From a virus: 64,000 bases of DNA. Where the stretch lies: IMG/VR virus record IMGVR_UViG_3300025073_000036, positions 30,887 through 94,886 of that record, one strand, 5' to 3'. The notes under the pieces are model-generated. The model searched no databases, was not told where the DNA came from, and worked only from the letters and a program-made list of their open reading frames with translations. The translations under genes and the position numbers were made by a program. Positions within the stretch are counted from its first letter, which is position 1. Each line of letters opens with the position of its first letter. Positions 1-64,000 of this stretch are shown one piece after another.

Positions 1-81
1 CTGTCGCTGCTCGGCGCCTTCCTCGACGATCTGACCGTGGCCGGGGTGATCCCTGAGCTGGACGTGAGCCTGTGGACGTAG
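1..81 (+). CDS. 3' end of an upstream gene (probably tail/baseplate), partial
   Basis: Frame 1 is open (LSLLGAFLDDLTVAGVIPELDVSLWT) to TAG at 79-81, followed by the RBS of the next gene. Confidence 0.5.
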   Translation: MSLLGAFLDDLTVAGVIPELDVSLWT

Positions 82-91
82 GAGGTGGCCG

Positions 92-565
92 GTGGCTGAA
101 TATTACGAGGCGCTGGAGAAGATGAAGGCGGGCGAGAAAACGGGGCGTTTCGACATGACGCGCCGCACCGACGACCCGAAGAGCGGGCCGCACGCGGTCG
201 GCTACTGCGCCGGCTGGCCGGGCGACTGGACGAGCGGCGACGAGGCGCGCGACCGGGCGGCCATCCTGAACGCCTACCGCAGTCTCGAGGCCTACGAGGC
301 ATTTTTGCGCCGCGAGGAACCGCTGCGGGCCAAGTACCACACCGACGGCCACGACAGCGAGGCAGCGGCCGAGGCCTGCCACCGCGCGTTCCGCTTCGAC
401 CACGACCTGCACTTCCACGAAGAGCCGCAGACGTTCCGGCCGTGCGCGGAATGCGGCACACTGACCACCGCGCGCGCAGCCCTCCAGGGCTGCTTTGCGT
501 CCCGATCCGTGCCGTTGTGTCCGGCGCATCAGGACCGGGCGCAGGCCGAAAAACACCTGCCGTAA
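92..565 (+). CDS. Hypothetical protein with C-terminal CxxC...CxxH zinc-binding motif
   Basis: GTG start after AGGAGG; CAEC...CPAH. Confidence 0.7.
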   Translation: MAEYYEALEKMKAGEKTGRFDMTRRTDDPKSGPHAVGYCAGWPGDWTSGDEARDRAAILNAYRSLEAYEAFLRREEPLRAKYHTDGHDSEAAAEACHRAFRFDHDLHFHEEPQTFRPCAECGTLTTARAALQGCFASRSVPLCPAHQDRAQAEKHLP

Positions 566-584
566 CAGGCCCGAGGAACTACGC

Positions 585-3029
585 ATGAAGCGGCTGATCT
601 TCAAGCTCGACGGCCAGCGGGTCGACAAGCCCGACGCCAACGCGATCCACGACCTCGTCGTGAGCGAGTTCCGGCGGCACGCGCGCGACCTCGTGGCCGG
701 CACGTCCGTGCTGGTGGTCAGCGGCTTCACGGTGGCCCGCACCGGGCCGGCGGAGCCGAAACAGGTGCTCGTCAGCCGGGGCGTGGCCATCGTCGGCGAG
801 CTCAAGGGCGACGGCTCGCTCGAGCTGGGTCAGGTGCTCTCCGAGGGGCCGGCGCAGATCGCGTACAGCTTCATCGGCAAGGACCCGGGCACCTATAGCG
901 TGTGGGTTGGCTTCCAGTACGTCGAGGGCGACTCGGCCAACCGGGCCTACCTCGTGGACGTGGACGGCGCACAGGCCGAGCGCGTCGACATGACGCAGAC
1001 TCGCCTCGTGCCCACCTGGCAGGTGGTCGCCACCCTCGACGGGGTGGAGGACGATCCCGGGCCGGCCGGGGCCTGGGCGCGGGTCAAGCGCGTCACCTAC
1101 GACGGCGGCGACCTCATCGACGCCGACCTCGCAGAAGCGCGCGACCTCGTCTATGAGGGCCAGGGTGGGAGCGACTGGGCACTGCCCGACTTCGACCGCA
1201 ACAACAACCGCACCGGCGTGGCGCTCGGCAACCTGCGGGTGTGGGCCTGGGCGGTGATGAAGCGCCTCGAGGAAGTCAACGGCCGGCGCTGGCACAACAA
1301 ACCGGTGTTCGGCGAGAACCTGCGCAGCGCGAGCGCGCAGGTGACGATCCGGCACACCGGAGGTGACCCCACGACCGCGCACTTCACGCTCGGCGACGAC
1401 GGGAACACCAACCGGGCCGCCTTGACCCTGATGCTGCTGGCCCCGTCGAAAACGGGGGGCGATCCGCGCCTCGACCTGCTCTTCCTGCCCGACGACACCG
1501 ACGAGCTGGCGGTGATCCCCATCGACAGCTCGGCCGGCGGCGTCCAGTGCATCGGGGCCGTCATGCGCCGGAACATCGCAGGCGCGGCCAACCTGCGGCG
1601 CACGGTGGGCGACGGCGACCTCGTCACCACCCTGGGCGGCAGCGGGTACGTGGGCACCTTCGAGGGCCTGACCTTCTCGGCCTCGGCCGGGGCCGGCGTG
1701 CTCTTCCGCTCCAACAAGGCCGGCGACCGCCTGGTGTTCCGCGACTGCACCTTCGACGGCTCGGCCGCCGGCTCGCTCGTGGCCCTCGTGGCCGTGGACG
1801 CCAACGCCCGGATCACCTTCGAGCGGTGCAAGTTCGTGGCCCTCTCGACCACAAAGGGCGTGACCTTCGGGGTCAACAGCGAGGCCGTGGCCACCTTCAT
1901 CGGCTGCGACTTCATCGGCGGCAGCCGACAGATCGAGATGCTGGACTCGCCGAGCCCGCAGGTGACGTGTGCGGGCTGCACGTTCGTGGACGGCACCCGG
2001 GCGATCTTCGGCGCCGACGAGGACCGCCTCGTCCTGCACAACTGCTACTTCGAGAACACGATCCCCATCGACACCCCGGGCATGGTCTACCCGGCCGGCA
2101 GTGAGGTGGTCGCCAACGGCGGCACGCTGGCCGGCGGCATCACCTCCGGCCAGGTGATCGAGACCCGGGGGCGGATCATCTTCTTCGGCACCGGCCGATT
2201 GAGCGTGCTCTCGCACGACGGGACCATCATCAGCGGCAGCCGGGAGGCGGGCGGGGCCGCCGACTTCTCCGGCCGCTACCTGTACGCCACGGGCGACCGA
2301 ATCGCTTTCACCACGAGCTCGCCGGACTCGCTGCGCCTCCATCGTCTCAACCCGGCCTCTCCGGTGGTCGCGCTGCTCGACACGGCCGGCGACGAGCCGG
2401 TCGCCTCCATGCTGCGCATGTACCGCCTGCTGCTCGGCCCCACGACCGGCACGGGGCTCGACCAGTTCAACCGCAACCTGTTGCCCAAGGCCTGGGGCAA
2501 CATCCGGCGGGTGTGGGATGAGGACCCGCCCGGCAGCTCGTGGACGGGCACGGGCGACCGGGCGGCCAGTCGCGCCGGCCAGCTCGGCAACGGCTACTAC
2601 GAGAGCCGCACCGTGCGAGGCAACGGGACCGCGCTCACCGTGCGCGGCTATTTCATCGACGGCAGCGGCAACCTGCTGGAGTGGACGCAGGCCAACGGGG
2701 CCGGGGCCAACAGCGGCCCGGACTGCATGATCTTCCGCGTCAGCGGTCTCGGCCTGCCGGACAAGAAGTACCTCGTGCATGCCTGGGTCGAGAGCGACCG
2801 GACCCCCACCTTCGACCCCAGCGCGCGCATGACGACCGACCTGCCGGGTGTGTTCGTGTGGGGCAAGACGAACAACGAGTTCTACGTCGCGATCTTCAAC
2901 GACGCGGCGGCCGACCCGCGCACCACCGACATCCTGACCTGGCTGCAGGCGGCGACCGAGATCCGCGTGCAATTCGCCGTCCTGGCGATCTGCGACGCGG
3001 GCACGTTCGTCAACGGCGGGGCGGGCTAA
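585..3029 (+). CDS. Tail fibre/tailspike-like protein with right-handed beta-helix (pectin-lyase-like) region
   Basis: ATG 585 after GAGGA; repeats FRDCTFDG, FERCKF, FIGCDFIGG, CAGCTFVDG, LHNCYFEN; lies upstream of the lysis genes. Confidence 0.65.
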   Translation: MKRLIFKLDGQRVDKPDANAIHDLVVSEFRRHARDLVAGTSVLVVSGFTVARTGPAEPKQVLVSRGVAIVGELKGDGSLELGQVLSEGPAQIAYSFIGKDPGTYSVWVGFQYVEGDSANRAYLVDVDGAQAERVDMTQTRLVPTWQVVATLDGVEDDPGPAGAWARVKRVTYDGGDLIDADLAEARDLVYEGQGGSDWALPDFDRNNNRTGVALGNLRVWAWAVMKRLEEVNGRRWHNKPVFGENLRSASAQVTIRHTGGDPTTAHFTLGDDGNTNRAALTLMLLAPSKTGGDPRLDLLFLPDDTDELAVIPIDSSAGGVQCIGAVMRRNIAGAANLRRTVGDGDLVTTLGGSGYVGTFEGLTFSASAGAGVLFRSNKAGDRLVFRDCTFDGSAAGSLVALVAVDANARITFERCKFVALSTTKGVTFGVNSEAVATFIGCDFIGGSRQIEMLDSPSPQVTCAGCTFVDGTRAIFGADEDRLVLHNCYFENTIPIDTPGMVYPAGSEVVANGGTLAGGITSGQVIETRGRIIFFGTGRLSVLSHDGTIISGSREAGGAADFSGRYLYATGDRIAFTTSSPDSLRLHRLNPASPVVALLDTAGDEPVASMLRMYRLLLGPTTGTGLDQFNRNLLPKAWGNIRRVWDEDPPGSSWTGTGDRAASRAGQLGNGYYESRTVRGNGTALTVRGYFIDGSGNLLEWTQANGAGANSGPDCMIFRVSGLGLPDKKYLVHAWVESDRTPTFDPSARMTTDLPGVFVWGKTNNEFYVAIFNDAAADPRTTDILTWLQAATEIRVQFAVLAICDAGTFVNGGAG

Positions 3030-3490
3030 CGGCCGATCCGAAGGGATAGATTCCAGGCGCGTTCGAGCTCGTCGGCCGTCGGGGTGTGTTCAGAGCAGGC
3101 CGATCCGAGGTCGGCCACGACCGGCCCCAACGGGTCGAGATGGCCCTCCGGCCGTGGTAGCACCCAGCGAGGCGGGGCGGTGGGCGAAAGCGCCTCCACG
3201 GGGCAGCCGAGAGCCTGCGCGAGGCGTTCGATGGTCACTCGGCCGCGTGAGCGGCCCCACGAGGCCGGCGGCCCCCGGTGGCCGGCCAGGACGGCGCGCA
3301 GGGCGCCCAGGTTGGCCTCCATGGCCTGCGCCAGCTCCGCCACGTCCGTCGGGCGCCCAGGCGTGCCGGCGGCGGCGTGGTAGGCCAGCGCGAGCCGGAT
3401 GCGCGCCCCGACGGCCAGCGCGTCGGGATGGCCGGCCGGGGGCGGTCGGTCCGGCCGGGTGGCGCGGGACGGCGTGCGGCCCCTACCCAC
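3026..3490 (-). CDS. Putative XRE-like HTH DNA-binding protein
   Basis: VGARIRLAL...VAELAQAM...TIERLAQALGCPVEAL resembles XRE HTH; GTG start overlaps the upstream gene end. Confidence 0.5.
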   Translation of the reverse strand: MGRGRTPSRATRPDRPPPAGHPDALAVGARIRLALAYHAAAGTPGRPTDVAELAQAMEANLGALRAVLAGHRGPPASWGRSRGRVTIERLAQALGCPVEALSPTAPPRWVLPRPEGHLDPLGPVVADLGSACSEHTPTADELERAWNLSLRIGR

Positions 3491-4031
3491 GGTGCGCCTC
3501 TTCCCGGCTGACAGCGGGCACCATGGGCAGGAAGGCCGCCGAGACCTCGACCCCCACGCCCGCATCGGCCACGGCGCCCAGCGCGGCCGAGAGCCGCCGC
3601 CGCACGTTCTCGACCGGTTGACGGGTGTGGACGTGCAGCGCGGCCACGGCCTTCGCCACCTCGATCACCCCATCGGACACGTTGCGGATCAGCAGCTCGG
3701 TCGGGCAGCAGGGCCATTCCGGCGTCCAGGCATCTTCCTCATCTTCGATGTCATCCCACACCCAGCGCAGGTCGCCGTCCCGGTCGAGATAGGCGGTCAG
3801 GCCGACGGGGCCGCCGTTCACCACGGCGTAGTACCGGCCCGGCCGGTCGGGGCCGGGGAATGCGCCGGTGGCGGGGTTGGCGCGGGCGACACGGTGGATC
3901 TGCGAGGCCGACGGCCAGCGGTGATCGTCGGCGTGATCCTCGCAGTGCGAGTACCCGTGATTGCCGGGGCCGAAGTCCTGCCCACACTGCGAGCAGGACG
4001 TGGCCGAAAAGCGGGGGGGCGTGCGGTTCAT
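3483..4031 (-). CDS. Hypothetical protein (N-terminal CxxC...HC motif)
   Basis: ATG after GGAGG; coupled with neighbours. Confidence 0.65.
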   Translation of the reverse strand: MNRTPPRFSATSCSQCGQDFGPGNHGYSHCEDHADDHRWPSASQIHRVARANPATGAFPGPDRPGRYYAVVNGGPVGLTAYLDRDGDLRWVWDDIEDEEDAWTPEWPCCPTELLIRNVSDGVIEVAKAVAALHVHTRQPVENVRRRLSAALGAVADAGVGVEVSAAFLPMVPAVSREEAHRG

Positions 4032-4279
4032 GGTGCCTCCTGGCAGGACGTGGCAACAAACGGCCGGCCGCCTTCGGGATGGACGACGAGGCCGAACGGG
4101 GTATGCACGAGCGCATCCCGGCGCAGCGTCAGATCCACCGGGTTGTCGCCGTCGACGGTCTCGACCACGCAGCGGACCCGAAACTCCGCGCGGCCGGCGG
4201 TCATGGCGTGCAGGTAGAAGGCCGCCCCGGCAGAGACGGCCAGGATGAGCGGCAGGTGCTTGAGCAGACGGTTGGCCAT
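4028..4279 (-). CDS. Small hypothetical membrane/secreted protein
   Basis: MANRLLKHLPLILAVSAGAAFYL hydrophobic N-terminus; ATGA overlap. Confidence 0.55.
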   Translation of the reverse strand: MANRLLKHLPLILAVSAGAAFYLHAMTAGRAEFRVRCVVETVDGDNPVDLTLRRDALVHTPFGLVVHPEGGRPFVATSCQEAP

Positions 4280-4280
4280 G

Positions 4281-4577
4281 TCAGGCCACCGCCCGCCCGG
4301 TGGCCTGCGCGGCCAGCACGCCGAGCGCGGCCGAGGCCGCGTCACGGAAGGTCGCACCCGGGCCGCCCGTGGTCTCGCCGACCTTGAAGTACCATCCCCG
4401 GGCGGTCTCAGAGTGCCACACCCGGGCGAGATCGCCCCGGTCATCGCCCAACCGGTAGAAGCAGGTGAAGCCGACCCGGCGCCCCTCGTTGTCGGTGACC
4501 GGCTCGCGTCCGGGCTCCCATCGAAAGCCGCCGTGCATGATGGCGCGAGGCGCCCTATCCATTCCGAATCGCTGCAT
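4281..4577 (-). CDS. Hypothetical protein
   Basis: ATG after AAGGGGA RBS; first gene after the leftward promoter. Confidence 0.6.
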   Translation of the reverse strand: MQRFGMDRAPRAIMHGGFRWEPGREPVTDNEGRRVGFTCFYRLGDDRGDLARVWHSETARGWYFKVGETTGGPGATFRDAASAALGVLAAQATGRAVA

Positions 4578-4619
4578 GATGTTCCCCTTGTCCGTCGGCA
4601 ACGGGCCGACCGACCGCCG

Positions 4620-4648
4620 ACACTAGGCGCCGCGCGCCAATGTGGCAA
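4620..4648 (-). promoter_or_regulatory. Sigma70-like leftward promoter with 17-bp operator (4624-4640)
   Basis: Minus strand TTGCCA-17bp-TAGTGT; overlaps TAGGCGCCGCGCGCCAA (plus-strand reading). Confidence 0.65.
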
Positions 4649-4779
4649 ACAAAAAGTGCGACTCTTGAAAAGGCGTGTTAAAACAGTGCGTTGCGGTAGT
4701 TGAGCCCGCTGTGTGTCGCAGGCCTACCTCACTTGTCGCGCGGCGCGTAGAATCCGACGCGACATCACGGGGGGACGCC

Positions 4780-5559
4780 ATGTACCGACAGACGCTCACG
4801 GTCGCCGACCTGCAGCAGCTCGGCCTCGAGGCCTTCGACCTCACCGGCCAGGGCACGGACAACCGGGATCGCGAGGCGGTCCCGCCGGGCATCGTCACGC
4901 ACACCCCTTCGGTGACCTTCGCCCGCAAGGCCCTGACCGCTTTCGAGGCCCATCACGGCCGGCTCCCCACGCCCCACGAGCTCGACGCCACGGCCGCCGC
5001 TCGCTTCGACCGCGCGGCCTACCAGCCGGGCTACCTGATCGGCACGGCGGCCGGTGTGTGGCAGCTCGACCTCGACCACCAGCGCGCGCAGCACTCCGGC
5101 ATGCTGGCCGACGACTCGCCGGCCGGTGATGTCTACAAGGCCGGCACCTGGCGCGAGTGGGCGAGCCCTTCGGACGGCTCCGGCTGGCAGCGCCACGGCC
5201 GGCCCGGCCACGTCGTCTACGACTACTGGGATGCGGCCTTCCCGGGCGCACGCTCGCCCTACGACGTGTTCGTGTGGGGCCGCTACCCGAACAACTGCAT
5301 CGGCATCGACCTCCTGCCCGATCCCATGACCGGGGCCTACACGGCCGAGCAGCGGCGCACCTACGTGGCCCTCGCCCGGGCGCTCTCCGGCCTGCACGCC
5401 TTCCCGATCCGCTTCGACCGTGTCACCACGCACACCTACGCCTCGCCGGTCGAGCGCGGCACGCAGCGGCTCAAGGGCGGCAAGATCATCGGTGTGCATT
5501 GGGACCCGGACGCAAAGGTGTGGCCGCACGCGCAGGTCGTGGCCGAGGCGGCCTCGTGA
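4780..5559 (+). CDS. Endolysin, N-acetylmuramoyl-L-alanine amidase (Amidase_2-like)
   Basis: IVTHT, YLIG...AQHSG, NNCIGIDL, TTH...WDP Zn-amidase motif order. Confidence 0.75.
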   Translation: MYRQTLTVADLQQLGLEAFDLTGQGTDNRDREAVPPGIVTHTPSVTFARKALTAFEAHHGRLPTPHELDATAAARFDRAAYQPGYLIGTAAGVWQLDLDHQRAQHSGMLADDSPAGDVYKAGTWREWASPSDGSGWQRHGRPGHVVYDYWDAAFPGARSPYDVFVWGRYPNNCIGIDLLPDPMTGAYTAEQRRTYVALARALSGLHAFPIRFDRVTTHTYASPVERGTQRLKGGKIIGVHWDPDAKVWPHAQVVAEAAS

Positions 5560-6014
5560 GCGGCCCCGCCGTGCTCGCGCGCCGCCCGGCCGTCTCGACG
5601 GCCCGCATGGCCGGTTACCGGAAGCTGCTGGCCTTCGGGATCACGGCCGTGTGCGCCACCGTTCTCCAGGCGCTCGACAAGTTCGATCCCACGGTGGCCA
5701 CCTTCCTGGGCACGGCCCTGTTGACCTACGTGGGCGGCAATGTGCGGGAGCATGCCCACAGGGCCGCGCAGGCCCGCAGCGGCCTCGAGGAAGTCATGGC
5801 GGGCACGAGCCTGCCGCCGCTGCCGACCCGGCCGCTTGCGCCGCGTCCCGGGGTGCCGGCGCCCTTCGACGAGCGCGAAGCGGGCGACCGGACGGAATTC
5901 GACCCGGAACGGCCGGCCGTGGATCGCGAAACGCTCGTGAACCTGCTGACCGACCTCATGGCCGACCGCATGGCCGGCAGACCGAGCGGTCGGCCGGTGG
6001 GGGGCGGCCGGTGA
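5556..6014 (+). CDS. Holin-like membrane protein
   Basis: Two hydrophobic segments after YRK, then GGNV; GTGA overlap with the endolysin. Confidence 0.55.
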   Translation: MSGPAVLARRPAVSTARMAGYRKLLAFGITAVCATVLQALDKFDPTVATFLGTALLTYVGGNVREHAHRAAQARSGLEEVMAGTSLPPLPTRPLAPRPGVPAPFDEREAGDRTEFDPERPAVDRETLVNLLTDLMADRMAGRPSGRPVGGGR

Positions 6015-6667
6015 ACCTGCTCGACGTGCTGGCCCGGTTCTTCGGCGTTGCGCGCCAGGCGTCAGACGCCGACGAGGCCGACGCGCGCCGCCTCGAGGCC
6101 GCGCGCGCTGCCGGACGGACGGCTGGGCAGATCGCCAGCGAGGCGGAGGCGGAGGCCAGGCGGTTGCACGCACGGACCGGGCCGCGCTGCCGCGTTTGCG
6201 GGGGGACTGGCTTTCTGCGCGCGCACGTTGACGAGCCTGGGGCGCCCTGCCCGCGCTGCGGCGGCAGCGGCGACGAGCCGGGCGGCCGGTTCTCGGGTGG
6301 TCCGCCGCCGGCCGTGCCGGTCCTGATCGTGGCTCTCATGCTGCCGGCGCAGCTCGCGGCCGCTGCACCGCCCGGGCTGGCCAGCGTGCCGCCACCCCTG
6401 CCGCAGCCTCCGCCGATCTACTGCGAGCGCATGCTCGCCGAGCCGGACCCGCAGGATGCGGCAGGCCTGCAGCGCGTGCTCGTCTGTGAGCGGCTGACGA
6501 GCGGCTACCGGTTGGGGCTCGACGCGCTGGCCCTGCATCGGGCAGAAGAGACGGCGGCCGCGCTGCGCGACCCGCCGAGCCGCCTGCAATGGCTGCTCGT
6601 GGGGGCCGGGTTGGCGGTGCTCACCTTTGGAGCATTCGAGACGTATCAGGAGGTCAACCGGAAATGA
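6011..6667 (+). CDS. Membrane protein with DnaJ-type CxxCxGxG zinc finger
   Basis: CRVCGGTG...CPRCGGSG plus two hydrophobic segments. Confidence 0.55.
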   Translation: MNLLDVLARFFGVARQASDADEADARRLEAARAAGRTAGQIASEAEAEARRLHARTGPRCRVCGGTGFLRAHVDEPGAPCPRCGGSGDEPGGRFSGGPPPAVPVLIVALMLPAQLAAAAPPGLASVPPPLPQPPPIYCERMLAEPDPQDAAGLQRVLVCERLTSGYRLGLDALALHRAEETAAALRDPPSRLQWLLVGAGLAVLTFGAFETYQEVNRK

Positions 6668-6972
6668 TGAAGGGCAGCATGGGCGAATGGATACGGTGGC
6701 TGCTGGCAGCGGTCGTGATTCCGCTCGGTCTGATGGTGATCGACCTGCGGGAGACCATTGCACTCCAGGGCAAAGACATCGCGGGCCTTCAGAAGACCCT
6801 GACCGAACACATCCAGGCCGACGGCCAGCGCATCGAAAAAATCACGGAGCGCGGCCTCGCGCAGAACGACAACCTGATCAAGGCCAACGAGGCCTTGACC
6901 GCCCTCAAGGAGCGACTCGATGACCTTCTCGAAAGCCTCCGGGCATCATCACGTCGCAGCCGGGGAGGATGA
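6664..6972 (+). CDS. TM + coiled-coil protein (lysis accessory; holin/spanin-like)
   Basis: N-terminal TM WLLAAVVIPLGLMVI followed by heptad-rich helix. Confidence 0.55.
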   Translation: MMKGSMGEWIRWLLAAVVIPLGLMVIDLRETIALQGKDIAGLQKTLTEHIQADGQRIEKITERGLAQNDNLIKANEALTALKERLDDLLESLRASSRRSRGG

Positions 6973-6976
6973 CCTC

Positions 6977-7276
6977 ATGCCGATGGCCGTTTCTCTATTT
7001 CTCGCCATGGTCGTGTCAGTCGTGCTCAGTGCGACCTCGTCGGCCATCACATCGCACGGCCGCAGCAGCCGCCCGTTGTCGGTAGAGCAGGCCCCGGCGG
7101 CCACGCCGACACCGGCCCCGTCCGCGCCGTCGGAACCTCCGGCGCACGACCCGCTCGACATGATGGGCATGCTCACGGCCGAGCTACAGGATCAGGCGTT
7201 GATCCTGGCGTTCGAGACCGAGCGCATCCGGGCCACGCAACGCCCGCCCGCCCGCCGCCGCCCGCCACCGCGCTGA
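6977..7276 (+). CDS. Hypothetical signal-peptide protein
   Basis: GGAGG RBS; hydrophobic N-terminus; Pro-rich linker. Confidence 0.5.
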   Translation: MPMAVSLFLAMVVSVVLSATSSAITSHGRSSRPLSVEQAPAATPTPAPSAPSEPPAHDPLDMMGMLTAELQDQALILAFETERIRATQRPPARRRPPPR

Positions 7277-7277
7277 T

Positions 7278-8399
7278 CTACTCGGCACCGATGGCCCGAC
7301 GCGCGTAGTCGCGGATTGCCCATAACACGCCGTCCTTGTGCGGCGCCGCGAAGTTGGGCGAAGCCGGATCGCCGATGGTCCGCAGCGCCTCGCGCAGGCG
7401 CGCCGCCTCGTCTCGGGCCTCGACGAGCTGCGCGTCAGCCGGTTCGGCCGCCGCAGCGGTGCCGGATGCCTTCCGCCGGTCGCGCACCGTCTCATGCACG
7501 CGGTCGACCCAGGCCACGCGCTCGGCCTCGTCCTGACTGCGCAGGAAGAGCACCCGCTTGCCGTCGTGGCCAAACGGGATCTCGGCCAGCAGGTCGAACA
7601 GCGACTCGTGATCTCTCTTGGCGCGTTCCAGCTCGGCGATGCGGTCCTTGGCCGTGGCAAGCGCGTTTTCGAGCTGCGACCGCATCCTCTCGTGCGCGCT
7701 CTCGGCGTCGAGCGCCCGTGTCTCGGCGGCGTGGATGCGCTTGGCGACCTCGCCGGACTCGACCGCCACCGGAGCCGGCCGGTGGGCGTCCACCCAGGTC
7801 CAGTCGTGCAGCCGGGTCGGATCGGCCGGGTTGTCGGTCAGGCCGGCGAAGTCAGCCCGCAGGCCTTGCACCCAAGCGCGCAGCGCGTCGAGCTCGCCCT
7901 GCGCGGCGCCGAGCGAGTGCACAAGCGAGCGGCCGCCCGGGCGGCGGATCTCGATGTCGCAGGCCTCGCCGTCCTTGCCATCGGTGCGGAACACGAGGCC
8001 GTTGCGCACGCCACCCAGGCGCAACAGGGCGCGCCCGGCGTTGCCGAGTACAATGTGCAGCGCCCGGTCAAGCGTGGCCTCCTGCAGTGGCGGCAGGGCC
8101 TCGCCGACGGCCTGGCCGAGGGCCACCGACTCGATGAGGCCTGAGAAGGCCTCGTACTGCTCGCGCGCGTCGTCGAAAAGGGCCAGCACGAGGGCCACGA
8201 GGCGCGGCGAGTAGGAGCGGGCGGGCAGGACGCAGTCGCCGGGATCAGCCCCCGGGTGCAGCGGAGCCAGCACGTCGCGTGCGAACCGTTCGTGCAGGGC
8301 CTCGATGGCCGCGCCGGATGATGGATGGTCGGCCCAGGCCTCGCGCATCTTGTCGAGCAGCCATGGGGGGAGAACGTCTTTCGTTTCGGCGTCGCTCAC
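7278..8399 (-). CDS. Hypothetical coiled-coil phage protein
   Basis: Long ORF, GTGA overlap, GGAG RBS. Confidence 0.65.
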   Translation of the reverse strand: MSDAETKDVLPPWLLDKMREAWADHPSSGAAIEALHERFARDVLAPLHPGADPGDCVLPARSYSPRLVALVLALFDDAREQYEAFSGLIESVALGQAVGEALPPLQEATLDRALHIVLGNAGRALLRLGGVRNGLVFRTDGKDGEACDIEIRRPGGRSLVHSLGAAQGELDALRAWVQGLRADFAGLTDNPADPTRLHDWTWVDAHRPAPVAVESGEVAKRIHAAETRALDAESAHERMRSQLENALATAKDRIAELERAKRDHESLFDLLAEIPFGHDGKRVLFLRSQDEAERVAWVDRVHETVRDRRKASGTAAAAEPADAQLVEARDEAARLREALRTIGDPASPNFAAPHKDGVLWAIRDYARRAIGAE

Positions 8400-9022
8400 G
8401 CGGATCTCCGTTGCAGCAGTTGAGCGGCCACCGCAGCGGCGGCCGGTTCGTCCACGTTCCACAAGCCTTGCGCGCCCGCGTGAGGCACGGGCTCGGCCAA
8501 GGCCTGCACCTCTTCGAGCACCCATCCGAAGGGGCCGAAGTACCAGGGGTCATTGACGATTTCGCGCGCCCGCTGCGCGCTCACCCCGGAGAACGCATCG
8601 AGCACGCCATCCCGGCTCGTGGTGCGGGGCATGCCCTCAACCCAGCCGACCACGCGCACCACCCCCACGAGCACGCTCTCCGGGTGGCAATAGACCACCG
8701 GATCGCTGCCCTTCGCCCGAGGGAACGCCGATTCTCTCCAGGGCAACCGGATGCCGAGATCCGAGCAGTGCAGGCCGCAGCCGTCGTCCCATTTCTTCCC
8801 GGCGTGCAGGGCGATCAGGCCGTCGCGCGCGGCCTGCGGCGGCTTCATCGGCCGATTCTCGACTCGTTTCGGACCCGGGCCTTCACCCGGGCGGAGGTGA
8901 AAGATCGTGTACGGCCAGGGTCGCCAGAGAGTCAGCGCGCGCAGGATCATGACGGGCGGGTCCTTTCCGAAGCCCTTGGCGGCCAGCAGGCCGCGCACAT
9001 GGGAAGGGTGCAGGGTGGGCAC
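8396..9022 (-). CDS. ASCH/PUA-domain protein
   Basis: ALTLWRPW...KRVENR...IALHAGK...PWYFGPFGWVL...GAQGLW. Confidence 0.75.
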   Translation of the reverse strand: MPTLHPSHVRGLLAAKGFGKDPPVMILRALTLWRPWPYTIFHLRPGEGPGPKRVENRPMKPPQAARDGLIALHAGKKWDDGCGLHCSDLGIRLPWRESAFPRAKGSDPVVYCHPESVLVGVVRVVGWVEGMPRTTSRDGVLDAFSGVSAQRAREIVNDPWYFGPFGWVLEEVQALAEPVPHAGAQGLWNVDEPAAAAVAAQLLQRRSA

Positions 9023-9028
9023 GGGCGG

Positions 9029-9664
9029 TCAGGTGGGGCGGGCGGTGACGTGCAGCACCCACGTCCAGGGGCTTGCCTCGGCGCCGACCGCCAGGCGGCC
9101 GCCGTGGTCGCTGCGGAAGGCCTCGACCAGGGCCTCTCCGGAGGGGAAACCCTCGGCCCCCGCGTCCTCGTCGCCCGCCTCGAGCAGCCGTTGAACGGTC
9201 AGGCCCGTCACGTCGAGGTCGAGCCTGGACATGGCGCGCACCATCTTCGGCGCCGGCTCCCACATCAGGTCATGGAAGCCGCCGCCGCTGGCGTAGTCCG
9301 CTTCGTAGGCGAGCCCGTCCCGCTCTCGGAACCGCTCGGCGTAGTAGGTGGGCGGGTGGTCAGCGTGGAAGCGTTCGCGCACCCACAGGCGCAGCCCGTC
9401 GTGGAAGCGGCAGTCGATCCGGTGCTCGGTGTCGAGGTCAGGATCGCGGGCCTTGAGGCATGGCCCGGGGCCGGTCCCCGCCTGGACGATGTCGAGGGCC
9501 GACCAGCGCCGGGGGCCAGCTCGCGACCCGTCCACGATGGACGTTCCGCAGCGCACGGGCAGGCGGAGGCGGGTGGCCGGCGCCCGCCCGTGCAGGCCGA
9601 GGAAGCGGCGCACCTGATCCGGCGAGAGCGTGAGCGGCCGCTCGGTGGCAACGTGGCGGTTCAC
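9029..9664 (-). CDS. Phage ASCH-like protein (ERP...LWVRE...M.R..SR family)
   Basis: ERPLTLS, LWVRERF, MVRAMSRLDLDVT, DAGAEG, PWTWV. Confidence 0.7.
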   Translation of the reverse strand: MNRHVATERPLTLSPDQVRRFLGLHGRAPATRLRLPVRCGTSIVDGSRAGPRRWSALDIVQAGTGPGPCLKARDPDLDTEHRIDCRFHDGLRLWVRERFHADHPPTYYAERFRERDGLAYEADYASGGGFHDLMWEPAPKMVRAMSRLDLDVTGLTVQRLLEAGDEDAGAEGFPSGEALVEAFRSDHGGRLAVGAEASPWTWVLHVTARPT

Positions 9665-9867
9665 TCGGCCCCCTCCGCCGGGGGAGCGGTCTCGCCCCGC
9701 GTCGCGCGAATGACCTGGGCGGCGCGGTGGCGCTTGTAGGCCTGCACGGCCGGGTTGATCTCGTGCAGGCCACGCAGGCGACCGGCGGTGCGCTCCAAGG
9801 CCTCGGCGGTGCCGAGCAGGACCGCCTCGCTCACCATCACCGCCGCCGTGATGAGCGCGGCGGTCAC
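9661..9867 (-). CDS. Small hypothetical protein
   Basis: GTGA overlaps at both ends. Confidence 0.5.
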   Translation of the reverse strand: MTAALITAAVMVSEAVLLGTAEALERTAGRLRGLHEINPAVQAYKRHRAAQVIRATRGETAPPAEGAE

Positions 9868-11480
9868 GGGGCCACCGGGGAGACAGGCAGGACGCGGACG
9901 TTGGCCCCGGCCTCGCGCAGCCGATCCGCCACCTCGTCGAGCGGCTGCTCGCCCTTCGGCGCGCGCCCGGGCTGCCGGCGGGTCTCGTCGCCCATGTCCG
10001 ACAGGCCGGGGATCTCGCCGCGCCGGTAGGTCACCCAGCCGTCCGGCCCGCCTTCCTCGCACGCCCGCTTCATCAGGCCGCGCGCGGCGTCGCGCGACCA
10101 CCCGATCTCGCGCAGGACGGCCTCGACCGCCTCTTTGCATCCCACGGCGATGTCGTCCATGACCACGACGCCGTCCGGCCCCATGTCGACCTTGGCACTG
10201 CCGACAGCGCGCAGGTCCGTGATCTCGCACTGTCCGTCGAGGCCATCGAAGCGTCCGAACACGACAAACCGCTGCCCCCCGTTGACCTCGAAATGTTGCT
10301 GATCGGACCCGTCGCCGTCCGTGGCGATCCAGCGGGAGAACAGCGGCAGGCCGCGATGGGCGAGCAGGGCGGCCACGGCCGTTTCGAGCGTCGGGCCGCC
10401 CGCGATGGCATCCGGGGACGGCGCCGCGCTCTCGGCGCTCCCGTCGGGGTCGAACGGCGGGGCCTTGTCCGGGCCGCTGGCGGGCTCGCTGCCGCCACCG
10501 GTGAGCCAGTGCCCCGTCACCGTGCCGCCCGGGTTGAGGAAACCGCGCAGGGCACCCGCCCGACGCGCCCGCGCCCGGTAGCCGGTGTCGGTCTCGTGCG
10601 AGCTGCGCGTGAGATCGGGCAGGACGCCCAGGACGCCCGCGTCGAGCTCGGCCCCGGCCAGCTCGTCGAGGTGGGGGAAGAGATCGTCGGGGCTCTTCGG
10701 CGCGTCCTCGGCCCGATGTGGCTCGATGGCCTCGACCTCGAGATCCGCGCAGCGCAACTGGTCGAGGCCGCTGTGCAGGGCATTGCCCGACAAGCGCCCG
10801 ACGAAGCGGTGCTCGCCGTTGTCCACGGCGTCGATGTGGCCCTTGGCCTCGACGAGCGGCATGGAGCGGAAGGCGTTGCGCAGGGCGGCCACGGCCCGGA
10901 TCTTCTGGTTGGGCGCGCCGTTGAAGCGCCGCAGCCAGATCTCGCGCACGCCGTTGGTGGCCTCGAGGTCTCCGCCGTCGGCGTCGTCGGTCACGCGCGG
11001 CAGGGTCGGGCCGGTGTCGCCGTCGTCGGGGAGCGCGTGCAGGGGGAAGAGGTTGCCCTGCCGGGCCTTGGCCTCGGCCTTGAGGTCGTGCTCGCTGGCG
11101 GGCTCGGTGGCGAGGATCACGCCACGCAGGGCGCCGTCCACGTCCGTGAGGCCCATCACGAAGTACACCCGGCCCCGGTCGCGGTCGATGAACACGTCGA
11201 CGGCCACCTTGCGGGGCTCGGCCCGCTTGCTGACCACGTTCGCCAGGCGCGCGCTTTCGGCCACGAGCTCGTCCGACTGGGCCTTGAGCAGCTTGCGCAC
11301 GCGGGCCGAGTAGTCGTCGTGCACGCCGATCCGGACGTGCTGCATCGCCAGATCCTCGGCGCGCATGACGAACTCTTCGTCGGTGAGGGTGAACTCGTGC
11401 GTGTGCGTGTCCTTGCGAACGCGCACGCCGGGGATGTCCACCGCGTTGAGCCCGGGGGGGAGGGGCGGGGTGATGCTCAT
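9864..11480 (-). CDS. Multidomain protein with two ribosomal bL12 (L7/L12) C-terminal-like domains
   Basis: NQKIRAVAALRNAFRSMPLVEAKGHID...LRCADLEVE and KEAVEAVLREIGWSRDAARGLM...LREAGANV. Confidence 0.55.
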   Translation of the reverse strand: MSITPPLPPGLNAVDIPGVRVRKDTHTHEFTLTDEEFVMRAEDLAMQHVRIGVHDDYSARVRKLLKAQSDELVAESARLANVVSKRAEPRKVAVDVFIDRDRGRVYFVMGLTDVDGALRGVILATEPASEHDLKAEAKARQGNLFPLHALPDDGDTGPTLPRVTDDADGGDLEATNGVREIWLRRFNGAPNQKIRAVAALRNAFRSMPLVEAKGHIDAVDNGEHRFVGRLSGNALHSGLDQLRCADLEVEAIEPHRAEDAPKSPDDLFPHLDELAGAELDAGVLGVLPDLTRSSHETDTGYRARARRAGALRGFLNPGGTVTGHWLTGGGSEPASGPDKAPPFDPDGSAESAAPSPDAIAGGPTLETAVAALLAHRGLPLFSRWIATDGDGSDQQHFEVNGGQRFVVFGRFDGLDGQCEITDLRAVGSAKVDMGPDGVVVMDDIAVGCKEAVEAVLREIGWSRDAARGLMKRACEEGGPDGWVTYRRGEIPGLSDMGDETRRQPGRAPKGEQPLDEVADRLREAGANVRVLPVSPVAP

Positions 11481-11776
11481 GCTTCGCCTTTCGTTCCGTG
11501 CCGGGCGAACTCTTCGACCGGCATGTCAGAGACGGCGCGGATCGGGACACTCAAGGTCCGGCCGTCGAGTGAGACCACAGGTTCATCCGGCCCGGGCTCG
11601 CCGAGCGGGATGAGGTCAGAGAAGAGAAACGGGCTGCCGCAGAGACGACAGAGCACCCGCACTTCGACGGTCATGCCGACCACCCGGCCGTCGTCGGCGC
11701 GGTAGGCGGCGCCCTTGGCCTCGACGTGGACGGCGTCGTGCGGGCACGGCGCGGCAGCATGGGCGGGGCCGTTCAC
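11477..11776 (-). CDS. Hypothetical Zn-binding protein
   Basis: CPH...CRLCG; coupled ORF. Confidence 0.6.
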   Translation of the reverse strand: MNGPAHAAAPCPHDAVHVEAKGAAYRADDGRVVGMTVEVRVLCRLCGSPFLFSDLIPLGEPGPDEPVVSLDGRTLSVPIRAVSDMPVEEFARHGTKGEA

Positions 11777-12465
11777 AGGCCGTGCTCGTGGCAGGTCGAG
11801 TCGTGGCAGGTGTCCGACACGTCGCCGCAGATGTCGCACCACTTCATTGTCCCGTGGCATTGCCCATCGCCCGGGCACGACTCGGCCAGGCGGGCGGCCT
11901 CGCGCTCTTCATCGGCACGGCGCACAACCTGCCGGTGCGAACGCAGGGCCGACTCAATGTTGAGCGCGAGCCAGGACTTGAGCGTGCCCGCAGGCCAGCC
12001 GTGCGCGACGCCGAAGGTCAGATCGGCCCGGGTCTTTCGGTCGGCGGCGGCGGCCAGACGCAGGACGATCCGGCCCTCGACGCTTGGCGTGCCGTCGGCC
12101 TCGGGCGGTGCAAGCTGAAACGGCTCGGCCAACGACCCCAGGATCTCGGCCGTCTCCTGCTCGCCGATCTCATCGGCGTGGGGCGCCTCGACTCCGCACG
12201 GACGAACGTCGGAATGGGCGAGCTCCATCGTCTGCCACAACCGGCGGGCCACCTCGTCGGCCTTCACCCAGGCGGCATGCAACAGCGGCAAGGCCGGCAC
12301 CATGATCGACCGGTCGCTGCGTTCGACGATCCGGCGGGCCTCGTCTTCGGTGTAGAGCCCGGCTGCGGCCACCTCGTCGGTGTAGCCGGACGACTCCGGC
12401 CGCCAGTAGCGGCCCCGGCCCGATTGGTGTTCGGGCAGAACTTCCACGAGAAAGCGCGACATCAC
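11773..12465 (-). CDS. Hypothetical phage protein
   Basis: YWRPESSGYT...AGLYTEDEA N-terminal motif; Cys-rich C-terminus. Confidence 0.65.
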   Translation of the reverse strand: MMSRFLVEVLPEHQSGRGRYWRPESSGYTDEVAAAGLYTEDEARRIVERSDRSIMVPALPLLHAAWVKADEVARRLWQTMELAHSDVRPCGVEAPHADEIGEQETAEILGSLAEPFQLAPPEADGTPSVEGRIVLRLAAAADRKTRADLTFGVAHGWPAGTLKSWLALNIESALRSHRQVVRRADEEREAARLAESCPGDGQCHGTMKWCDICGDVSDTCHDSTCHEHGL

Positions 12466-15383
12466 ATGACCTCGAGCGTGGAGCCGTTGACGCCCGGCCG
12501 GACTTCGACCCGGTGCGGCAGGCAGTCGGCCACAGCGTCGATGTGCGTGACCACGAGCACGAGCGGGTAGAGCCGCTGCAGGCCGGTGACGGTGTCCTTG
12601 AGCGCGTCGATGCCGCTCACGTCCAGGGCGCCGAATCCACCTTCATCGATCAGCAGCCATTCGACGGGCACACCTTCACGGTCGGCCAGCAGCCGGGCCA
12701 AGCCGAGGCGGAGGGCGATGTCGATGCGGAATTGCTCGCCGCCCGAGAAGTCCTCGTATTCACGCTCCCCCACGTCGTCGGTGACCACGAAGCGCATGAC
12801 CTCGCGCTGCCCGCCGTCGTCGGTCGTGGCCTGGGTCTCGATCCGCAGGCGCATGCCGCGCGTGGAGATCGCCCCGAGCACCCGGTTGGCCTCCAGCTCG
12901 AGCACCGGGATCGCTTTCTCGATCACGAGCGTGGGGGCCAGCGCGCAGGCCTCGGCCGTGCGGTCGAGCTGCCGCGCGGTCTCGGCGTACATGGCGGCCG
13001 TCTCCAGCTCGCCCCGGGCCTGCTCGGCACGGCGGGCCACGTCCTCGAGCACGGCCTCGGCCCTGGCGTGCAGCCGCTCGGCCTCGGTGACCGACTTCTC
13101 GGCCGCCTCGCGCGCCTGGCGGGCCTCGCTGGCGGCCGTCTCGGCCACCATGGCGTTCATGGCCTGCTCGTCCGTGCTGCTGGCGCGCTCGACCTCGGCG
13201 GCGCGCTCGGCGCGCTCGGTGTCCAGCCGGGCGATCTGCCGCTCGATGTCACTGCGCTGGGAGACGGCCAGCTCGGCCGCAGCGCGCTTCCCCGCCGTGG
13301 TCTCGCAGCTCGTCACGGCCGCGCGGGCGGCGGTCACGGCCGCTTCGGCGGCGGCCACGTTGGGCACGCCGAGCTCGTCGATCTTGCCGCGCACGCTGGC
13401 ACCCTCGCGGGCGAGGCGCGCCACCTCGTCGGCCTCGGTGCGGGCACGCTCGGCGGCGCCGCGTTTGGCGTCCACCGTGGCCGAGTCGCGCTCGGCCTGG
13501 GCCAGCGCGGTACGGGCGTTGTCGAGCGCGGTGCGCGCCACGCTCTCGGCGTGCGCGGCGGTGCGCCGGGCGGCGGCGGCGGCGGCCTGCCGCTCGCGCA
13601 GCGCGTTGCGAGCGTTCCCCAGCGCCCGACCGGCGTCGGCGTCCAGTCGGTCGGCCGCGTCGTAGGCCTCGGTCGCCTGTCGGACGGCGGCCTGGGCCGC
13701 CTCGTGGGCCGCCTCGGCCTCGGCCAGCTTCTCGCGCGCTGCGGGCAACCCGTCGCGCGCGGCCACCGCGTCGGCGATGAGGGGGCAGGTGCCGGCCAGG
13801 TCACACGACACCTGCCCGATCATCGGGTCCGTTGACATCCACTGAGGGTGCCGGGCGCACGGCGCCTGGGTCAGTCGAGCGGCCGCTTGGGTCAGCCGCT
13901 CGGCGTTGCTCGTCGCCGTGGCGAGCGCGATGTGCGTTGCGTTGCGGGCGTTGCCGGCCTGGATCTGCGCCTGCTGCGCTTCGGTCAGGGCGGCCCGGGT
14001 GGTCGTGGCCGTCGTCTCGTCCACCTGCTCGGCGCGCGCCGCGTCGTCCGCCACCTCGGCCGTGCGCATCGCCGCGCTGGCGGTGTCGAGCGCGCCCTTG
14101 GCCTCGTCCACCTTGACCCGCAGGCCTTCGATCTGCCCGGCCGCCGCTTCGGCCTGGGTCAGCCCGGCCGCTTCGGCGTCGGCGGCCTTCTGGCGGCCGC
14201 TGGCGGCCGTGTAGAGCTCGACGAGGCGCTTGCGCTCGACCACGAGCGCGTCGAGCTTCCCCTGCGCCTCGCGCACCTGCACAAGGGCCGCCTCGGCCTC
14301 GGCCAGCCGCTCACGCACGCCGGGCAGATCGGTCTCGGCCTTCGCTGCCGCGTCCAGCTCCGCCGCCGGCCCGGCCAGCTCGTTGAAGCGGGCACGCGCG
14401 GCGGTGATCTCGCCGTCCAGGGCGGAGATCCGCCGCCGTGCCTCGTCCACGTTGCGGGCGGCCGCCTGCGCCGCTTCGAGGGCCTGCTGCGCCGCCGTGT
14501 GCGCCGCGTGTGCGCTCGCCTCGGTGGTCTTGGCGCACGCGAGGCGCACACGGGAGGCCTCGACCACGCCGGAGGCCTCCTGGGCCAGCAGAGCGAAGAC
14601 CTCCGCCATGCGCGGCGCCTCGACCGCTCCGCCCGTGTTCTTCAACGTGAAGTAGATCACGTTCCACGCGCCTTCATCGTCGTACCGGGCGAGCTCGTGG
14701 CCGTCGGGCGCGCAGGCCAGGACCGGGCGGTCGACGGGCAGCATGGCCCGCAGGCCGGCCGCGATGGTCGCCGCCCGGGCGTTGGCCTCGTCCCGCTTGG
14801 CCGTGGCGTCCCGGGCGCCGGCCCGGGCGCGGTCGAGCCAGACGCGCCAGCGGCCGAGATCGAGCGAGCGACGCAGGATGTCGCGCCGCTCTTCCGGCTT
14901 CGCCCGGGTGAGCCGGTTGGCGTCGTTCTGCATCATCACCGACGCCGCGAGCAGGGTGTCGTACTCGATGCCCAGGATGCGGCGGATCTCCGCCTGCGTC
15001 TCGCGCGCGCCCTTGCCGCTCATCGGCTCCCAGTGCTCGTCGTGCACGCCGTCGACCGGGCTCGTCTCCAGCACCCATCGGTACAGGTCGAGCTCGCTCT
15101 TGGTGCCCGATCCGCGCACGCTGATCTTGCGCACGATCTTGTAGGTCTCGCCGGTGCTGCTGAACTCCAGCTCGCCCACGCAGTCGGTGGCGCCCTTGCG
15201 CACCACGCCGGTGATGCGGCTCGACCGGCTCTCGCCGAACGGCACCCACACGATTCCCTCCGCGAGCGAGCTTTTGCCCGCCCCGTTGGGGCCAGTGATC
15301 ACCGCGCCCGGCATGGTCGTGAAGTCGAGATCCACGTCCGCCCAGGCGCGGTAGTTCCGCAACCGAAACCGCTTCAAACGCAT
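12462..15383 (-). CDS. sbcC: SbcC/Rad50-like SMC ATPase (exonuclease subunit)
   Basis: Walker A GPNGAGKS, Q-loop MQND, long coiled coil, FSGGE signature, LLIDEG Walker B, ALD, VVTH. Confidence 0.9.
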   Translation of the reverse strand: MRLKRFRLRNYRAWADVDLDFTTMPGAVITGPNGAGKSSLAEGIVWVPFGESRSSRITGVVRKGATDCVGELEFSSTGETYKIVRKISVRGSGTKSELDLYRWVLETSPVDGVHDEHWEPMSGKGARETQAEIRRILGIEYDTLLAASVMMQNDANRLTRAKPEERRDILRRSLDLGRWRVWLDRARAGARDATAKRDEANARAATIAAGLRAMLPVDRPVLACAPDGHELARYDDEGAWNVIYFTLKNTGGAVEAPRMAEVFALLAQEASGVVEASRVRLACAKTTEASAHAAHTAAQQALEAAQAAARNVDEARRRISALDGEITAARARFNELAGPAAELDAAAKAETDLPGVRERLAEAEAALVQVREAQGKLDALVVERKRLVELYTAASGRQKAADAEAAGLTQAEAAAGQIEGLRVKVDEAKGALDTASAAMRTAEVADDAARAEQVDETTATTTRAALTEAQQAQIQAGNARNATHIALATATSNAERLTQAAARLTQAPCARHPQWMSTDPMIGQVSCDLAGTCPLIADAVAARDGLPAAREKLAEAEAAHEAAQAAVRQATEAYDAADRLDADAGRALGNARNALRERQAAAAAARRTAAHAESVARTALDNARTALAQAERDSATVDAKRGAAERARTEADEVARLAREGASVRGKIDELGVPNVAAAEAAVTAARAAVTSCETTAGKRAAAELAVSQRSDIERQIARLDTERAERAAEVERASSTDEQAMNAMVAETAASEARQAREAAEKSVTEAERLHARAEAVLEDVARRAEQARGELETAAMYAETARQLDRTAEACALAPTLVIEKAIPVLELEANRVLGAISTRGMRLRIETQATTDDGGQREVMRFVVTDDVGEREYEDFSGGEQFRIDIALRLGLARLLADREGVPVEWLLIDEGGFGALDVSGIDALKDTVTGLQRLYPLVLVVTHIDAVADCLPHRVEVRPGVNGSTLEVM

Positions 15384-15464
15384 GTTGGTCCCCCGACCAT
15401 GAAGTTGTGCGCCGCCGGGCGGCGCCCGCCTGTAGGGCACCGGACAAGCGGCAGGTGCGAGCAT

Positions 15465-15489
15465 TTAGCGCGACGCGCTAAGAAGTCAA
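15465..15489 (-). promoter_or_regulatory. Perfect 17-bp palindromic operator next to a TTGACT -35 element upstream of sbcC
   Basis: TTAGCGCG-A-CGCGCTAA at 15465-15481; minus-strand TTGACT at 15484-15489; -10 element unclear. Confidence 0.6.
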
Positions 15490-15504
15490 CAGGAAAGCGC
15501 GCGG

Positions 15505-15951
15505 TCAGTCGGACCGCGACGACTCGGCGGTGAGCTCGTGAATGGACACGGTGCGCTCCGAGTGGCCGATGCACTCGTTGTCGTAGGTCTGGACGGACGC
15601 GGCCACCCGAATCAGGCCGCGCGCGAAGTCGATGCCGGACCGTGTCGGACGGTAATTGCCGCGCCCTTCGCGCTCGATCAGCCCCCAGTGCACGAGGAAG
15701 GCCAGATCGGTCGAGGCCTTGGTGGCCTTGGCGCTGCCCTGGACAAAGTCGCGCACCTGGCACCACTGGCCCGGCCGCAGCTCGTGAAGGTCCACGAGCC
15801 GCACGAGGTTGATCGCGATCTCACGGTGCAACTTGCGGGTGTAGATCTGCGTGGTGCGCTGGCAGCAGGGGCAGGTCACGGGCTTGCCACCCTCGAGGGC
15901 GACGAAGTGTTCGTGCGAGGCCTCGGCCAGGGTGCGCGGGGAGCTGGACAT
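15505..15951 (-). CDS. Hypothetical Zn-ribbon + winged-helix-like protein
   Basis: CPCC...LVHWGLIER...YRPT. Confidence 0.65.
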   Translation of the reverse strand: MSSSPRTLAEASHEHFVALEGGKPVTCPCCQRTTQIYTRKLHREIAINLVRLVDLHELRPGQWCQVRDFVQGSAKATKASTDLAFLVHWGLIEREGRGNYRPTRSGIDFARGLIRVAASVQTYDNECIGHSERTVSIHELTAESSRSD

Positions 15952-15954
15952 GGG

Positions 15955-16134
15955 TTACCTCCGGCCTCGCAGGATCTCGCGCACGATGGTCCTGGCGTAG
16001 GCCTGATTTTCGCGGCGCAGGCGCCGGACGGTGGCGGTCAGACACATCAGGTCGAGCCGGTGCTCGAAACACCGCCAGGAGAGCCACACGAGGCCCGCAG
16101 CGAGCAGGCCGTGCATCACCTCGGCAAGGTTCAC
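15955..16134 (-). CDS. Small membrane protein
   Basis: Hydrophobic N-terminus; GTGA overlap. Confidence 0.5.
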   Translation of the reverse strand: MNLAEVMHGLLAAGLVWLSWRCFEHRLDLMCLTATVRRLRRENQAYARTIVREILRGRR

Positions 16135-16892
16135 AGATCGTCCGTGTCCAGGCCGGCCGCGTCGGCCAGGTGCTCGACCACGAGGGCCAGATCGGTCGAG
16201 TCCACCTCGACCGTGGGATCGTTGCGGCGCGAGGCACGCAACAGGCGCAGCAGGGCCTCGTGCGTGTCGTCGTCGAGCCGGACGGTGCGTGGGGGCTCGA
16301 CGGTCACGACCGGAAGCGGCGCGGTGGTCGGGCGTCGGTCGGGCCGGGCGTCGGCGTAGACGCGGTCGAAGGCCTCGCGGTTGACCGGATCGCCGCCGAC
16401 CAGCAGCGCAGGGGGGTAGTGGGCCTCGATGCAGCCGGCGGGGTCGAGGCCGACGAACGCACCGCAGGTGCACCGCAACTTCATGCCCGGCGGGCCGTGG
16501 ACAACCCGTATCGGTGCGCCGGAGGCCGGGCAACGTGCTGAATCGCTCCGGGCGGCCGGCGGGCGAGGGGGGCTTCCCGCCGGCCGCCCGTGGGCGAATC
16601 CGATCTGTACGAGCAAGGCCGCCGCTTCGGTGAAGCGGCCGACGTAGGCCGTGTGCGCCCAGCTCCCGAGCGCGCCGCTGTACGTCCACCCCAGGGCCGT
16701 CAGGCCGCGCGCGTGATCCACGCTGCCCGTCCAGTAGTGCAGGCGGTTGCAGGCCGGGCACGGCCGGGCGTCGCAGGGCGGATCGCCGACGTTGTGGCAC
16801 ATGCCGTTGCACTTCCCCACGTCGCCCAGGAAGAGCACGTCGCAGCCGGAGCACTGCCACAGGTTGCGCACGGTCAGGTCAGGCAGGGCCAT
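16131..16892 (-). CDS. Hypothetical Cys-rich protein
   Basis: Several CxxC pairs; GGAGG RBS. Confidence 0.6.
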   Translation of the reverse strand: MALPDLTVRNLWQCSGCDVLFLGDVGKCNGMCHNVGDPPCDARPCPACNRLHYWTGSVDHARGLTALGWTYSGALGSWAHTAYVGRFTEAAALLVQIGFAHGRPAGSPPRPPAARSDSARCPASGAPIRVVHGPPGMKLRCTCGAFVGLDPAGCIEAHYPPALLVGGDPVNREAFDRVYADARPDRRPTTAPLPVVTVEPPRTVRLDDDTHEALLRLLRASRRNDPTVEVDSTDLALVVEHLADAAGLDTDDL

Positions 16893-17658
16893 CGGGCACC
16901 TCCGCCGGGGCCACGCGCACGCCGAAGGCGACGATGTCGGCCTCGTCGAGCATCACAGCGATCCCGGTGAACTCACACTGCCACGGGACCGCCCGGGCCG
17001 CGCAGGCCCGCACGAAGGCCTCGGCGTCGGCCAGCTCGCCCCCGTTCTCGCCCTCGTTCTCGTCGCTGCCGAAATCCTCGCTGAAACGCTCGGCCCACCA
17101 GTCGAGCAGGTCACGAGCTGCGCGCCGGATGTAGTCGTCGTCGATGTCGCGCCGTTCGTAGACGTGGAGCGCGACCGGGCCGGAGACCACGGGGCCGTGC
17201 ACGTCCTCGAGCGCGGCCTGTGGGTCATCCCACATGCGTTCGGCATCGTGCGGGCCATACAGCGGCTCCCAGCCCTGCGCGAGGGCCTGGAAGTCGCGCC
17301 AGGCCACCGTGCGGGTGGGCGCCTTGAAGCCGCTGCCACGACAGATCGGGCAGACCTCGTCCTTGTCGTCCGGGCACGGCGTCCAGCAGCAACCGTTCTT
17401 GCGCTCCGCCGTCTCCTGGCGGCCCCAGTCCTTCGGCTCGCCGTGGACCCAGGCGAACTCGTTTGGCTTCACACCCAGCCGGCCACCTGGCGTCAAAACC
17501 GACACCGCGCCGTAGTGATTCATGTAGGCCAGGTGCTCGGCCGGCTCGGCCACCGCAGTCGGCTTGTCCGGGTTCACCAAGCTGGCCAGAAAGGGGAAGT
17601 CGGCGGTCACGCGCTTGACAAGCCTCACGGTGGGGTTGTTGCGCTTCATCCCTCGCAA
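16879..17658 (-). CDS. Hypothetical protein
   Basis: ORF in operon; CPICRGSG motif. Confidence 0.6.
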   Translation of the reverse strand: MRGMKRNNPTVRLVKRVTADFPFLASLVNPDKPTAVAEPAEHLAYMNHYGAVSVLTPGGRLGVKPNEFAWVHGEPKDWGRQETAERKNGCCWTPCPDDKDEVCPICRGSGFKAPTRTVAWRDFQALAQGWEPLYGPHDAERMWDDPQAALEDVHGPVVSGPVALHVYERRDIDDDYIRRAARDLLDWWAERFSEDFGSDENEGENGGELADAEAFVRACAARAVPWQCEFTGIAVMLDEADIVAFGVRVAPAEVPDGPA

Positions 17659-17831
17659 CCCATCTGGTAGTGACCGCCGCAGGTGGGCGAGCAGAAGGTC
17701 AGTTTACGTCTGCGGACGTACTTCTTTCGCTTTACCTCGTCGAAGGCCAGGTCGGTGATCGTCGTCGTGTGTGGCGTGGCGATGAGCGCGCCGCACTGCG
17801 GACACTTGGCGGGCTGGTTGAGGGCGCTCAC
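17646..17831 (-). CDS. YdaE-like zinc-binding small protein
   Basis: CPQCG...FCSPTCGGHYQMGCEG resembles the Rac prophage YdaE pattern. Confidence 0.6.
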   Translation of the reverse strand: MSALNQPAKCPQCGALIATPHTTTITDLAFDEVKRKKYVRRRKLTFCSPTCGGHYQMGCEG

Positions 17832-19237
17832 GCCGCACCGACCTTCCCGGCCGACCCCTGCTCGGCCGCCCAGTTGCGGATGTTGCCACGGATCGCTTCC
17901 TCGTCCGGGGCGAGGTCGGGGCGGGCGCTGAACACGGCGGAGAGCACACCCTCGAAACCGAGCTCGGTCTGCACGTCCTCGACGCGCGCCCGGTCGGCCC
18001 GGGCCACCTTGCAGCCGTTGGTGATCGTCACCCCGCAGGCCTTGAGCTCGCGCACGAGCCCGGCCACGACCTCGTTCTCGGCCTCGGTGATGCCGTCCCG
18101 GTCGGGCGAGACCACGCGGTAGACCCAGGCCTGGTCGCCCCGCTCCGCCTCGGCCTTGAGCTCGGTCAGGTGGTCGTGCACCTCGTCCGGGTGCAGGGTG
18201 ACAAAGCGGCGGGCGCCCGGGTTGGCGTGGAACTGGCAGGCCCACCGTTCGCGCACCGGCCCGCCATCGTCGGCCACGAACTCGCGCGCGAAGGTGCTCA
18301 CGCCCTTCGGCTGGCCCTCTTCGCCGAAGTCCATGCGGTCGGGGCTGCCGATGTAGCCGTGGGTGAAGAGCATGCCCCGCCCGTCGTCGGTCTCCGCGTC
18401 CTCGACCACGGGCGAGGCCACGGCCTGCCGCTTGTGCAGGTGGCCCCACACGGCCAAGTCGAAGGCGGGGAAGGTGTCGGTCGAGATCGGAGAGTCGGCG
18501 AGCGGCACGGTCTGGTAATCGTTGTATGCCGCGCTGGCGAGCGTGCCGTGCCCGAAGAGGATGCAGGGCGCCCCGGGCGCGACCTCGCGACAGAGCGGCA
18601 CGAGCTGCGCGTGCGCGCCCAGGACGGCGTTGAAGCCGCCGGCCAGCACCGCCGACGTAACAACCACGCTGCCGCTCACCTCCGCCGCCGCCGCCCGGGC
18701 CGGGTAGGGCACGGGGAAGATCCAGGCCTCGACCTCGAGCCCGGCCATCCCGGCCGGGTCGGTGAAGGCCACGGCGGCCAGCCGCCCGTTGACGCCGTCA
18801 CGCACGAGGGCCTGGGGCGCGAAGGTGTCGAGCACGACGACCTCGGCCGGCCGGAGGTGTTTCAGCGGCTCGAGCGCGTGCGTCCCGCTCCCGTTCGGGC
18901 GGTCGTGATTGCCGAGCAGGACGAGCACGAGAACGCCCGCGTCGGCCCACGACGCGAACGACTCCTGCACGACGGCCTCGGCGGCCGGCAGCGGGCGCGG
19001 ATCGGGGTAGACATCGCCGGCCACGAGCACGAGGTCGCAGCGGTTGGTGCGGGCGGTCTGGCCGATCCACGCGAGCGTCTGGCGGGCCTGGGCCAGGACG
19101 AGCGGCCGGCGGGTGGCCCGGTCGACCGGCTGGAGGCCGGCGAGGTTCTGTGTGGCGCTGACGTGCAGGTCGGCGCAGGCGAGGATGCGCAGCTCGCGCG
19201 CGGCCTCGTCAAAGTCGGTGTCAATGGTCTCGTTCAT
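17828..19237 (-). CDS. sbcD: SbcD/Mre11-like metallophosphoesterase nuclease
   Basis: ADLH, AGDVY, GNHD, FGH, WGHLH, YIGSPDR motifs. Confidence 0.9.
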   Translation of the reverse strand: MNETIDTDFDEAARELRILACADLHVSATQNLAGLQPVDRATRRPLVLAQARQTLAWIGQTARTNRCDLVLVAGDVYPDPRPLPAAEAVVQESFASWADAGVLVLVLLGNHDRPNGSGTHALEPLKHLRPAEVVVLDTFAPQALVRDGVNGRLAAVAFTDPAGMAGLEVEAWIFPVPYPARAAAAEVSGSVVVTSAVLAGGFNAVLGAHAQLVPLCREVAPGAPCILFGHGTLASAAYNDYQTVPLADSPISTDTFPAFDLAVWGHLHKRQAVASPVVEDAETDDGRGMLFTHGYIGSPDRMDFGEEGQPKGVSTFAREFVADDGGPVRERWACQFHANPGARRFVTLHPDEVHDHLTELKAEAERGDQAWVYRVVSPDRDGITEAENEVVAGLVRELKACGVTITNGCKVARADRARVEDVQTELGFEGVLSAVFSARPDLAPDEEAIRGNIRNWAAEQGSAGKVGAA

Positions 19238-19358
19238 GGTGTTCCCCTTGTCGAAGTTGGTGCCGGTCTCTCCCCGGCAGTCACGCATGGTTGAGCGGCC
19301 GCGTTCCCTGGATCGCCCTCGGCCTCGCGGCGTCACCGGGCGATGCGTGTCCCGTCGC

Positions 19359-20543
19359 CTACCAGGGGATCGGGTCGTCTTCCACGTCGTCGAGCTTTGA
19401 CCACAAGCGGCACTGATGCAGGGGCGAGAGCGCGCGGATCGCCTGCTCGCTCATCGTGCCCGGACCGGGGCCGACCTTGCCCTTGCTGCGAGCGTACTTC
19501 ACGAGCTCGTCGACGCTTGCGCGCGGTGTCGGCTCGCCCGGCGGTGGCCCAGCGGCCCCCGGGTTGCCCGCGTCGTCGTCGGCCCATCCGTCGGCCGGGC
19601 CGTCGGCGGGGCCGAGCCCGTGCTCGTCGTCGTCGTCGATGTGCGTGACCGCCGTGACCGGCACCTCGGCGCCTCGCATGTCCGGTAGCAGGCCCCCGGT
19701 CATCATCGACCCGATGGCCCGGAAGAGCGCGTCGCCCATGCCCAGCGCCTTGCTGGCGGTCATCAGGGCCACGGCCCGGTTCGTCTCCGGATCGCCGAAG
19801 TCACCCGTCCACACCAGCCGCCCGGCCACGAACGGCTTGGCCAGCTCTTCGGCGGTGTACTCGTGCCGCAGGCCGAGCACCCGACGGATCAGGCGCGACC
19901 ACGCTTTCGTCTCGCAGTGCTCGGCGATGAAGGCGCGCGTGCGGCGGAGCTGTTTCGCGCCCGCTTCGGCCGAGCTGGCGCTCGCCAGCAGCTCGAGCGT
20001 GGCGGGCGAGTCGTCGTTGAGGTCGAGCGAGCGCGTGGCCGCGTAGAGGTGGTCGGCGCCGTCCATGCCGCGCAGCTTCCCGACCGCGCGGCAGCGCACG
20101 TACAGCGGATCGTCGCCCCGGTCGATGCGGGTGCACAGCTCCGGCACGCAAGAGAGCCCGGCCGCGTTGCCGATCCGGTCGAGCAGCGGGCGGAGCATGG
20201 AGAACATCGTAGGGCCGTCGCGCTTCGTGGCCTGGGTGTTCCGGTAGATCTCGCCCGACGTGGGCAGCACGGCCGACATGGCCAGCCGGTAGCCGGCTGG
20301 CACGGCGTCCACGGCCGTGACGGGCAGGATGAGGTTGGTGTGCTCCTGCAGCCACGCCATCGCCTCGCGCAGGCGGGCCGGATCGCCGTGGGCGAGCCGC
20401 TGGCCCACCTCGGTCATCAGCGACGGATCGGTGCGGATGATCTCGGCACGCTGCTGCCCGCCTTCGGGCGGGACGAAGTCGCCGTTGGCCGGTTTCTGCC
20501 ACGGCCGCCGCTGGCCCTGCTGGCCCTGCCTCGGTGGTGTCAC
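19359..20543 (-). CDS. Putative single-strand annealing/recombination protein
   Basis: Directly upstream of sbcD; AEHCETKAWSRLIR helix resembles Rad52/Sak/Red-beta family; acidic tail ending DDPIPW. Confidence 0.45.
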   Translation of the reverse strand: MTPPRQGQQGQRRPWQKPANGDFVPPEGGQQRAEIIRTDPSLMTEVGQRLAHGDPARLREAMAWLQEHTNLILPVTAVDAVPAGYRLAMSAVLPTSGEIYRNTQATKRDGPTMFSMLRPLLDRIGNAAGLSCVPELCTRIDRGDDPLYVRCRAVGKLRGMDGADHLYAATRSLDLNDDSPATLELLASASSAEAGAKQLRRTRAFIAEHCETKAWSRLIRRVLGLRHEYTAEELAKPFVAGRLVWTGDFGDPETNRAVALMTASKALGMGDALFRAIGSMMTGGLLPDMRGAEVPVTAVTHIDDDDEHGLGPADGPADGWADDDAGNPGAAGPPPGEPTPRASVDELVKYARSKGKVGPGPGTMSEQAIRALSPLHQCRLWSKLDDVEDDPIPW

Positions 20544-20594
20544 GTTGTTCCCCTTGTCCTGATGGCCCCCGGGGTGCCGACGGGGGCGTGCTGG

Positions 20595-20852
20595 TCAACT
20601 GGCGGCCGACTCCTGCGCCGGCCGCCGCTTCACCGGGTAGCCCCCGCTGTAGCCCGGCAGATCGTTCAGACTCACGCGCTCGTGGCCGTCCTTGTCGAGG
20701 CAGGCCTCGACGATGCGAGCGGCCAGGGGCGGGGACGGCATGAGCGTGCCGCAGCAGATGCGGTCGATGTTGCTCTTGGAGCACCCGACCCGCTCGGCGA
20801 ATGCGCGCCGTTCTCCGCGCCGCAGGAAATCCTCAAGTCGCATTGGCGACAT
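20595..20852 (-). CDS. Cro/YdaS-like HTH regulator
   Basis: MRLEDFL...RRAFAERVGCSKSNIDRICCG...PSPPLAARIVEA. Confidence 0.75.
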   Translation of the reverse strand: MSPMRLEDFLRRGERRAFAERVGCSKSNIDRICCGTLMPSPPLAARIVEACLDKDGHERVSLNDLPGYSGGYPVKRRPAQESAAS

Positions 20853-20872
20853 CCCGTACAAGTCAAGGCCCA

Positions 20873-20956
20873 ACAATAGGCGCCACACGCCAACAAGGCA
20901 AGATGAAAATTAGCGTGTGAGGCGTATTGACAGCCCGGCGACCCTGAACGTAGCGT
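20873..20956. promoter_or_regulatory. Divergent promoter region with two 17-bp operators
   Basis: Minus TTGCCT-17-TATTGT; plus TTGACA(20927)-18-TAGCGT; operators at 20877-20893 and 20910-20926. Confidence 0.7.
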
Positions 20957-20981
20957 CGCCGTAACGTATCGACGGGGGACG

Positions 20982-21959
20982 TTGGTGCACGGTCGCTGGG
21001 CGGCTACGCCGCTGCTCTTCTCCACATTGCGAATCGAGGCCTATCCCGACGGCACGCCGTTCAAGGGCCTGCACAAGATCGTCTTGGCGGTGCTGCTCGA
21101 GCGGTGTGACGCCGCAGACGGCAAGGACGGCCGTGGGCGGGTGCGCAACCGCGCCCTGGCCGAGGCCTCGACCGCCGCCGCCCTGGCCGAGGCGCACGCC
21201 CGTGGCGGCTCGCTCGTGAGCGTTGTCGAGCTGGCCCGGCAGGCCGTCGTGGCCGAGAAGGTGGCGCGCGAAGCGGTGCAAGCCTTCAAGGGCGCCGGGT
21301 GGGTTCAGGCGTTCGGACGGCCCGGGCGCCGTGACCTGCTCGTGGTGAACGACTCCGCCCTGCTGGCCGCCGATCCGCGTCTAGGGGTGGCAGATTTGCC
21401 AGGGGTGGCAGATTTGCCAGGGGTGGCAAAAGAGGAAGGCCCGGCAGATCTGCCACCACACCCCTTGCAGATCTGCCACCCCACCCCTGCCGTATTTGCC
21501 ACCCCCCTCAACGATCATGACGCGCGCGCGGCTGTCCCTACCCGGCCCTATCCGACCCTAAACGCACCCCCAGTGGCCCCCGGGCCTGATGAGGCGGAGG
21601 TCGCCAGGAAGGCGGCCGCCTTCCGGCGCTTGTCGGCCGCCTGGGGGGACGGATTCGGGCGGGCTCGACGTGGCCGGGGCGTGATGGAAGTGAACGGTGC
21701 CGAGACGGAGACGTTGCGGCGCCTTGTTGATGCGTATGCCGAGGCGGAAGTTGCGGAGGCGATTCGCCGGGAGATTCTTCGGGCTGCGAATGATCCGCGC
21801 GGCCCGCGTCTGGACTGGGTCGAGGACGCCTTGCGGGGCGCCCGGCCGAACACCAACCCGCCCGGAGCGGCCAGGCCACCAGCCAGGACCCGCGCGGGCG
21901 CCGTTCCCGGGGCGTCGAAATGGGCGCGTCCGGATGCACGAGGGGAGAAGCCAGGATGA
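20982..21959 (+). CDS. Replication initiator (lambda O-like) with internal iterons
   Basis: N-terminal wHTH-like region; GVADLP peptide repeats encoded by DNA iterons; followed by a DnaC-like gene. Confidence 0.65.
   Translation: MVHGRWAATPLLFSTLRIEAYPDGTPFKGLHKIVLAVLLERCDAADGKDGRGRVRNRALAEASTAAALAEAHARGGSLVSVVELARQAVVAEKVAREAVQAFKGAGWVQAFGRPGRRDLLVVNDSALLAADPRLGVADLPGVADLPGVAKEEGPADLPPHPLQICHPTPAVFATPLNDHDARAAVPTRPYPTLNAPPVAPGPDEAEVARKAAAFRRLSAAWGDGFGRARRGRGVMEVNGAETETLRRLVDAYAEAEVAEAIRREILRAANDPRGPRLDWVEDALRGARPNTNPPGAARPPARTRAGAVPGASKWARPDARGEKPG
21383..21506. repeat. Iteron cluster / replication origin
   Basis: AGGGGTGGCAGATTTGCC x2.5 (21383, 21401, 21419), then inverted copies GCAGATCTGCCACC (21444, 21467) and ATTTGCCACCCC (21494). 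Confidence 0.75.
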
Positions 21960-22849
21960 GCGACGAGACGACGCGGGCACCGTCGGCGCCGAAGGCGGAA
22001 CCGGAGATGCGCTACGCGCGAACCGACGGTTTTGTGACCGCCACGGTCAGCCCGTGTGGCCACTGCCACAAGGGGTCGATCTTCATCGAGGACGAACACG
22101 GCAATACGACGGTGAGGAATTGCCCGAAGTGCGGCCCGCTCCTGATGCAGGCCGCCGCGCTCAACATGGCGCGCCTGCCGGTCGATCCGCCCGGGGCCAA
22201 CCTGTCGGCCTTCCAGCTCGACCGCCCGGGTGATCCGCCGAAGATCGGCGGTGGCAACGGCGTGATCCTCGTGCACACCGAGGACGGGAGCATGCCGCAC
22301 CCGGCGCACTACCGCGCGGCCGCCCTCGAGGCGGCGGTGGCGTTCTGCAACGCGGCCATCGCTCGCGCGGCCGCCCCGGACGATGGGGGCGGCCTGCTGC
22401 TGGCTGGCCCGCCCGGGACCGGAAAATCGCACCTGTTGCACGGCATCCTGCGTCGGCTGGCCATGCGGGCACCGAAGATCCGGACCCGCTACGCCAGCGC
22501 CGGGCAGGTGATGGCCGACTGCCGGCGCTCTCTCCAGGCGCAGAAGGAAACGCAGAAGCTCGTCGACGACCTCGTGCTCGTCCCGCTGCTGGCCCTCGAC
22601 GAGCTCGGCAAGGGCCGCGCGACCGACTGGGAGGTCAGCATCGCCGACGAGATCGTGACGCGCCGCTACGAGGCCGGGAGGGCCACCATCTACGCCACGA
22701 ACTACTCGCTCGAGCGCGATCCGCCGGTGGACGATCTCGACGCGCTGGCCAACCGCATCGGGGAGCGCGCGTTCTCTCGCGTGACGCACCGCAACCGCGT
22801 GCTCGTGTTGGTCGGCAGCGACCAGCGATTCGAGGGGAGGGCCGTCTGA
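21956..22849 (+). CDS. DnaC/IstB-like AAA+ helicase loader
   Basis: CGHC/CPKC Zn site, GPPGTGKS, LLALDELG, ATN, RAFSR. Confidence 0.85.
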   Translation: MSDETTRAPSAPKAEPEMRYARTDGFVTATVSPCGHCHKGSIFIEDEHGNTTVRNCPKCGPLLMQAAALNMARLPVDPPGANLSAFQLDRPGDPPKIGGGNGVILVHTEDGSMPHPAHYRAAALEAAVAFCNAAIARAAAPDDGGGLLLAGPPGTGKSHLLHGILRRLAMRAPKIRTRYASAGQVMADCRRSLQAQKETQKLVDDLVLVPLLALDELGKGRATDWEVSIADEIVTRRYEAGRATIYATNYSLERDPPVDDLDALANRIGERAFSRVTHRNRVLVLVGSDQRFEGRAV

Positions 22850-23484
22850 TGGGCCTCAACCGAGAGCAGGCCCGCAAGCTCCTGGGTCGGGACCTGCCCG
22901 AACCTGAGCTACCGCCGCAGCTCGCGGCCGTGTTCGGTCAGAAACCCGGGCAGCCGAAGGCCGTGGCCGTCGTGCACACGGTCGGTCAGGCCGGCCCGGT
23001 CGAGCGCGTGCGGCCCCACTGGGAAAAAGACGGCGAGGCCAAGAAGCCGAAGGCCACGAAACGAAAGCTCGAATGGGCCGAGCAGGTGAACCTCGTGAGC
23101 GCCCTGATCGCGGCCGAGCTGATGTTCTCCGGCTCGCTCAACGGCGTGCCGCTGCCGCCCGGTCAGGCCAAGATGGCGAAGGCGGCGGGCATGGTGCGCG
23201 GGGACGCGGACCTCACGATCTGGACGCACCCGCCCGCCCACCCGGACGCGCCGGGCATGATGGTCGAGCTAAAGTTGCCGTCGGCGGAGCCCTCGACCGA
23301 GCGCGCCGGCCAGTTCTCCGGCGCCCGCCCGCACCAGAAAGACCGGCTCGGCCAGTTTCAGGCCCTCGGCTGGCACGTCGTCATCGGCTACGGCTGCGCG
23401 GACGCGCTGTGCAAGATCCGCGCAGCCGGCTACGACCTGAGCATGCTGCCCGCGTGCTCGTTCGTGAAGACGGGGCAGCCGTGA
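22849..23484 (+). CDS. VRR-NUC-like endonuclease
   Basis: E..EQ...GMVRGDADL...VELK...Q...GW. Confidence 0.7.
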   Translation: MGLNREQARKLLGRDLPEPELPPQLAAVFGQKPGQPKAVAVVHTVGQAGPVERVRPHWEKDGEAKKPKATKRKLEWAEQVNLVSALIAAELMFSGSLNGVPLPPGQAKMAKAAGMVRGDADLTIWTHPPAHPDAPGMMVELKLPSAEPSTERAGQFSGARPHQKDRLGQFQALGWHVVIGYGCADALCKIRAAGYDLSMLPACSFVKTGQP

Positions 23485-23978
23485 CGACGCCCACCGAGCC
23501 GCAGCTCGACCTTTTCGGCGGCCCCGCGCCGCGCTCGGCGCACACGCCCGCGCCGGCCGTGGCAGGGCGGGCCACGAGCGTCCTGAGCGGTCAGCAGATC
23601 CTCGACGCGATGCCGGAGCTGCGCCGCCAGGTGTTCGCCTTCATCCGCGTCCAGGGCGGCAGGGGGGCCACCGACGACGAGATGCAGGCGGCGATGGGTC
23701 TCAACCCCTCGACGCAGCGCCCGCGCCGCATTGAGCTCGAGCGGCAGGGTTTCATCCGCCAGGACCCGGAGGGCCGCACGCGCGAGACCCGCAGCGGCCG
23801 TCAGGCCGTGGTGTGGGTGATGGTGCCGGAGGCCGAGCGGCAGGGCCTCGGGGAGCGCCGCCAGGTCGAGACCGAGGTGCGCGGCGCACTGCATCACTTC
23901 ATCGCTGCCCTCGACCTCGAGCAGTGTCGAGCGGCCATCGGTGTCCTGCGTGCGCGTTTCCCGAGCGTTTCGACCTGA
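23481..23978 (+). CDS. Winged-helix DNA-binding protein
   Basis: GATDDEM...STQRPRRIEL...RETRSGRQAVVW. Confidence 0.65.
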   Translation: MTTPTEPQLDLFGGPAPRSAHTPAPAVAGRATSVLSGQQILDAMPELRRQVFAFIRVQGGRGATDDEMQAAMGLNPSTQRPRRIELERQGFIRQDPEGRTRETRSGRQAVVWVMVPEAERQGLGERRQVETEVRGALHHFIAALDLEQCRAAIGVLRARFPSVST

Positions 23979-24003
23979 CAGACCGACAGACAAGTGGAAA
24001 AAC

Positions 24004-24741
24004 ATGAAACGGAAAACGACAGACGAAGAGGCCGGCGGCGTCCCGGTCTACAACGCCACTAACGGCAACAACAACTGGGCGAGCCCGCGCGACTTCCTCA
24101 CCGCCGCGCTGGCAGAACTCGACCTGCCGGCCATCGGGCTAGACCTCGCGGCCGAGTGCTCGACGGCCCTGGCCCCGCTCTACTTCGCGCCCGACCACGC
24201 CGATCCGCGACGACGCAACGCGCTGTTGCCGCGCAGTTCGTGGCATATCCGGCGCGATGAGACGGCGCCCGGAGCGCCGAGCACGCGCTACCTCAATCCG
24301 CCCTATGGTCGCCTGTGCGTGCAGTGTCGAGACAAGGTGTGGAAGGGGAAAAAGAGCGGTCTGCCGAAAGCGAAGTGGTGCGAGAGTCGGAAACACACAT
24401 CGACGACGGTGTGGGAGTGGATCGAGCGCGCGGCCAGAGAAGGCACGCGCGGCCTCGACCCGCTGCTGCTGCTCGTCCCGGCCCGCACCGATACCGACTG
24501 GTGGCATTCCCACGTCCACGGCCTCGCGGCCCGCGTGGTGCTGATCAAGGGCCGGCTCACGTTCCTCGACGCGGCGTTGAAGGCGACAGACTGCCCGGCG
24601 CCGTTCCCATCGGCCTTGATCGAATACGTGCCGTGCCCGGCTGCGTCGGCGTGGGTGACGCAGTACGGCACCATGAGAAACGATGGACGGATGATTGACA
24701 AGCCGGAGCGGCGCCTGGTCGTGGCCGGCGAGGTGTATTGA
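24004..24741 (+). CDS. Phage DNA N6-adenine methyltransferase (Dam-type)
   Basis: WASP, LDLAA, NPPY, LVPARTDT.WWH, GRLTF, APFPS. Confidence 0.85.
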   Translation: MKRKTTDEEAGGVPVYNATNGNNNWASPRDFLTAALAELDLPAIGLDLAAECSTALAPLYFAPDHADPRRRNALLPRSSWHIRRDETAPGAPSTRYLNPPYGRLCVQCRDKVWKGKKSGLPKAKWCESRKHTSTTVWEWIERAAREGTRGLDPLLLLVPARTDTDWWHSHVHGLAARVVLIKGRLTFLDAALKATDCPAPFPSALIEYVPCPAASAWVTQYGTMRNDGRMIDKPERRLVVAGEVY

Positions 24742-24742
24742 C

Positions 24743-25054
24743 ATGACATTGAAGCCGTTGTCGCCGCGTCAGGCCCAGGTTTTGCGCGTGATGATCCTGC
24801 ACCTGCTCGAGTATCAGACACACGCGACCAAACGATTCATCGCAGAAGCGTTGAAAACACGCTCGCTCGTCAACGTCCACGAACACTTGACCGCCTTGGA
24901 GCGCAAGGGCTACGTGCGCAGCGAAGAGCGCGTGAAGGGACGCCTGACGTGGCTCATCCTGCGCACGCCGGAGGGCGTGACATTTCACCTCGGCAATCTG
25001 GCCGCCGTGGCCCCCGACTACGTGCCCGCCCGGGCCGCCGAGGCCTCGCCGTGA
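24743..25054 (+). CDS. LexA-type HTH protein (no protease domain)
   Basis: LSPRQAQVL...IAEALKTRS...VHEHLTALERKGYV. Confidence 0.75.
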   Translation: MTLKPLSPRQAQVLRVMILHLLEYQTHATKRFIAEALKTRSLVNVHEHLTALERKGYVRSEERVKGRLTWLILRTPEGVTFHLGNLAAVAPDYVPARAAEASP

Positions 25055-25572
25055 GTCGCCCCGTTCCCGACCTGCCGGCCTCGACGATCCGAGTGCTCAA
25101 CGCGCTCGTGGAGCGGCGGCCGCGCTTCCTGAACGTCCTGCAGGTGCATGGAGCGTCAGACGTTTCGATCAGCACGGCCCGCGCTGCCTGCTGCGAGCTC
25201 GCCCGGCTCGGCCTGGTCGAGAAGCTGCCGGTTCGCTCGCCCTTCATCGGCGAGGCGGCCACCATGACCTACGGCGCCCGGGCCGGTGTGTCGGGCATGG
25301 AAGTACCGGCCCCGAAGCGTAGGCGCACGTCGAAGCTCGGCCGGCCAGCATATCAGAAGGTCAGGAGCGCCATGCACGTCATGCCGCCCGGCGTTCTCAT
25401 CGCCGACGTGGCGCGCGCGACCGGCCTGGACATTGGCACCACGGGCACCGTGCTGCGCGACCTGCTCGAGGCTGGCGAGGTCACGCGCACGGCCGGAGAG
25501 TCGCACGCCGGTGGTCAACGGCCGTGGCTGTGGAGCCGGGCCGAGCCGGCGGAGGTGGCGGCATGCCTCTGA
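25051..25572 (+). CDS. Tandem winged-helix protein
   Basis: Two HTH-like segments (ELARLGLVEK; IADVARATGL...LLEAGEV). Confidence 0.6.
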   Translation: MSRPVPDLPASTIRVLNALVERRPRFLNVLQVHGASDVSISTARAACCELARLGLVEKLPVRSPFIGEAATMTYGARAGVSGMEVPAPKRRRTSKLGRPAYQKVRSAMHVMPPGVLIADVARATGLDIGTTGTVLRDLLEAGEVTRTAGESHAGGQRPWLWSRAEPAEVAACL

Positions 25573-25856
25573 TCGCCAAGGCCGCCGTGCGCTGGCAGGA
25601 CGTGCTCGGTACGACGCCGGAGACGCGCTGGGGTGTGGACCCCGCCAAGCTCGCGGGCGTCACGCCGGACATGGCCCGGCTCGTGCGCCGCACCGCGCAA
25701 CTTCCGCCGCACGATGTCATGCTGGCCATCGAGATCTACGTCGAGGATGGCAGGCCCGACCTGGCCGATATGTTTCTCGGCCTGATCGAGCAGGACATCA
25801 CACGCCTCAAGCTGGACAACGAGGTCCGCTTGCGGCGCCGGAGGGCGGGCCAATGA
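25563..25856 (+). CDS. Hypothetical protein
   Basis: GGAGG RBS; coupled. Confidence 0.6.
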   Translation: MPLIAKAAVRWQDVLGTTPETRWGVDPAKLAGVTPDMARLVRRTAQLPPHDVMLAIEIYVEDGRPDLADMFLGLIEQDITRLKLDNEVRLRRRRAGQ

Positions 25857-26212
25857 AACTGTTTCTCGCACAAACAGACGAACAGACCGACGCCGCGTTG
25901 CGCGATGCGCTCGACGAGGTGCTGCAGTCGCCGAAGGTCCGGCTTGCGCTCGTGATCCGCAGCGCGCCGGAGGCCACGCGCGCCGCCATTCAGACCGCCG
26001 ATGCCGTCTTCGGAGTGTGGAGCCCGGATGACGCCGACGCCGTCGGAGAGCTGGCCTACGCGGCCGGACAGGGGCGCCCGGTCTACGTCGTGGCCCCCGC
26101 TGTGGCGCCGCCATGGTTCTGCGCTGGCACCGGGCAGGGTGGGCACTACACGAGCGCGCTGCGGGCCGTGGCGGCCTTCCTGCGCGACCTGACGGCCAGG
26201 AGGGCGGCATGA
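25853..26212 (+). CDS. Nucleoside 2-deoxyribosyltransferase-like protein
   Basis: IQTADAV...GELAYAAGQGRPVYVV. Confidence 0.55.
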   Translation: MKLFLAQTDEQTDAALRDALDEVLQSPKVRLALVIRSAPEATRAAIQTADAVFGVWSPDDADAVGELAYAAGQGRPVYVVAPAVAPPWFCAGTGQGGHYTSALRAVAAFLRDLTARRAA

Positions 26213-27087
26213 CGGCCAGGACGCGCCCGGGGGTCGGCGTGGTGCTGCGCCGGCCCAAGAACGAAACACCGGAACACTGGGCGGCCAAGATGCACGCCTG
26301 GGTATGGCTGTGGCGGCGCGGCTGCCGACACATCGGCTTCGAGGTCGAGGTGACCGCGCGCTGGAAGGTGGACGTGCTCGGCATGGTCTTCACGCGCGAC
26401 CGTTCGCGCACCGTCGTGTATGCCGTGGAGGCCAAGGGCCACCGCTCCGACTGGCTGGCCGATCTGAACGCCGCCCAGGCCGGCCTGGCCGCCTTCGAGC
26501 GTCTGCGTGCCGTGCATGCCGAGGCCATTGCGCTCGGTGTGCCGGAGCCGGGCTACTACATCGAGCCGATCCGGGCGAAGAGTCAGCAGAGCGAGGAAGA
26601 GAAACACCGGGGCGAGATCATGGAACGCTACCGGAAGGCTCGCCGAGCTGCGTCGAAACACGGACACATCGCGGGCGAGCGTTCCGGCTACTGCGCTGCG
26701 CCGATTGGGGTGGATGATGCGGAGTGGGAGCGCGTTGTCCAGCCGGGCAAGGGCCTGCGTTTCCTGCCCAACCCGACGAAGGTGGCGTGCAAGGACCTGG
26801 CGCGGGTGACGAGCGCCCGCTACGTGATGGCTCCGCCGGGTGTAATCTTGCCCGAAGAGCGGCCGGACGGCTGGGGCATCCTTGAGCCCGGGCCGCGCAC
26901 CGTACACAAGATCGACAAGCCGCAACCCGTGTCCGACGAGGTCGCGGTCGACCTGCTGCGCAAGTTGGCGCTGGCGCAGACCTACCGGACGAAGGCGGCG
27001 ATCCCGGGTGAAGAGCGCGGGACCGATCTCACCATCGAGCCGTTCGACGACATCGTGCGCCGAGAGCAGGAGGCCGCTCGTGTCTGA
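26209..27087 (+). CDS. MmcB-like PD-(D/E)XK nuclease
   Basis: FEV...VDVLG...VEAKGHRSDWLAD...YVMAP.G...GWGIL. Confidence 0.65.
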   Translation: MTARTRPGVGVVLRRPKNETPEHWAAKMHAWVWLWRRGCRHIGFEVEVTARWKVDVLGMVFTRDRSRTVVYAVEAKGHRSDWLADLNAAQAGLAAFERLRAVHAEAIALGVPEPGYYIEPIRAKSQQSEEEKHRGEIMERYRKARRAASKHGHIAGERSGYCAAPIGVDDAEWERVVQPGKGLRFLPNPTKVACKDLARVTSARYVMAPPGVILPEERPDGWGILEPGPRTVHKIDKPQPVSDEVAVDLLRKLALAQTYRTKAAIPGEERGTDLTIEPFDDIVRREQEAARV

Positions 27088-27427
27088 GAGAACACCAGCC
27101 GGAGAGATCCCGGTCGATGTGCGCAAGCTGGCCGTGGCCTGGGTGCGACGAGAGATCGGCGCCGAGCGCCAGATCGTCGGCGCGCGCGGCCTGCCATTTG
27201 ACGGCGGTGTGGTCTATCACTTCCGCACCGAGCGGGGCGCCGATGGGGCGCCCGTCGTGCGCCTGGAGGTCATCGTCAACGCCGACGGCAGCGTACAGGG
27301 ACCCCGGCGCGTTGGGTCGCACGAGCGGCGGCGGGAGGCCCGCGCGGTGCGTTGCATCGAAGGTCAACCGGTCGCCCCGCGCACCCGCTACATGGACACC
27401 GAGTACAAGCGGCGGGGGTGGCGCTGA
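27080..27427 (+). CDS. Hypothetical protein
   Basis: GGAGG RBS; coupled. Confidence 0.55.
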   Translation: MSERTPAGEIPVDVRKLAVAWVRREIGAERQIVGARGLPFDGGVVYHFRTERGADGAPVVRLEVIVNADGSVQGPRRVGSHERRREARAVRCIEGQPVAPRTRYMDTEYKRRGWR

Positions 27428-27804
27428 TGGCAAAGCTCTCCGCCTGCGTCACCTGTGGGGCCGTCGTGGACGGCTACAACCCGGGTGTGTTCACGCTCAA
27501 GATGGATGAAGTCAATGGCGGCCCGTGTGTCACGCTCGCGTGGTGCAACGGCGTCGAGGGCCGGCGCTGCGCCGAGGTCGATCCGCTGCACCTCGAGATG
27601 GCGGCCGCGCAGGGCATGTCGGACGGCCAGGAAGGCGACGACGCGGTCTGCACCGCTTACCTGCGCATCATCGACCGCATCGCGGCCGAGCGTGGCGCCG
27701 ATGGCCTGCGCGCGGCCGTGAAGGTTCGCCGCGACGTGGCCCACCCCAGGGTGACAATGCGCGGTCCTGGGCTCCTGTGGGGCCGCCGCGTGGAGCTCGT
27801 TTGA
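27427..27804 (+). CDS. Hypothetical protein
   Basis: TGATG overlap; CxxC motif. Confidence 0.55.
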   Translation: MAKLSACVTCGAVVDGYNPGVFTLKMDEVNGGPCVTLAWCNGVEGRRCAEVDPLHLEMAAAQGMSDGQEGDDAVCTAYLRIIDRIAAERGADGLRAAVKVRRDVAHPRVTMRGPGLLWGRRVELV

Positions 27805-28031
27805 GCCGTCGCCGCCCCACGAACCAGCAGCGCCGCGAGGTCGAGGTGTGCCGCTGCCCGTGCATCGAGCCCGTCACCGGGCTGCGCTGCGAGGCCGTGC
27901 TCGTGAATCTGCGTCACGCCGGCCGCTGCTGGTCCGTTCCGCGCAACGCGCAGGACTTGCCGAGCGGGCGCCGTGTGTTCTGGACGCCGGCCACGCCGCC
28001 GGCCATTCGTGAGACAAGGGGAAACACATGA
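27801..28031 (+). CDS. Small hypothetical protein
   Basis: Overlaps both neighbours by 4 nt. Confidence 0.4.
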   Translation: MSRRRPTNQQRREVEVCRCPCIEPVTGLRCEAVLVNLRHAGRCWSVPRNAQDLPSGRRVFWTPATPPAIRETRGNT

Positions 28032-29086
28032 CAGGAATTCAGTGGACGGACGAGACATGGAATCCGATCTGCGGGTGCTCCAAGGTCTCGCAGGGGTGCC
28101 GGGGCTGCTACGCCGAGAAGATGGCGGCGCGCCTGCGGGCGATGGCGCTGGCCGACATCGAGGCCGGACGCGACCCTGGCCGCAAGCGGTACTACATCGA
28201 GGCCGTGGACGAGCGCGGCCGCTGGACGGGCAAGGTCGTGCCCGTGCCGGAAGCGTTGCCGGACCCGCTGCACTGGACGCGGCCGCGCCGTGTGTTCGTC
28301 AACAGCATGTCCGATCTCTTTCACCCGGAACTTTCGTTCCAATACATCGCGGCCGTGTTCGGTGTGATGTGGGCGGCGCACGAACACACGTTTCAGGTAT
28401 TGACCAAGCATCCCGACCGGGCGGCCGAGTTCTTCGCCTGGCTAGGCTGTGCCATCGGGCGAAACGTCAACGATGGGGCGGCCGTGAAGATGGCGACGGA
28501 CCCGCTCACGTCCTGCCAGATCCAAGCGGGCCGGCACGTCCGGCTCGGCCCGTACACCGTCGGGACGGGGCAGCCGAGCCGTGGGGCGTGGCCGCTGCCA
28601 AACGTGTGGCTGGGTACGTCCGTGGAGTCGCCGAGCGAGCAGCACCGCGTCGACGAGCTGCGCCGCTGCCCGGCGGCCGTCCGGTTCGTCTCGCAGGAGC
28701 CGCAGATCGAGGCCATCGACTGGGCCGGGCGCCTCGACGGGATCTCATGGGTCATCGTCGGCGGCGAGAGCGGATGTGGCGCGCGCCCGTTCAACGTCGC
28801 CTGGGCGCGGCGGACCATCGAGCAGTGTCGGGCGGCCGGCGTGGCCGTGTTCCTGAAACAGCTCGGCCGGGTGCCGCTCGTCCGTCTGTTGGAAACGCCC
28901 GGGTTGTCGGCGCCGGGCGCGCCCGGTGGGTGGCAGTGGCCCGTGCCGCTCGACACCGCGCCCTCGTCGCTCTCCGGCATCTTGGCCGCCTGGACGCCAC
29001 GCCTGCGTCACCCGAAGGGCGGCAACTGGGACGAGTGGCCGGAAGAGCTGCGCGTGCGCGAGTATCCGGCCCCGGTGGCGGCGTAG
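28028..29086 (+). CDS. Phage Gp37/Gp68 (DUF5131) radical-SAM-like protein
   Basis: IQWTDETWNPICGCSKVSQGCRGCYA, VFVNSMSDLFH, WVIVGGESG. Confidence 0.9.
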   Translation: MTGIQWTDETWNPICGCSKVSQGCRGCYAEKMAARLRAMALADIEAGRDPGRKRYYIEAVDERGRWTGKVVPVPEALPDPLHWTRPRRVFVNSMSDLFHPELSFQYIAAVFGVMWAAHEHTFQVLTKHPDRAAEFFAWLGCAIGRNVNDGAAVKMATDPLTSCQIQAGRHVRLGPYTVGTGQPSRGAWPLPNVWLGTSVESPSEQHRVDELRRCPAAVRFVSQEPQIEAIDWAGRLDGISWVIVGGESGCGARPFNVAWARRTIEQCRAAGVAVFLKQLGRVPLVRLLETPGLSAPGAPGGWQWPVPLDTAPSSLSGILAAWTPRLRHPKGGNWDEWPEELRVREYPAPVAA

Positions 29087-29095
29087 GAGGCGGCC

Positions 29096-29779
29096 GTGAC
29101 AGACACACGAGAACCGATCTACGTGGCCAGTCGTGCCATTCCCGAGCGCGTGGCGATGTGGCTCGCGATGCGCGAGCAGGGCTTCAACGTCACCTCGACG
29201 TGGATCAACGAGGCCGGACCGGGCGAGACGGCGTCGTTTCCCGACCTGTGGCAGCGCATCATCGCCGAGATCGGTCGGTCGTCTCGGTTCGTGCTCTACG
29301 CCGAGACGCAGGACTTCCCGCTCAAGGGCGCGCTGGTCGAGGCCGGGGCGGCCATCGCGCTCGGCAAGCCCGTGATCTGCGTTCTGCCCGGCGTGGTACT
29401 CGAGCCGCGCAACATGCGCCCGCTCGGCTCGTGGGCGCAGCACCCGCTCGTGACGCTGTGCCAGGTGTGGCCGGAAGATCTCGTGCCGTGGATGGCCGAG
29501 CGGCGTGCGCCGGTGCAGGGCATCGGCGACGGTCGCAGCATCACACCGACCTCGAGGCCGCCCGGTACGGTGCCGTGGCTTGTCCACATGCAGGCCTTTG
29601 AGGCCTACGCTCGGCACTTTGGGCTCGGCCAGTCGGCCGAACGCCTGGCCGAGCGAGGCGGTTTCAGTTACGGCGAGATGCAATGCCTGCTGGCAGGACA
29701 CTCGCCGATCAGGAGCGCATGCGGAGAGCATCCGGCGGTGCCCGGGTGGATGCCGCGCACGAAAGGGGACCACAAGTGA
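29096..29779 (+). CDS. Nucleoside deoxyribosyltransferase-like domain fused to an unknown domain
   Basis: IYVAS...STWI...GALVEAGAAIALGKPV; C-terminal QSAERLAERGGF. Confidence 0.6.
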   Translation: MTDTREPIYVASRAIPERVAMWLAMREQGFNVTSTWINEAGPGETASFPDLWQRIIAEIGRSSRFVLYAETQDFPLKGALVEAGAAIALGKPVICVLPGVVLEPRNMRPLGSWAQHPLVTLCQVWPEDLVPWMAERRAPVQGIGDGRSITPTSRPPGTVPWLVHMQAFEAYARHFGLGQSAERLAERGGFSYGEMQCLLAGHSPIRSACGEHPAVPGWMPRTKGDHK

Positions 29780-29910
29780 GAGTCGGGACTGCAGTGTGTT
29801 CCATCGGCCTGTGTCTCATCGGCGCCGGCATGGCCTATCTCAAGTTTGATCCTGCATGGCCCGGGTGGGTCTGTTTTGCGTTCGGCATCGTGATCGGAGC
29901 GGCTCGGTGA
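29776..29910 (+). CDS. Small two-TM protein
   Basis: Hydrophobic, GTGA overlaps. Confidence 0.45.
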   Translation: MRVGTAVCSIGLCLIGAGMAYLKFDPAWPGWVCFAFGIVIGAAR

Positions 29911-30209
29911 GCGGCATCGTGCGGCTCGTGGCCGCGTTCAAGTTGGCATGGCTGGCCTTCCGCATGGGGCTGGCCGGGTGGACGGTCGAGGAATTCGAGG
30001 CCCCAAATCAGGCCGGTGGCGGTCGTGTGTTCACGGTCAATCTGTCGCGGGCAAATTGGGGCCTTGGAGCGCCAGAAGGATGGAAAGTCTCAAGCGGAGG
30101 CGCGACCTTTCAAACGGTCTACCCGACGGCCACGGCGGCGGCACGCGGCGCGCGTCGTCTGCCGTGCCAGTTCCGAGGCGGCGTCGCCCCGTGGGAGCGC
30201 CGGCAGTGA
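29907..30209 (+). CDS. Hypothetical protein
   Basis: Coupled ORF. Confidence 0.5.
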   Translation: MSGIVRLVAAFKLAWLAFRMGLAGWTVEEFEAPNQAGGGRVFTVNLSRANWGLGAPEGWKVSSGGATFQTVYPTATAAARGARRLPCQFRGGVAPWERRQ

Positions 30210-31012
30210 GCGGCCGTGTCGTCGTCGAGCTCTTCGCAGGCCTCGCGGCCTGGACGCTCTACATGCACGACCTGCGGCCGCCGTGCTCGCGCATCGGTTG
30301 CAAGAGCGGCTACGCAGCGGCGCTGGTCGAAGCCTTCGGTGTGCCGGACAAGCCCGCGCGCTCGCTGCTCGTCGAGGCCGATCCGCAGCTCGCCAACGCG
30401 CTGCGCTTCCTCGTGCGCCAACCGCGCGACCTGGCCCGCACGATCCGCCTGCTCGGCGGCCCGTCGAGCGAGCCGCGCGCGATCTGGCAGCGCGCCAAGG
30501 AAGAGAAGGCCGCCGGGGCGCTGCTCGGTGCGGCCTCGTGGTGGATCTGGACGGCGGGCGCGCGCGGCGGCATCGGGGGCTTCAAGGGGGCGCACAAACT
30601 GCGCCCGAGCGTGGAGGGCTTCATCCCCACCCTGGACTCGTTGCAGCGGCGGATCTCGCTCTTCCCGGCGCTCGACCACGTCGAGGTCATCCATGCCAAC
30701 GCCGAGGCCGTTCCGCCCATGCCTGGCGCCCGCGTCTACCTCGACCCGCCTTACGTGGGCACACAGGTCTACGGCGGCCCTGCGCCGTCCGTGGAGGCCG
30801 TCTGTGAGCTTGCCCGGCAGTGGCGCGACGAGGGCGCCCTCGTGGGGGTCAGCTACAACCGCCGGCTCGACACCTACGCGGCCGGCCTGCCGGAGTGGCG
30901 TGCGCTCGACCTGACCGAGCGGCGGCGCGGCCAGGTGCGCCGCTCGCTCACCCGGACTCGCGACGAATGGCTCACGATCTCGGCGGAGGTGTCATGCCCA
31001 GGATCTACCTGA
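30206..31012 (+). CDS. DNA adenine methyltransferase-like (D12 class)
   Basis: VELFAG, VYLDPPY. Confidence 0.7.
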   Translation: MSGRVVVELFAGLAAWTLYMHDLRPPCSRIGCKSGYAAALVEAFGVPDKPARSLLVEADPQLANALRFLVRQPRDLARTIRLLGGPSSEPRAIWQRAKEEKAAGALLGAASWWIWTAGARGGIGGFKGAHKLRPSVEGFIPTLDSLQRRISLFPALDHVEVIHANAEAVPPMPGARVYLDPPYVGTQVYGGPAPSVEAVCELARQWRDEGALVGVSYNRRLDTYAAGLPEWRALDLTERRRGQVRRSLTRTRDEWLTISAEVSCPGST

Positions 31013-31821
31013 CGAGCGCGGCGGCCGTGGCGGCCGTGGACCGTGCGAAGGCCAAGGCGGTCGCGCTGCCGCAGAACGCGCCGGCCAGCGCCAAGGCGAG
31101 CGCGCGGTGGCACGGTGTCATCCCGCCCGTGGCGGCCAGCGTGGGGCCGGGCCGTGTGTTCAGCATCATGCGCTGCCCGCCCGACTGGCTGCGCGAGCGG
31201 ATCGTCGGTCAGGTGCTCGCCTTCACGCCCACGATGGAGCTCTTCGGACGTGCCTACGAGAGCCGTCAGGTGGTCGAGGGCAAGCGCAAGGCCCGCCGAC
31301 ACACGCAGCACTGCCTCACGCGGCAGAAACATGGGGACGGGGAGTGCGAGTGCGGCGCGGCCGTGCTGCGGTTCGCCGAGTACGCCCGGCGCCTGCTCGA
31401 GGTGTGGCCCCGCCCGGCCCGCGTGGCCCCCGGCGTGCTCCAATTCGGGCGCGAGCTGACCGAGCAACAGGCCGCCGGACTCCGGGCCGCTGGCGAGGTC
31501 ACAGAGGGCGGCCCGCGCGTGGCCGAGTGGGATCGCTCGCTGTGGCACGGCCCGCTCGGCCAGGTGGAGGACGGCGACACGCTGGTCTGTACCTGCGGGC
31601 TACACGCGCAGTGTCATCGCATCGCGGGCGCCCTGCGCCTGCACGAGGCCGGCTGGGACGTGGTGCTCGACGGCAACGAGCTGGACGAAGTGCATCGGGG
31701 TTTCGCCTGGGTGCAGGTGAACGAGGACACGCTCGCTCGTGGCGGCAGCGGATGGCACAAGACACCCGACGGCGTGGCGGTCCACGTCAACGCCGGGGAC
31801 GGGAAAGGAGGGGCGCGGTGA
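30994..31821 (+). CDS. Hypothetical protein (C-terminal CxC...CHR, DUF488/DUF4326-like)
   Basis: TLVCTCGLHAQCHR. Confidence 0.55.
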   Translation: MPRIYLTSAAAVAAVDRAKAKAVALPQNAPASAKASARWHGVIPPVAASVGPGRVFSIMRCPPDWLRERIVGQVLAFTPTMELFGRAYESRQVVEGKRKARRHTQHCLTRQKHGDGECECGAAVLRFAEYARRLLEVWPRPARVAPGVLQFGRELTEQQAAGLRAAGEVTEGGPRVAEWDRSLWHGPLGQVEDGDTLVCTCGLHAQCHRIAGALRLHEAGWDVVLDGNELDEVHRGFAWVQVNEDTLARGGSGWHKTPDGVAVHVNAGDGKGGAR

Positions 31822-32042
31822 TCTTCCATGTCCACGTTGAGGCCGGCGTCGAATTCATCACGGCCGAGCTCGACCCGGGCGAGCTGACCTACAACCCCGC
31901 GACGGACGTGGCCACGTTCACGATCTCGCTGCCCGGGCATGTCATCGGCCACGAGCTGCGGCCCCGCGAGTGGATGGCCATGGCCCGGGCGATGGTCGAG
32001 GGCGCCCGCGCAGCTCGTGAGGCCCGGGTGCCGTCGTTGTGA
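31818..32042 (+). CDS. Hypothetical protein
   Basis: GGAGG RBS; coupled. Confidence 0.5.
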   Translation: MIFHVHVEAGVEFITAELDPGELTYNPATDVATFTISLPGHVIGHELRPREWMAMARAMVEGARAAREARVPSL

Positions 32043-32464
32043 GCGCGCCGGACACGCTGCGCAAGGCCACCGAGCGAGTCGACGCCGCGCGCCGGACCCT
32101 GGACGCCTGCCTGAACCGCGCCCAGCAGTTCATCGAGCCCCGCCGGGTCGAGAAGGCCCGCCAGCGCCTCGCAGATGCAGAGGCCGCCTACGCGGCGGTG
32201 GTCGAGCGCGAGAGCCGGGAGGCGGCGGCACGCCGGGCCGAGATCGAGCACGCGCGGGCGTTGCAGGCGCAGACCGGGATGGACCGCGCGAAGGCCTGGG
32301 TAGAGGCCGGATTCGAGCCCGTGGCCAGCGTCGAGGTGGCGGCCAGGATGGCGCGCGTCACGGTGGACGAGATGCGCCGCGCGCTCGGCGGCGGCGTGGT
32401 CCGTGGGCAGGTGGTCAAGGTGAACGGCCGCTGGGAGCACTGCGGGCGAGTCGGTGGCCTGTGA
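32039..32464 (+). CDS. Hypothetical protein
   Basis: Coupled ORF. Confidence 0.55.
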   Translation: MSAPDTLRKATERVDAARRTLDACLNRAQQFIEPRRVEKARQRLADAEAAYAAVVERESREAAARRAEIEHARALQAQTGMDRAKAWVEAGFEPVASVEVAARMARVTVDEMRRALGGGVVRGQVVKVNGRWEHCGRVGGL

Positions 32465-32490
32465 CAGGCTCTCGACGTCTTCTACGAGCC

Positions 32491-32688
32491 GTGACCCCGG
32501 GAAACCGGCCCGGCCCATCATTCCCGACGTCTCGCGGCGACGAGCCGCCCCCGGCCCAACCGCCGCACACCTGGGCACGCGCCGTGGACGGCCCCGGCTG
32601 GTACTGCCTCGACTGCACACGCGCACCCGGCGAGCTCGGCGTCTGCCCTGGTCCGGCGCAGCCGGCGGGCCACGGGGACGGCACATGA
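32491..32688 (+). CDS. Small hypothetical protein
   Basis: HTW...CLDC...C motif. Confidence 0.35.
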   Translation: MTPGNRPGPSFPTSRGDEPPPAQPPHTWARAVDGPGWYCLDCTRAPGELGVCPGPAQPAGHGDGT

Positions 32689-32771
32689 GCGCGCAGCGCC
32701 TACGAGTGCGCGACCGAGTGCGACGAGAGCAGGCCCGGAGCGGCCTGAAGGGCTACTCCGGCGAGACCCTG

Positions 32772-32865
32772 TTGACGGTCGTACAACTGTACGATATTCC
32801 GACTGGGCCAGATGCACCCGAAACGCACCCGAAACGCACCCGTTCGCACCTGTTTTGCACCCGAC
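32772..32865 (+). repeat. Palindrome plus five phased GCACC repeats upstream of terS
   Basis: TTGACG, TCGTACA-AC-TGTACGA (32779-32794), GCACC at 32814, 32825, 32836, 32846, 32857. Confidence 0.65.
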
Positions 32866-32926
32866 GTGCGCTCGCAGGTGGTCGGCCGAGTGCGCCCGGG
32901 GCGCATGAGACAAGGGGTTTGCGAAC

Positions 32927-33664
32927 GTGAGCGAGGCGGGCACACCCGAGACCGCGCAACCCAGGCCGGCCGAGGCGGACGAGAGGGCCTTCAAGGTGCT
33001 CGAGGCCATCGACGGCGGGAGGTCTCTGCGGACTCTCAAAGTCGAGTTCGGCATCGGGCAGTCGAAACTTGCCAAGATCAGGACCGACGAGGCGCTACGA
33101 GCTCGGTGGGTGGCATACAAGGCGGCGGTCAAGGCGTGGGAGGATGCCCAGCGTCGTCGAGCGATCTGCGAGACCGTGCTCGAGACGGGGAACATGGCGG
33201 AGGCGGCACGGCGTCACGGTGTAACAAACGTGACGGTCATGGAGTGCCTTCGGGACGCCGGCCTGCTGACTCGAATTCGGGAGCTTCGGCGGGTGCAGGC
33301 CGAGTTCTTCGGCTACACGGTGATGCACCAGGCCTTGCGGACGTTGCCGGCGATGGCCGATCTCGCGCTCAACCAGGAAGCGGCGGCCGGCGGCCGGGCG
33401 ATGGCCGGGGACGTGGTGCGCAAGTTCCACCAGGGGGGCGACCCGACGACGATCAACGTGGCCAACGCTCCGGGCGGGGTGGCCGTGGCGGGCAACGGGG
33501 CGCAGACCGCGCTCGCGCTGCCCAAGCCGCCGAGCGAGCAGGACTTGCCCCAGCCGGTCGTACACAAGTTGGCCCGGTTGCTGCTCGAGAGCGAGCCGGG
33601 GGGCACGGCCAACCCAGGAGGGGACGACGATGACGACGATGACGGAATCATTGGCCGCCGGTGA
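32927..33664 (+). CDS. Putative terminase small subunit (HTH)
   Basis: Two HTH-like segments (GRSLRTLKVEFGI; GNMAEAARRHGV); acidic tail; upstream of terL. Confidence 0.5.
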   Translation: MSEAGTPETAQPRPAEADERAFKVLEAIDGGRSLRTLKVEFGIGQSKLAKIRTDEALRARWVAYKAAVKAWEDAQRRRAICETVLETGNMAEAARRHGVTNVTVMECLRDAGLLTRIRELRRVQAEFFGYTVMHQALRTLPAMADLALNQEAAAGGRAMAGDVVRKFHQGGDPTTINVANAPGGVAVAGNGAQTALALPKPPSEQDLPQPVVHKLARLLLESEPGGTANPGGDDDDDDDGIIGRR

Positions 33665-33735
33665 GCTGGCCGAGTGGATCGCCGTTCAACAGCGATTGAC
33701 CGCCGCTCGCGCGGCCTGAACGAAGGGGGTTTCCG

Positions 33736-34146
33736 ATGTGCCAGCAGCACGCCACCGCCGAGTCCACCGAGCCGAAGTCGCCGACATGGGCACACGCGGC
33801 CTGGGTGGTCGTCGCCGTCTACACCTTGGCGCAGTTCGGCGCGTGGCTGGTCGAGCGTGGCACGGGGCAGTCCGTGCGTCTGGCGGCCGTGGCCACGCTC
33901 GAGGCGGAGCCCGGCACGGTCCGGGCGGGCAACGCCTGCGACGAGGTCGGGACGCGCTGCGCGGCCATGCGCGACGCCGACATGCTGGGCGTGATGATCT
34001 GCGCCCGGGTGGGCATCCGGGCCTACGAAGAGACCGGCTCGGCCAGGACGCCGCCGCCCGCGCACTGTGAGGCGGCCGAGCGCGCTCTCGACCTGTACGC
34101 CGAAGGCGGCCCGGCCGCGCTGCGGGGCGGGGGGTGGCGGTGGTGA
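33736..34146 (+). CDS. Hypothetical membrane protein
   Basis: TM segment; GGGGG RBS. Confidence 0.55.
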   Translation: MCQQHATAESTEPKSPTWAHAAWVVVAVYTLAQFGAWLVERGTGQSVRLAAVATLEAEPGTVRAGNACDEVGTRCAAMRDADMLGVMICARVGIRAYEETGSARTPPPAHCEAAERALDLYAEGGPAALRGGGWRW

Positions 34147-34442
34147 GCGGTCGCGTGCAGGCCTTGAGCCCGGCCGCGCTCTTCAAGAGCCTCGACTCGG
34201 CGGAGGTCGAGCGCGCCGTGATCGCCATCAACGACGCGCTCGTGGAGGCCGCGCGGCACAAGGACGCGGGTGTCCTGCGCATCGACCGTAGGTTTCGGGC
34301 CGGCGTCACATTCGAGGACCCGCGCGTCATCACCGCCGCCATCGAGCGGTTCAAGGCGGAGGGGTGGACCGTCACCGAGGGCAGCAACGGCGTCCACGGC
34401 GATCTGTGGTGGGACTTCACGCCGGGACGGGGCACGGCATGA
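34143..34442 (+). CDS. Hypothetical protein
   Basis: Coupled ORF. Confidence 0.6.
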   Translation: MSGRVQALSPAALFKSLDSAEVERAVIAINDALVEAARHKDAGVLRIDRRFRAGVTFEDPRVITAAIERFKAEGWTVTEGSNGVHGDLWWDFTPGRGTA

Positions 34443-34744
34443 GCAGCGGTCGCGTCACGAGCGCGCCGTGTCTCGTCGTCGGCTCGCCGATCCCACGGTC
34501 GGGCGCGTCCATCATCCAGGCGCCGACCCGGCCGCCGGCCGTGCTGCGCGAGGACGGCACCTGCGAGGTGCGGCTCGGCTCAGGCGTGCGGACGTTCACG
34601 ATGGGGATGGTCAGCCTGCGCGGCGCCCGGCGCCTCGTGGTCGTGTCCGATCCTGCGATGCCGCCCGACGAGGTGCAGGTGATGAACGCGGGCGGCGAGA
34701 TGGTCCGCCTGCTCAACGTGGGGAACGGCGGCGGTGCATCGTGA
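34439..34744 (+). CDS. Hypothetical protein
   Basis: ATGA overlap. Confidence 0.5.
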   Translation: MSSGRVTSAPCLVVGSPIPRSGASIIQAPTRPPAVLREDGTCEVRLGSGVRTFTMGMVSLRGARRLVVVSDPAMPPDEVQVMNAGGEMVRLLNVGNGGGAS

Positions 34745-35045
34745 CCGCCGCCGCTACCCGTCGGGGGCCGACCGGCGCCGCGTCGCCGAGATCGCCCGCA
34801 CCCTGCTCGGCTGGTTCATGCACGAGCCGGAGGTGCGCGCCGTCGAGGGCGCAGGCCGGGCGCGCGGCTACCTGGCGGTGCGGATCTCCGGCGCGCGGGC
34901 GCCACGTCGTTACCTCGTCTTCCTCGACCGCCTGCACCGGGGCCGGGGCTGGCACGAGCGCGAGGGGCGTTACGTCGCCCTGCGCGCCCTGGAAGTGATG
35001 AGGGGGCGCGGGTGCTGCCTGTCGAGATCGCGGCCGTGGCCTTGA
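34734..35045 (+). CDS. Hypothetical protein
   Basis: ORF in operon. Confidence 0.45.
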   Translation: MHRDRRRYPSGADRRRVAEIARTLLGWFMHEPEVRAVEGAGRARGYLAVRISGARAPRRYLVFLDRLHRGRGWHEREGRYVALRALEVMRGRGCCLSRSRPWP

Positions 35046-35473
35046 AGCTGACCTCGTGGGCGGCTGCGCTCGTCATGTGCGCCGAGACCCGGGGCCTCGA
35101 GGACGCGCGCGGGCAGGCCTTCGCCGACCGGGAGCGCGTGGCCATCGTGGAGCTGGCCAGGACGAGGACGCGCTACAGCGGGGCCAGCGTGCTCGCCGAG
35201 CTCGTCCGGCCGGGCCAGTTCGCCAGCGCCGCCACCTGCGGGCCGACCCGGCTGCGCCGGTATCAGCAGCTCGCCGCCGAGGTGCTGATCGGCCGCCGCA
35301 AGGCCCCGGCCTGGGCGCGCCGGGCCACACACTTCGCCGCTCCGCATGCGCTGCGCCGCGTGCTCAAGTCGTGGGGCCGGCGGGGCCTCGTTTCGATCCG
35401 GGGTACGCGCACGGTGCACACGTTCTTCGAGCCGACCGCACGAGCGTCGAAAAAACGGAAAAGGGGGAAGTGA
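35012..35473 (+). CDS. SleB/Hydrolase_2-like cell wall hydrolase
   Basis: MCAETRG (catalytic Glu), V...R, PGQF, ATHF, HTFF. Confidence 0.65.
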   Translation: MLPVEIAAVALKLTSWAAALVMCAETRGLEDARGQAFADRERVAIVELARTRTRYSGASVLAELVRPGQFASAATCGPTRLRRYQQLAAEVLIGRRKAPAWARRATHFAAPHALRRVLKSWGRRGLVSIRGTRTVHTFFEPTARASKKRKRGK

Positions 35474-35475
35474 AC

Positions 35476-35817
35476 ATGCCGAAGGTCCCGCAACCGCCAC
35501 GGCCGGCAGCGCCCCGCCTGGACGGGCCGCAGCCCTCGCCACCGCCACCCCCGCCGAAGTGCGGGTGCGACGGTGGTCTGATGCGGATCTCCGGGGTGGT
35601 GCTCACGCCGGGTGTCCCGACCACGGGCGGGGTGGTCTACGCTCGCGAGGCGCTGGCGGCCGCGTTGCGCGACTACAACGAGCGGGTGGGGGACGCGGGC
35701 GGTGAGGTGCGCGGCCCGGACGGGCAGGTGATCCCGGGCCTGCGCTTCTCGCTCGACCTCGGCGCCGACGGCCGCCTGCGTTCCGTCGTCCTGCACCGTG
35801 GGGCGGGTGGCGCGTGA
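35476..35817 (+). CDS. Hypothetical protein
   Basis: GGGGG RBS; Pro-rich N-terminus. Confidence 0.5.
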   Translation: MPKVPQPPRPAAPRLDGPQPSPPPPPPKCGCDGGLMRISGVVLTPGVPTTGGVVYAREALAAALRDYNERVGDAGGEVRGPDGQVIPGLRFSLDLGADGRLRSVVLHRGAGGA

Positions 35818-36179
35818 AGTTCGACCCCTGGCTCTATTCGGCTGGCCCGACACCACCCGCCGAGCTCGTGCAGCGCCTCGCCCGGGCGGCGCGCGACCTG
35901 ACCCCGCTGGGCGAGCTGGCCGGCCTGCTTGTGCTCGTCCAGGGTCAGCGCCTCGTGGCCCTGCGGGGCAGTTCGCCCCGCCTCGTGCTGGCCTACTACA
36001 GCAACCGCTGGGCCGTCGTGGTCGCGCTCGGTCCGAACCGCTCGCGCTGGCAGGTGCAGCGGGTGCTCGACAACGTCGAAGCCGGCGTCGACGCCTTCCG
36101 GGCCACCCTGCGCCTGATGGCGCTGGCCTGGCGATCCGAACCGACCGCCGGGTTTGCCCGGCCAGGAGCTACCCCGTGA
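35814..36179 (+). CDS. Hypothetical protein
   Basis: GTGA overlap. Confidence 0.55.
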   Translation: MKFDPWLYSAGPTPPAELVQRLARAARDLTPLGELAGLLVLVQGQRLVALRGSSPRLVLAYYSNRWAVVVALGPNRSRWQVQRVLDNVEAGVDAFRATLRLMALAWRSEPTAGFARPGATP

Positions 36180-36733
36180 CCACACCTCGCCTGCGCGCCC
36201 TACTCGCAATCTCGATGCTGGCGTCCGGCATCGACCCGATCCCGCGTCCGATTCGGCGAGAGCCGCCGCGCGATCCGCCGAAGCCGGCCACGGACGCCGA
36301 GTTTCACGCCCACCTCGACGCCTGCGCACGCTGCCGCAACGAGCCCTTCAACCTCTGCTCGACGGGCGCGGACATCGCCGAGCGGGTGGGCACCGTGAGC
36401 TTCGGTCGGCCGCTGGCCGAAGCCCTGCCGCCGGGGGTGGATACCGTGAGGGTGGCGCCCCTCGGCGGATCGGGCGATGGCCGGCCGGTCGAGGGCGTGC
36501 CGGTCGCGCGAGTTTTGCTCGACGACATGGAGCCGCAGACCTACCGGGTGTTGCGGTCGGGCATCGCGGACCAGTTGCCCGGCCTGCCCACCATGGGCGA
36601 GGCGGAGCGGGCGCACCGCGAGCTCCATGTGATGCGACGCGAGCCCTGCCGCTCGACCTTGAGCGAGGCGGCGCAGAAGGACCGGAAGAAGCGCAACAAG
36701 GCCGCGCGCAAGGCCCGGCGGGGGAACCGATGA
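36176..36733 (+). CDS. Hypothetical protein with HLDAC..C motif and basic C-terminus
   Basis: GGAG RBS; RKKRNKAARKARRGNR tail. Confidence 0.55.
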   Translation: MTTPRLRALLAISMLASGIDPIPRPIRREPPRDPPKPATDAEFHAHLDACARCRNEPFNLCSTGADIAERVGTVSFGRPLAEALPPGVDTVRVAPLGGSGDGRPVEGVPVARVLLDDMEPQTYRVLRSGIADQLPGLPTMGEAERAHRELHVMRREPCRSTLSEAAQKDRKKRNKAARKARRGNR

Positions 36734-37353
36734 AGCCCGAAGATCAGCTCGCAGGCCTGTGCGTCGCCAACGCCGAGCTCGGCCTCGTGGTGCTCGACCT
36801 GCTCGGCAAGGTGGGCCGCCTGCAGGACGTGGCGCGGGCCGCGCAAGCCCTACAACTGCGCTTCGAGCGCGACGGGCACACCTTCGCAAGCGATCACGAC
36901 GCACTGGCCGCCGCCGGCTCCGCCCTTCTGCCGGGCGACCTCGACGCGCCGCCGGCCTCGTCGGGTCCGGCCGTGGCTCGCATGGTCGCCATCGCCGAGG
37001 TTGCTGCCGGGCGCAGCAGCGACGAGCGCCGGGCCGACCTGTTCACCGCCACGGGCGTTCCGGGCCACCTGCTGCGCGACCCGCGCATGACGGTGGACGC
37101 GCCGCCCCCGGAAGATCTCGTCGAGGCCACCCGGCCGCCCGTCTGTGGGCACATGCACGTCGAATACCCGACCGGCCTGGACGTGGGGCGCTGCCTCGAC
37201 TGTCACGAGGCCATCGGGCGCATGAACGTTCCGCCGAAAGGCGCACCGCTCGGCGTGCCGCAGTCGATGTGCCCGCACCTGCACACGACCCGGACGGCCG
37301 ACGGTGCGGCCGAGGCCTGCACCGGCTGCGGGGCCGAGGTTCCGGCGCTGTGA
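36730..37353 (+). CDS. Hypothetical Zn-ribbon protein
   Basis: Two CxH...CxxC units. Confidence 0.55.
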   Translation: MKPEDQLAGLCVANAELGLVVLDLLGKVGRLQDVARAAQALQLRFERDGHTFASDHDALAAAGSALLPGDLDAPPASSGPAVARMVAIAEVAAGRSSDERRADLFTATGVPGHLLRDPRMTVDAPPPEDLVEATRPPVCGHMHVEYPTGLDVGRCLDCHEAIGRMNVPPKGAPLGVPQSMCPHLHTTRTADGAAEACTGCGAEVPAL

Positions 37354-37547
37354 ACGCCCTCCGCCCTCGCCTGCACCGCTCCGGGCACCTGCTCGCCGGG
37401 CTCCTGATCATGTTCCGCGTCGGCCCGCCGCATGAGGTCGTCGCGGGCGTCTGCCGCGACGACGGCAGCGAGCTTGCCCGGGCCGCGTTGCGGGTCTTCA
37501 ACGTGCCCCAGCGGCCGCGCGTCCGGCACCGTCGAGGCGTGCTGTGA
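37350..37547 (+). CDS. Small hypothetical protein
   Basis: GTGA overlaps. Confidence 0.4.
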   Translation: MNALRPRLHRSGHLLAGLLIMFRVGPPHEVVAGVCRDDGSELARAALRVFNVPQRPRVRHRRGVL

Positions 37548-38974
37548 AGGTGGGCTCGCTCTTCTCCGGCATGCTCGGCCTCGACCTCGCGGTGGAGCTG
37601 GCCTGCCCGGGCGCGTCGTTGGCCTGGGCCTGCGACATCGAGGCCTTGCCCGGCAAGGTCGTGCGCGCCCGCCGTCCCGCCGCCCGTCTCTTCCGAGACG
37701 TGCGCGGGCTCCGCCCGCCGCCCGTCGACTTCCTCACCGGTGGCTTCCCCTGCCAGGACATCAGCGTCGCGGGCAAGCAGGCCGGCCTCGCAGGCCAGAA
37801 GAGCGGCTTGTGGGGCGAGATGTACAACGTGATCAAACACATCCGCCCGCGCCGGGTGCTGATCGAGAACGTGCGCAACCTGCGCACGTTGGGCCTGCGC
37901 GAGGTGCTGGGCGATCTGGCCGCCATCGGTTACGCCGCCGAGTGGCAGACCGTCCAGGCCCTCGCCGCCGGGGCCTTGCACAAGCGGTCGCGCATGTTCA
38001 TCGCCGCCTACCCTGACGAGGCCGGGGCGCCGCTCCTGCTCGGTGAGCACCTGCGTGGCGAGTACGAAGCGGCCTTCCAACGCAACCGGGCGCTCCTGTG
38101 GTCGGCCTTCCCCTGCTCGCCGGTGATCCGCTCGTCCGATCTGCCCACCGACGTGCGCGGCGACCGGCTGGTCTGCACCGGCAACGCGGTGTGCCCGCAG
38201 CAGGCCGAGCCAGTCGTGCGCGCCATGCTCGGTTCGGGCGAGGCCTTCGGCGCGCAGATGCCGCACGAGCTGGACGAGATGCCCTTCGCCGGGGCCATCC
38301 GAGGGGGCGAGATCTACGTGCGGCCCGTGGCCGTGCCAGAGGCGCTGGCGATGGCCTGGCACACTGGCTGGTGCGAGGCCAATCCGGCGGCCGCGCGGGC
38401 GGTCCTGCCGGCCGGGCGTGACACCTACCCGACGCCGTCGGCCACCGACTGCGGCTCGTCGCAGAATGGCGTCAACGGCGTGGGGGGCGAGAACGAGCGG
38501 CCGAGCGCGGGCACACCGAGCCTGACCACGATGGCCCGCCGGGGCGAGTTCCCACTGTGGCCGACCGCCTGCACGACCGACGCGGCCAGCGCGGCCCGCC
38601 ACACGACCACGGCGGACGGCATGCACGCCGGGACCACGCTGACCGACGCGGCGCGCTTGTGGGCGACGCCGGCCGCCGCGAATTGGCGATCCGGCAGCGT
38701 CGGCGACGCCTGTTTCGACGGCAACAGCCGGCCGCTACAGGAGCAGGTCTTGCGCCTGCACCCCACGCCGACCACGTCCGACATGAACGGTGCGGCCGAC
38801 CCGGCCAAACGGCAGGGTGCGCCCGCGCTGCGCGACGTGATGAAGGTCACGAGCGCCGCCGGCGGCCGCTTCCTGAATCCCGAGTGGGTCTCGTGGCTGA
38901 TGGGGTTTCCGCCCGGCTGGTTTGAAGGGACGAGCGAGGCCGAGAAGCAGATCGCCCTGGGGCTCTTCGCATGA
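37544..38974 (+). CDS. DNA (cytosine-5) methyltransferase
   Basis: SLFSG, GFPCQDIS, ENV, HKRSRMF, GNAV, LNPEWVSWLMGFP. Confidence 0.9.
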   Translation: MKVGSLFSGMLGLDLAVELACPGASLAWACDIEALPGKVVRARRPAARLFRDVRGLRPPPVDFLTGGFPCQDISVAGKQAGLAGQKSGLWGEMYNVIKHIRPRRVLIENVRNLRTLGLREVLGDLAAIGYAAEWQTVQALAAGALHKRSRMFIAAYPDEAGAPLLLGEHLRGEYEAAFQRNRALLWSAFPCSPVIRSSDLPTDVRGDRLVCTGNAVCPQQAEPVVRAMLGSGEAFGAQMPHELDEMPFAGAIRGGEIYVRPVAVPEALAMAWHTGWCEANPAAARAVLPAGRDTYPTPSATDCGSSQNGVNGVGGENERPSAGTPSLTTMARRGEFPLWPTACTTDAASAARHTTTADGMHAGTTLTDAARLWATPAAANWRSGSVGDACFDGNSRPLQEQVLRLHPTPTTSDMNGAADPAKRQGAPALRDVMKVTSAAGGRFLNPEWVSWLMGFPPGWFEGTSEAEKQIALGLFA

Positions 38975-39915
38975 GCGGGCTGGCCTGGATGGAGCTGTGC
39001 GCCGGCACCGGCGCCGTGGCGCACCGTCTCGTGGGTGGCGCGGCGCACGACCCGGCGGTGACCTATCAGGGGGCAAAACGGCGCTACGCCACGGCCGTCC
39101 TGTCGGCTTTTGGTCTGCGGCCCGGGCAGGGCGCCGCGCGCGTGGTGCTTAACGATCCGGGGACCTGGGGCCTCGCCTGGCAGGCCATGCTCGATCCGCA
39201 GGCCGTCCAGGGCGCCGTGCGCGTCGTTCGTGGGTGGGCGCAGCAGCGCCTCGAGGGCCGCGCCCTCTTCGAGGCGCTGGCCACCCGCCCGCAGCCGGAC
39301 GATCCGGCCGAGTGGCTGGCCGCCTTCCTGGCCCTGCAGGACGGCTCGTTTGGCGCCCGCCCGGTCATCGCCAGCGAGGTCAGCGCGGTGTGGCGCACTG
39401 CCGGCTACGCGCGCGCCGCGTCGTTGCCAGAAGGCGCCGGGACTCGCAGCAACAATGGCTTCAAGTGGCGCCTCAACCCGGCCGGGCTGGCCCGCCGGCT
39501 CTCTCGTGCGGCGTCGGTGCGCTGGCCGGTGGCGACCACGATCCTGCGCTCGAGCGCGGCCGAGCTCGACCCGCGCGCGCTCGGCGTGGACCGTCACACC
39601 CGCGTCTACATCGACCCGCCCTACGCCGGCACCACCGGCTACGGGCCGACCCTGGGCCGGGCCGAGGTGGTCGAGGTGGCCCGGCGTTTCGCGGTTGCCG
39701 GGGCGACCGTGGCGATCTCCGAGGGCGAGCCCGTGGCCGAGCTCGTCGGCGAGGGCTGGCAGGTCGTGGACATCACCACCGTGCACCGGGGGCAACCGCG
39801 CAGCTTCACGAAGAGCCGGCGCGAGTGGCTGACCATGAACCGGCCGCCCGCGCACCGCCCTGCCGTGCAGGCCTCGCTCTTCGACCTCGACGAGGTGGCC
39901 GCGTGCCCGACCTGA
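38971..39915 (+). CDS. DNA adenine methyltransferase-like (D12 class), paralog of 30206
   Basis: ELCAG, YQGAK, LND, VYIDPPY, EWLT. Confidence 0.75.
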   Translation: MSGLAWMELCAGTGAVAHRLVGGAAHDPAVTYQGAKRRYATAVLSAFGLRPGQGAARVVLNDPGTWGLAWQAMLDPQAVQGAVRVVRGWAQQRLEGRALFEALATRPQPDDPAEWLAAFLALQDGSFGARPVIASEVSAVWRTAGYARAASLPEGAGTRSNNGFKWRLNPAGLARRLSRAASVRWPVATTILRSSAAELDPRALGVDRHTRVYIDPPYAGTTGYGPTLGRAEVVEVARRFAVAGATVAISEGEPVAELVGEGWQVVDITTVHRGQPRSFTKSRREWLTMNRPPAHRPAVQASLFDLDEVAACPT

Positions 39916-40232
39916 CCCCCCGACAGGCGGCCGTGCTCGGCGCGCTCGTGGCCGGCCTCGTCCACCGGGGCCGCGCCCCGACGGCGCGCGAGGTCTGCGC
40001 CGCGCTCGGTCTGCGCTCGCCCGGCACGGTCTCGGCCCACTGCGCCGAGCTGCGCCGCAAGGGCTACCTGGGGCCGGGCGGGGCCGTGCTCGTGGGCCTC
40101 GACGGTCGCCCCTTCGACCTGTGCACCGCCACCCTGGCCGGTGTGCCGACCCGCACCCTGGCCGAGCACCTAGCCGGCCGCCCTGACGCGGGGGCGCTCG
40201 GCGCCGCCCTGCGTTCCCACCTGCCGCAGTAG
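39903..40232 (+). CDS. LexA-type HTH protein
   Basis: LTPRQAAVL...PTAREVCAALGLRSPGTV..H..EL.RKGYL. Confidence 0.75.
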   Translation: MPDLTPRQAAVLGALVAGLVHRGRAPTAREVCAALGLRSPGTVSAHCAELRRKGYLGPGGAVLVGLDGRPFDLCTATLAGVPTRTLAEHLAGRPDAGALGAALRSHLPQ

Positions 40233-40242
40233 GAGATCCACC

Positions 40243-40683
40243 GTGGGCAACCTGTTGAAGAAGGGCCGCCGCGCCGCCGCGCGCGCGGCGTTGAAGGCCG
40301 GCCCGGCTGCGCAGCGTCGGAAGAGCGCGGAGGACCAGTTGTGGCTGGCCCGCGTGCTCGACGCGGTCAAGCGGTTCCCGGCCTACGGCGCGGTCTACCA
40401 GAAGACCGTGGCCGTGCTCTCGCAGATGGACGAGCTGGTCAAGGTGTTCGGCGCCGCGCGCGAACGGCTCGAGGACGAGCAGCGGGCCGCCGGTCGCAAG
40501 CTCACGCTCGACGAGCTGCGCGAACGCATGACGGACGCCGAGCGGCGGGCCATCGACGAGCACCGCCACCTGCGCGACGAGCTGGAGACCGCGCTGGGGA
40601 TCAAGCCGGCCGCGCCGCCCGAAGTGGTCGAGATCCACGCCTGCTCGGCCTGCTCGGCCGAAACACAGACGCCGCTCGGGTGA
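40243..40683 (+). CDS. Hypothetical helical protein
   Basis: AGGAG RBS. Confidence 0.6.
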   Translation: MGNLLKKGRRAAARAALKAGPAAQRRKSAEDQLWLARVLDAVKRFPAYGAVYQKTVAVLSQMDELVKVFGAARERLEDEQRAAGRKLTLDELRERMTDAERRAIDEHRHLRDELETALGIKPAAPPEVVEIHACSACSAETQTPLG

Positions 40684-41210
40684 CCCCGGTCGAGGCCGCG
40701 CTGCGGGCCGTCGCGCACCTGCAAGCCGTTCTCCCGACCCGCCCGGGAGGCTGGCAGGTCGAGCCCGTGCACAACGGCTGCGCCGCCCTCGTCGGCGAGG
40801 GCCAGCACGGCGAGATCCGCGTGGAGGTGGACGGCGCCGCCCGCCTCGTGCGCCTGACGTTCGTGGCCCTCGAGGTCGGCGTCCTGCGCGTGGTGCGTCT
40901 GGCCATCGGCCCCGTGGAGGCCGGCCGCTCGTGGCCTGAGCGCCTGGCCGACGGGGCGGCGGCCTTCATGCGGGGCGAGCCGGACGCCGCAATCCGGCAC
41001 CGCCGCGCGCCGCCGCACTCGGCGCTGGCCGAGATCCGGGTGCGCTGGGCCTGCCCGGCCTGCGAGGCCGGGACGTGGACGCCCATGGGCCTCGTCCTGC
41101 ACCGGGGCGGGGCGGTCGCCTGCGCCACCTGCCGCAAGCCGGCCACCGTCGAGCTCGCGGCCGCCGCACAGCCCGTCCGGCTGCGCCTCGTGCAGGCGGG
41201 TGTGACGTGA
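40680..41210 (+). CDS. Hypothetical Zn-ribbon protein
   Basis: CPAC...CATC. Confidence 0.5.
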   Translation: MTPVEAALRAVAHLQAVLPTRPGGWQVEPVHNGCAALVGEGQHGEIRVEVDGAARLVRLTFVALEVGVLRVVRLAIGPVEAGRSWPERLADGAAAFMRGEPDAAIRHRRAPPHSALAEIRVRWACPACEAGTWTPMGLVLHRGGAVACATCRKPATVELAAAAQPVRLRLVQAGVT

Positions 41211-43372
41211 TTCGGCGCGCGCTGCTGGCCCTCCTGGCGGTCGCGCTGGCCGTGGCCGGCCTCGACCATGTCCGGCAGGTCGAGCGGGCCGGCGCGCGGG
41301 CGCTCGCGGCCGCGCTGGACGAGATCCGGGCGCGCTTTCTGAGCAACGACGAGGCCCGGGCGCTGCTCGCCCGCTGGGACACCGCCACGCACCTCGAGCG
41401 CGTGCGCCTGGCGGCGTGGAAGCTGCGCCGGGAGGACGCGGAAGCCACGGCCGCCGTGGCCCCCGTGGACGAGACCACCAAGGCCATGCTGGCGGTCGCG
41501 CACGAGCAACTGCTGCGCGACTCGCTGGCGTACTGGATGCGCCACGCGGCCGGCATGAAGGTCGGGCCGCATCACGTCGAATGGTCGGAGCTGCTGGTCG
41601 GGCACTCGCACCTCGCGCTCCTGGCAGCGCGAGGTCACGGCAAGTCGAGCTTCTGGTCGTATGCCTTCCCCCTGTGGCGGAGCTGGCGCGATCCGCACAC
41701 GCTCGGCCTGCTCGTCAGCAACACAGAGGGCCAGGTCTCGGCCCTGATGCGGCTGATCAAGGACGGCAAGAGCTTCACCGACGAGTACGGCGACGAGTGG
41801 ACGATGCCACCGGCGGCCACGATCCCGTGTCTCGCCCCGCTCATCCCGACCTCGTGGGAGACGACGTGGACCACCGAGCGGATCTGGTTCGAGAACGGCT
41901 CGCAATTCGTCGCCAAGACGTTCGGAAAGTCGTTTCGAGGCGCGCACGTCCAGTGGATCGTGGTCGACGACCCGCTGCGCGAGAATTCGCAATACAGCTC
42001 GGTGGACCGCAAGAAATCCAAGGACTTCCTGCACCGCACCATCGCCAAGATGCTGCTACCGGCGGCCTTCGCGCACCTCGTCGTGATCGGGACGCCGATG
42101 CACGGCGACGACCTGCACGCCGATCTCGCCGCGCTCTCGAAACGAGCCGACGACCGGGGCCGCGAGAAGGGCGACTGGTTGCACCGGAAGTATCCGGGGC
42201 ACTGGCGGACGAAAAACGGCCGCGACCGCTTCCTGTGGCCGGCCCTGCGGGCCGAGAAGTGGCACCGGCGCGAGAAGGAATCGAACAGCCTGGCCTACAT
42301 TCAGGAGGTCGAGCTGCGCCCGGTCTCCGACGAGACCTCGCTCTTCCCGCGCGAGCTCTTCTCGCGCCACCCGGACACGCTCGACAGCCTGAGCCGCCTC
42401 AAGCCGTCGCGGGGCGACATCGTCGCCGCCGGCTGGTCGGTCTACATGGGCGTCGACCTCGCGATCTCGGCCGAGGTAGGGGCCGACTTCACGGTGATCC
42501 TCGTGGTCGGCGTGGACGCGCACGGCGCCCGTCACCTCATCGACCTCGTGCGGGGCAAGGGCTGGTCGTTTGACGAGCAGTTGCAGCGGATCAAGGACGC
42601 CCACGCCAGCTACGGGACGGACCTGATCTTCATCGAGAGCAATCAGATGCAGATCTTGTTCGCCCAACAGCTTGCGCGGCGCACAGACCTGCCCGTCCGG
42701 CCGTTCCGCACCGGGGAAGAGAAACACACGCTCCGGCGCGGCGTGCCGTCGCTGCGGCCGTTGATCGAGAACGGCAAGTGGCGATTCCCGCGTGGTGACG
42801 CGCTCTCGGTCGAGCTGACCGACCTGCTGCTCGACGAGCTCAACGACTTCGGGTTCGTGGATGGCAAGGTCCAGGGCATCGGCAATCACGACGACTGCGT
42901 CATGGCCATGTGGATCGCCGATCAAGCCATCCGGGCCGGGGGCGAGTTCGGCTTCTCCGAGGGCGAGGACGACGGCGATCCGGCCGCGCGCGCCCGCCGG
43001 GCGGAGGCCGAGCGCCTGGCCGCGCTGGCGGACGCCAAGGGGCCGCAGGAACAGCTCGCGGCGCTGGTCGAGGCCGACCGGGCGGCCGAGAGTGCAACCC
43101 GGACGGCCGCGCGCGACGCTGTGGCCCCCCGGGTCAACCCGCACGCGGTCACCTGGCGGCACGCGGCCCTCATCCACCCCGACGGTGTCGAGGGCGTGCG
43201 CGACGCCTCGCGCGACCTGCCCGCCGACCGCGCCGATCATGTCCGGGCCTGGAATGCGCTCTCAGTCGAGCCCCCCAAAGTGGTCGAGTGCGATCCGGCC
43301 TTCGGGCAGCTCGTGCTCGTCCAGGGCATCGACATCACACGCGCGATGCTGCGCGACCTGCTCGGCCTGTAG
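41207..43372 (+). CDS. terL: Terminase large subunit
   Basis: Walker A ARGHGKS, Walker B IVVDD, IGTP, RNase H MGVDLA, IESN, HDDCVMA. Confidence 0.92.
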   Translation: MIRRALLALLAVALAVAGLDHVRQVERAGARALAAALDEIRARFLSNDEARALLARWDTATHLERVRLAAWKLRREDAEATAAVAPVDETTKAMLAVAHEQLLRDSLAYWMRHAAGMKVGPHHVEWSELLVGHSHLALLAARGHGKSSFWSYAFPLWRSWRDPHTLGLLVSNTEGQVSALMRLIKDGKSFTDEYGDEWTMPPAATIPCLAPLIPTSWETTWTTERIWFENGSQFVAKTFGKSFRGAHVQWIVVDDPLRENSQYSSVDRKKSKDFLHRTIAKMLLPAAFAHLVVIGTPMHGDDLHADLAALSKRADDRGREKGDWLHRKYPGHWRTKNGRDRFLWPALRAEKWHRREKESNSLAYIQEVELRPVSDETSLFPRELFSRHPDTLDSLSRLKPSRGDIVAAGWSVYMGVDLAISAEVGADFTVILVVGVDAHGARHLIDLVRGKGWSFDEQLQRIKDAHASYGTDLIFIESNQMQILFAQQLARRTDLPVRPFRTGEEKHTLRRGVPSLRPLIENGKWRFPRGDALSVELTDLLLDELNDFGFVDGKVQGIGNHDDCVMAMWIADQAIRAGGEFGFSEGEDDGDPAARARRAEAERLAALADAKGPQEQLAALVEADRAAESATRTAARDAVAPRVNPHAVTWRHAALIHPDGVEGVRDASRDLPADRADHVRAWNALSVEPPKVVECDPAFGQLVLVQGIDITRAMLRDLLGL

Positions 43373-43373
43373 A

Positions 43374-44402
43374 TCAGCAGGCGGGGAAGAGCTCGCACTG
43401 TACCCAGGCCTCGACCGGGGCCTCGACGGCGCAGGCTTCGACCGGGTCGAGCACGTCCCAGCGGGCGGGCAGCGCGGCCGGCCCGGCCTCCCAGCGGATC
43501 TTGTCCGGCGCGGCGTAGTCCAGGCGGTTGCCCGCCCGGGAGCCGCCGCCGCCGGGCGTCACCTTGCCCGGGCAGAGCGCCACCGGCCGCAGGCCCTTGT
43601 CGACCAGGGCGCGGTACGTCGTGCCCGCCTCGCTCGTGAGCTGGTAGGTGACGAAGAGCCACGAGCCATCCGGGTCACCGCGCCGAGAGCGCGGAGCGAG
43701 GTCGAGCAGGCGCGAGACGAGCATGGAGGCCGCGCCGAGCGTCGTGCCGTCCGAGGCCACGCGGGTCAGCTCGAGCACGTTGCGGGCCTCGACGCGGCCG
43801 GCGCCCCAGCGCCCGGTCGGGTGGCCTGCAGTGGCCACGGCCACGAGGCGCCCGCCGCGCTTCACGCCGACCGCGTACATGAGGCCGCGCGGGTTCATTT
43901 CCGGCATGGCGCTGTGATGCTCGGCGATGAAGGCCCGGGCCTCGTCGAGCGGCACGTTGACGAGACGCAACTTGCCCGCCGGGGCCAGCGCGTCGGCCAG
44001 GATCTCGCGCACGATGGCGTCGGGGATCTCGCCGCCGCGTGCGCTCGACCGCGCGACGAGCATCGCCGCGTCGGCCGCCTCCTCCGGCGTCCACCCGGGC
44101 ACGCCGAGCGCGAAGGGCAGTTCGTCCAGGGTGAAGGCGAATGAATCGGCCTCGTCGTCAACCTCGTCGAGCTCGGCCGGCGTCCAGTCGTAGACCTCGT
44201 GACCGGCGGCGCGCAGCGCGCCCTCGACGAGGTGCAATTCGCCGCCGTCGTAGAGCGCGACCACGCGGGCCACGAAGTCGTCGACGGCGGCTTCGGCCTC
44301 GGCCCGTGCGGGGCTGATCTCGCGGTAGCCGCGCTCACCCGGGCGAGGCGCAGCGGCGGAGCCGAAGCGGACGTGCAGGTCCACGCGGCCGTTGCTGCTC
44401 AT
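43374..44402 (-). CDS. Mom/XF1762-like GNAT-fold DNA-modification protein with N-terminal extension
   Basis: EARAFIAEHH...VAVATAGHP...LELTRVASDG...ASML...VTYQLTSEAGTTYRA...KIRW. Confidence 0.7.
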   Translation of the reverse strand: MSSNGRVDLHVRFGSAAAPRPGERGYREISPARAEAEAAVDDFVARVVALYDGGELHLVEGALRAAGHEVYDWTPAELDEVDDEADSFAFTLDELPFALGVPGWTPEEAADAAMLVARSSARGGEIPDAIVREILADALAPAGKLRLVNVPLDEARAFIAEHHSAMPEMNPRGLMYAVGVKRGGRLVAVATAGHPTGRWGAGRVEARNVLELTRVASDGTTLGAASMLVSRLLDLAPRSRRGDPDGSWLFVTYQLTSEAGTTYRALVDKGLRPVALCPGKVTPGGGGSRAGNRLDYAAPDKIRWEAGPAALPARWDVLDPVEACAVEAPVEAWVQCELFPAC

Positions 44403-45355
44403 CGGAAAGCCTCGACGCCGTAACAGGCCTCTTCGGCCGCGAAGTAGGCGGCCTCGCCCAGGCTGCACTCGTCGCCGGCCAGCAGGTCGCCCCATTCCTC
44501 GTGAGCGGGACCGATGCCATCCGGCGCGCCGGGGGCGAAGATCGCCGGCTGGAAGAAGTCAGCGGCCGCCACGGCCTCGATCTGCCGCCCGTACCAGTCG
44601 GCCATCGCCTCGATCCGAACGTCCATCGTGCGGCTGGCGAACTTGTTGCCGAACCTGGCGCCCGTGTCCCAGGCCATCGAGTCGATGGAGGCCACGCGCG
44701 GGTGAGCCGCCAGCGCCGAGAGGCCGCTCGACTTCACGCCGAAGAGGTGCAGGCGGACACCGGCGGGCAGCACCCGGTCGAGGGCGTCGACCACGGCGAG
44801 CAGGCCTTCCGACCCGTACACGCTGCGGCGACACATCGACCCCACGCCGACGAGCGCGAGGCCTTCGAGGCGCGCGCCGAGCTGCTGGACGTGCCAGACG
44901 TAGTCTTCGACCGTTCGGCCTTGGAGCACGGGCATCGGGGGCGCGATCCCGGCCTCACGGGCCAGCACCTCGCACTGGCCGAGCAGGCGGATCGTCTCGG
45001 CCTGCCGCAGGCGAACCGTGCCACGGTCGGCCGCGATCTCGGCCTCGCAGCAGGCGTCCATTTGCGCCCACCATGCCCAGCGACGCGAGGCCGCGAGGGC
45101 CACGTACTGCTCGACCGTCCAGGGGAATGCACCGTAGTGCGCATGGGCCACGAAGCCGGCCGAGTCGAGGGCCACGTCCAGGCCGTCGAGGTCGGGGCAG
45201 TCGGTGCGGAAGTCGGAGAACGTGCGCTCGAGGCCGCGCCCACGGTAGCGAGCAAGCGCGTTGGCGCTCACGAGCACCGCCGCGCCGAGCGAGCGAGCGG
45301 CGGCCGGCAGAGCGCCGCCGACGAGGGGCAGGCCAACGCGGATCGTGGTGCTCAC
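44399..45355 (-). CDS. dpdA: DpdA-like DNA 7-deazaguanine transglycosylase (TGT superfamily)
   Basis: LDSAGF, MDACCE, PVLQG, VGVGSMCRR, LHLFGVK, SIDSMAW. Confidence 0.75.
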   Translation of the reverse strand: MSTTIRVGLPLVGGALPAAARSLGAAVLVSANALARYRGRGLERTFSDFRTDCPDLDGLDVALDSAGFVAHAHYGAFPWTVEQYVALAASRRWAWWAQMDACCEAEIAADRGTVRLRQAETIRLLGQCEVLAREAGIAPPMPVLQGRTVEDYVWHVQQLGARLEGLALVGVGSMCRRSVYGSEGLLAVVDALDRVLPAGVRLHLFGVKSSGLSALAAHPRVASIDSMAWDTGARFGNKFASRTMDVRIEAMADWYGRQIEAVAAADFFQPAIFAPGAPDGIGPAHEEWGDLLAGDECSLGEAAYFAAEEACYGVEAFR

Positions 45356-45564
45356 TTGCTGGTCACCCGGCAGGTCTCGCAGGCCGGGCGGCCGCGCAGG
45401 TAGGGCGTCAGCTCGGCCATTTCGGTTTTCGTTACCCGGTGGATCTTCTGGCCGCTGATGTCTCGGCCGGTCATCCGGGCCGACGCTCCGAGGTGCGACG
45501 AGCAGTAGCAAGCGCCGTTGTCGCAGAAGTAGTGAGCACCTTCGACCAGCTTGAAACCGGGCAT
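45352..45564 (-). CDS. Small Cys-rich protein, first gene of the dpdA operon
   Basis: AAGGAG RBS; CDNGACYC..H...CETC. Confidence 0.65.
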   Translation of the reverse strand: MPGFKLVEGAHYFCDNGACYCSSHLGASARMTGRDISGQKIHRVTKTEMAELTPYLRGRPACETCRVTSK

Positions 45565-45618
45565 CTTCCGTCTCCTTACAACAGGTCTTCCGCCGCCCCG
45601 GCAGTCAGGGCAAGGTCA

Positions 45619-45647
45619 ACAGTAGGCGCGGCCCGCTAACAATGCAA
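45619..45647 (-). promoter_or_regulatory. Promoter of the dpdA operon with 17-bp operator (45623-45639)
   Basis: Minus TTGCAT-17-TACTGT; operator TAGGCGCGGCCCGCTAA. Confidence 0.65.
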
Positions 45648-45713
45648 CGGAAAAATGCACAACGGTACAAGCAACGTGATTCCAGCACGTTGCGCGCGCC
45701 GTGTCGGATGCGC

Positions 45714-45742
45714 TTGTCGGGTAGGCGCCGCACGCTCATAGT
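45714..45742 (+). promoter_or_regulatory. Rightward promoter with 17-bp operator (45722-45738)
   Basis: TTGTCG-17-CATAGT; operator TAGGCGCCGCACGCTCA. Confidence 0.55.
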
Positions 45743-45748
45743 TGTGCG

Positions 45749-46210
45749 CGGACACCCCTTGTCCCCGGGTCCAGGGCGGCGCAGCGCGGGTGCCCAACGC
45801 GCTGCGCCGCCCTCCGGTCTTTGACTACCCCCCGAGCAGGGCAAGGCCGCCCGTTCGATCCCCCGCCTCGACGCCTGGCAATCCGCCGTCGAGGCATTCG
45901 TGGGGCGCGGGCCAACGGTGTGCGTCCCCGACGCTGGTAAGTGCCGAGCCCGCCGCCACCTCCGGTGTTCCCCCACCGACGGCGGTTGAGAAGGACGAGC
46001 GGCCCGTGCGTCAAGCCAGGGCGGGCCGGTTCGTTGATAGATTCCCGTTGTGGCACCAGCCTGGGTAGCCGGTAGTGGACAATCCGGCCATCGCGGGCAA
46101 CCTTGCATCGGAAGGCGGCTACGCCCGACAACCCTGAAAGGGGCGGCCCGTCGGCAACGTCACAAAGCCGCAGCTCGCTCCCAAGCCTGCAGCAGGCAGC
46201 GAGCGCCCGG
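45749..46210 (+). ncRNA. Candidate large structured ncRNA (unclassified)
   Basis: About ten stems including a perfect 16-bp stem, GNRA loops, plus-strand G-U pairs; no credible ORF. Confidence 0.5.
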
Positions 46211-46283
46211 GCCGGTGCCTCTTCCTCTTCCGTGGCCGCGTGTTACGATGCGCGCCAGTCCAGCCTGGGGGAGCGGAAAGCGC

Positions 46284-49200
46284 ATGCGCCGTCTCGATCT
46301 CGACCATCCGATCAAGCGGTCTGCGCTGCCCCCGTCCCCCGACCCGGCGGCAGATGGCGACGATCCGGAGGTCTCGACCGCGATGGCCTTCGCGCAGCCC
46401 GCCCCGCCCCCCAGGCTGGACGCTCTACTTCAAGGCGTGCCGGAGGCCCGCCGGCCGGCCGCCAGGCGAGTGCTCGAGGAAGGCGGCCCCGGGTGGCGCC
46501 GCGAACTGCTGGCCCTCCTGGCCGGGCAGGACGAGGCCCGCGCACGGGCCGTGCTCGGCATGGCAGCCGAATACATGCAGGCGCAGCCGCGCCGGACGAG
46601 GGAGAAGCGCGTGAAGCTCACGGATACGCTGCGCAAGGCCGATGATCTGCTGCGCCGGGTGCGCGGCCTCGACGGGGCCGACGGTGGGGAGCGCGAGATC
46701 TCGGCCGAGATGGGCGCGATCCTGTGGGCGCGCCAGGAGAGCGACCTCGTCAAGGGTGAGTCGCACAAGTACCTGCGGCGTGTTCCGACCGGCAACCCGC
46801 GCCGGCCGTGGCGCTACTTCTACAGCGTGGCCGGCGGCAAGGGGCTCGGCCACGAGGACGAGCTCGTCGAGGGCGCCGCCTTCCTGCTCGAGCACAACGG
46901 CAAGCGCGGGCACTTCCATGTCATCGGCCGCACGCCGGACGGGAAGATCACGGTCCGGCACGACGAGAGCGGGCACACCGAAACGCTCGACCCGGCCGTG
47001 TTTGTGGCCATGCTGCACCGAGGCCACGCCCAGGCCATCGCGGCCCACGCCGAGCGCATGGGCCGCGATCTCTCCGCCGTGCGGCAGAGCGGCAGCGCCC
47101 GGCAGCGCGCCCGCCTCGAGGCCGAGGCGGGCAAGTACGGCCACACCCGACACCTCGTCGAGGCCCAGGCCAAGGATTCCAAGGTCGAGCGCCTGCTCGG
47201 TGCGCTGGCCACGGCCGAGGCCGACGCCGCGCGCTTCAAGCGCGAGGGCAAGTTGCGCTCGCTCTACGACGTGAACAGCATGATCGCCGGCCTCAAGCGT
47301 CAGATCCGCGAGGCCGGCGGCCAGGTGCCCGACGAGGTGGCACCTCCGCCGGAAGCGCCCGCCGCGCCCGCACCGGGCAAGGTGCTGACCTTTCCGGGCG
47401 CGAAGGCCTCGAGCGCAGCACCGGAGGCCGGGCCGCCGGGCCTGCCCGCCGCCACGCAGGCCAAGGTCGACCGCGTCGTCGATGGCATGATCGCCCAGGT
47501 CATTCCGCCGGGCCTCAAGGGGCATCCCCGCGTCGGCGAGTTGCACGAGGTCATCCGGGCCTGGGCACAGGAGAACGGCCAGGCCATCGGCGACGGCGAC
47601 ACGGACGCGGTCAAGGCCGCCATGCCCGCGCTCTCCGAGCGCATGAACGCCGTCGGGCGCGAGCTCGTGGCCACGCCGTCGAACACGGTGCCGCTGGCCC
47701 CGAAGAGCGCGGGCGGCAAGGACCCACACCGCGCGCCGGCCCCGGGCGACCGGATCGTCTACAACGCCCCATGGCACGGCGGGGGGCTGCGGGCGACCGT
47801 GACCGGCCTGGCGTCCGATGGGCACATGATGCTCGTCAAGTACGACGACGGCACGACGGGCTCGCTGCCCGCGAGCTTCATGCACCCGGCCTACACCGAC
47901 CACGGCAGCAAAGCCTACTTCGAGGAATTGCGGCCGTCCGGCCCGCCGTCGGAGGCGCAGATCGTCGAGATGAAGGCCCGAGCGGTGGCCCGCCGGCTGG
48001 AAAAGGAAGCCCAGGAGCGGGCCGAGGCCGAGGCCCACGCGCGCGAAACGGCTGGCTGGCACTCGCCCAAGGACCGCACCGAGAACAACAAGCGCCTCAA
48101 GGCCGCGCTCAAGAAGATCACCGGGCACGACTGGTCTGTCACCGGCAGCACCGGGACCGGTTACGGCTGGGTGCATGCCACCCCCGGCATTCCTGACGGA
48201 GAGACGGCCGAGTACCGGGACGGGCCGCACAAAGACCTCTACCGCATGGTCTCGATCATCAGTCCGGGCTCGCGTGACTACGTTCTGCGCGAGGTCGAGA
48301 AGCGGGCCGGCATCTTCACCCCGGGCGCGGTCACGCCGGAGCAGCACAAGGCCCAGGTCGAGACCGACAAGGCGGCGCGAGAGGCGGCCGGGCAGGCGGC
48401 CGCCTCGACGGTCAACGTCGGGTCGGTGGTCCAGATCGACGGCCACCCGCGCCGCTACCTCGTGACGGCGAAAAAGGCCTACGGCGGCAGCCCGCCGAGT
48501 TTCCAGCTCGCCGCACTGTCCGGGGCCGAAGCGGGCAGCGCGCCGAGCGGCGTGGCCGCCGCGCGCGTGACGCTGCACCCGGATCAGACGGTCGCCTTCC
48601 ACGGGGCCAACGCGCCGAAGCTGCGCAACAAGGCCGCCGCGCACGCTTTCATCTACCGCGCGGACCACCCGGAGGACACCGAGCGGGTGCGGGCGACGAT
48701 CAACGCCGCCCCCGTGAACCTCGACCCGCCTCCGGCGCCCACGAAGGCCGACCGGGTGCAGCGGGCGCGCGAGCGGGCCGTGGAGGCCGGGACGGCCTTG
48801 CCTACCGCCCCCGCGCCCTCCCAGGCGGCCGAGCCTTCAGCCGAGCCCGCTGCGGCCGCAGCGCCGGCCGGCGATGTGCGTTTCGGTGACGTGAAGACGG
48901 CCACGACCCGCAGCACCGGCGTCACGGTCTATCAGGCCCCGACGAAGGGGAACGTGCCGGCCGAGCGCCTGGCAGAGATGGACGCCGACGCCAAGGCCCG
49001 GGGCGGCTACCGCCTGCGGGGCGAGCCGCACACGTTCCGCACCGAGGCCGCAGCTCGTGACTTCATGGCGAAGTGGGGCACCCCGGCATCCACTGAGGCC
49101 CCGCTCGATGGTCGGGCAGCCGAGCACGAGGGCAAGGCCGCGCGCCACGAGGTCGAAGCCAGCCGCTTCGAGCCTGAGCATCCCGTCGCCGAAAAACACC

Positions 49201-52148
49201 GCGAGGCGGCCATCGCACACCGCAAGGCGGCGCGAGCATTCGACCGCGCGGCCGCGAGCCCCAGCATGGCGCCCATGGCTGGCCGGCTGGCCGACGAGGC
49301 GCAGGCCCGCAGCCGGGACGTGGAAAGCGTCGCCGGCCGCCTGGCCGAGCGTGACGCGCTCCGGCAGGCCGCAGGGCAGCCCGGGCCGGCGAGCAAAACG
49401 CCGGCCGAGCGGGCGGCGCCCGCCGCATTGCCCACGCCCGCCACGCCGACCGGCCTGCAGCCGGCGGACTCGGCGCACTATCAGGTGCTGGGCGGCGACT
49501 CTCACGAGGTCGCCCAGGCCCGTCAGAAGGCCAAAACGGCCGCCGCCGAGTACGAGCGGGCCACCGCCATGGCCTACGCGCGAAGCAAGGGCGCCAACCC
49601 CGGATCGGCCGCAGCCCGGGAGGCGAAAGAGGTCGCCGGTGACCGCCGGGAGCGGGCCGAAGCCGCGCACGATGCGCTCGTAACCGCCGTCGGCAGGATG
49701 GCCGGCAGCGTGGCCCCGGCGGCCCCGGTCGAGCTACCTCGCACCGGCGTTGTCGAGGTCAGCCGCCGCGACCCGCTGACCGACCGGGTCAGCATCGAGC
49801 GCGTGGATCTCGATGCCCACCGGGCGCAGTGGGCGGCCGCCGCGCGGACCTACGACGACGATCTGCTCACGGCCAAGATCAAAGGCCACCGGGGCAACGT
49901 CACTTCCATGCGTTTCCACCAGGCGGGCGAGCGGGCGCAAACTGTCGTTGCGCTCGAGGCCCTGGAGGCCGAGAAGGCCCGCCGCAAGGTCGAGCGGGCT
50001 GCGCCCGCCGCTGCCCCGACCATCACCGCCGAGCAGGCCTCGACGGCCGCCGCCGCGCAGCGCGACAAGCACACCGACCGCGCCGTCTGGCACCGAGATC
50101 GCGCCGACGCGCTCGAGATGATGGGGGACTCGAGCGGCGCCGCGAAACACCGGGACGCGCACGGCGCACACGCTGCCGCTGAGAGCGCGCACCACGCCGT
50201 TCGGGTCAACGTCGTCAACGGCCGCGCCAGCATGCTCGACACGCTCATCCCGGCCGCGCAGCAGAAGACGACCGCCGCCGAGCGGGCCTCACAGGCGGCC
50301 GACGCTCACATCGCCGCCCCGACGAAGAGCAAGGACGAGATCGAGCACGACCTGGGCCGCAAGGGCGTCGGGTACATGGACCGCGTCGAGCCCGTGATCG
50401 CCGAACTGGAGGCCAAGCGGGCAGCAGCAGGCCCCGGGGCCGCCAGCGAGCAGCAGGCCCACCCGGGGGCTGCGCCTGCAAAGTGGACGAAGCGCCACGA
50501 CGAAGGCGGCCGGCCGGTCTACGACTCGCCCAGCGGCCGCGTGCGGGTCATCGGCAACCCCAACGGCCTGCACCATGTCATTCAGCAGGATCTCGCCACC
50601 GGGCGCTGGGTGGGCACCTTCGACGGGCCGCGCTCCGAGGCCATGGAGGCCGCCGTGCGCACGGAGGCCTCCGCCGCGCAACAGACGGTCGAGACCGAGA
50701 AGGCCCGCGAGGCGGCCCTGCAGGCGGGCGAGCGCGAGGCCCGCGCCCGGGCCATGCTCGGCACCGAGACGGCTTCCGTCGTGGCCGCCGGGAACGCGCG
50801 CCGCACGGCCGAGCAGCGGGCGGCCGATCACGCTCTCGCCGACCGCGCGCAGGCCGCGCGCCACGCATTCAGCGCAGCGGTGCAGGAGCATCAGGGCGGC
50901 GCCGAGATCAACCGGCACTCGCGCCGGCTGATGGATCTCGACTCCGGCGTCAACGTCCTGCGCACCAGCCGGGACGCCGTCGGCGGGCAGATGAGCCCGG
51001 GCGCGCTCGATGGCAACCGGGCGCAGGTGCGATCCGAGGCCGAGGCCCTGGAGGCCGCAGCGGCGAAGATCAAGGCCGAGGCCGCGTCGCCGCCCCCGGC
51101 CCCCGACGCACCCCACGCGCACGCGCTCGGTGTCGAGGTCAGCCGTGCGCAGGTCAACCGGCGGCTGGCCCAGGCAGCGCACGAGGGCACGAGCCATGTG
51201 CCGGAGAAGCGGGCCGAGCAGGAGGTCGACGGTTACGTCTCGCACATGAACGAGGTGGCCGCCGATCTCGCGCGGCACGCCACGACGCCGGAGAAACGCG
51301 CGCAGCTCAAGGAAGAGCTGGAACGCTACCGGGACGGCTACCTGCAGCGGTTCCACGCCCACCTGTCGGCCCGCTCTCGCGTGATCTCGCCGCTCGTGAC
51401 CGGCCCGGCCCGCTTCCCGGTCGCACGCAATCAGAAGGCCAACGCCACGGCCGACAAGCGCACCGGCGAGCTCGTGGAGTGGTCGACCAGCGCCCGCCGT
51501 GCGATCCGCAACAAGCTCAACCCAGCGACGGTCTCGTCCGACCGGGCCGACGCACACGAGATCCTGACCGACCGAGTCGGGAAGCTCCGGCAGCGTCAGG
51601 AGTCGATGAAGGCGCAGAACGCCATCATCCGGGGCAAGGGCAGCGAGGACGAGAAGATCGCCCGGCTGCGCGAGCTCGGTCTCGGCGAGGCGGCGGCCCG
51701 CGCGCTCTTCAAACCAGATTTCGCCGGCCGCGTCGGCTGGCCCGACTACGTGCTCAAGAACAACCTGGCCGAGATCAAGCGCCTCGAGGGCCGCTCGGTC
51801 GAGGTGGCCAAGGAAACGAGCACGGCCTCGAGCGAGCACACCTTCGGGGACGTTCGCGTCGAGGACTCGGCGGAGGACAACCGGATCAGGCTCTTCTACC
51901 CGGGCAAGCCCGACGCCGAGACCATCGGGAAGCTCAAGCGGCACGGGTTCCGCTGGTCGCCGAGCGAAGGCGCCTGGCAGCGGTTCCGCAACGACAGCAC
52001 CCGGTCGGTGCTGCGCCATCACTTCGGGATGGATCTCGGCTCGTCGGGGGAGAGCGAGGGAGAGTCGCTGCAGAAGGCCGAGCCGCCCCGGTCGAGCGAG
52101 CTTGTGAGCCGCGCGGACGCGCTGCTCGCTCTCGTTCGTGGTGCCTGA
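46284..52148 (+). CDS. Large polyvalent (likely virion-internal) protein with C-terminal DUF3560-like domain
   Basis: About 1950 aa; VTGPARFP, SSDR, NNLAEIKRL, EDNRIRLFYPGKPD...GFRWSPSEGAWQR; SH3/KOW-like segments; Ala/His-rich linkers. Confidence 0.7.
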   Translation: MRRLDLDHPIKRSALPPSPDPAADGDDPEVSTAMAFAQPAPPPRLDALLQGVPEARRPAARRVLEEGGPGWRRELLALLAGQDEARARAVLGMAAEYMQAQPRRTREKRVKLTDTLRKADDLLRRVRGLDGADGGEREISAEMGAILWARQESDLVKGESHKYLRRVPTGNPRRPWRYFYSVAGGKGLGHEDELVEGAAFLLEHNGKRGHFHVIGRTPDGKITVRHDESGHTETLDPAVFVAMLHRGHAQAIAAHAERMGRDLSAVRQSGSARQRARLEAEAGKYGHTRHLVEAQAKDSKVERLLGALATAEADAARFKREGKLRSLYDVNSMIAGLKRQIREAGGQVPDEVAPPPEAPAAPAPGKVLTFPGAKASSAAPEAGPPGLPAATQAKVDRVVDGMIAQVIPPGLKGHPRVGELHEVIRAWAQENGQAIGDGDTDAVKAAMPALSERMNAVGRELVATPSNTVPLAPKSAGGKDPHRAPAPGDRIVYNAPWHGGGLRATVTGLASDGHMMLVKYDDGTTGSLPASFMHPAYTDHGSKAYFEELRPSGPPSEAQIVEMKARAVARRLEKEAQERAEAEAHARETAGWHSPKDRTENNKRLKAALKKITGHDWSVTGSTGTGYGWVHATPGIPDGETAEYRDGPHKDLYRMVSIISPGSRDYVLREVEKRAGIFTPGAVTPEQHKAQVETDKAAREAAGQAAASTVNVGSVVQIDGHPRRYLVTAKKAYGGSPPSFQLAALSGAEAGSAPSGVAAARVTLHPDQTVAFHGANAPKLRNKAAAHAFIYRADHPEDTERVRATINAAPVNLDPPPAPTKADRVQRARERAVEAGTALPTAPAPSQAAEPSAEPAAAAAPAGDVRFGDVKTATTRSTGVTVYQAPTKGNVPAERLAEMDADAKARGGYRLRGEPHTFRTEAAARDFMAKWGTPASTEAPLDGRAAEHEGKAARHEVEASRFEPEHPVAEKHREAAIAHRKAARAFDRAAASPSMAPMAGRLADEAQARSRDVESVAGRLAERDALRQAAGQPGPASKTPAERAAPAALPTPATPTGLQPADSAHYQVLGGDSHEVAQARQKAKTAAAEYERATAMAYARSKGANPGSAAAREAKEVAGDRRERAEAAHDALVTAVGRMAGSVAPAAPVELPRTGVVEVSRRDPLTDRVSIERVDLDAHRAQWAAAARTYDDDLLTAKIKGHRGNVTSMRFHQAGERAQTVVALEALEAEKARRKVERAAPAAAPTITAEQASTAAAAQRDKHTDRAVWHRDRADALEMMGDSSGAAKHRDAHGAHAAAESAHHAVRVNVVNGRASMLDTLIPAAQQKTTAAERASQAADAHIAAPTKSKDEIEHDLGRKGVGYMDRVEPVIAELEAKRAAAGPGAASEQQAHPGAAPAKWTKRHDEGGRPVYDSPSGRVRVIGNPNGLHHVIQQDLATGRWVGTFDGPRSEAMEAAVRTEASAAQQTVETEKAREAALQAGEREARARAMLGTETASVVAAGNARRTAEQRAADHALADRAQAARHAFSAAVQEHQGGAEINRHSRRLMDLDSGVNVLRTSRDAVGGQMSPGALDGNRAQVRSEAEALEAAAAKIKAEAASPPPAPDAPHAHALGVEVSRAQVNRRLAQAAHEGTSHVPEKRAEQEVDGYVSHMNEVAADLARHATTPEKRAQLKEELERYRDGYLQRFHAHLSARSRVISPLVTGPARFPVARNQKANATADKRTGELVEWSTSARRAIRNKLNPATVSSDRADAHEILTDRVGKLRQRQESMKAQNAIIRGKGSEDEKIARLRELGLGEAAARALFKPDFAGRVGWPDYVLKNNLAEIKRLEGRSVEVAKETSTASSEHTFGDVRVEDSAEDNRIRLFYPGKPDAETIGKLKRHGFRWSPSEGAWQRFRNDSTRSVLRHHFGMDLGSSGESEGESLQKAEPPRSSELVSRADALLALVRGA

Positions 52149-52735
52149 TGGGCGACCCGACCCGGCTGGCCAAGGCCGACGGCGGGCCGGCGCAGCTCGT
52201 GCGGGCCGCCGTCGCGCGCGCCCCGCACCCGCTGGGGCCGCCGCCCGCCCGCAACCGGGCCACGTTCCCCTATCAGGGCACGGTGGACTTCCAAGGCCTC
52301 ACGATCCGGGTCGAGAACGCCGTCGGCTCGACTCGGCGCGGCACGAGCCCGGACGGAACACCGTGGGAGACGCGCATGCGCGTCCACTACGGCGAGTTCG
52401 CCGGCAGCATCGGCGCCGACGGCGACGCGGTGGATTGTTTCGTCGGCCCCGGCCGCTTCGAGCCCTACGTCTACGTGGTACACACGCAGGACCCGGGCAC
52501 GCGCCGCTACGACGAGGACAAGGTCATGCTCGGCTTCCGCAGTCGTGACGAGGCCCTGGCCGTCTTCCGCGCGCACTACACCGGGCGAGGTTTCGTGCAG
52601 AGCGTGCGCCGCTTGACCATCGGGGAGTTGCGGGCCTGGCTGGCCGCCCCGCAGAATCGCGGCCGCAAGATCAACGGCGGCGACGTGCTGGCCAAGGCCG
52701 ACGCGCTGCTCGCCCGCGTCCGGTCGGGGGAGTAG
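52148..52735 (+). CDS. InPase (inorganic pyrophosphatase-like domain of phage polyvalent systems)
   Basis: GLTIRVEN..GS.R.G...W...M..HYG...GADGDAVD.FVGP...DEDKVMLGF. Confidence 0.8.
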   Translation: MGDPTRLAKADGGPAQLVRAAVARAPHPLGPPPARNRATFPYQGTVDFQGLTIRVENAVGSTRRGTSPDGTPWETRMRVHYGEFAGSIGADGDAVDCFVGPGRFEPYVYVVHTQDPGTRRYDEDKVMLGFRSRDEALAVFRAHYTGRGFVQSVRRLTIGELRAWLAAPQNRGRKINGGDVLAKADALLARVRSGE

Positions 52736-52737
52736 TG

Positions 52738-54513
52738 ATGGATCTGTGGGAAAAGCTCGGCGAAATCGCCTTCGGCGTGCTCGAGCAGCGAGAGGAAGAA
52801 CGGATCGCCAAGGCCGCCAGGCCGGCCGGTAGCGGGCTGACGGACGAGGGCGACGACGAGGCCAAGCGCAAGCGGCAGCAAAAAGGCAAGGGGCCGGCCG
52901 GCATCTTCACGGACCCGGATCTCGAGCTCTACAACAAGAGCACCGGGGGCGACTACGTCGAGCGCCCGAGCGGCATCGACCTCGACGTGCTGCGCCGCAT
53001 GGCGCGCACGCCCCCCATCGCCGCCGTGGGCAACGTGATGTGCGACGGCCTGGCCGAGTTCTGCACCGCCCAGGCCGACCGCTCGCTGCCCGGGCACGAA
53101 GTCCGCATGCGCGGCAAAAACCGCCGCTACACGCCCACGAAGGCCGAGCGGGCCGAAATGGAGCGCGTGCAGCGGTTCGTCACCAACTGCGGCTACTACG
53201 AGAACGAGGCCGAGCTCGTGAACCGGCCCGATCTCGAATCGACGGTCCGAGCCACCTTCTGGGACTCGTTCAGGTTCGATCAAATGTGCTGGCAGGTCGA
53301 GCCGACCGCCGCATGGAAGCTCGGCGGCCGCTTCGAGCCGTTCCGCTTCTACGGCTGGCCCGGGCACACGATCCGGCTGGCCATGCCGCCCCAGGACGGC
53401 TCGCGCCTGCCCGACGACGACCTGACGAGCCCGCGCTACGTGCAGGTCGACCGGCACGACAACGTCGTGGCCTCGTTCACCGGGCAGCAGATGATGTTCG
53501 GCGTCCTGCACCCCATGACCGACATCGAAAACGCCGGCTACGGGTACGGCGTGCTCGAGCAGTTGATCGACGTGCTCGCCGCGTGGCTGTACGGCTACGG
53601 CTACAACAAGGCCTATTTCAAGCAGGGGGCCAACGTGCGCGGCGTCCTGCACTTCGAGACCGAGCCGCCGAAAGAGCAGCAGCGCCGGTTCGAGCGGTAC
53701 TTCCACGCCCTGATCGCCGGTGTCGGCAACGCGCACAAGGTTCCCATCGCCTGGGGCGGTAAGGCGCAGTGGCTCGGCCTGGGCGCGAACAACCGCGAGA
53801 TGGAGTTCTCGCAGTGGCTCGACTTCCTCAACAAGGTGCTGTGCGCGATCTGTGGCATCGATCCCGTCGAGATCAACTTCACCTATGGCAACAGCGGGCA
53901 GACGGCGGCCATCGGCGGGCAGGCCTCGGCCCCGGAGCGCATCCAGGCCTCGCGCGCCCGTTGGCTGCGGCCCCGGGTGCGGGCGCTCTTCAAGTGGCTC
54001 AATCGCTGGGTGGTCTACCCGCTGCGGCCGGAGATGGAGTGCGTGCCCACCGGCATCGACGAGAAGAGCGAGGCGGCCGAGCGCGAGCGCATGATGGATC
54101 TCGTCAAGCACACGCACTACGTCGACGAGGTCCGGGCCATGATGGGCGACAAGCCACTGCCCGACGGCGACGGCAAGGTCATCCTCGATCCCACATGGCT
54201 GCAGATGAAACAGGCCCAGCAGCCCGCACCGGGCGAAGGCGACGACGCGGCCGCCGCCGGTGATGTCCCGCCGGAGGACGCCGACGCAGCGGCCGAAAAG
54301 CTGCTCGCCGGAAAGGGCCAGGACGAGGGCCAGGAGGCCGCGCAGGAAGCGGACGAGGGCGAGGCCACGCCCGCCGCTGCTTCGGCCGCCAAACGACCGG
54401 CCAGGCGGCCCGGCAAGTCTGATCTCTTCGATGCCTCGCTGATCAAGGGCGAGGTCACTTCCACGCCGCCCGCGCGCCGTGATACATCGTGGACGGCCAT
54501 CATCAACCTGTGA
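52738..54513 (+). CDS. Portal protein
   Basis: GYG..EQL...YN..YF.QGA..RG.L...NREMEF..W...ICGIDP.EI...VDEVRA..G..PLPDGD. Confidence 0.88.
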   Translation: MDLWEKLGEIAFGVLEQREEERIAKAARPAGSGLTDEGDDEAKRKRQQKGKGPAGIFTDPDLELYNKSTGGDYVERPSGIDLDVLRRMARTPPIAAVGNVMCDGLAEFCTAQADRSLPGHEVRMRGKNRRYTPTKAERAEMERVQRFVTNCGYYENEAELVNRPDLESTVRATFWDSFRFDQMCWQVEPTAAWKLGGRFEPFRFYGWPGHTIRLAMPPQDGSRLPDDDLTSPRYVQVDRHDNVVASFTGQQMMFGVLHPMTDIENAGYGYGVLEQLIDVLAAWLYGYGYNKAYFKQGANVRGVLHFETEPPKEQQRRFERYFHALIAGVGNAHKVPIAWGGKAQWLGLGANNREMEFSQWLDFLNKVLCAICGIDPVEINFTYGNSGQTAAIGGQASAPERIQASRARWLRPRVRALFKWLNRWVVYPLRPEMECVPTGIDEKSEAAERERMMDLVKHTHYVDEVRAMMGDKPLPDGDGKVILDPTWLQMKQAQQPAPGEGDDAAAAGDVPPEDADAAAEKLLAGKGQDEGQEAAQEADEGEATPAAASAAKRPARRPGKSDLFDASLIKGEVTSTPPARRDTSWTAIINL

Positions 54514-54530
54514 GTGAGGGGGGAAACCCG

Positions 54531-54980
54531 ATGTCTCTCGCGAAGCGAAACGCAACCCCGTCCGACATGGCCGCCGCCGGCAGCCTGGACGATGCCCGCC
54601 TGCGCACCATCGAATTCGACGTGCTGGCCCCCACCGCCGACGTGTTCGGTTTCTGGAAGGCGCCGTGCTCCGGGCGCGTCCTGCGCATCGAGGGCCGCCT
54701 CAAGGTGGCGGCCAGCGGTGCCGGCGCCGCCGACAGCCTGACGTGCAACGTGCGCAAGGCCGGCGTGACCATCCAGTCGGCGGTCATGACGTTCGCCCAG
54801 GCGGACGGCGACGACAACGACGAGGTGGCCGGGCTCAAGACCGATCACGCCGACTACGACGCGGCCGAGAAGGGGATCAAGTTCAGCTCCGGCGAGGTGT
54901 TCGACCTGAACATCGCCGCCATTCAGGCCGGCGCCACGCCCGCCACGAAGCTGACGGTGCAGGTCACGATCCTCGTGTGA
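54531..54980 (+). CDS. Hypothetical beta-rich virion protein (head decoration-like)
   Basis: Strong RBS; beta-strand pattern; head module. Confidence 0.6.
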   Translation: MSLAKRNATPSDMAAAGSLDDARLRTIEFDVLAPTADVFGFWKAPCSGRVLRIEGRLKVAASGAGAADSLTCNVRKAGVTIQSAVMTFAQADGDDNDEVAGLKTDHADYDAAEKGIKFSSGEVFDLNIAAIQAGATPATKLTVQVTILV

Positions 54981-55020
54981 TGTCCGGCCGGCCTCGTGCC
55001 GGCCAGTGGGAGGTGCGACG

Positions 55021-55431
55021 GTGGCGATCCTGACGACGCTCGGCCTCGAGCTGGGTCTCAACCCGCAGCAGTTCGGCACGACGGACACCTCCGCCGCCCG
55101 GCGCGGTGTCATCGCGCAGCGCGAAATCAGGATCGCCGACTCGACCCTCAACCGGGCGAGCGCCCACCCTCAGATCGAGGTCGCGGCCGGGCAGACGTTG
55201 CAGATCGGCATCGGGTCCATCAGCTCGGCCCTCCTGCTCTACATCGAGACCGACCGCGAGGTGCAGGTGCGCACGAGTGCCGTGGACGGCGAGGCCTGGA
55301 CGGTGGCGCCGCTCTCCAGCGGCGCCCCGGGCATTCTGTGCAAGTCGGGCGCCTTCGCCGGTGTGTGGATCACCAACCCCGGCGCCAACCCGGCCCTCCT
55401 GGCCGTCGTGGTGGCCGGCCTCGAGTCGTGA
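55021..55431 (+). CDS. Hypothetical beta-rich virion protein
   Basis: GGAGG RBS; head module. Confidence 0.6.
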   Translation: MAILTTLGLELGLNPQQFGTTDTSAARRGVIAQREIRIADSTLNRASAHPQIEVAAGQTLQIGIGSISSALLLYIETDREVQVRTSAVDGEAWTVAPLSSGAPGILCKSGAFAGVWITNPGANPALLAVVVAGLES

Positions 55432-55441
55432 GGCCTCGACC

Positions 55442-56890
55442 GTGCAGGTCGAGATCCGAGAAGCGCAGCCGGGCGAAGTCGTCGAGAAGCTGCCCGCCAT
55501 CGTCGAGGCCCTGCTCAAGGCCGATCCGCAGGCCGACGACGCGCTGATCAAAGCCGTGGTCGGCCGGGTCCGTGCCGCAGGTCAGGAGCACGGCCACGAG
55601 GCCGCCCCGGAGGACCCGGGGGCGGCCGAACGGTTTTGGCGTTGGCAGGTCGGCGCCCGCCTGTCGCAGGCCGGCCGGGAGGCCTTCGGGCGCCGCTACG
55701 CCCGGATCTCCGCCCGCCTGTCGGCCGAGGTTTTCGGCGACGAGGACGAGCTCGTCAAGGCGTGGTCGGTGGGCGGATTGTGGGGCGCCGTCAGGGGCGC
55801 CGCCTCGCGCCTGCGGGCCACCCTGGCCGACCGTCTGGCGCGCCTGCGGGGCATCGTCTCCGACGAGCACAAGGCCCTCGCGGTCGACCTCTACGGCCCC
55901 GACGCCGTGGACGGGCAGACCCTCGAGCGTCTGCGGCAGGACGGCACGATCTCCGACACCGACCTCGAGACGGCCGGCCAGCTCGGCATCCTGGGCGGGG
56001 CCAGCGAGATCGGGGCGGTCCTGGCCGACGACGAGAGCGCCGACGATCTGAGCGTGCCGGAGGCCCGCCGGCTGGCCGAACAACTGGCGGCCGACCGCGT
56101 CGAGGCCCCGGAGGCGCCCCCGGCGCCGCCTCCGGCCCCACCGCCCCCGGACGAGCCACCGCCCGCCCCCCCGCCCGGCGGGGACGACGCCGCACGCACC
56201 CTGCGCCAGGTGGCGGCCGAGCAGGCCCGGACGAGGGGCGCGCAGCGCGTCGTCGGCCTGGGGAACACGGTCGGTGACGACCTCGTCACGGTGGCCATCG
56301 ACAGCGAGAACGAGCGCGCCCAGGAGCTCCGGCGCCGCATCGCGCAGTCGGTGGGCGAGGGCATCGCGCAGGGCGAGTCGCGCAACGAGATCCGCCGCCG
56401 CGTCGTGGCCGCGCTCGAGGGCGACTACGCCCGCGACATCGACCGCATCGTGGACACCGAGACGCACACGGCCATGCAGCAGGCCTACGCCGACCGCACG
56501 CTCGAGCGGTACGGCAAGGACGTGCTCGTCGCCGTCGTGCCGTCGCCGTCGGCCTGCGCGGCCTGCCTGCGCCTCTACACCGAGGGCGGCACGCCCAGGA
56601 TCTTCCGTCTGGCCGAGCTGCCGCCGTCGGCCGTGAACTTCCGGCGCAAGGCCGCCGACCGGGTGGCCTGCCTGCCGCCCCTGCATCCGTGGTGCGGCTG
56701 CCATGTCATCCGTGTGCCCGCCGGGTGGACCATCGACAAGGCCGGGATCGTGATGCCGCCACCCAAGCGCAAACCGGAGCCGGAGGGCGCGCCGCCCGCC
56801 GGGGGTGACCCGCTGGTCAAGGCCGATCCGCCCGCCGTCGCGCGCCCCGCCTGGACGTGGGGCCGCCGTTTTCGTGAGGGGAACCGATGA
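55442..56890 (+). CDS. Head morphogenesis protein (Mu gpF/SPP1 gp7-like)
   Basis: RIVDTE...ACAAC...PPLHPWCGC. Confidence 0.8.
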   Translation: MQVEIREAQPGEVVEKLPAIVEALLKADPQADDALIKAVVGRVRAAGQEHGHEAAPEDPGAAERFWRWQVGARLSQAGREAFGRRYARISARLSAEVFGDEDELVKAWSVGGLWGAVRGAASRLRATLADRLARLRGIVSDEHKALAVDLYGPDAVDGQTLERLRQDGTISDTDLETAGQLGILGGASEIGAVLADDESADDLSVPEARRLAEQLAADRVEAPEAPPAPPPAPPPPDEPPPAPPPGGDDAARTLRQVAAEQARTRGAQRVVGLGNTVGDDLVTVAIDSENERAQELRRRIAQSVGEGIAQGESRNEIRRRVVAALEGDYARDIDRIVDTETHTAMQQAYADRTLERYGKDVLVAVVPSPSACAACLRLYTEGGTPRIFRLAELPPSAVNFRRKAADRVACLPPLHPWCGCHVIRVPAGWTIDKAGIVMPPPKRKPEPEGAPPAGGDPLVKADPPAVARPAWTWGRRFREGNR

Positions 56891-58998
56891 AGCTGTTTTC
56901 GTGGGGAGAGCGTTTCACCGCCCGTGCCGGGCTGACCTTCACCATGCCGGTCTACGACGACGAGCTGCGCAAGGGCATGCTCGAGGACGGTTTGACGAGC
57001 ATCCGTCTCGTGCCGCTGCCGCCCGTGCTCGGCGCGCTGCTGTGGGCCGGCGAGTCGTTGCAGCTCGTGAAGGCCGCGACGCACAAGTACATCCGCAAAG
57101 TGCCGGACGGCAAAGGCGGGTGGCGCTACTTCTACGCCGTGACCGGCGGCAAGGGGCTCGGCCACGAGGACGAGGTGCAAACCGGGGCGGCGTTCAAGCT
57201 GACGCACAACGGCCAGGCCGGGCACTTCCACGTCACCGGTCGGGACGCCAACGGCAAGATCACGATCAAGCACGACGAGAGCGGGCACACCGAAACGCTC
57301 GACCCGGCCGTGTTTGTGGCCATGCTGCACCGGGAGCACGCCACCGCGCTCGACGCGCACACGAAGCGCCTGGCCGACACGCTCAAGGCCGCTCGTCAGC
57401 ACGGCACCGCGCGCCACGTCGCCCGCCTCGAGGCCGAGGCCGGCAAGTACGGCCACACCCGGCACCTGGTCGGCGGGGCGGAGCCCGAGCAGGCCGACGG
57501 CGACGCCGGCAACCGTTCCATCGATCTGAGTCGCAAGCTGACCGAGCTCCGAAAGCGACAGCCGCGTCCGCTGGCCAAGATGTTCGGGACCAAGGGGCCG
57601 ACCCCGGAGCAAAAGGCGAAGTACGACGCCGATGCTCGCGCTTGGCAGTCCGAGTACCGGAAGACGCAGGCGGCCCACAAGAAAGCCGTCGAGGCCTCCA
57701 ACGCGGAGATCCACGCGAAGCGGGCTGCAGAGACCGGCCCGGCATCCGATGCGCTGGCGACCGCCCGCGCTCACCTCGAGGACGCCAAGGCCAAGGCGAA
57801 GGCGGGGGACAAGGCCGGCGCGCAGGCCGAGATGAAAGCCGCCGAGGCCCACGCGGCCGTCGTGCGGGCGCACAAGGAAGGCGGAGACACCGAGAAGGCG
57901 GGCAAGGTGGCCGAGGCCGCTACGGCCGCCGCTGGCGGCCCACCGGAGCACAAGCGCGCCGTGCCCGATCAGGTCACGGGCGACGAGCAGCGCCAGCGCG
58001 AGGAGGCGGCCCGGAAGAGTGCCGACAAGCGGCGCGGGACGGGCAAGCCGGAGCAGGGCGCGCCGGTCACCGCCGGAGACGTGAAGGTCGGCGAGCGGGT
58101 GACGGACGGCAAAGGCCGCACCTGGGAGCGGACCGGCTCGTCGTGGAAGGGCGTGAAGGCCGACGGCTCGCCCACCGGCGACATCAGCACCGACAAGGCC
58201 ATCGGGCGCGAGACCCTGCGGCGTGCGCTGCACAACGACGGGGACCGCGCCGTCGCCGCCGATGCCATCCACCGCGCGGCCGGCGAGGCCCACGCCAAAG
58301 GCGACTTCGAGACCCGCAACCGGCTGCAGGACGAGGCCGCCAACCTCATGCCGTCCACGGCCAGTGGGCGGCCGATCCCGCCGGCCGATGTCACGGCCGA
58401 CGAGCGGGCCGAGCACGCGGCCGACTTCGGCGCGCGTGACCACGCCGACGCGGCCGCGCACCACGCGGCCGAGGCCCGGACGGCCGAGGCGTCGGGCAAC
58501 GAACAGGCGGCCGATCTGCACCAGACTGCGGCCGAGCAGCACCGCGAGGCCGTGGTCGAGGCCGTTCAGAGCGGGCAGATCCACGGGCCGAACACGCTGG
58601 CCCTGGAGAACGGCAAGGCCCTGCCGCCCCACGACGCGCCGCCGGCCGCCTGGGACAAGGCCACCGCCGGGTTCAGCGCGGCCGATCACGACGAGGCCGC
58701 CGCCCTGCACCGGGCCAAGTGGCTGGGGTCGCCCGACGACGACGCCGAATCGGCCGGACACATGGCGGCCGCTGCGCGCCACGCCAAGGCGGCCGAGGAC
58801 ATGACGGCCGATCCGAAGGGCGGCGAGCGCGGCCAGTCGCACACGAAGCTCGAGCCGCACGAGCGCGACATGCTGCGCCATTTCGTCGAGGACACGGTCA
58901 AGCACCGCCTCGACGACCTCAAGCAGGGCCTCAAGGAGGTACTGGTACAGTTTGAATCGGGTGGGCGAGGCGGGCAGGGTGGGCCGTCAGCACTCTGA
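56887..58998 (+). pseudogene. 5' part of a second large virion-internal protein, interrupted by the IS at codon 684
   Basis: Shares its N-terminal module with the 46284 protein; frame runs into the left IR and stops at 58998. Confidence 0.8.
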
Positions 58999-59001
58999 CG
59001 G

Positions 59002-59199
59002 TTAAGCGGCTTCGTTGTCTTCGCTGGCAGCGTTGAGCACCAGCTCGCGAATCCACGCCGACAGGTCCAGGCCGCGCGCTTCCGCCGCCGCCTGAATCAG
59101 ATCGCGCTGCTCATCCGTGACCCGGAACCGGATCACGTCTTCCTTGCGCCCCGCGTCTTCTTTGCGGGGTCGCCCCCGCCGTCTCGTTGCTGTTTCCAT
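59002..59199 (-). CDS. Ribbon-helix-helix regulator with AT-hook-like RGRP
   Basis: RRRGRPRK...IRFRVTDEQRDLIQAAAEARGLDLSAWIR. Confidence 0.8.
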   Translation of the reverse strand: METATRRRGRPRKEDAGRKEDVIRFRVTDEQRDLIQAAAEARGLDLSAWIRELVLNAASEDNEAA

Positions 59200-59248
59200 A
59201 CCCGTATATGTAGCCACGAAAAATCGACCGGGCAAGCTCTTTTCCGCC

Positions 59249-59282
59249 TTGCACCCCTGAATTAATGTAGCTACATTAATTC
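59249..59282 (+). promoter_or_regulatory. Transposase promoter overlapped by a perfect 24-bp palindrome
   Basis: TTGCAC-17-TACATT; GAATTAATGTAG|CTACATTAATTC at 59259-59282. Confidence 0.75.
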
Positions 59283-59331
59283 CAGACGAGGGGGACAGCC
59301 CCGGAAAAAGAAACCCCGCCACGACTGCAAT

Positions 59332-59510
59332 CGGAGGCGGGGTCAACCCAGAGCGGCAAGCCGCCTTGAGCCCTTGGCAGGGACTCGAAGGATGGCCGGC
59401 CCGCTCCCCGTACGCAAGCGGAGGCGGGGTCAACCCAGAGCGGCAAGCCGCCTTGAGCCCTTGGCAGGGACTCGAAGGATGGCCGGCCCGCTCCCCGTAC
59501 GCAAGCGGAG
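59332..59510 (+). repeat. Exact 87-bp tandem duplication in the transposase leader
   Basis: 59332-59418 equals 59419-59505, followed by a further CGGAG. Confidence 0.9.
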
Positions 59511-59517
59511 AGTCACC

Positions 59518-60372
59518 GTGGCCAACGTCCTGAAGTTCGAGAAGAAGGTCGCCGTCGTTTCCATGCTGGTCGAGGGCTGCTCGATCAACTCCATCGTCCG
59601 CATGACCGGCGTACACAAGACGACGATCCTCAACCTCCTGGTCGATGTCGGCGACGCCTGCGCTGACCTTCTCGATGCCAACGTGCGGGACGTGCCTGCC
59701 TGCGAGGTCCAGGTCGATGAGATCTGGTCTTACGTCGGGAAGAAGCAGGGGCACCTCACCCCGGACGACCGCATGGAGCGGCCGGAGCTGGGCGACGCCT
59801 ACACGTTCGTCGCCATCGACGCCGACTCGAAGCTGATCATCTCCCACATCGTCGGGAAGCGGGACGGATGGCACGCCAACCGCTTCATGAAGGACGTGGC
59901 GATGCGGGTGAACGGCCGCCGCATTCAGGTCACGTCGGACGGCTTCGCGCCCTACGTTGAGGCCGTCGAGGTCGCCTTCGGCTGCGACGTGGACTACGCG
60001 ATGGCGATCAAGGAATACGACGGCGAGGACGCCGGCCGGGGGCGCTACAGCCCGCCGCGCGTCAAGCGCGTCGAGAAGATCCCGATGGTCGGCAACCCGC
60101 GCATGGAGGCGATCAGCACCTCCTACGTCGAGCGGCAGAACCTCACGATGCGCATGAACATGCGCCGCTTCACCCGCCTCACCAACGCCTTCAGCAAGAA
60201 GCTGGAGAACCTCAAGGCCGCCGTTGCCCTGCACTTCGCCTTCTACAACTTCTGCCGGATTCACGAGTCGCTGAAGGTCACGCCCGCCATGCAGGCCGGG
60301 CTGGTCGGGTCCATGTGGACCATCGCCGATCTCGTCTCGTGGTCGGAGAGCGCAGTCGCCCAGGCGGCATAA
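59518..60372 (+). CDS. IS1-family DDE transposase (single ORF)
   Basis: N-terminal HTH; VQVDEIWSYV, TSDG, STSYVERQN, RRFTRLTNAFSKK. Confidence 0.92.
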   Translation: MANVLKFEKKVAVVSMLVEGCSINSIVRMTGVHKTTILNLLVDVGDACADLLDANVRDVPACEVQVDEIWSYVGKKQGHLTPDDRMERPELGDAYTFVAIDADSKLIISHIVGKRDGWHANRFMKDVAMRVNGRRIQVTSDGFAPYVEAVEVAFGCDVDYAMAIKEYDGEDAGRGRYSPPRVKRVEKIPMVGNPRMEAISTSYVERQNLTMRMNMRRFTRLTNAFSKKLENLKAAVALHFAFYNFCRIHESLKVTPAMQAGLVGSMWTIADLVSWSESAVAQAA

Positions 60373-60377
60373 CGCTT

Positions 60378-60400
60378 GACGCCGTGGAAGGCGTTTTTTC
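60378..60400 (+). terminator. Possible intrinsic terminator after the transposase
   Basis: GACGCC-GTGGAA-GGCGTT followed by T run. Confidence 0.4.
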
Positions 60401-60437
60401 TTGTGGTTATGTGGTTGTGTGTGATCCAATGTGATCC

Positions 60438-63031
60438 ATGACGCAAGCCGCAATCGACGCCGACTACCTCTTCTGCCCCGTTCGCGGGCAGCTCAACGTC
60501 AAGGAACGGGCCAAGGACGGCCTGAAGTTCACCGAGGAGAAGTGCCGGATCGATGCCATCCGGTACATGCTCACCAAGGGCTACCCCAAGGACCACTTCG
60601 GCATTGAGACGACGCTGCTGCGGCTGGGCAATCAGGGCAGAAACTCATTCCGCGTGGACTTCTCGGTCTACGACGTGCCCTTCACCGACATCGCCAAGGC
60701 CCCACTGGACGAGCGCACCCCGCACATCAAGCTCGTGGCGGAGATCAAGCGCGACAACAGCACGGCGACGACTGCCAAGGCCACGCAGGTTCTCCCCGCC
60801 ATCAAGCTCCTCGACGACTTCACCGCGTTTGGCGTCTATTGGGACGACGTGGAACAGCGGTTCTTCTACCGGACGCTGGAACAGAAGATTGCGCAGATCC
60901 ACGAGGCGCCGATCAGCAAGCTCCCGAGGTGGGGGCAGGGCGTCATTTCGACCGCATTGACCTACGGCGACCTGCGCACCCCACAGGAACTGCTCAAGGT
61001 CTTCGACGAGATCGAGGTGGAGCTGCATCCGCACGTCGCGGACAAGGCCAAGCGATACGCGATCCTGCTGCAACTGCTGCTGGTGAAGATCGACGACGAG
61101 AATCGGCACGTTCGCGCGCCGACCGCCGCCCTGGACCTTCAGGACTTCTCGGAGGCGGCGGTCGCCGACGCCGTGGTCGTGGCGAAGATGGACGAGCTGC
61201 TGGGCCGCGCCCTTCAGCACTACCAGCACCACCTCCCCGAGCCCATCGCCACGCGCATCCAGGCACCGCCAGAGGCCATCCGTCGGGCGACGAAGATCCT
61301 CGCCCCTGTGAACCTGCTGCGGTCCCAGAAGGAGGTCATTCAGGCGTTCTACATGAAGTTCGCCAAGAGCCTCTACAAGTGGGATCTGGCCCAATACTTC
61401 ACGCCCAACGAGGTCATCGACTTCATCGTGGACATCGCGAGCCCGCAGTACGGCGAGCACGTCAAAGACCCCGCCTGCGGTAGCGCGGACTTCCTCGTGA
61501 GCGCCTTCCGAAAGAGCGGCCAGTCGCCCGACGCGGCGCACTGCATCTGGGGGTCGGACAACAGCGGGCAGGCCGTTCAGGTGAGCGTGCTCAACATGCT
61601 GCTGAACGGTGATGGCAAGTCGAACATCACCAAAGAGGACAGCCTGGAGTGCTACGGCCCCGACGGCCGAACCTACGACGTGGTGCTGTGCAACCCGCCG
61701 TTCGGCGTGAAGATCGTCGAGAAGCGGTTTTCCGTCCTGCGGAAATTCGACATGGGCCACGCCTGGTCCCCCGGCGCCAGCGGACGCCTGGAGCGCACCG
61801 AAACCGTCCTGACGCAGCAGGAAACGGGCATCCTCTTCGCCGAGCTGTGCGTGCGGTCGGTGAGGCCGGGCGGCCGGGTGGGCATCATCTTGCCCAACGG
61901 CTACCTGGGCAACGCGGGCGGCACCTACCTCGCCCTGCGGGAATGGCTGCTGCGCCACGCCCGGATCGTCGGCGTGGTCGGCTTCCCCCGCTTCACGTTC
62001 AAGAAGTCCGGCGCCGACGTGAGCGCGTCGGTGGTCTTCCTCGAACGCCGGGATACCCCGCTGGCACGGGCCGAGGACTCTGACGACTACCGCTTCTTTG
62101 TCGGCATGGTGGACAACGTGGGCTGGCGGGCCGGGGACAAGGCCAGCGTGCCCGTGTTCAAGCGCACCCCCGAAACCGGCGCTTTGGAGCTGGACGAGGC
62201 CAACAACCCGATCATAGATTCGGACTTCGTCAAGCTCACCGAGGAGTTCATTCGCTCCGCGGCTGGGGACCGCTTTGCGTGGTTACGGGGGGGGGGGGGG
62301 GGGGGGGGGGGGGCGCAACTCCAGACCCCACCAAGGCCAACGCCTGGAGCGTTTCGGTCAAGGGCGTCGTCAGCTCGCCGCGTCTGCTCATCGACCCGAA
62401 GCGGCTGTGTGAGAAGTTCGTCCGACTCCAGACGGCGATCAAGGGCGCCCCGCACTTCCAGCTCCGTGACGTGCTCGAAGAGGTGAAGGCGGCCGGTTTC
62501 AAGGCCAAGGCGGCCGAATTCTACCAGTACGTCGAGATCCAGCGCGTGGGCATCGGCACCTTCGACTACGAGGAGCTGCGAGGCTGGCAGCTCCCATCGC
62601 GAGCGAAGTTGCGCGCCGAGGTCGGGGACATCTTCATCGCCTCGATTTGGAGTAGCGCCGGCAAGTGGTTCATGGCTGGCGGGGTGACGACCGCGATGGT
62701 TGTGACCAACGGCTTCACGCGACTGCGGCTCAAGGCTGGCATGGAGGAGTACCTGCCGGACATCGTGGCGGGCCTGTCCTCCGAAGCCTTCCGGGTACAG
62801 ATGCGGGGCTACGCGACCGGGTCTGACGGGCTGGCCGAGATCCCCACCACCGATCTGCTCGACATCGTGCTCCCCAAGCTCCAAGGTGAGGACGCCCGGA
62901 AGAAGCTGGGCGACACCGCCGCGCGGCTCCGAAATGCGGAGGTGACGCTGGAGCGAACCGTTGACGTGTCCTGCGCTGGCGAGGCGTTGCCCAAGGTGCC
63001 GCGGCGCAAGGATCACTGGGCGCTGGTCTAA
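60438..63031 (+). CDS. Type IIG-like fused restriction-modification enzyme (nuclease + N6-MTase + TRD), frameshifted at a G27 tract
   Basis: RVD...AEIK, QYFTP, DPACGSADFL, CNPPFG; frame stops at 62486; TRD-like part (LPSRAK...GDIFIAS...TNGF) continues in another frame to 63031. Confidence 0.8.
62287..62313 (+). repeat. Poly-G homopolymer (27 G)
   Basis: Counted directly. Confidence 0.9.
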
Positions 63032-63084
63032 CCGTCATAGTCCTGACGGTTTCCTGTGGGTCGGATTCAAACTGTACCAGTACC

Positions 63085-64000
63085 CGGCATCGCCGAAGAG
63101 GACCGCGAGAACGCCGTCACGCCCGGGATGGAGCGCGTTCTCGCGCGCGCCCTGCGAGGCGAGGCCACGGCGTCGATCCTGGGCCGGGGCGGCGAGGGCG
63201 GCAAGGCCTCCAAGATCCAGCGGCTCAACAACGACGAGCTGGCCGCCCTGCCGCCCGCCAAGGGGTCGAGCGGGTGGAAGGCCATGGCCGAGCGCGCCAC
63301 GCAGCAGCAGGCCGGCGTCCAGGCCAGCCGACAGGCCCGGGACCAGCGGGCGCAGGGCTACCTCGACGGGCTCACGGACAAGTCCCACAAGGCCTACGCC
63401 CTGGCCGCCGGCATCGCCATCATGCACGGCGGGGAGATCAAGCTCCCACGAGGCAAGGCCGGCCAGCCGGCGGCCGATCTGCCCAAGGACGTGAAGATGC
63501 GCCTACGGCGCGAGATCGCGCAGGCCATGGGGCACGGCGGCCCGGGCGCGGCCCCGGTCGAGATCGCCGAGACGCGCACCGACGCGCCGCTGCCGAAAGA
63601 CCTGTATCAGGCCGCCAGGAAGGGCCTCGCGCCGTCCGTGGAGACCACCGTTGGCGCCCGCCGGGCGCAGGAGGCCGCGCAGGCCCCGGCGGCGCCGAAG
63701 CCGGACAACGCGAAGGCGTCCGCTCACGAGAGCCGGGCACGCGCCTACGAGCTCACCGGCGACAAAGAAGGCGCGGCCCTGCACCGGGAGGCCGCAGCCG
63801 CTCACGGGAGCGGCGCACCTGGCGCGCAGGACGCCAGCGACAAGGCGGAGGCCTGGCGCGGCGGTTGGAATGTTGGCGCCGCCGACGATCCGGCGCAACC
63901 CGGCGCGGGCGGCAAGCACGATGAGACGTGGCAGGCCGGGCATGCCCACGGCGCGGCATTCAGCGCGGGCGGTAGCGCCAGCGGCAAGAATCCGCACCCG
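63085..64000 (+). pseudogene. 3' continuation of the 56887 gene, open to the window end
   Basis: GA(58936-7)+C(63085) gives GAC, restoring ...LKDGIAEEDRENAV...; no stop through 64000. Confidence 0.85.

Follow-up and report, generated by a model that had tools for sequence, protein, structure and literature searches.

We identified a gene-free region between a reverse-oriented DNA-modification cassette and the virion genes of a high-GC uncultured phage that probably gives rise to a plus-strand RNA starting at ~45749, of which ~290 nt are constrained. This best reading combines two possibilities, i.e. a structured leader of the virion-gene operon and a stand-alone RNA. The window, i.e. the whole stretch of DNA that was analysed, comprises the final 64 kb of an IMG/VR virus record of 94,886 bp, which has a GC content of ~72% and a completeness of 96% as estimated by CheckV. 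The features of the region are collected in Table 1, and all coordinates are those of the window.

Table 1. Genes, control signals and structural features in and around the gene-free gap.
Feature	Coordinates	Strand	Remarks
Terminase large subunit gene	40940-43372	+	upstream of the modification cassette
Mom-like protein gene	43374-44495	-	divergent operon with DpdA and 70-aa Cys-rich protein
DpdA gene	44399-45349	-	Pfam PF23859, 6.7e-19
70-aa Cys-rich protein gene	45352-45564	-	preceded by AAGGAGA
Gene-free gap	45565-46283 (~720 nt)		between 70-aa gene (-) and 1954-aa ORF (+)
Candidate leftward promoter of the 70-aa/DpdA/Mom-like operon	45619-45647	-	TTGCAT 45647-42, 17 nt, TACTGT 45624-19
Inverted repeat	45672-45692		CAACGTG-N7-CACGTTG; 'phage operator' of the first-pass annotation
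Promoter P1 (predicted)	45714-45742	+	-35 TTGTCG 45714-19, 17-nt spacer, -10 CATAGT 45737-42
Conserved core of putative RNA	45749-46040	+	292 nt
5'-terminal hairpin	45750-45764	+	GGACA-CCCCU-UGUCC; GGACA 45750 / TGTCC 45760; at predicted start
Long GC hairpin	45766-45817	+	perfect 16-bp stem 45773-88 / 45798-813, extended by CCGG/CCGG
Invariant CGGUCUUUGACUA	45815-45827	+	directly past long hairpin; attenuator-like U-rich tail or boxA-like element
Stem	45865-95	+	GCCTCGACG 45865 / CGTCGAGGC 45887
Stem	45902-28	+	GGGGCGC 45902 / GCGTCCC 45922
Long-range pairing	45933-46060	+	GCTGGTAAGTGCC 45933 / GGCACCAGC 46052
Hairpin	45950-45985	+	CCGCCG...CGGCGG; inner stem CGGUG/CACCG
Hairpin	45994-46036	+	GACGAGCGGCCCG...CGGGCCGGUUCGUU; most conserved block
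Variable domain	46041-46219	+	closing helix 46052-46065 / 46206-46219; GCAA and GAAA loops, hairpin 46173-46204
Stem in variable domain	46065, 46116	+	GTAGCCG 46065 / CGGCTAC 46116
CCCTGAAAGGGG in variable domain	46132	+	
Hairpin in variable domain	46173-46204	+	GCTCGCT 46173 / AGCGAGC 46198
Pyrimidine tract	46220-46233	+	UCUUCCYCUUCC; one change among three phages
Candidate extended -10 promoter P2	46241-46249	+	TGTTACGAT; same in three phages
1954-aa polyvalent-type protein gene	46284-52148	+	SD GGGGGAG 46267-73
Portal gene	52549-54513	+	next after giant gene

The first-pass annotation of this DNA, which proposed a structured non-coding RNA, placed it just upstream of the head genes; this needs amending in that the next gene encodes the giant polyvalent-type protein and the portal gene comes later, at 52549. 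The N-terminal module of the giant ORF is common to polyvalent proteins of 1.3-3.4 kaa. In the 1954-aa protein the module spans ~135 residues (~147-282) with the motif KGxxHKYxRRxPxG...WRYxY...HDExG, its other carriers being polyvalent proteins with SNF2-helicase, ParB-like and InPase-type domains, and the C-terminus of the protein matches phrog_19458, which is annotated as 'primase'. At least 20 further homologues of the giant protein were found, no close cultured relative was found for the terminase, and the cassette shows PHROG matches to phrog_1279 and phrog_1384. Further downstream, the segment 59266-62486 carries a DDE transposase-like ORF with weak Pfam IS1/IS240 matches followed by an N6-adenine methyltransferase/Eco57I-like gene, in a patch of lower GC content (62-66%).

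Besides the window phage, only two metagenomic phage contigs carry the element, i.e. a 38-kb IMG/VR contig (loci L004, L005, L008, L043 and L045 and the contig end L003/L007; here called L004) and L044, a 4.9-kb metagenome contig of the same sample series, so that the comparison comprises three sequences, two of them from one metagenome. A blastn search of 50,697 phage records yielded no further homologues, nhmmer and blastn searches of 36 IMG/VR giant-module loci and 13 metagenome DpdA loci returned only the L004-type sequence and L044, and blastn did not find the element in five related phages whose records were searched in full. Scanning IMG/VR and 185,579 genomes for exact patterns added only chance matches in coding DNA (e.g. 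dihydroorotate dehydrogenase GGLSGP motif, PVFDYP), and a 19-mer taken from the hairpin 45994-46036 likewise gave chance matches only in the 185,579 genomes. The outcome of these wider searches indicates that the element does not extend beyond one small clade. No long gap upstream of the giant gene is present in the closest phages that have the giant-protein module and lack the DpdA cassette. The element accompanies the insertion of the reverse-oriented DNA-modification cassette into the packaging/virion gene row. The cassette itself is mosaic among the three phages: DpdA is retained at 89-90% identity in both relatives, the L004-type phage has ~2 kb of unrelated sequence in place of the Mom-like gene, and in L044 it is the gene for the 70-aa Cys-rich protein that is replaced.

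Codon-position GC periodicity is absent from ~45565-46283, and this is the longest stretch of that kind in the window, in agreement with the earlier description of the region as the only long gap in a gene-dense genome. In the three-phage alignment the core contains seven indels that are not multiples of three, and open frames can be matched among the three phages only piece by piece and not in one consistent frame, which together show that the core is not coding. Individual candidate ORFs, including minus-strand frames of 174-184 aa that occur in each of the three phages, were rejected on the same grounds of piecewise matches in different frames. The gap holds no protein-coding gene.

The core is 88-92% identical in all three phage pairs. 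The DpdA gene reaches 86-88%, with 78% at its third codon positions, and the giant gene 76-81%, so that conservation of the core equals or exceeds that of the DpdA gene and is higher than that of the DpdA third positions or the giant gene. In L044, the 184 nt upstream of the core show 64% identity and conservation rises exactly at CGGACACC (45749), ~7 nt past CATAGT, so that the onset of conservation equals the start site predicted from P1. Comparing minimum free energies (MFE) with those of dinucleotide shuffles, we obtained for the core z = -3.0 on the plus strand and -2.15 on the minus strand, while 52 random windows of the same length from the same phage gave a mean of -0.18 (sd 0.95) and a minimum of -1.79. 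As the background windows never fall below this value, the excess of stems is real and not a by-product of GC content, and the shuffle control suggested in the first-pass annotation thus places the core outside the range of all 52 background windows. The longer segment 45749-46210 behaves similarly on the plus strand (z = -2.88, with none of 100 shuffles folding as well) and reaches -1.42 on the minus strand. The core is under constraint and folds far better than shuffled sequences or the genome background.

The start of the putative transcript would be set by P1, from which a start at ~45749-45750 is predicted. Its hexamers match the consensus at 8 of 12 positions, which is below the cut-off of the consensus promoter scanner, and no consensus promoter passes this scanner. 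The TTGTCG-17-CATAGT arrangement proposed earlier is nevertheless present and borne out by the comparison: L004 keeps both hexamers with three changes in the spacer, and L044 has TTGCAC and CATAGT separated by an 18-nt spacer in which only ~7 of 17 positions are identical. Hexamers being kept while the spacer diverges is the pattern expected for a working sigma-70-type promoter; with conserved hexamers within the 16-18 nt spacing of such promoters and a varying spacer, P1 is, as far as its sequence predicts, a promoter of this type.

The spacer of P1 holds O2 (45721-36), one copy of a 16-mer, TAGGCGCSRCNCGCY, that occurs exactly four times in the 94.9-kb phage, always on the plus strand and in promoter-like settings (4623-4638, 20876-20891, 45622-45637 and 45721-45736). 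The two copies in the gap lie 99 bp apart, the other one (O1, GTAGGCGCGGCCCGCT, 45622-45637) overlapping the candidate leftward promoter, whose hexamers are weak (3/6 each) and are kept in the three phages while their neighbours diverge. Three of the copies have ACA-N-16mer-AAYRWK-GCAA in common, which reads TTGCMW-N17-TAnTGT on the minus strand. The 16-mer is probably bound by a single phage regulator, and the gap looks like a divergent, co-regulated switch. The CAACGTG inverted repeat is partly kept in L004 and poorly in L044.

At the 3' side, a scanner for a GC-rich stem directly before a U-run found no intrinsic terminator in 45300-46500; the tails following the candidate terminator stems are UCUUUGAC and CUCUUCCUCUUCC. 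We considered the pyrimidine tract as an anti-Shine-Dalgarno sequence and rejected this function: it pairs with the SD/AUG region at -23 to -28 kcal/mol in the three phages, and shuffled tracts do equally well (z = -0.7 to -1.1), so that the pairing is explained by composition alone. The separate extended -10 element that had been assigned to the next gene, TGTTACGAT, does lie at 46241 and is the same in all three phages, but it has no -35 and may equally be a hairpin loop, as which it is predicted in the folds of all three phages. Past the long hairpin, 45800-45877 is C-rich and G-poor (C/G = 1.76 over 78 nt), a composition like that of Rho-loading sites.

The gap had been described as packed with stems, and every arm listed is found in its place (Table 1); the stems differ in how they fare among the relatives. 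The long GC hairpin has 100% of its cells paired in the three phages and shows one compensatory change (A-U to G-C) and two changes from G-C to G-U/U-G, which preserve pairing on the plus strand only. The 5'-terminal hairpin is invariant in the three phages and is therefore uninformative for covariation, and RNAalifold favours over it an alternative long-range pairing of CCUUGUCC with GGGCRAGG. The stem 45902-28 gains one G-U among the relatives, and the hairpin 45994-46036 is nearly invariant with one pair broken in L044. The hairpin 45950-85 has a different loop in L044 (8 of 10 nt changed), where its inner stem retains four of its five pairs, including one compensatory U-A to C-G change. 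The stem 45865-95 carries two adjacent mismatches in both relatives. Of the long-range pairing 45933/46060, both arms are present in the window, but the pairing is lost in L044.

Tests of the fold as a whole gave a more sober picture. The alignment contains two compensatory pairs and ~6 one-sided wobble-compatible changes, a number that 52 of 500 column shuffles reach, in a comparison of three sequences that has little power. Taking each phage's own MFE fold as the reference, most changed paired cells are broken (e.g. 19 vs 6) and variable sites show no consistent loop enrichment. RNAalifold energies are alike on both strands. Counts of G-U against A-C over all helices of at least 7-9 bp (13 to 8, 14 to 16 and 34 to 32) reveal no strand asymmetry, and only among the six longest helices is there a leaning towards the plus strand (6 to 1). 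Of the GNRA tetraloops and G-U pairs that the first-pass annotation described as working on the plus strand only, the GNRA loops cited all lie in 46058-46212, which is not conserved in the relatives.

The last part of the element is where the phages part. The variable domain cannot be aligned among the three phages, in which it measures 179, ~90 and ~90 nt, and each variable segment folds into a domain whose closing helix of 13-17 bp uses one and the same conserved 3' strand, GGC(C)GGUGCC. These closing helices contain five G-U pairs and one A-C mismatch, and plus-strand hairpins are capped by GAAA and GCAA in the window and by UUCG in L004. Homology resumes at GGCGGTGCC-TCTTCCYCTTCC, followed by the invariant GCGCGTGTTACGATGCGC and the gene start. 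A mobile element in the variable segment was rejected, as no further copies exist anywhere. The proposal of a single multidomain fold of 460 nt is not supported: the last ~155 nt are unrelated in the relatives, the stem 45865-95 is mismatched and the test against each phage's own MFE fold is negative. Our data support local hairpins and the closing helix and do not support one 460-nt multidomain architecture. Proof of the fold would take more than three sequences, and we regard the element as a plausible candidate RNA rather than a discovery.

Phages carry large structured RNAs such as phi29 pRNA, ROOL and GOLLD; phi29 pRNA is encoded in a phage that packages its DNA with pRNA, and the ROOL, GOLLD and pRNA families have many members and strong covariation. 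The candidate described here resembles them as a phage-borne, hairpin-rich non-coding RNA of several hundred nt, and it differs in size, hosts and genomic setting, in the lack of an Rfam match and in having three members with no significant covariation. A search of the whole window against Rfam 15, which includes phi29 pRNA, ROOL, GOLLD, tmRNA, RNase P, group I/II introns and preQ1 riboswitches, gave no matches at gathering thresholds, relaxing the threshold to E = 10 gave inconsistent sub-threshold matches only in the window, L004 and L044, and ARAGORN detected no tRNA or tmRNA, which agrees with the earlier judgement by eye that the region matches no tRNA, tmRNA, RNase P or group I core. The best near-match is Proteo-phage-1 (RF03044) on the plus strand at 46010-46102, with 17.6 bits and E = 3. 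Several conserved blocks of this family align with the window, but its second hairpin would be non-canonical and is not formed here. Membership was rejected, as the score is far below the gathering score of 42 and the 3' half of the match is missing or replaced in L004 and L044, which give no match.

In terms of arrangement, the region also resembles the lambda PR'-qut-6S RNA/tR' region and HK022 put, in which a sigma-70-type promoter, predicted here, directly precedes virion genes. As in lambdoid late-operon leaders, a regulator-sized site within the promoter would precede a structured, untranslated leader whose strong hairpins have to be passed by RNA polymerase. The differences are that the leader would be much longer (~535 nt, compared to 194 nt or ~70 nt) and shares no sequence similarity with these systems, that a sigma-dependent pause element is lacking and that we identified no Q-like protein. 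A possible likeness to boxA/nut-type Nus-factor sites lies in the invariant GGUCUUUGAC, ~65 nt past the predicted start and right behind the hairpin; this is the only site in the 94.9-kb phage that fits the pattern [CT]G[CTG]TCTTT[AG]A. Compared to the gamma-proteobacterial boxA consensus GYTCTTTAANA (PMC5725501), GGUCUUUGAC matches 7 of 10 specified positions with three mismatched. By its sequence, GGUCUUUGAC may be a boxA-like element or simply the U-rich tail of the hairpin.

Among the readings of the element, we tentatively prefer a cis-acting, highly structured, promoter-driven 5' leader of the virion-gene operon, a view that we hold as a working model and would not call established. It is slightly favoured over a stand-alone RNA because the element is oriented like the virion genes and lies directly next to them with no canonical terminator between, and because the strong early hairpin with its U-rich or boxA-like tail resembles attenuation/antitermination leaders. 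Non-coding status, conservation, promoter signature and excess folding are what the data show directly; transcription, its strand, the leader role and the mechanism belong to the model. We infer a model in which transcription is controlled divergently from the gap: leftwards, the Cys-rich/DpdA/Mom-like operon would be driven by a promoter that has a shared operator, and rightwards P1, with the operator in its spacer, would start a plus-strand transcript at ~45749. The transcript would open with the small 5' hairpin, continue with a very stable hairpin of 16-20 bp and UCUUUGAC, run through a conserved, hairpin-rich core of ~220 nt and then the variable domain with its long closing helix, which would end just ahead of the pyrimidine tract and the beginning of the giant-protein/portal genes. 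The leader would set the share of P1 transcription reaching the virion genes through attenuation or antitermination at its hairpins, and its structure would shield ~535 nt of untranslated RNA from decay and Rho. Against a leader speak the distant phages that have the same giant module and no gap, the minus strand that folds well too (z = -2.15) and the conserved TGTTACGAT between the RNA and the giant gene, which, if it is an extended -10, would make a leader unnecessary.

A different, rather unlikely possibility is a stand-alone non-coding RNA of ~300-470 nt that is transcribed from P1, ended by the closing helix and pyrimidine tract and active in trans, the giant gene being transcribed from P2. 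The evidence for a constrained and well-folding plus-strand RNA applies to it as well, the 5'-terminal hairpin and stable tetraloops would suit a long-lived RNA, and a very stable helix stands at the same 3' place in each phage, as a fast-evolving terminator would; the scanner, however, found no U-tract terminator. The conserved, extended -10-like TGTTACGAT between RNA and gene would supply the second promoter, but its lack of a -35 and its possible role as a hairpin loop weaken this argument. Further points against a stand-alone RNA are that we found neither a target or partner nor a related RNA family, that copies or homologues are confined to one small phage clade and that covariation is not significant. 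Its most far-reaching form, a new family of phage structured RNAs with a ~290-nt core, a swappable terminal domain and a regulated promoter of its own, forming a discrete stable molecule with a trans function in virion assembly, host takeover or defence, is improbable in our view, and the packaging, decoy and anti-defence roles put forward earlier are unsupported.

Control at the DNA level only, i.e. divergent promoters, operators and perhaps an insulating terminator, is on the unlikely side, too. The stems would then be by-products of 70% GC, and core conservation would stem from protein-binding sites or recent recombination. The operator-like 16-mer, found twice in the gap and at two other promoter regions, fits such control, but the promoter and operator signals that can be recognised are all upstream of 45749, and the best-conserved 292 nt downstream contain no repeated motif. 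Phage mosaicism nearby (the Mom-like gene in L004, the replaced 70-aa gene in L044) would agree with recombination, whereas conserved and diverged patches that alternate finely over ~100 nt are better explained by selection. That inverted repeats are symmetric, that the minus strand folds well too, that covariation is not significant and that one stem is broken in the relatives speak for control at the DNA level; the core z of -3.0 outside the GC-matched genome background and the retention of a closing helix with G-U pairs by three unrelated inserts speak against it. Another DNA function (packaging site or replication origin) or a decayed gene remnant is very improbable: the gap does lie between terminase large subunit and portal and is dense in inverted repeats, but it has no iterons and no AT-rich stretch, the terminase small-subunit region is elsewhere, and a pseudogene was rejected, as open frames are not conserved and tblastx against the relatives gives scattered, low-score matches typical of GC-rich composition.

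As a summary, we regard the element as a plausible RNA element that is new and restricted to one lineage. Structured RNAs known from uncultured phages of high GC content are few, and the timing with which such phages express their virion genes and giant injected proteins is little understood. The layout of a conserved core and a variable domain makes the element attractive for structure probing. A conserved, strongly folding RNA exactly between the DNA-modification cassette and the virion module would, if true, offer a concrete handle on that control.
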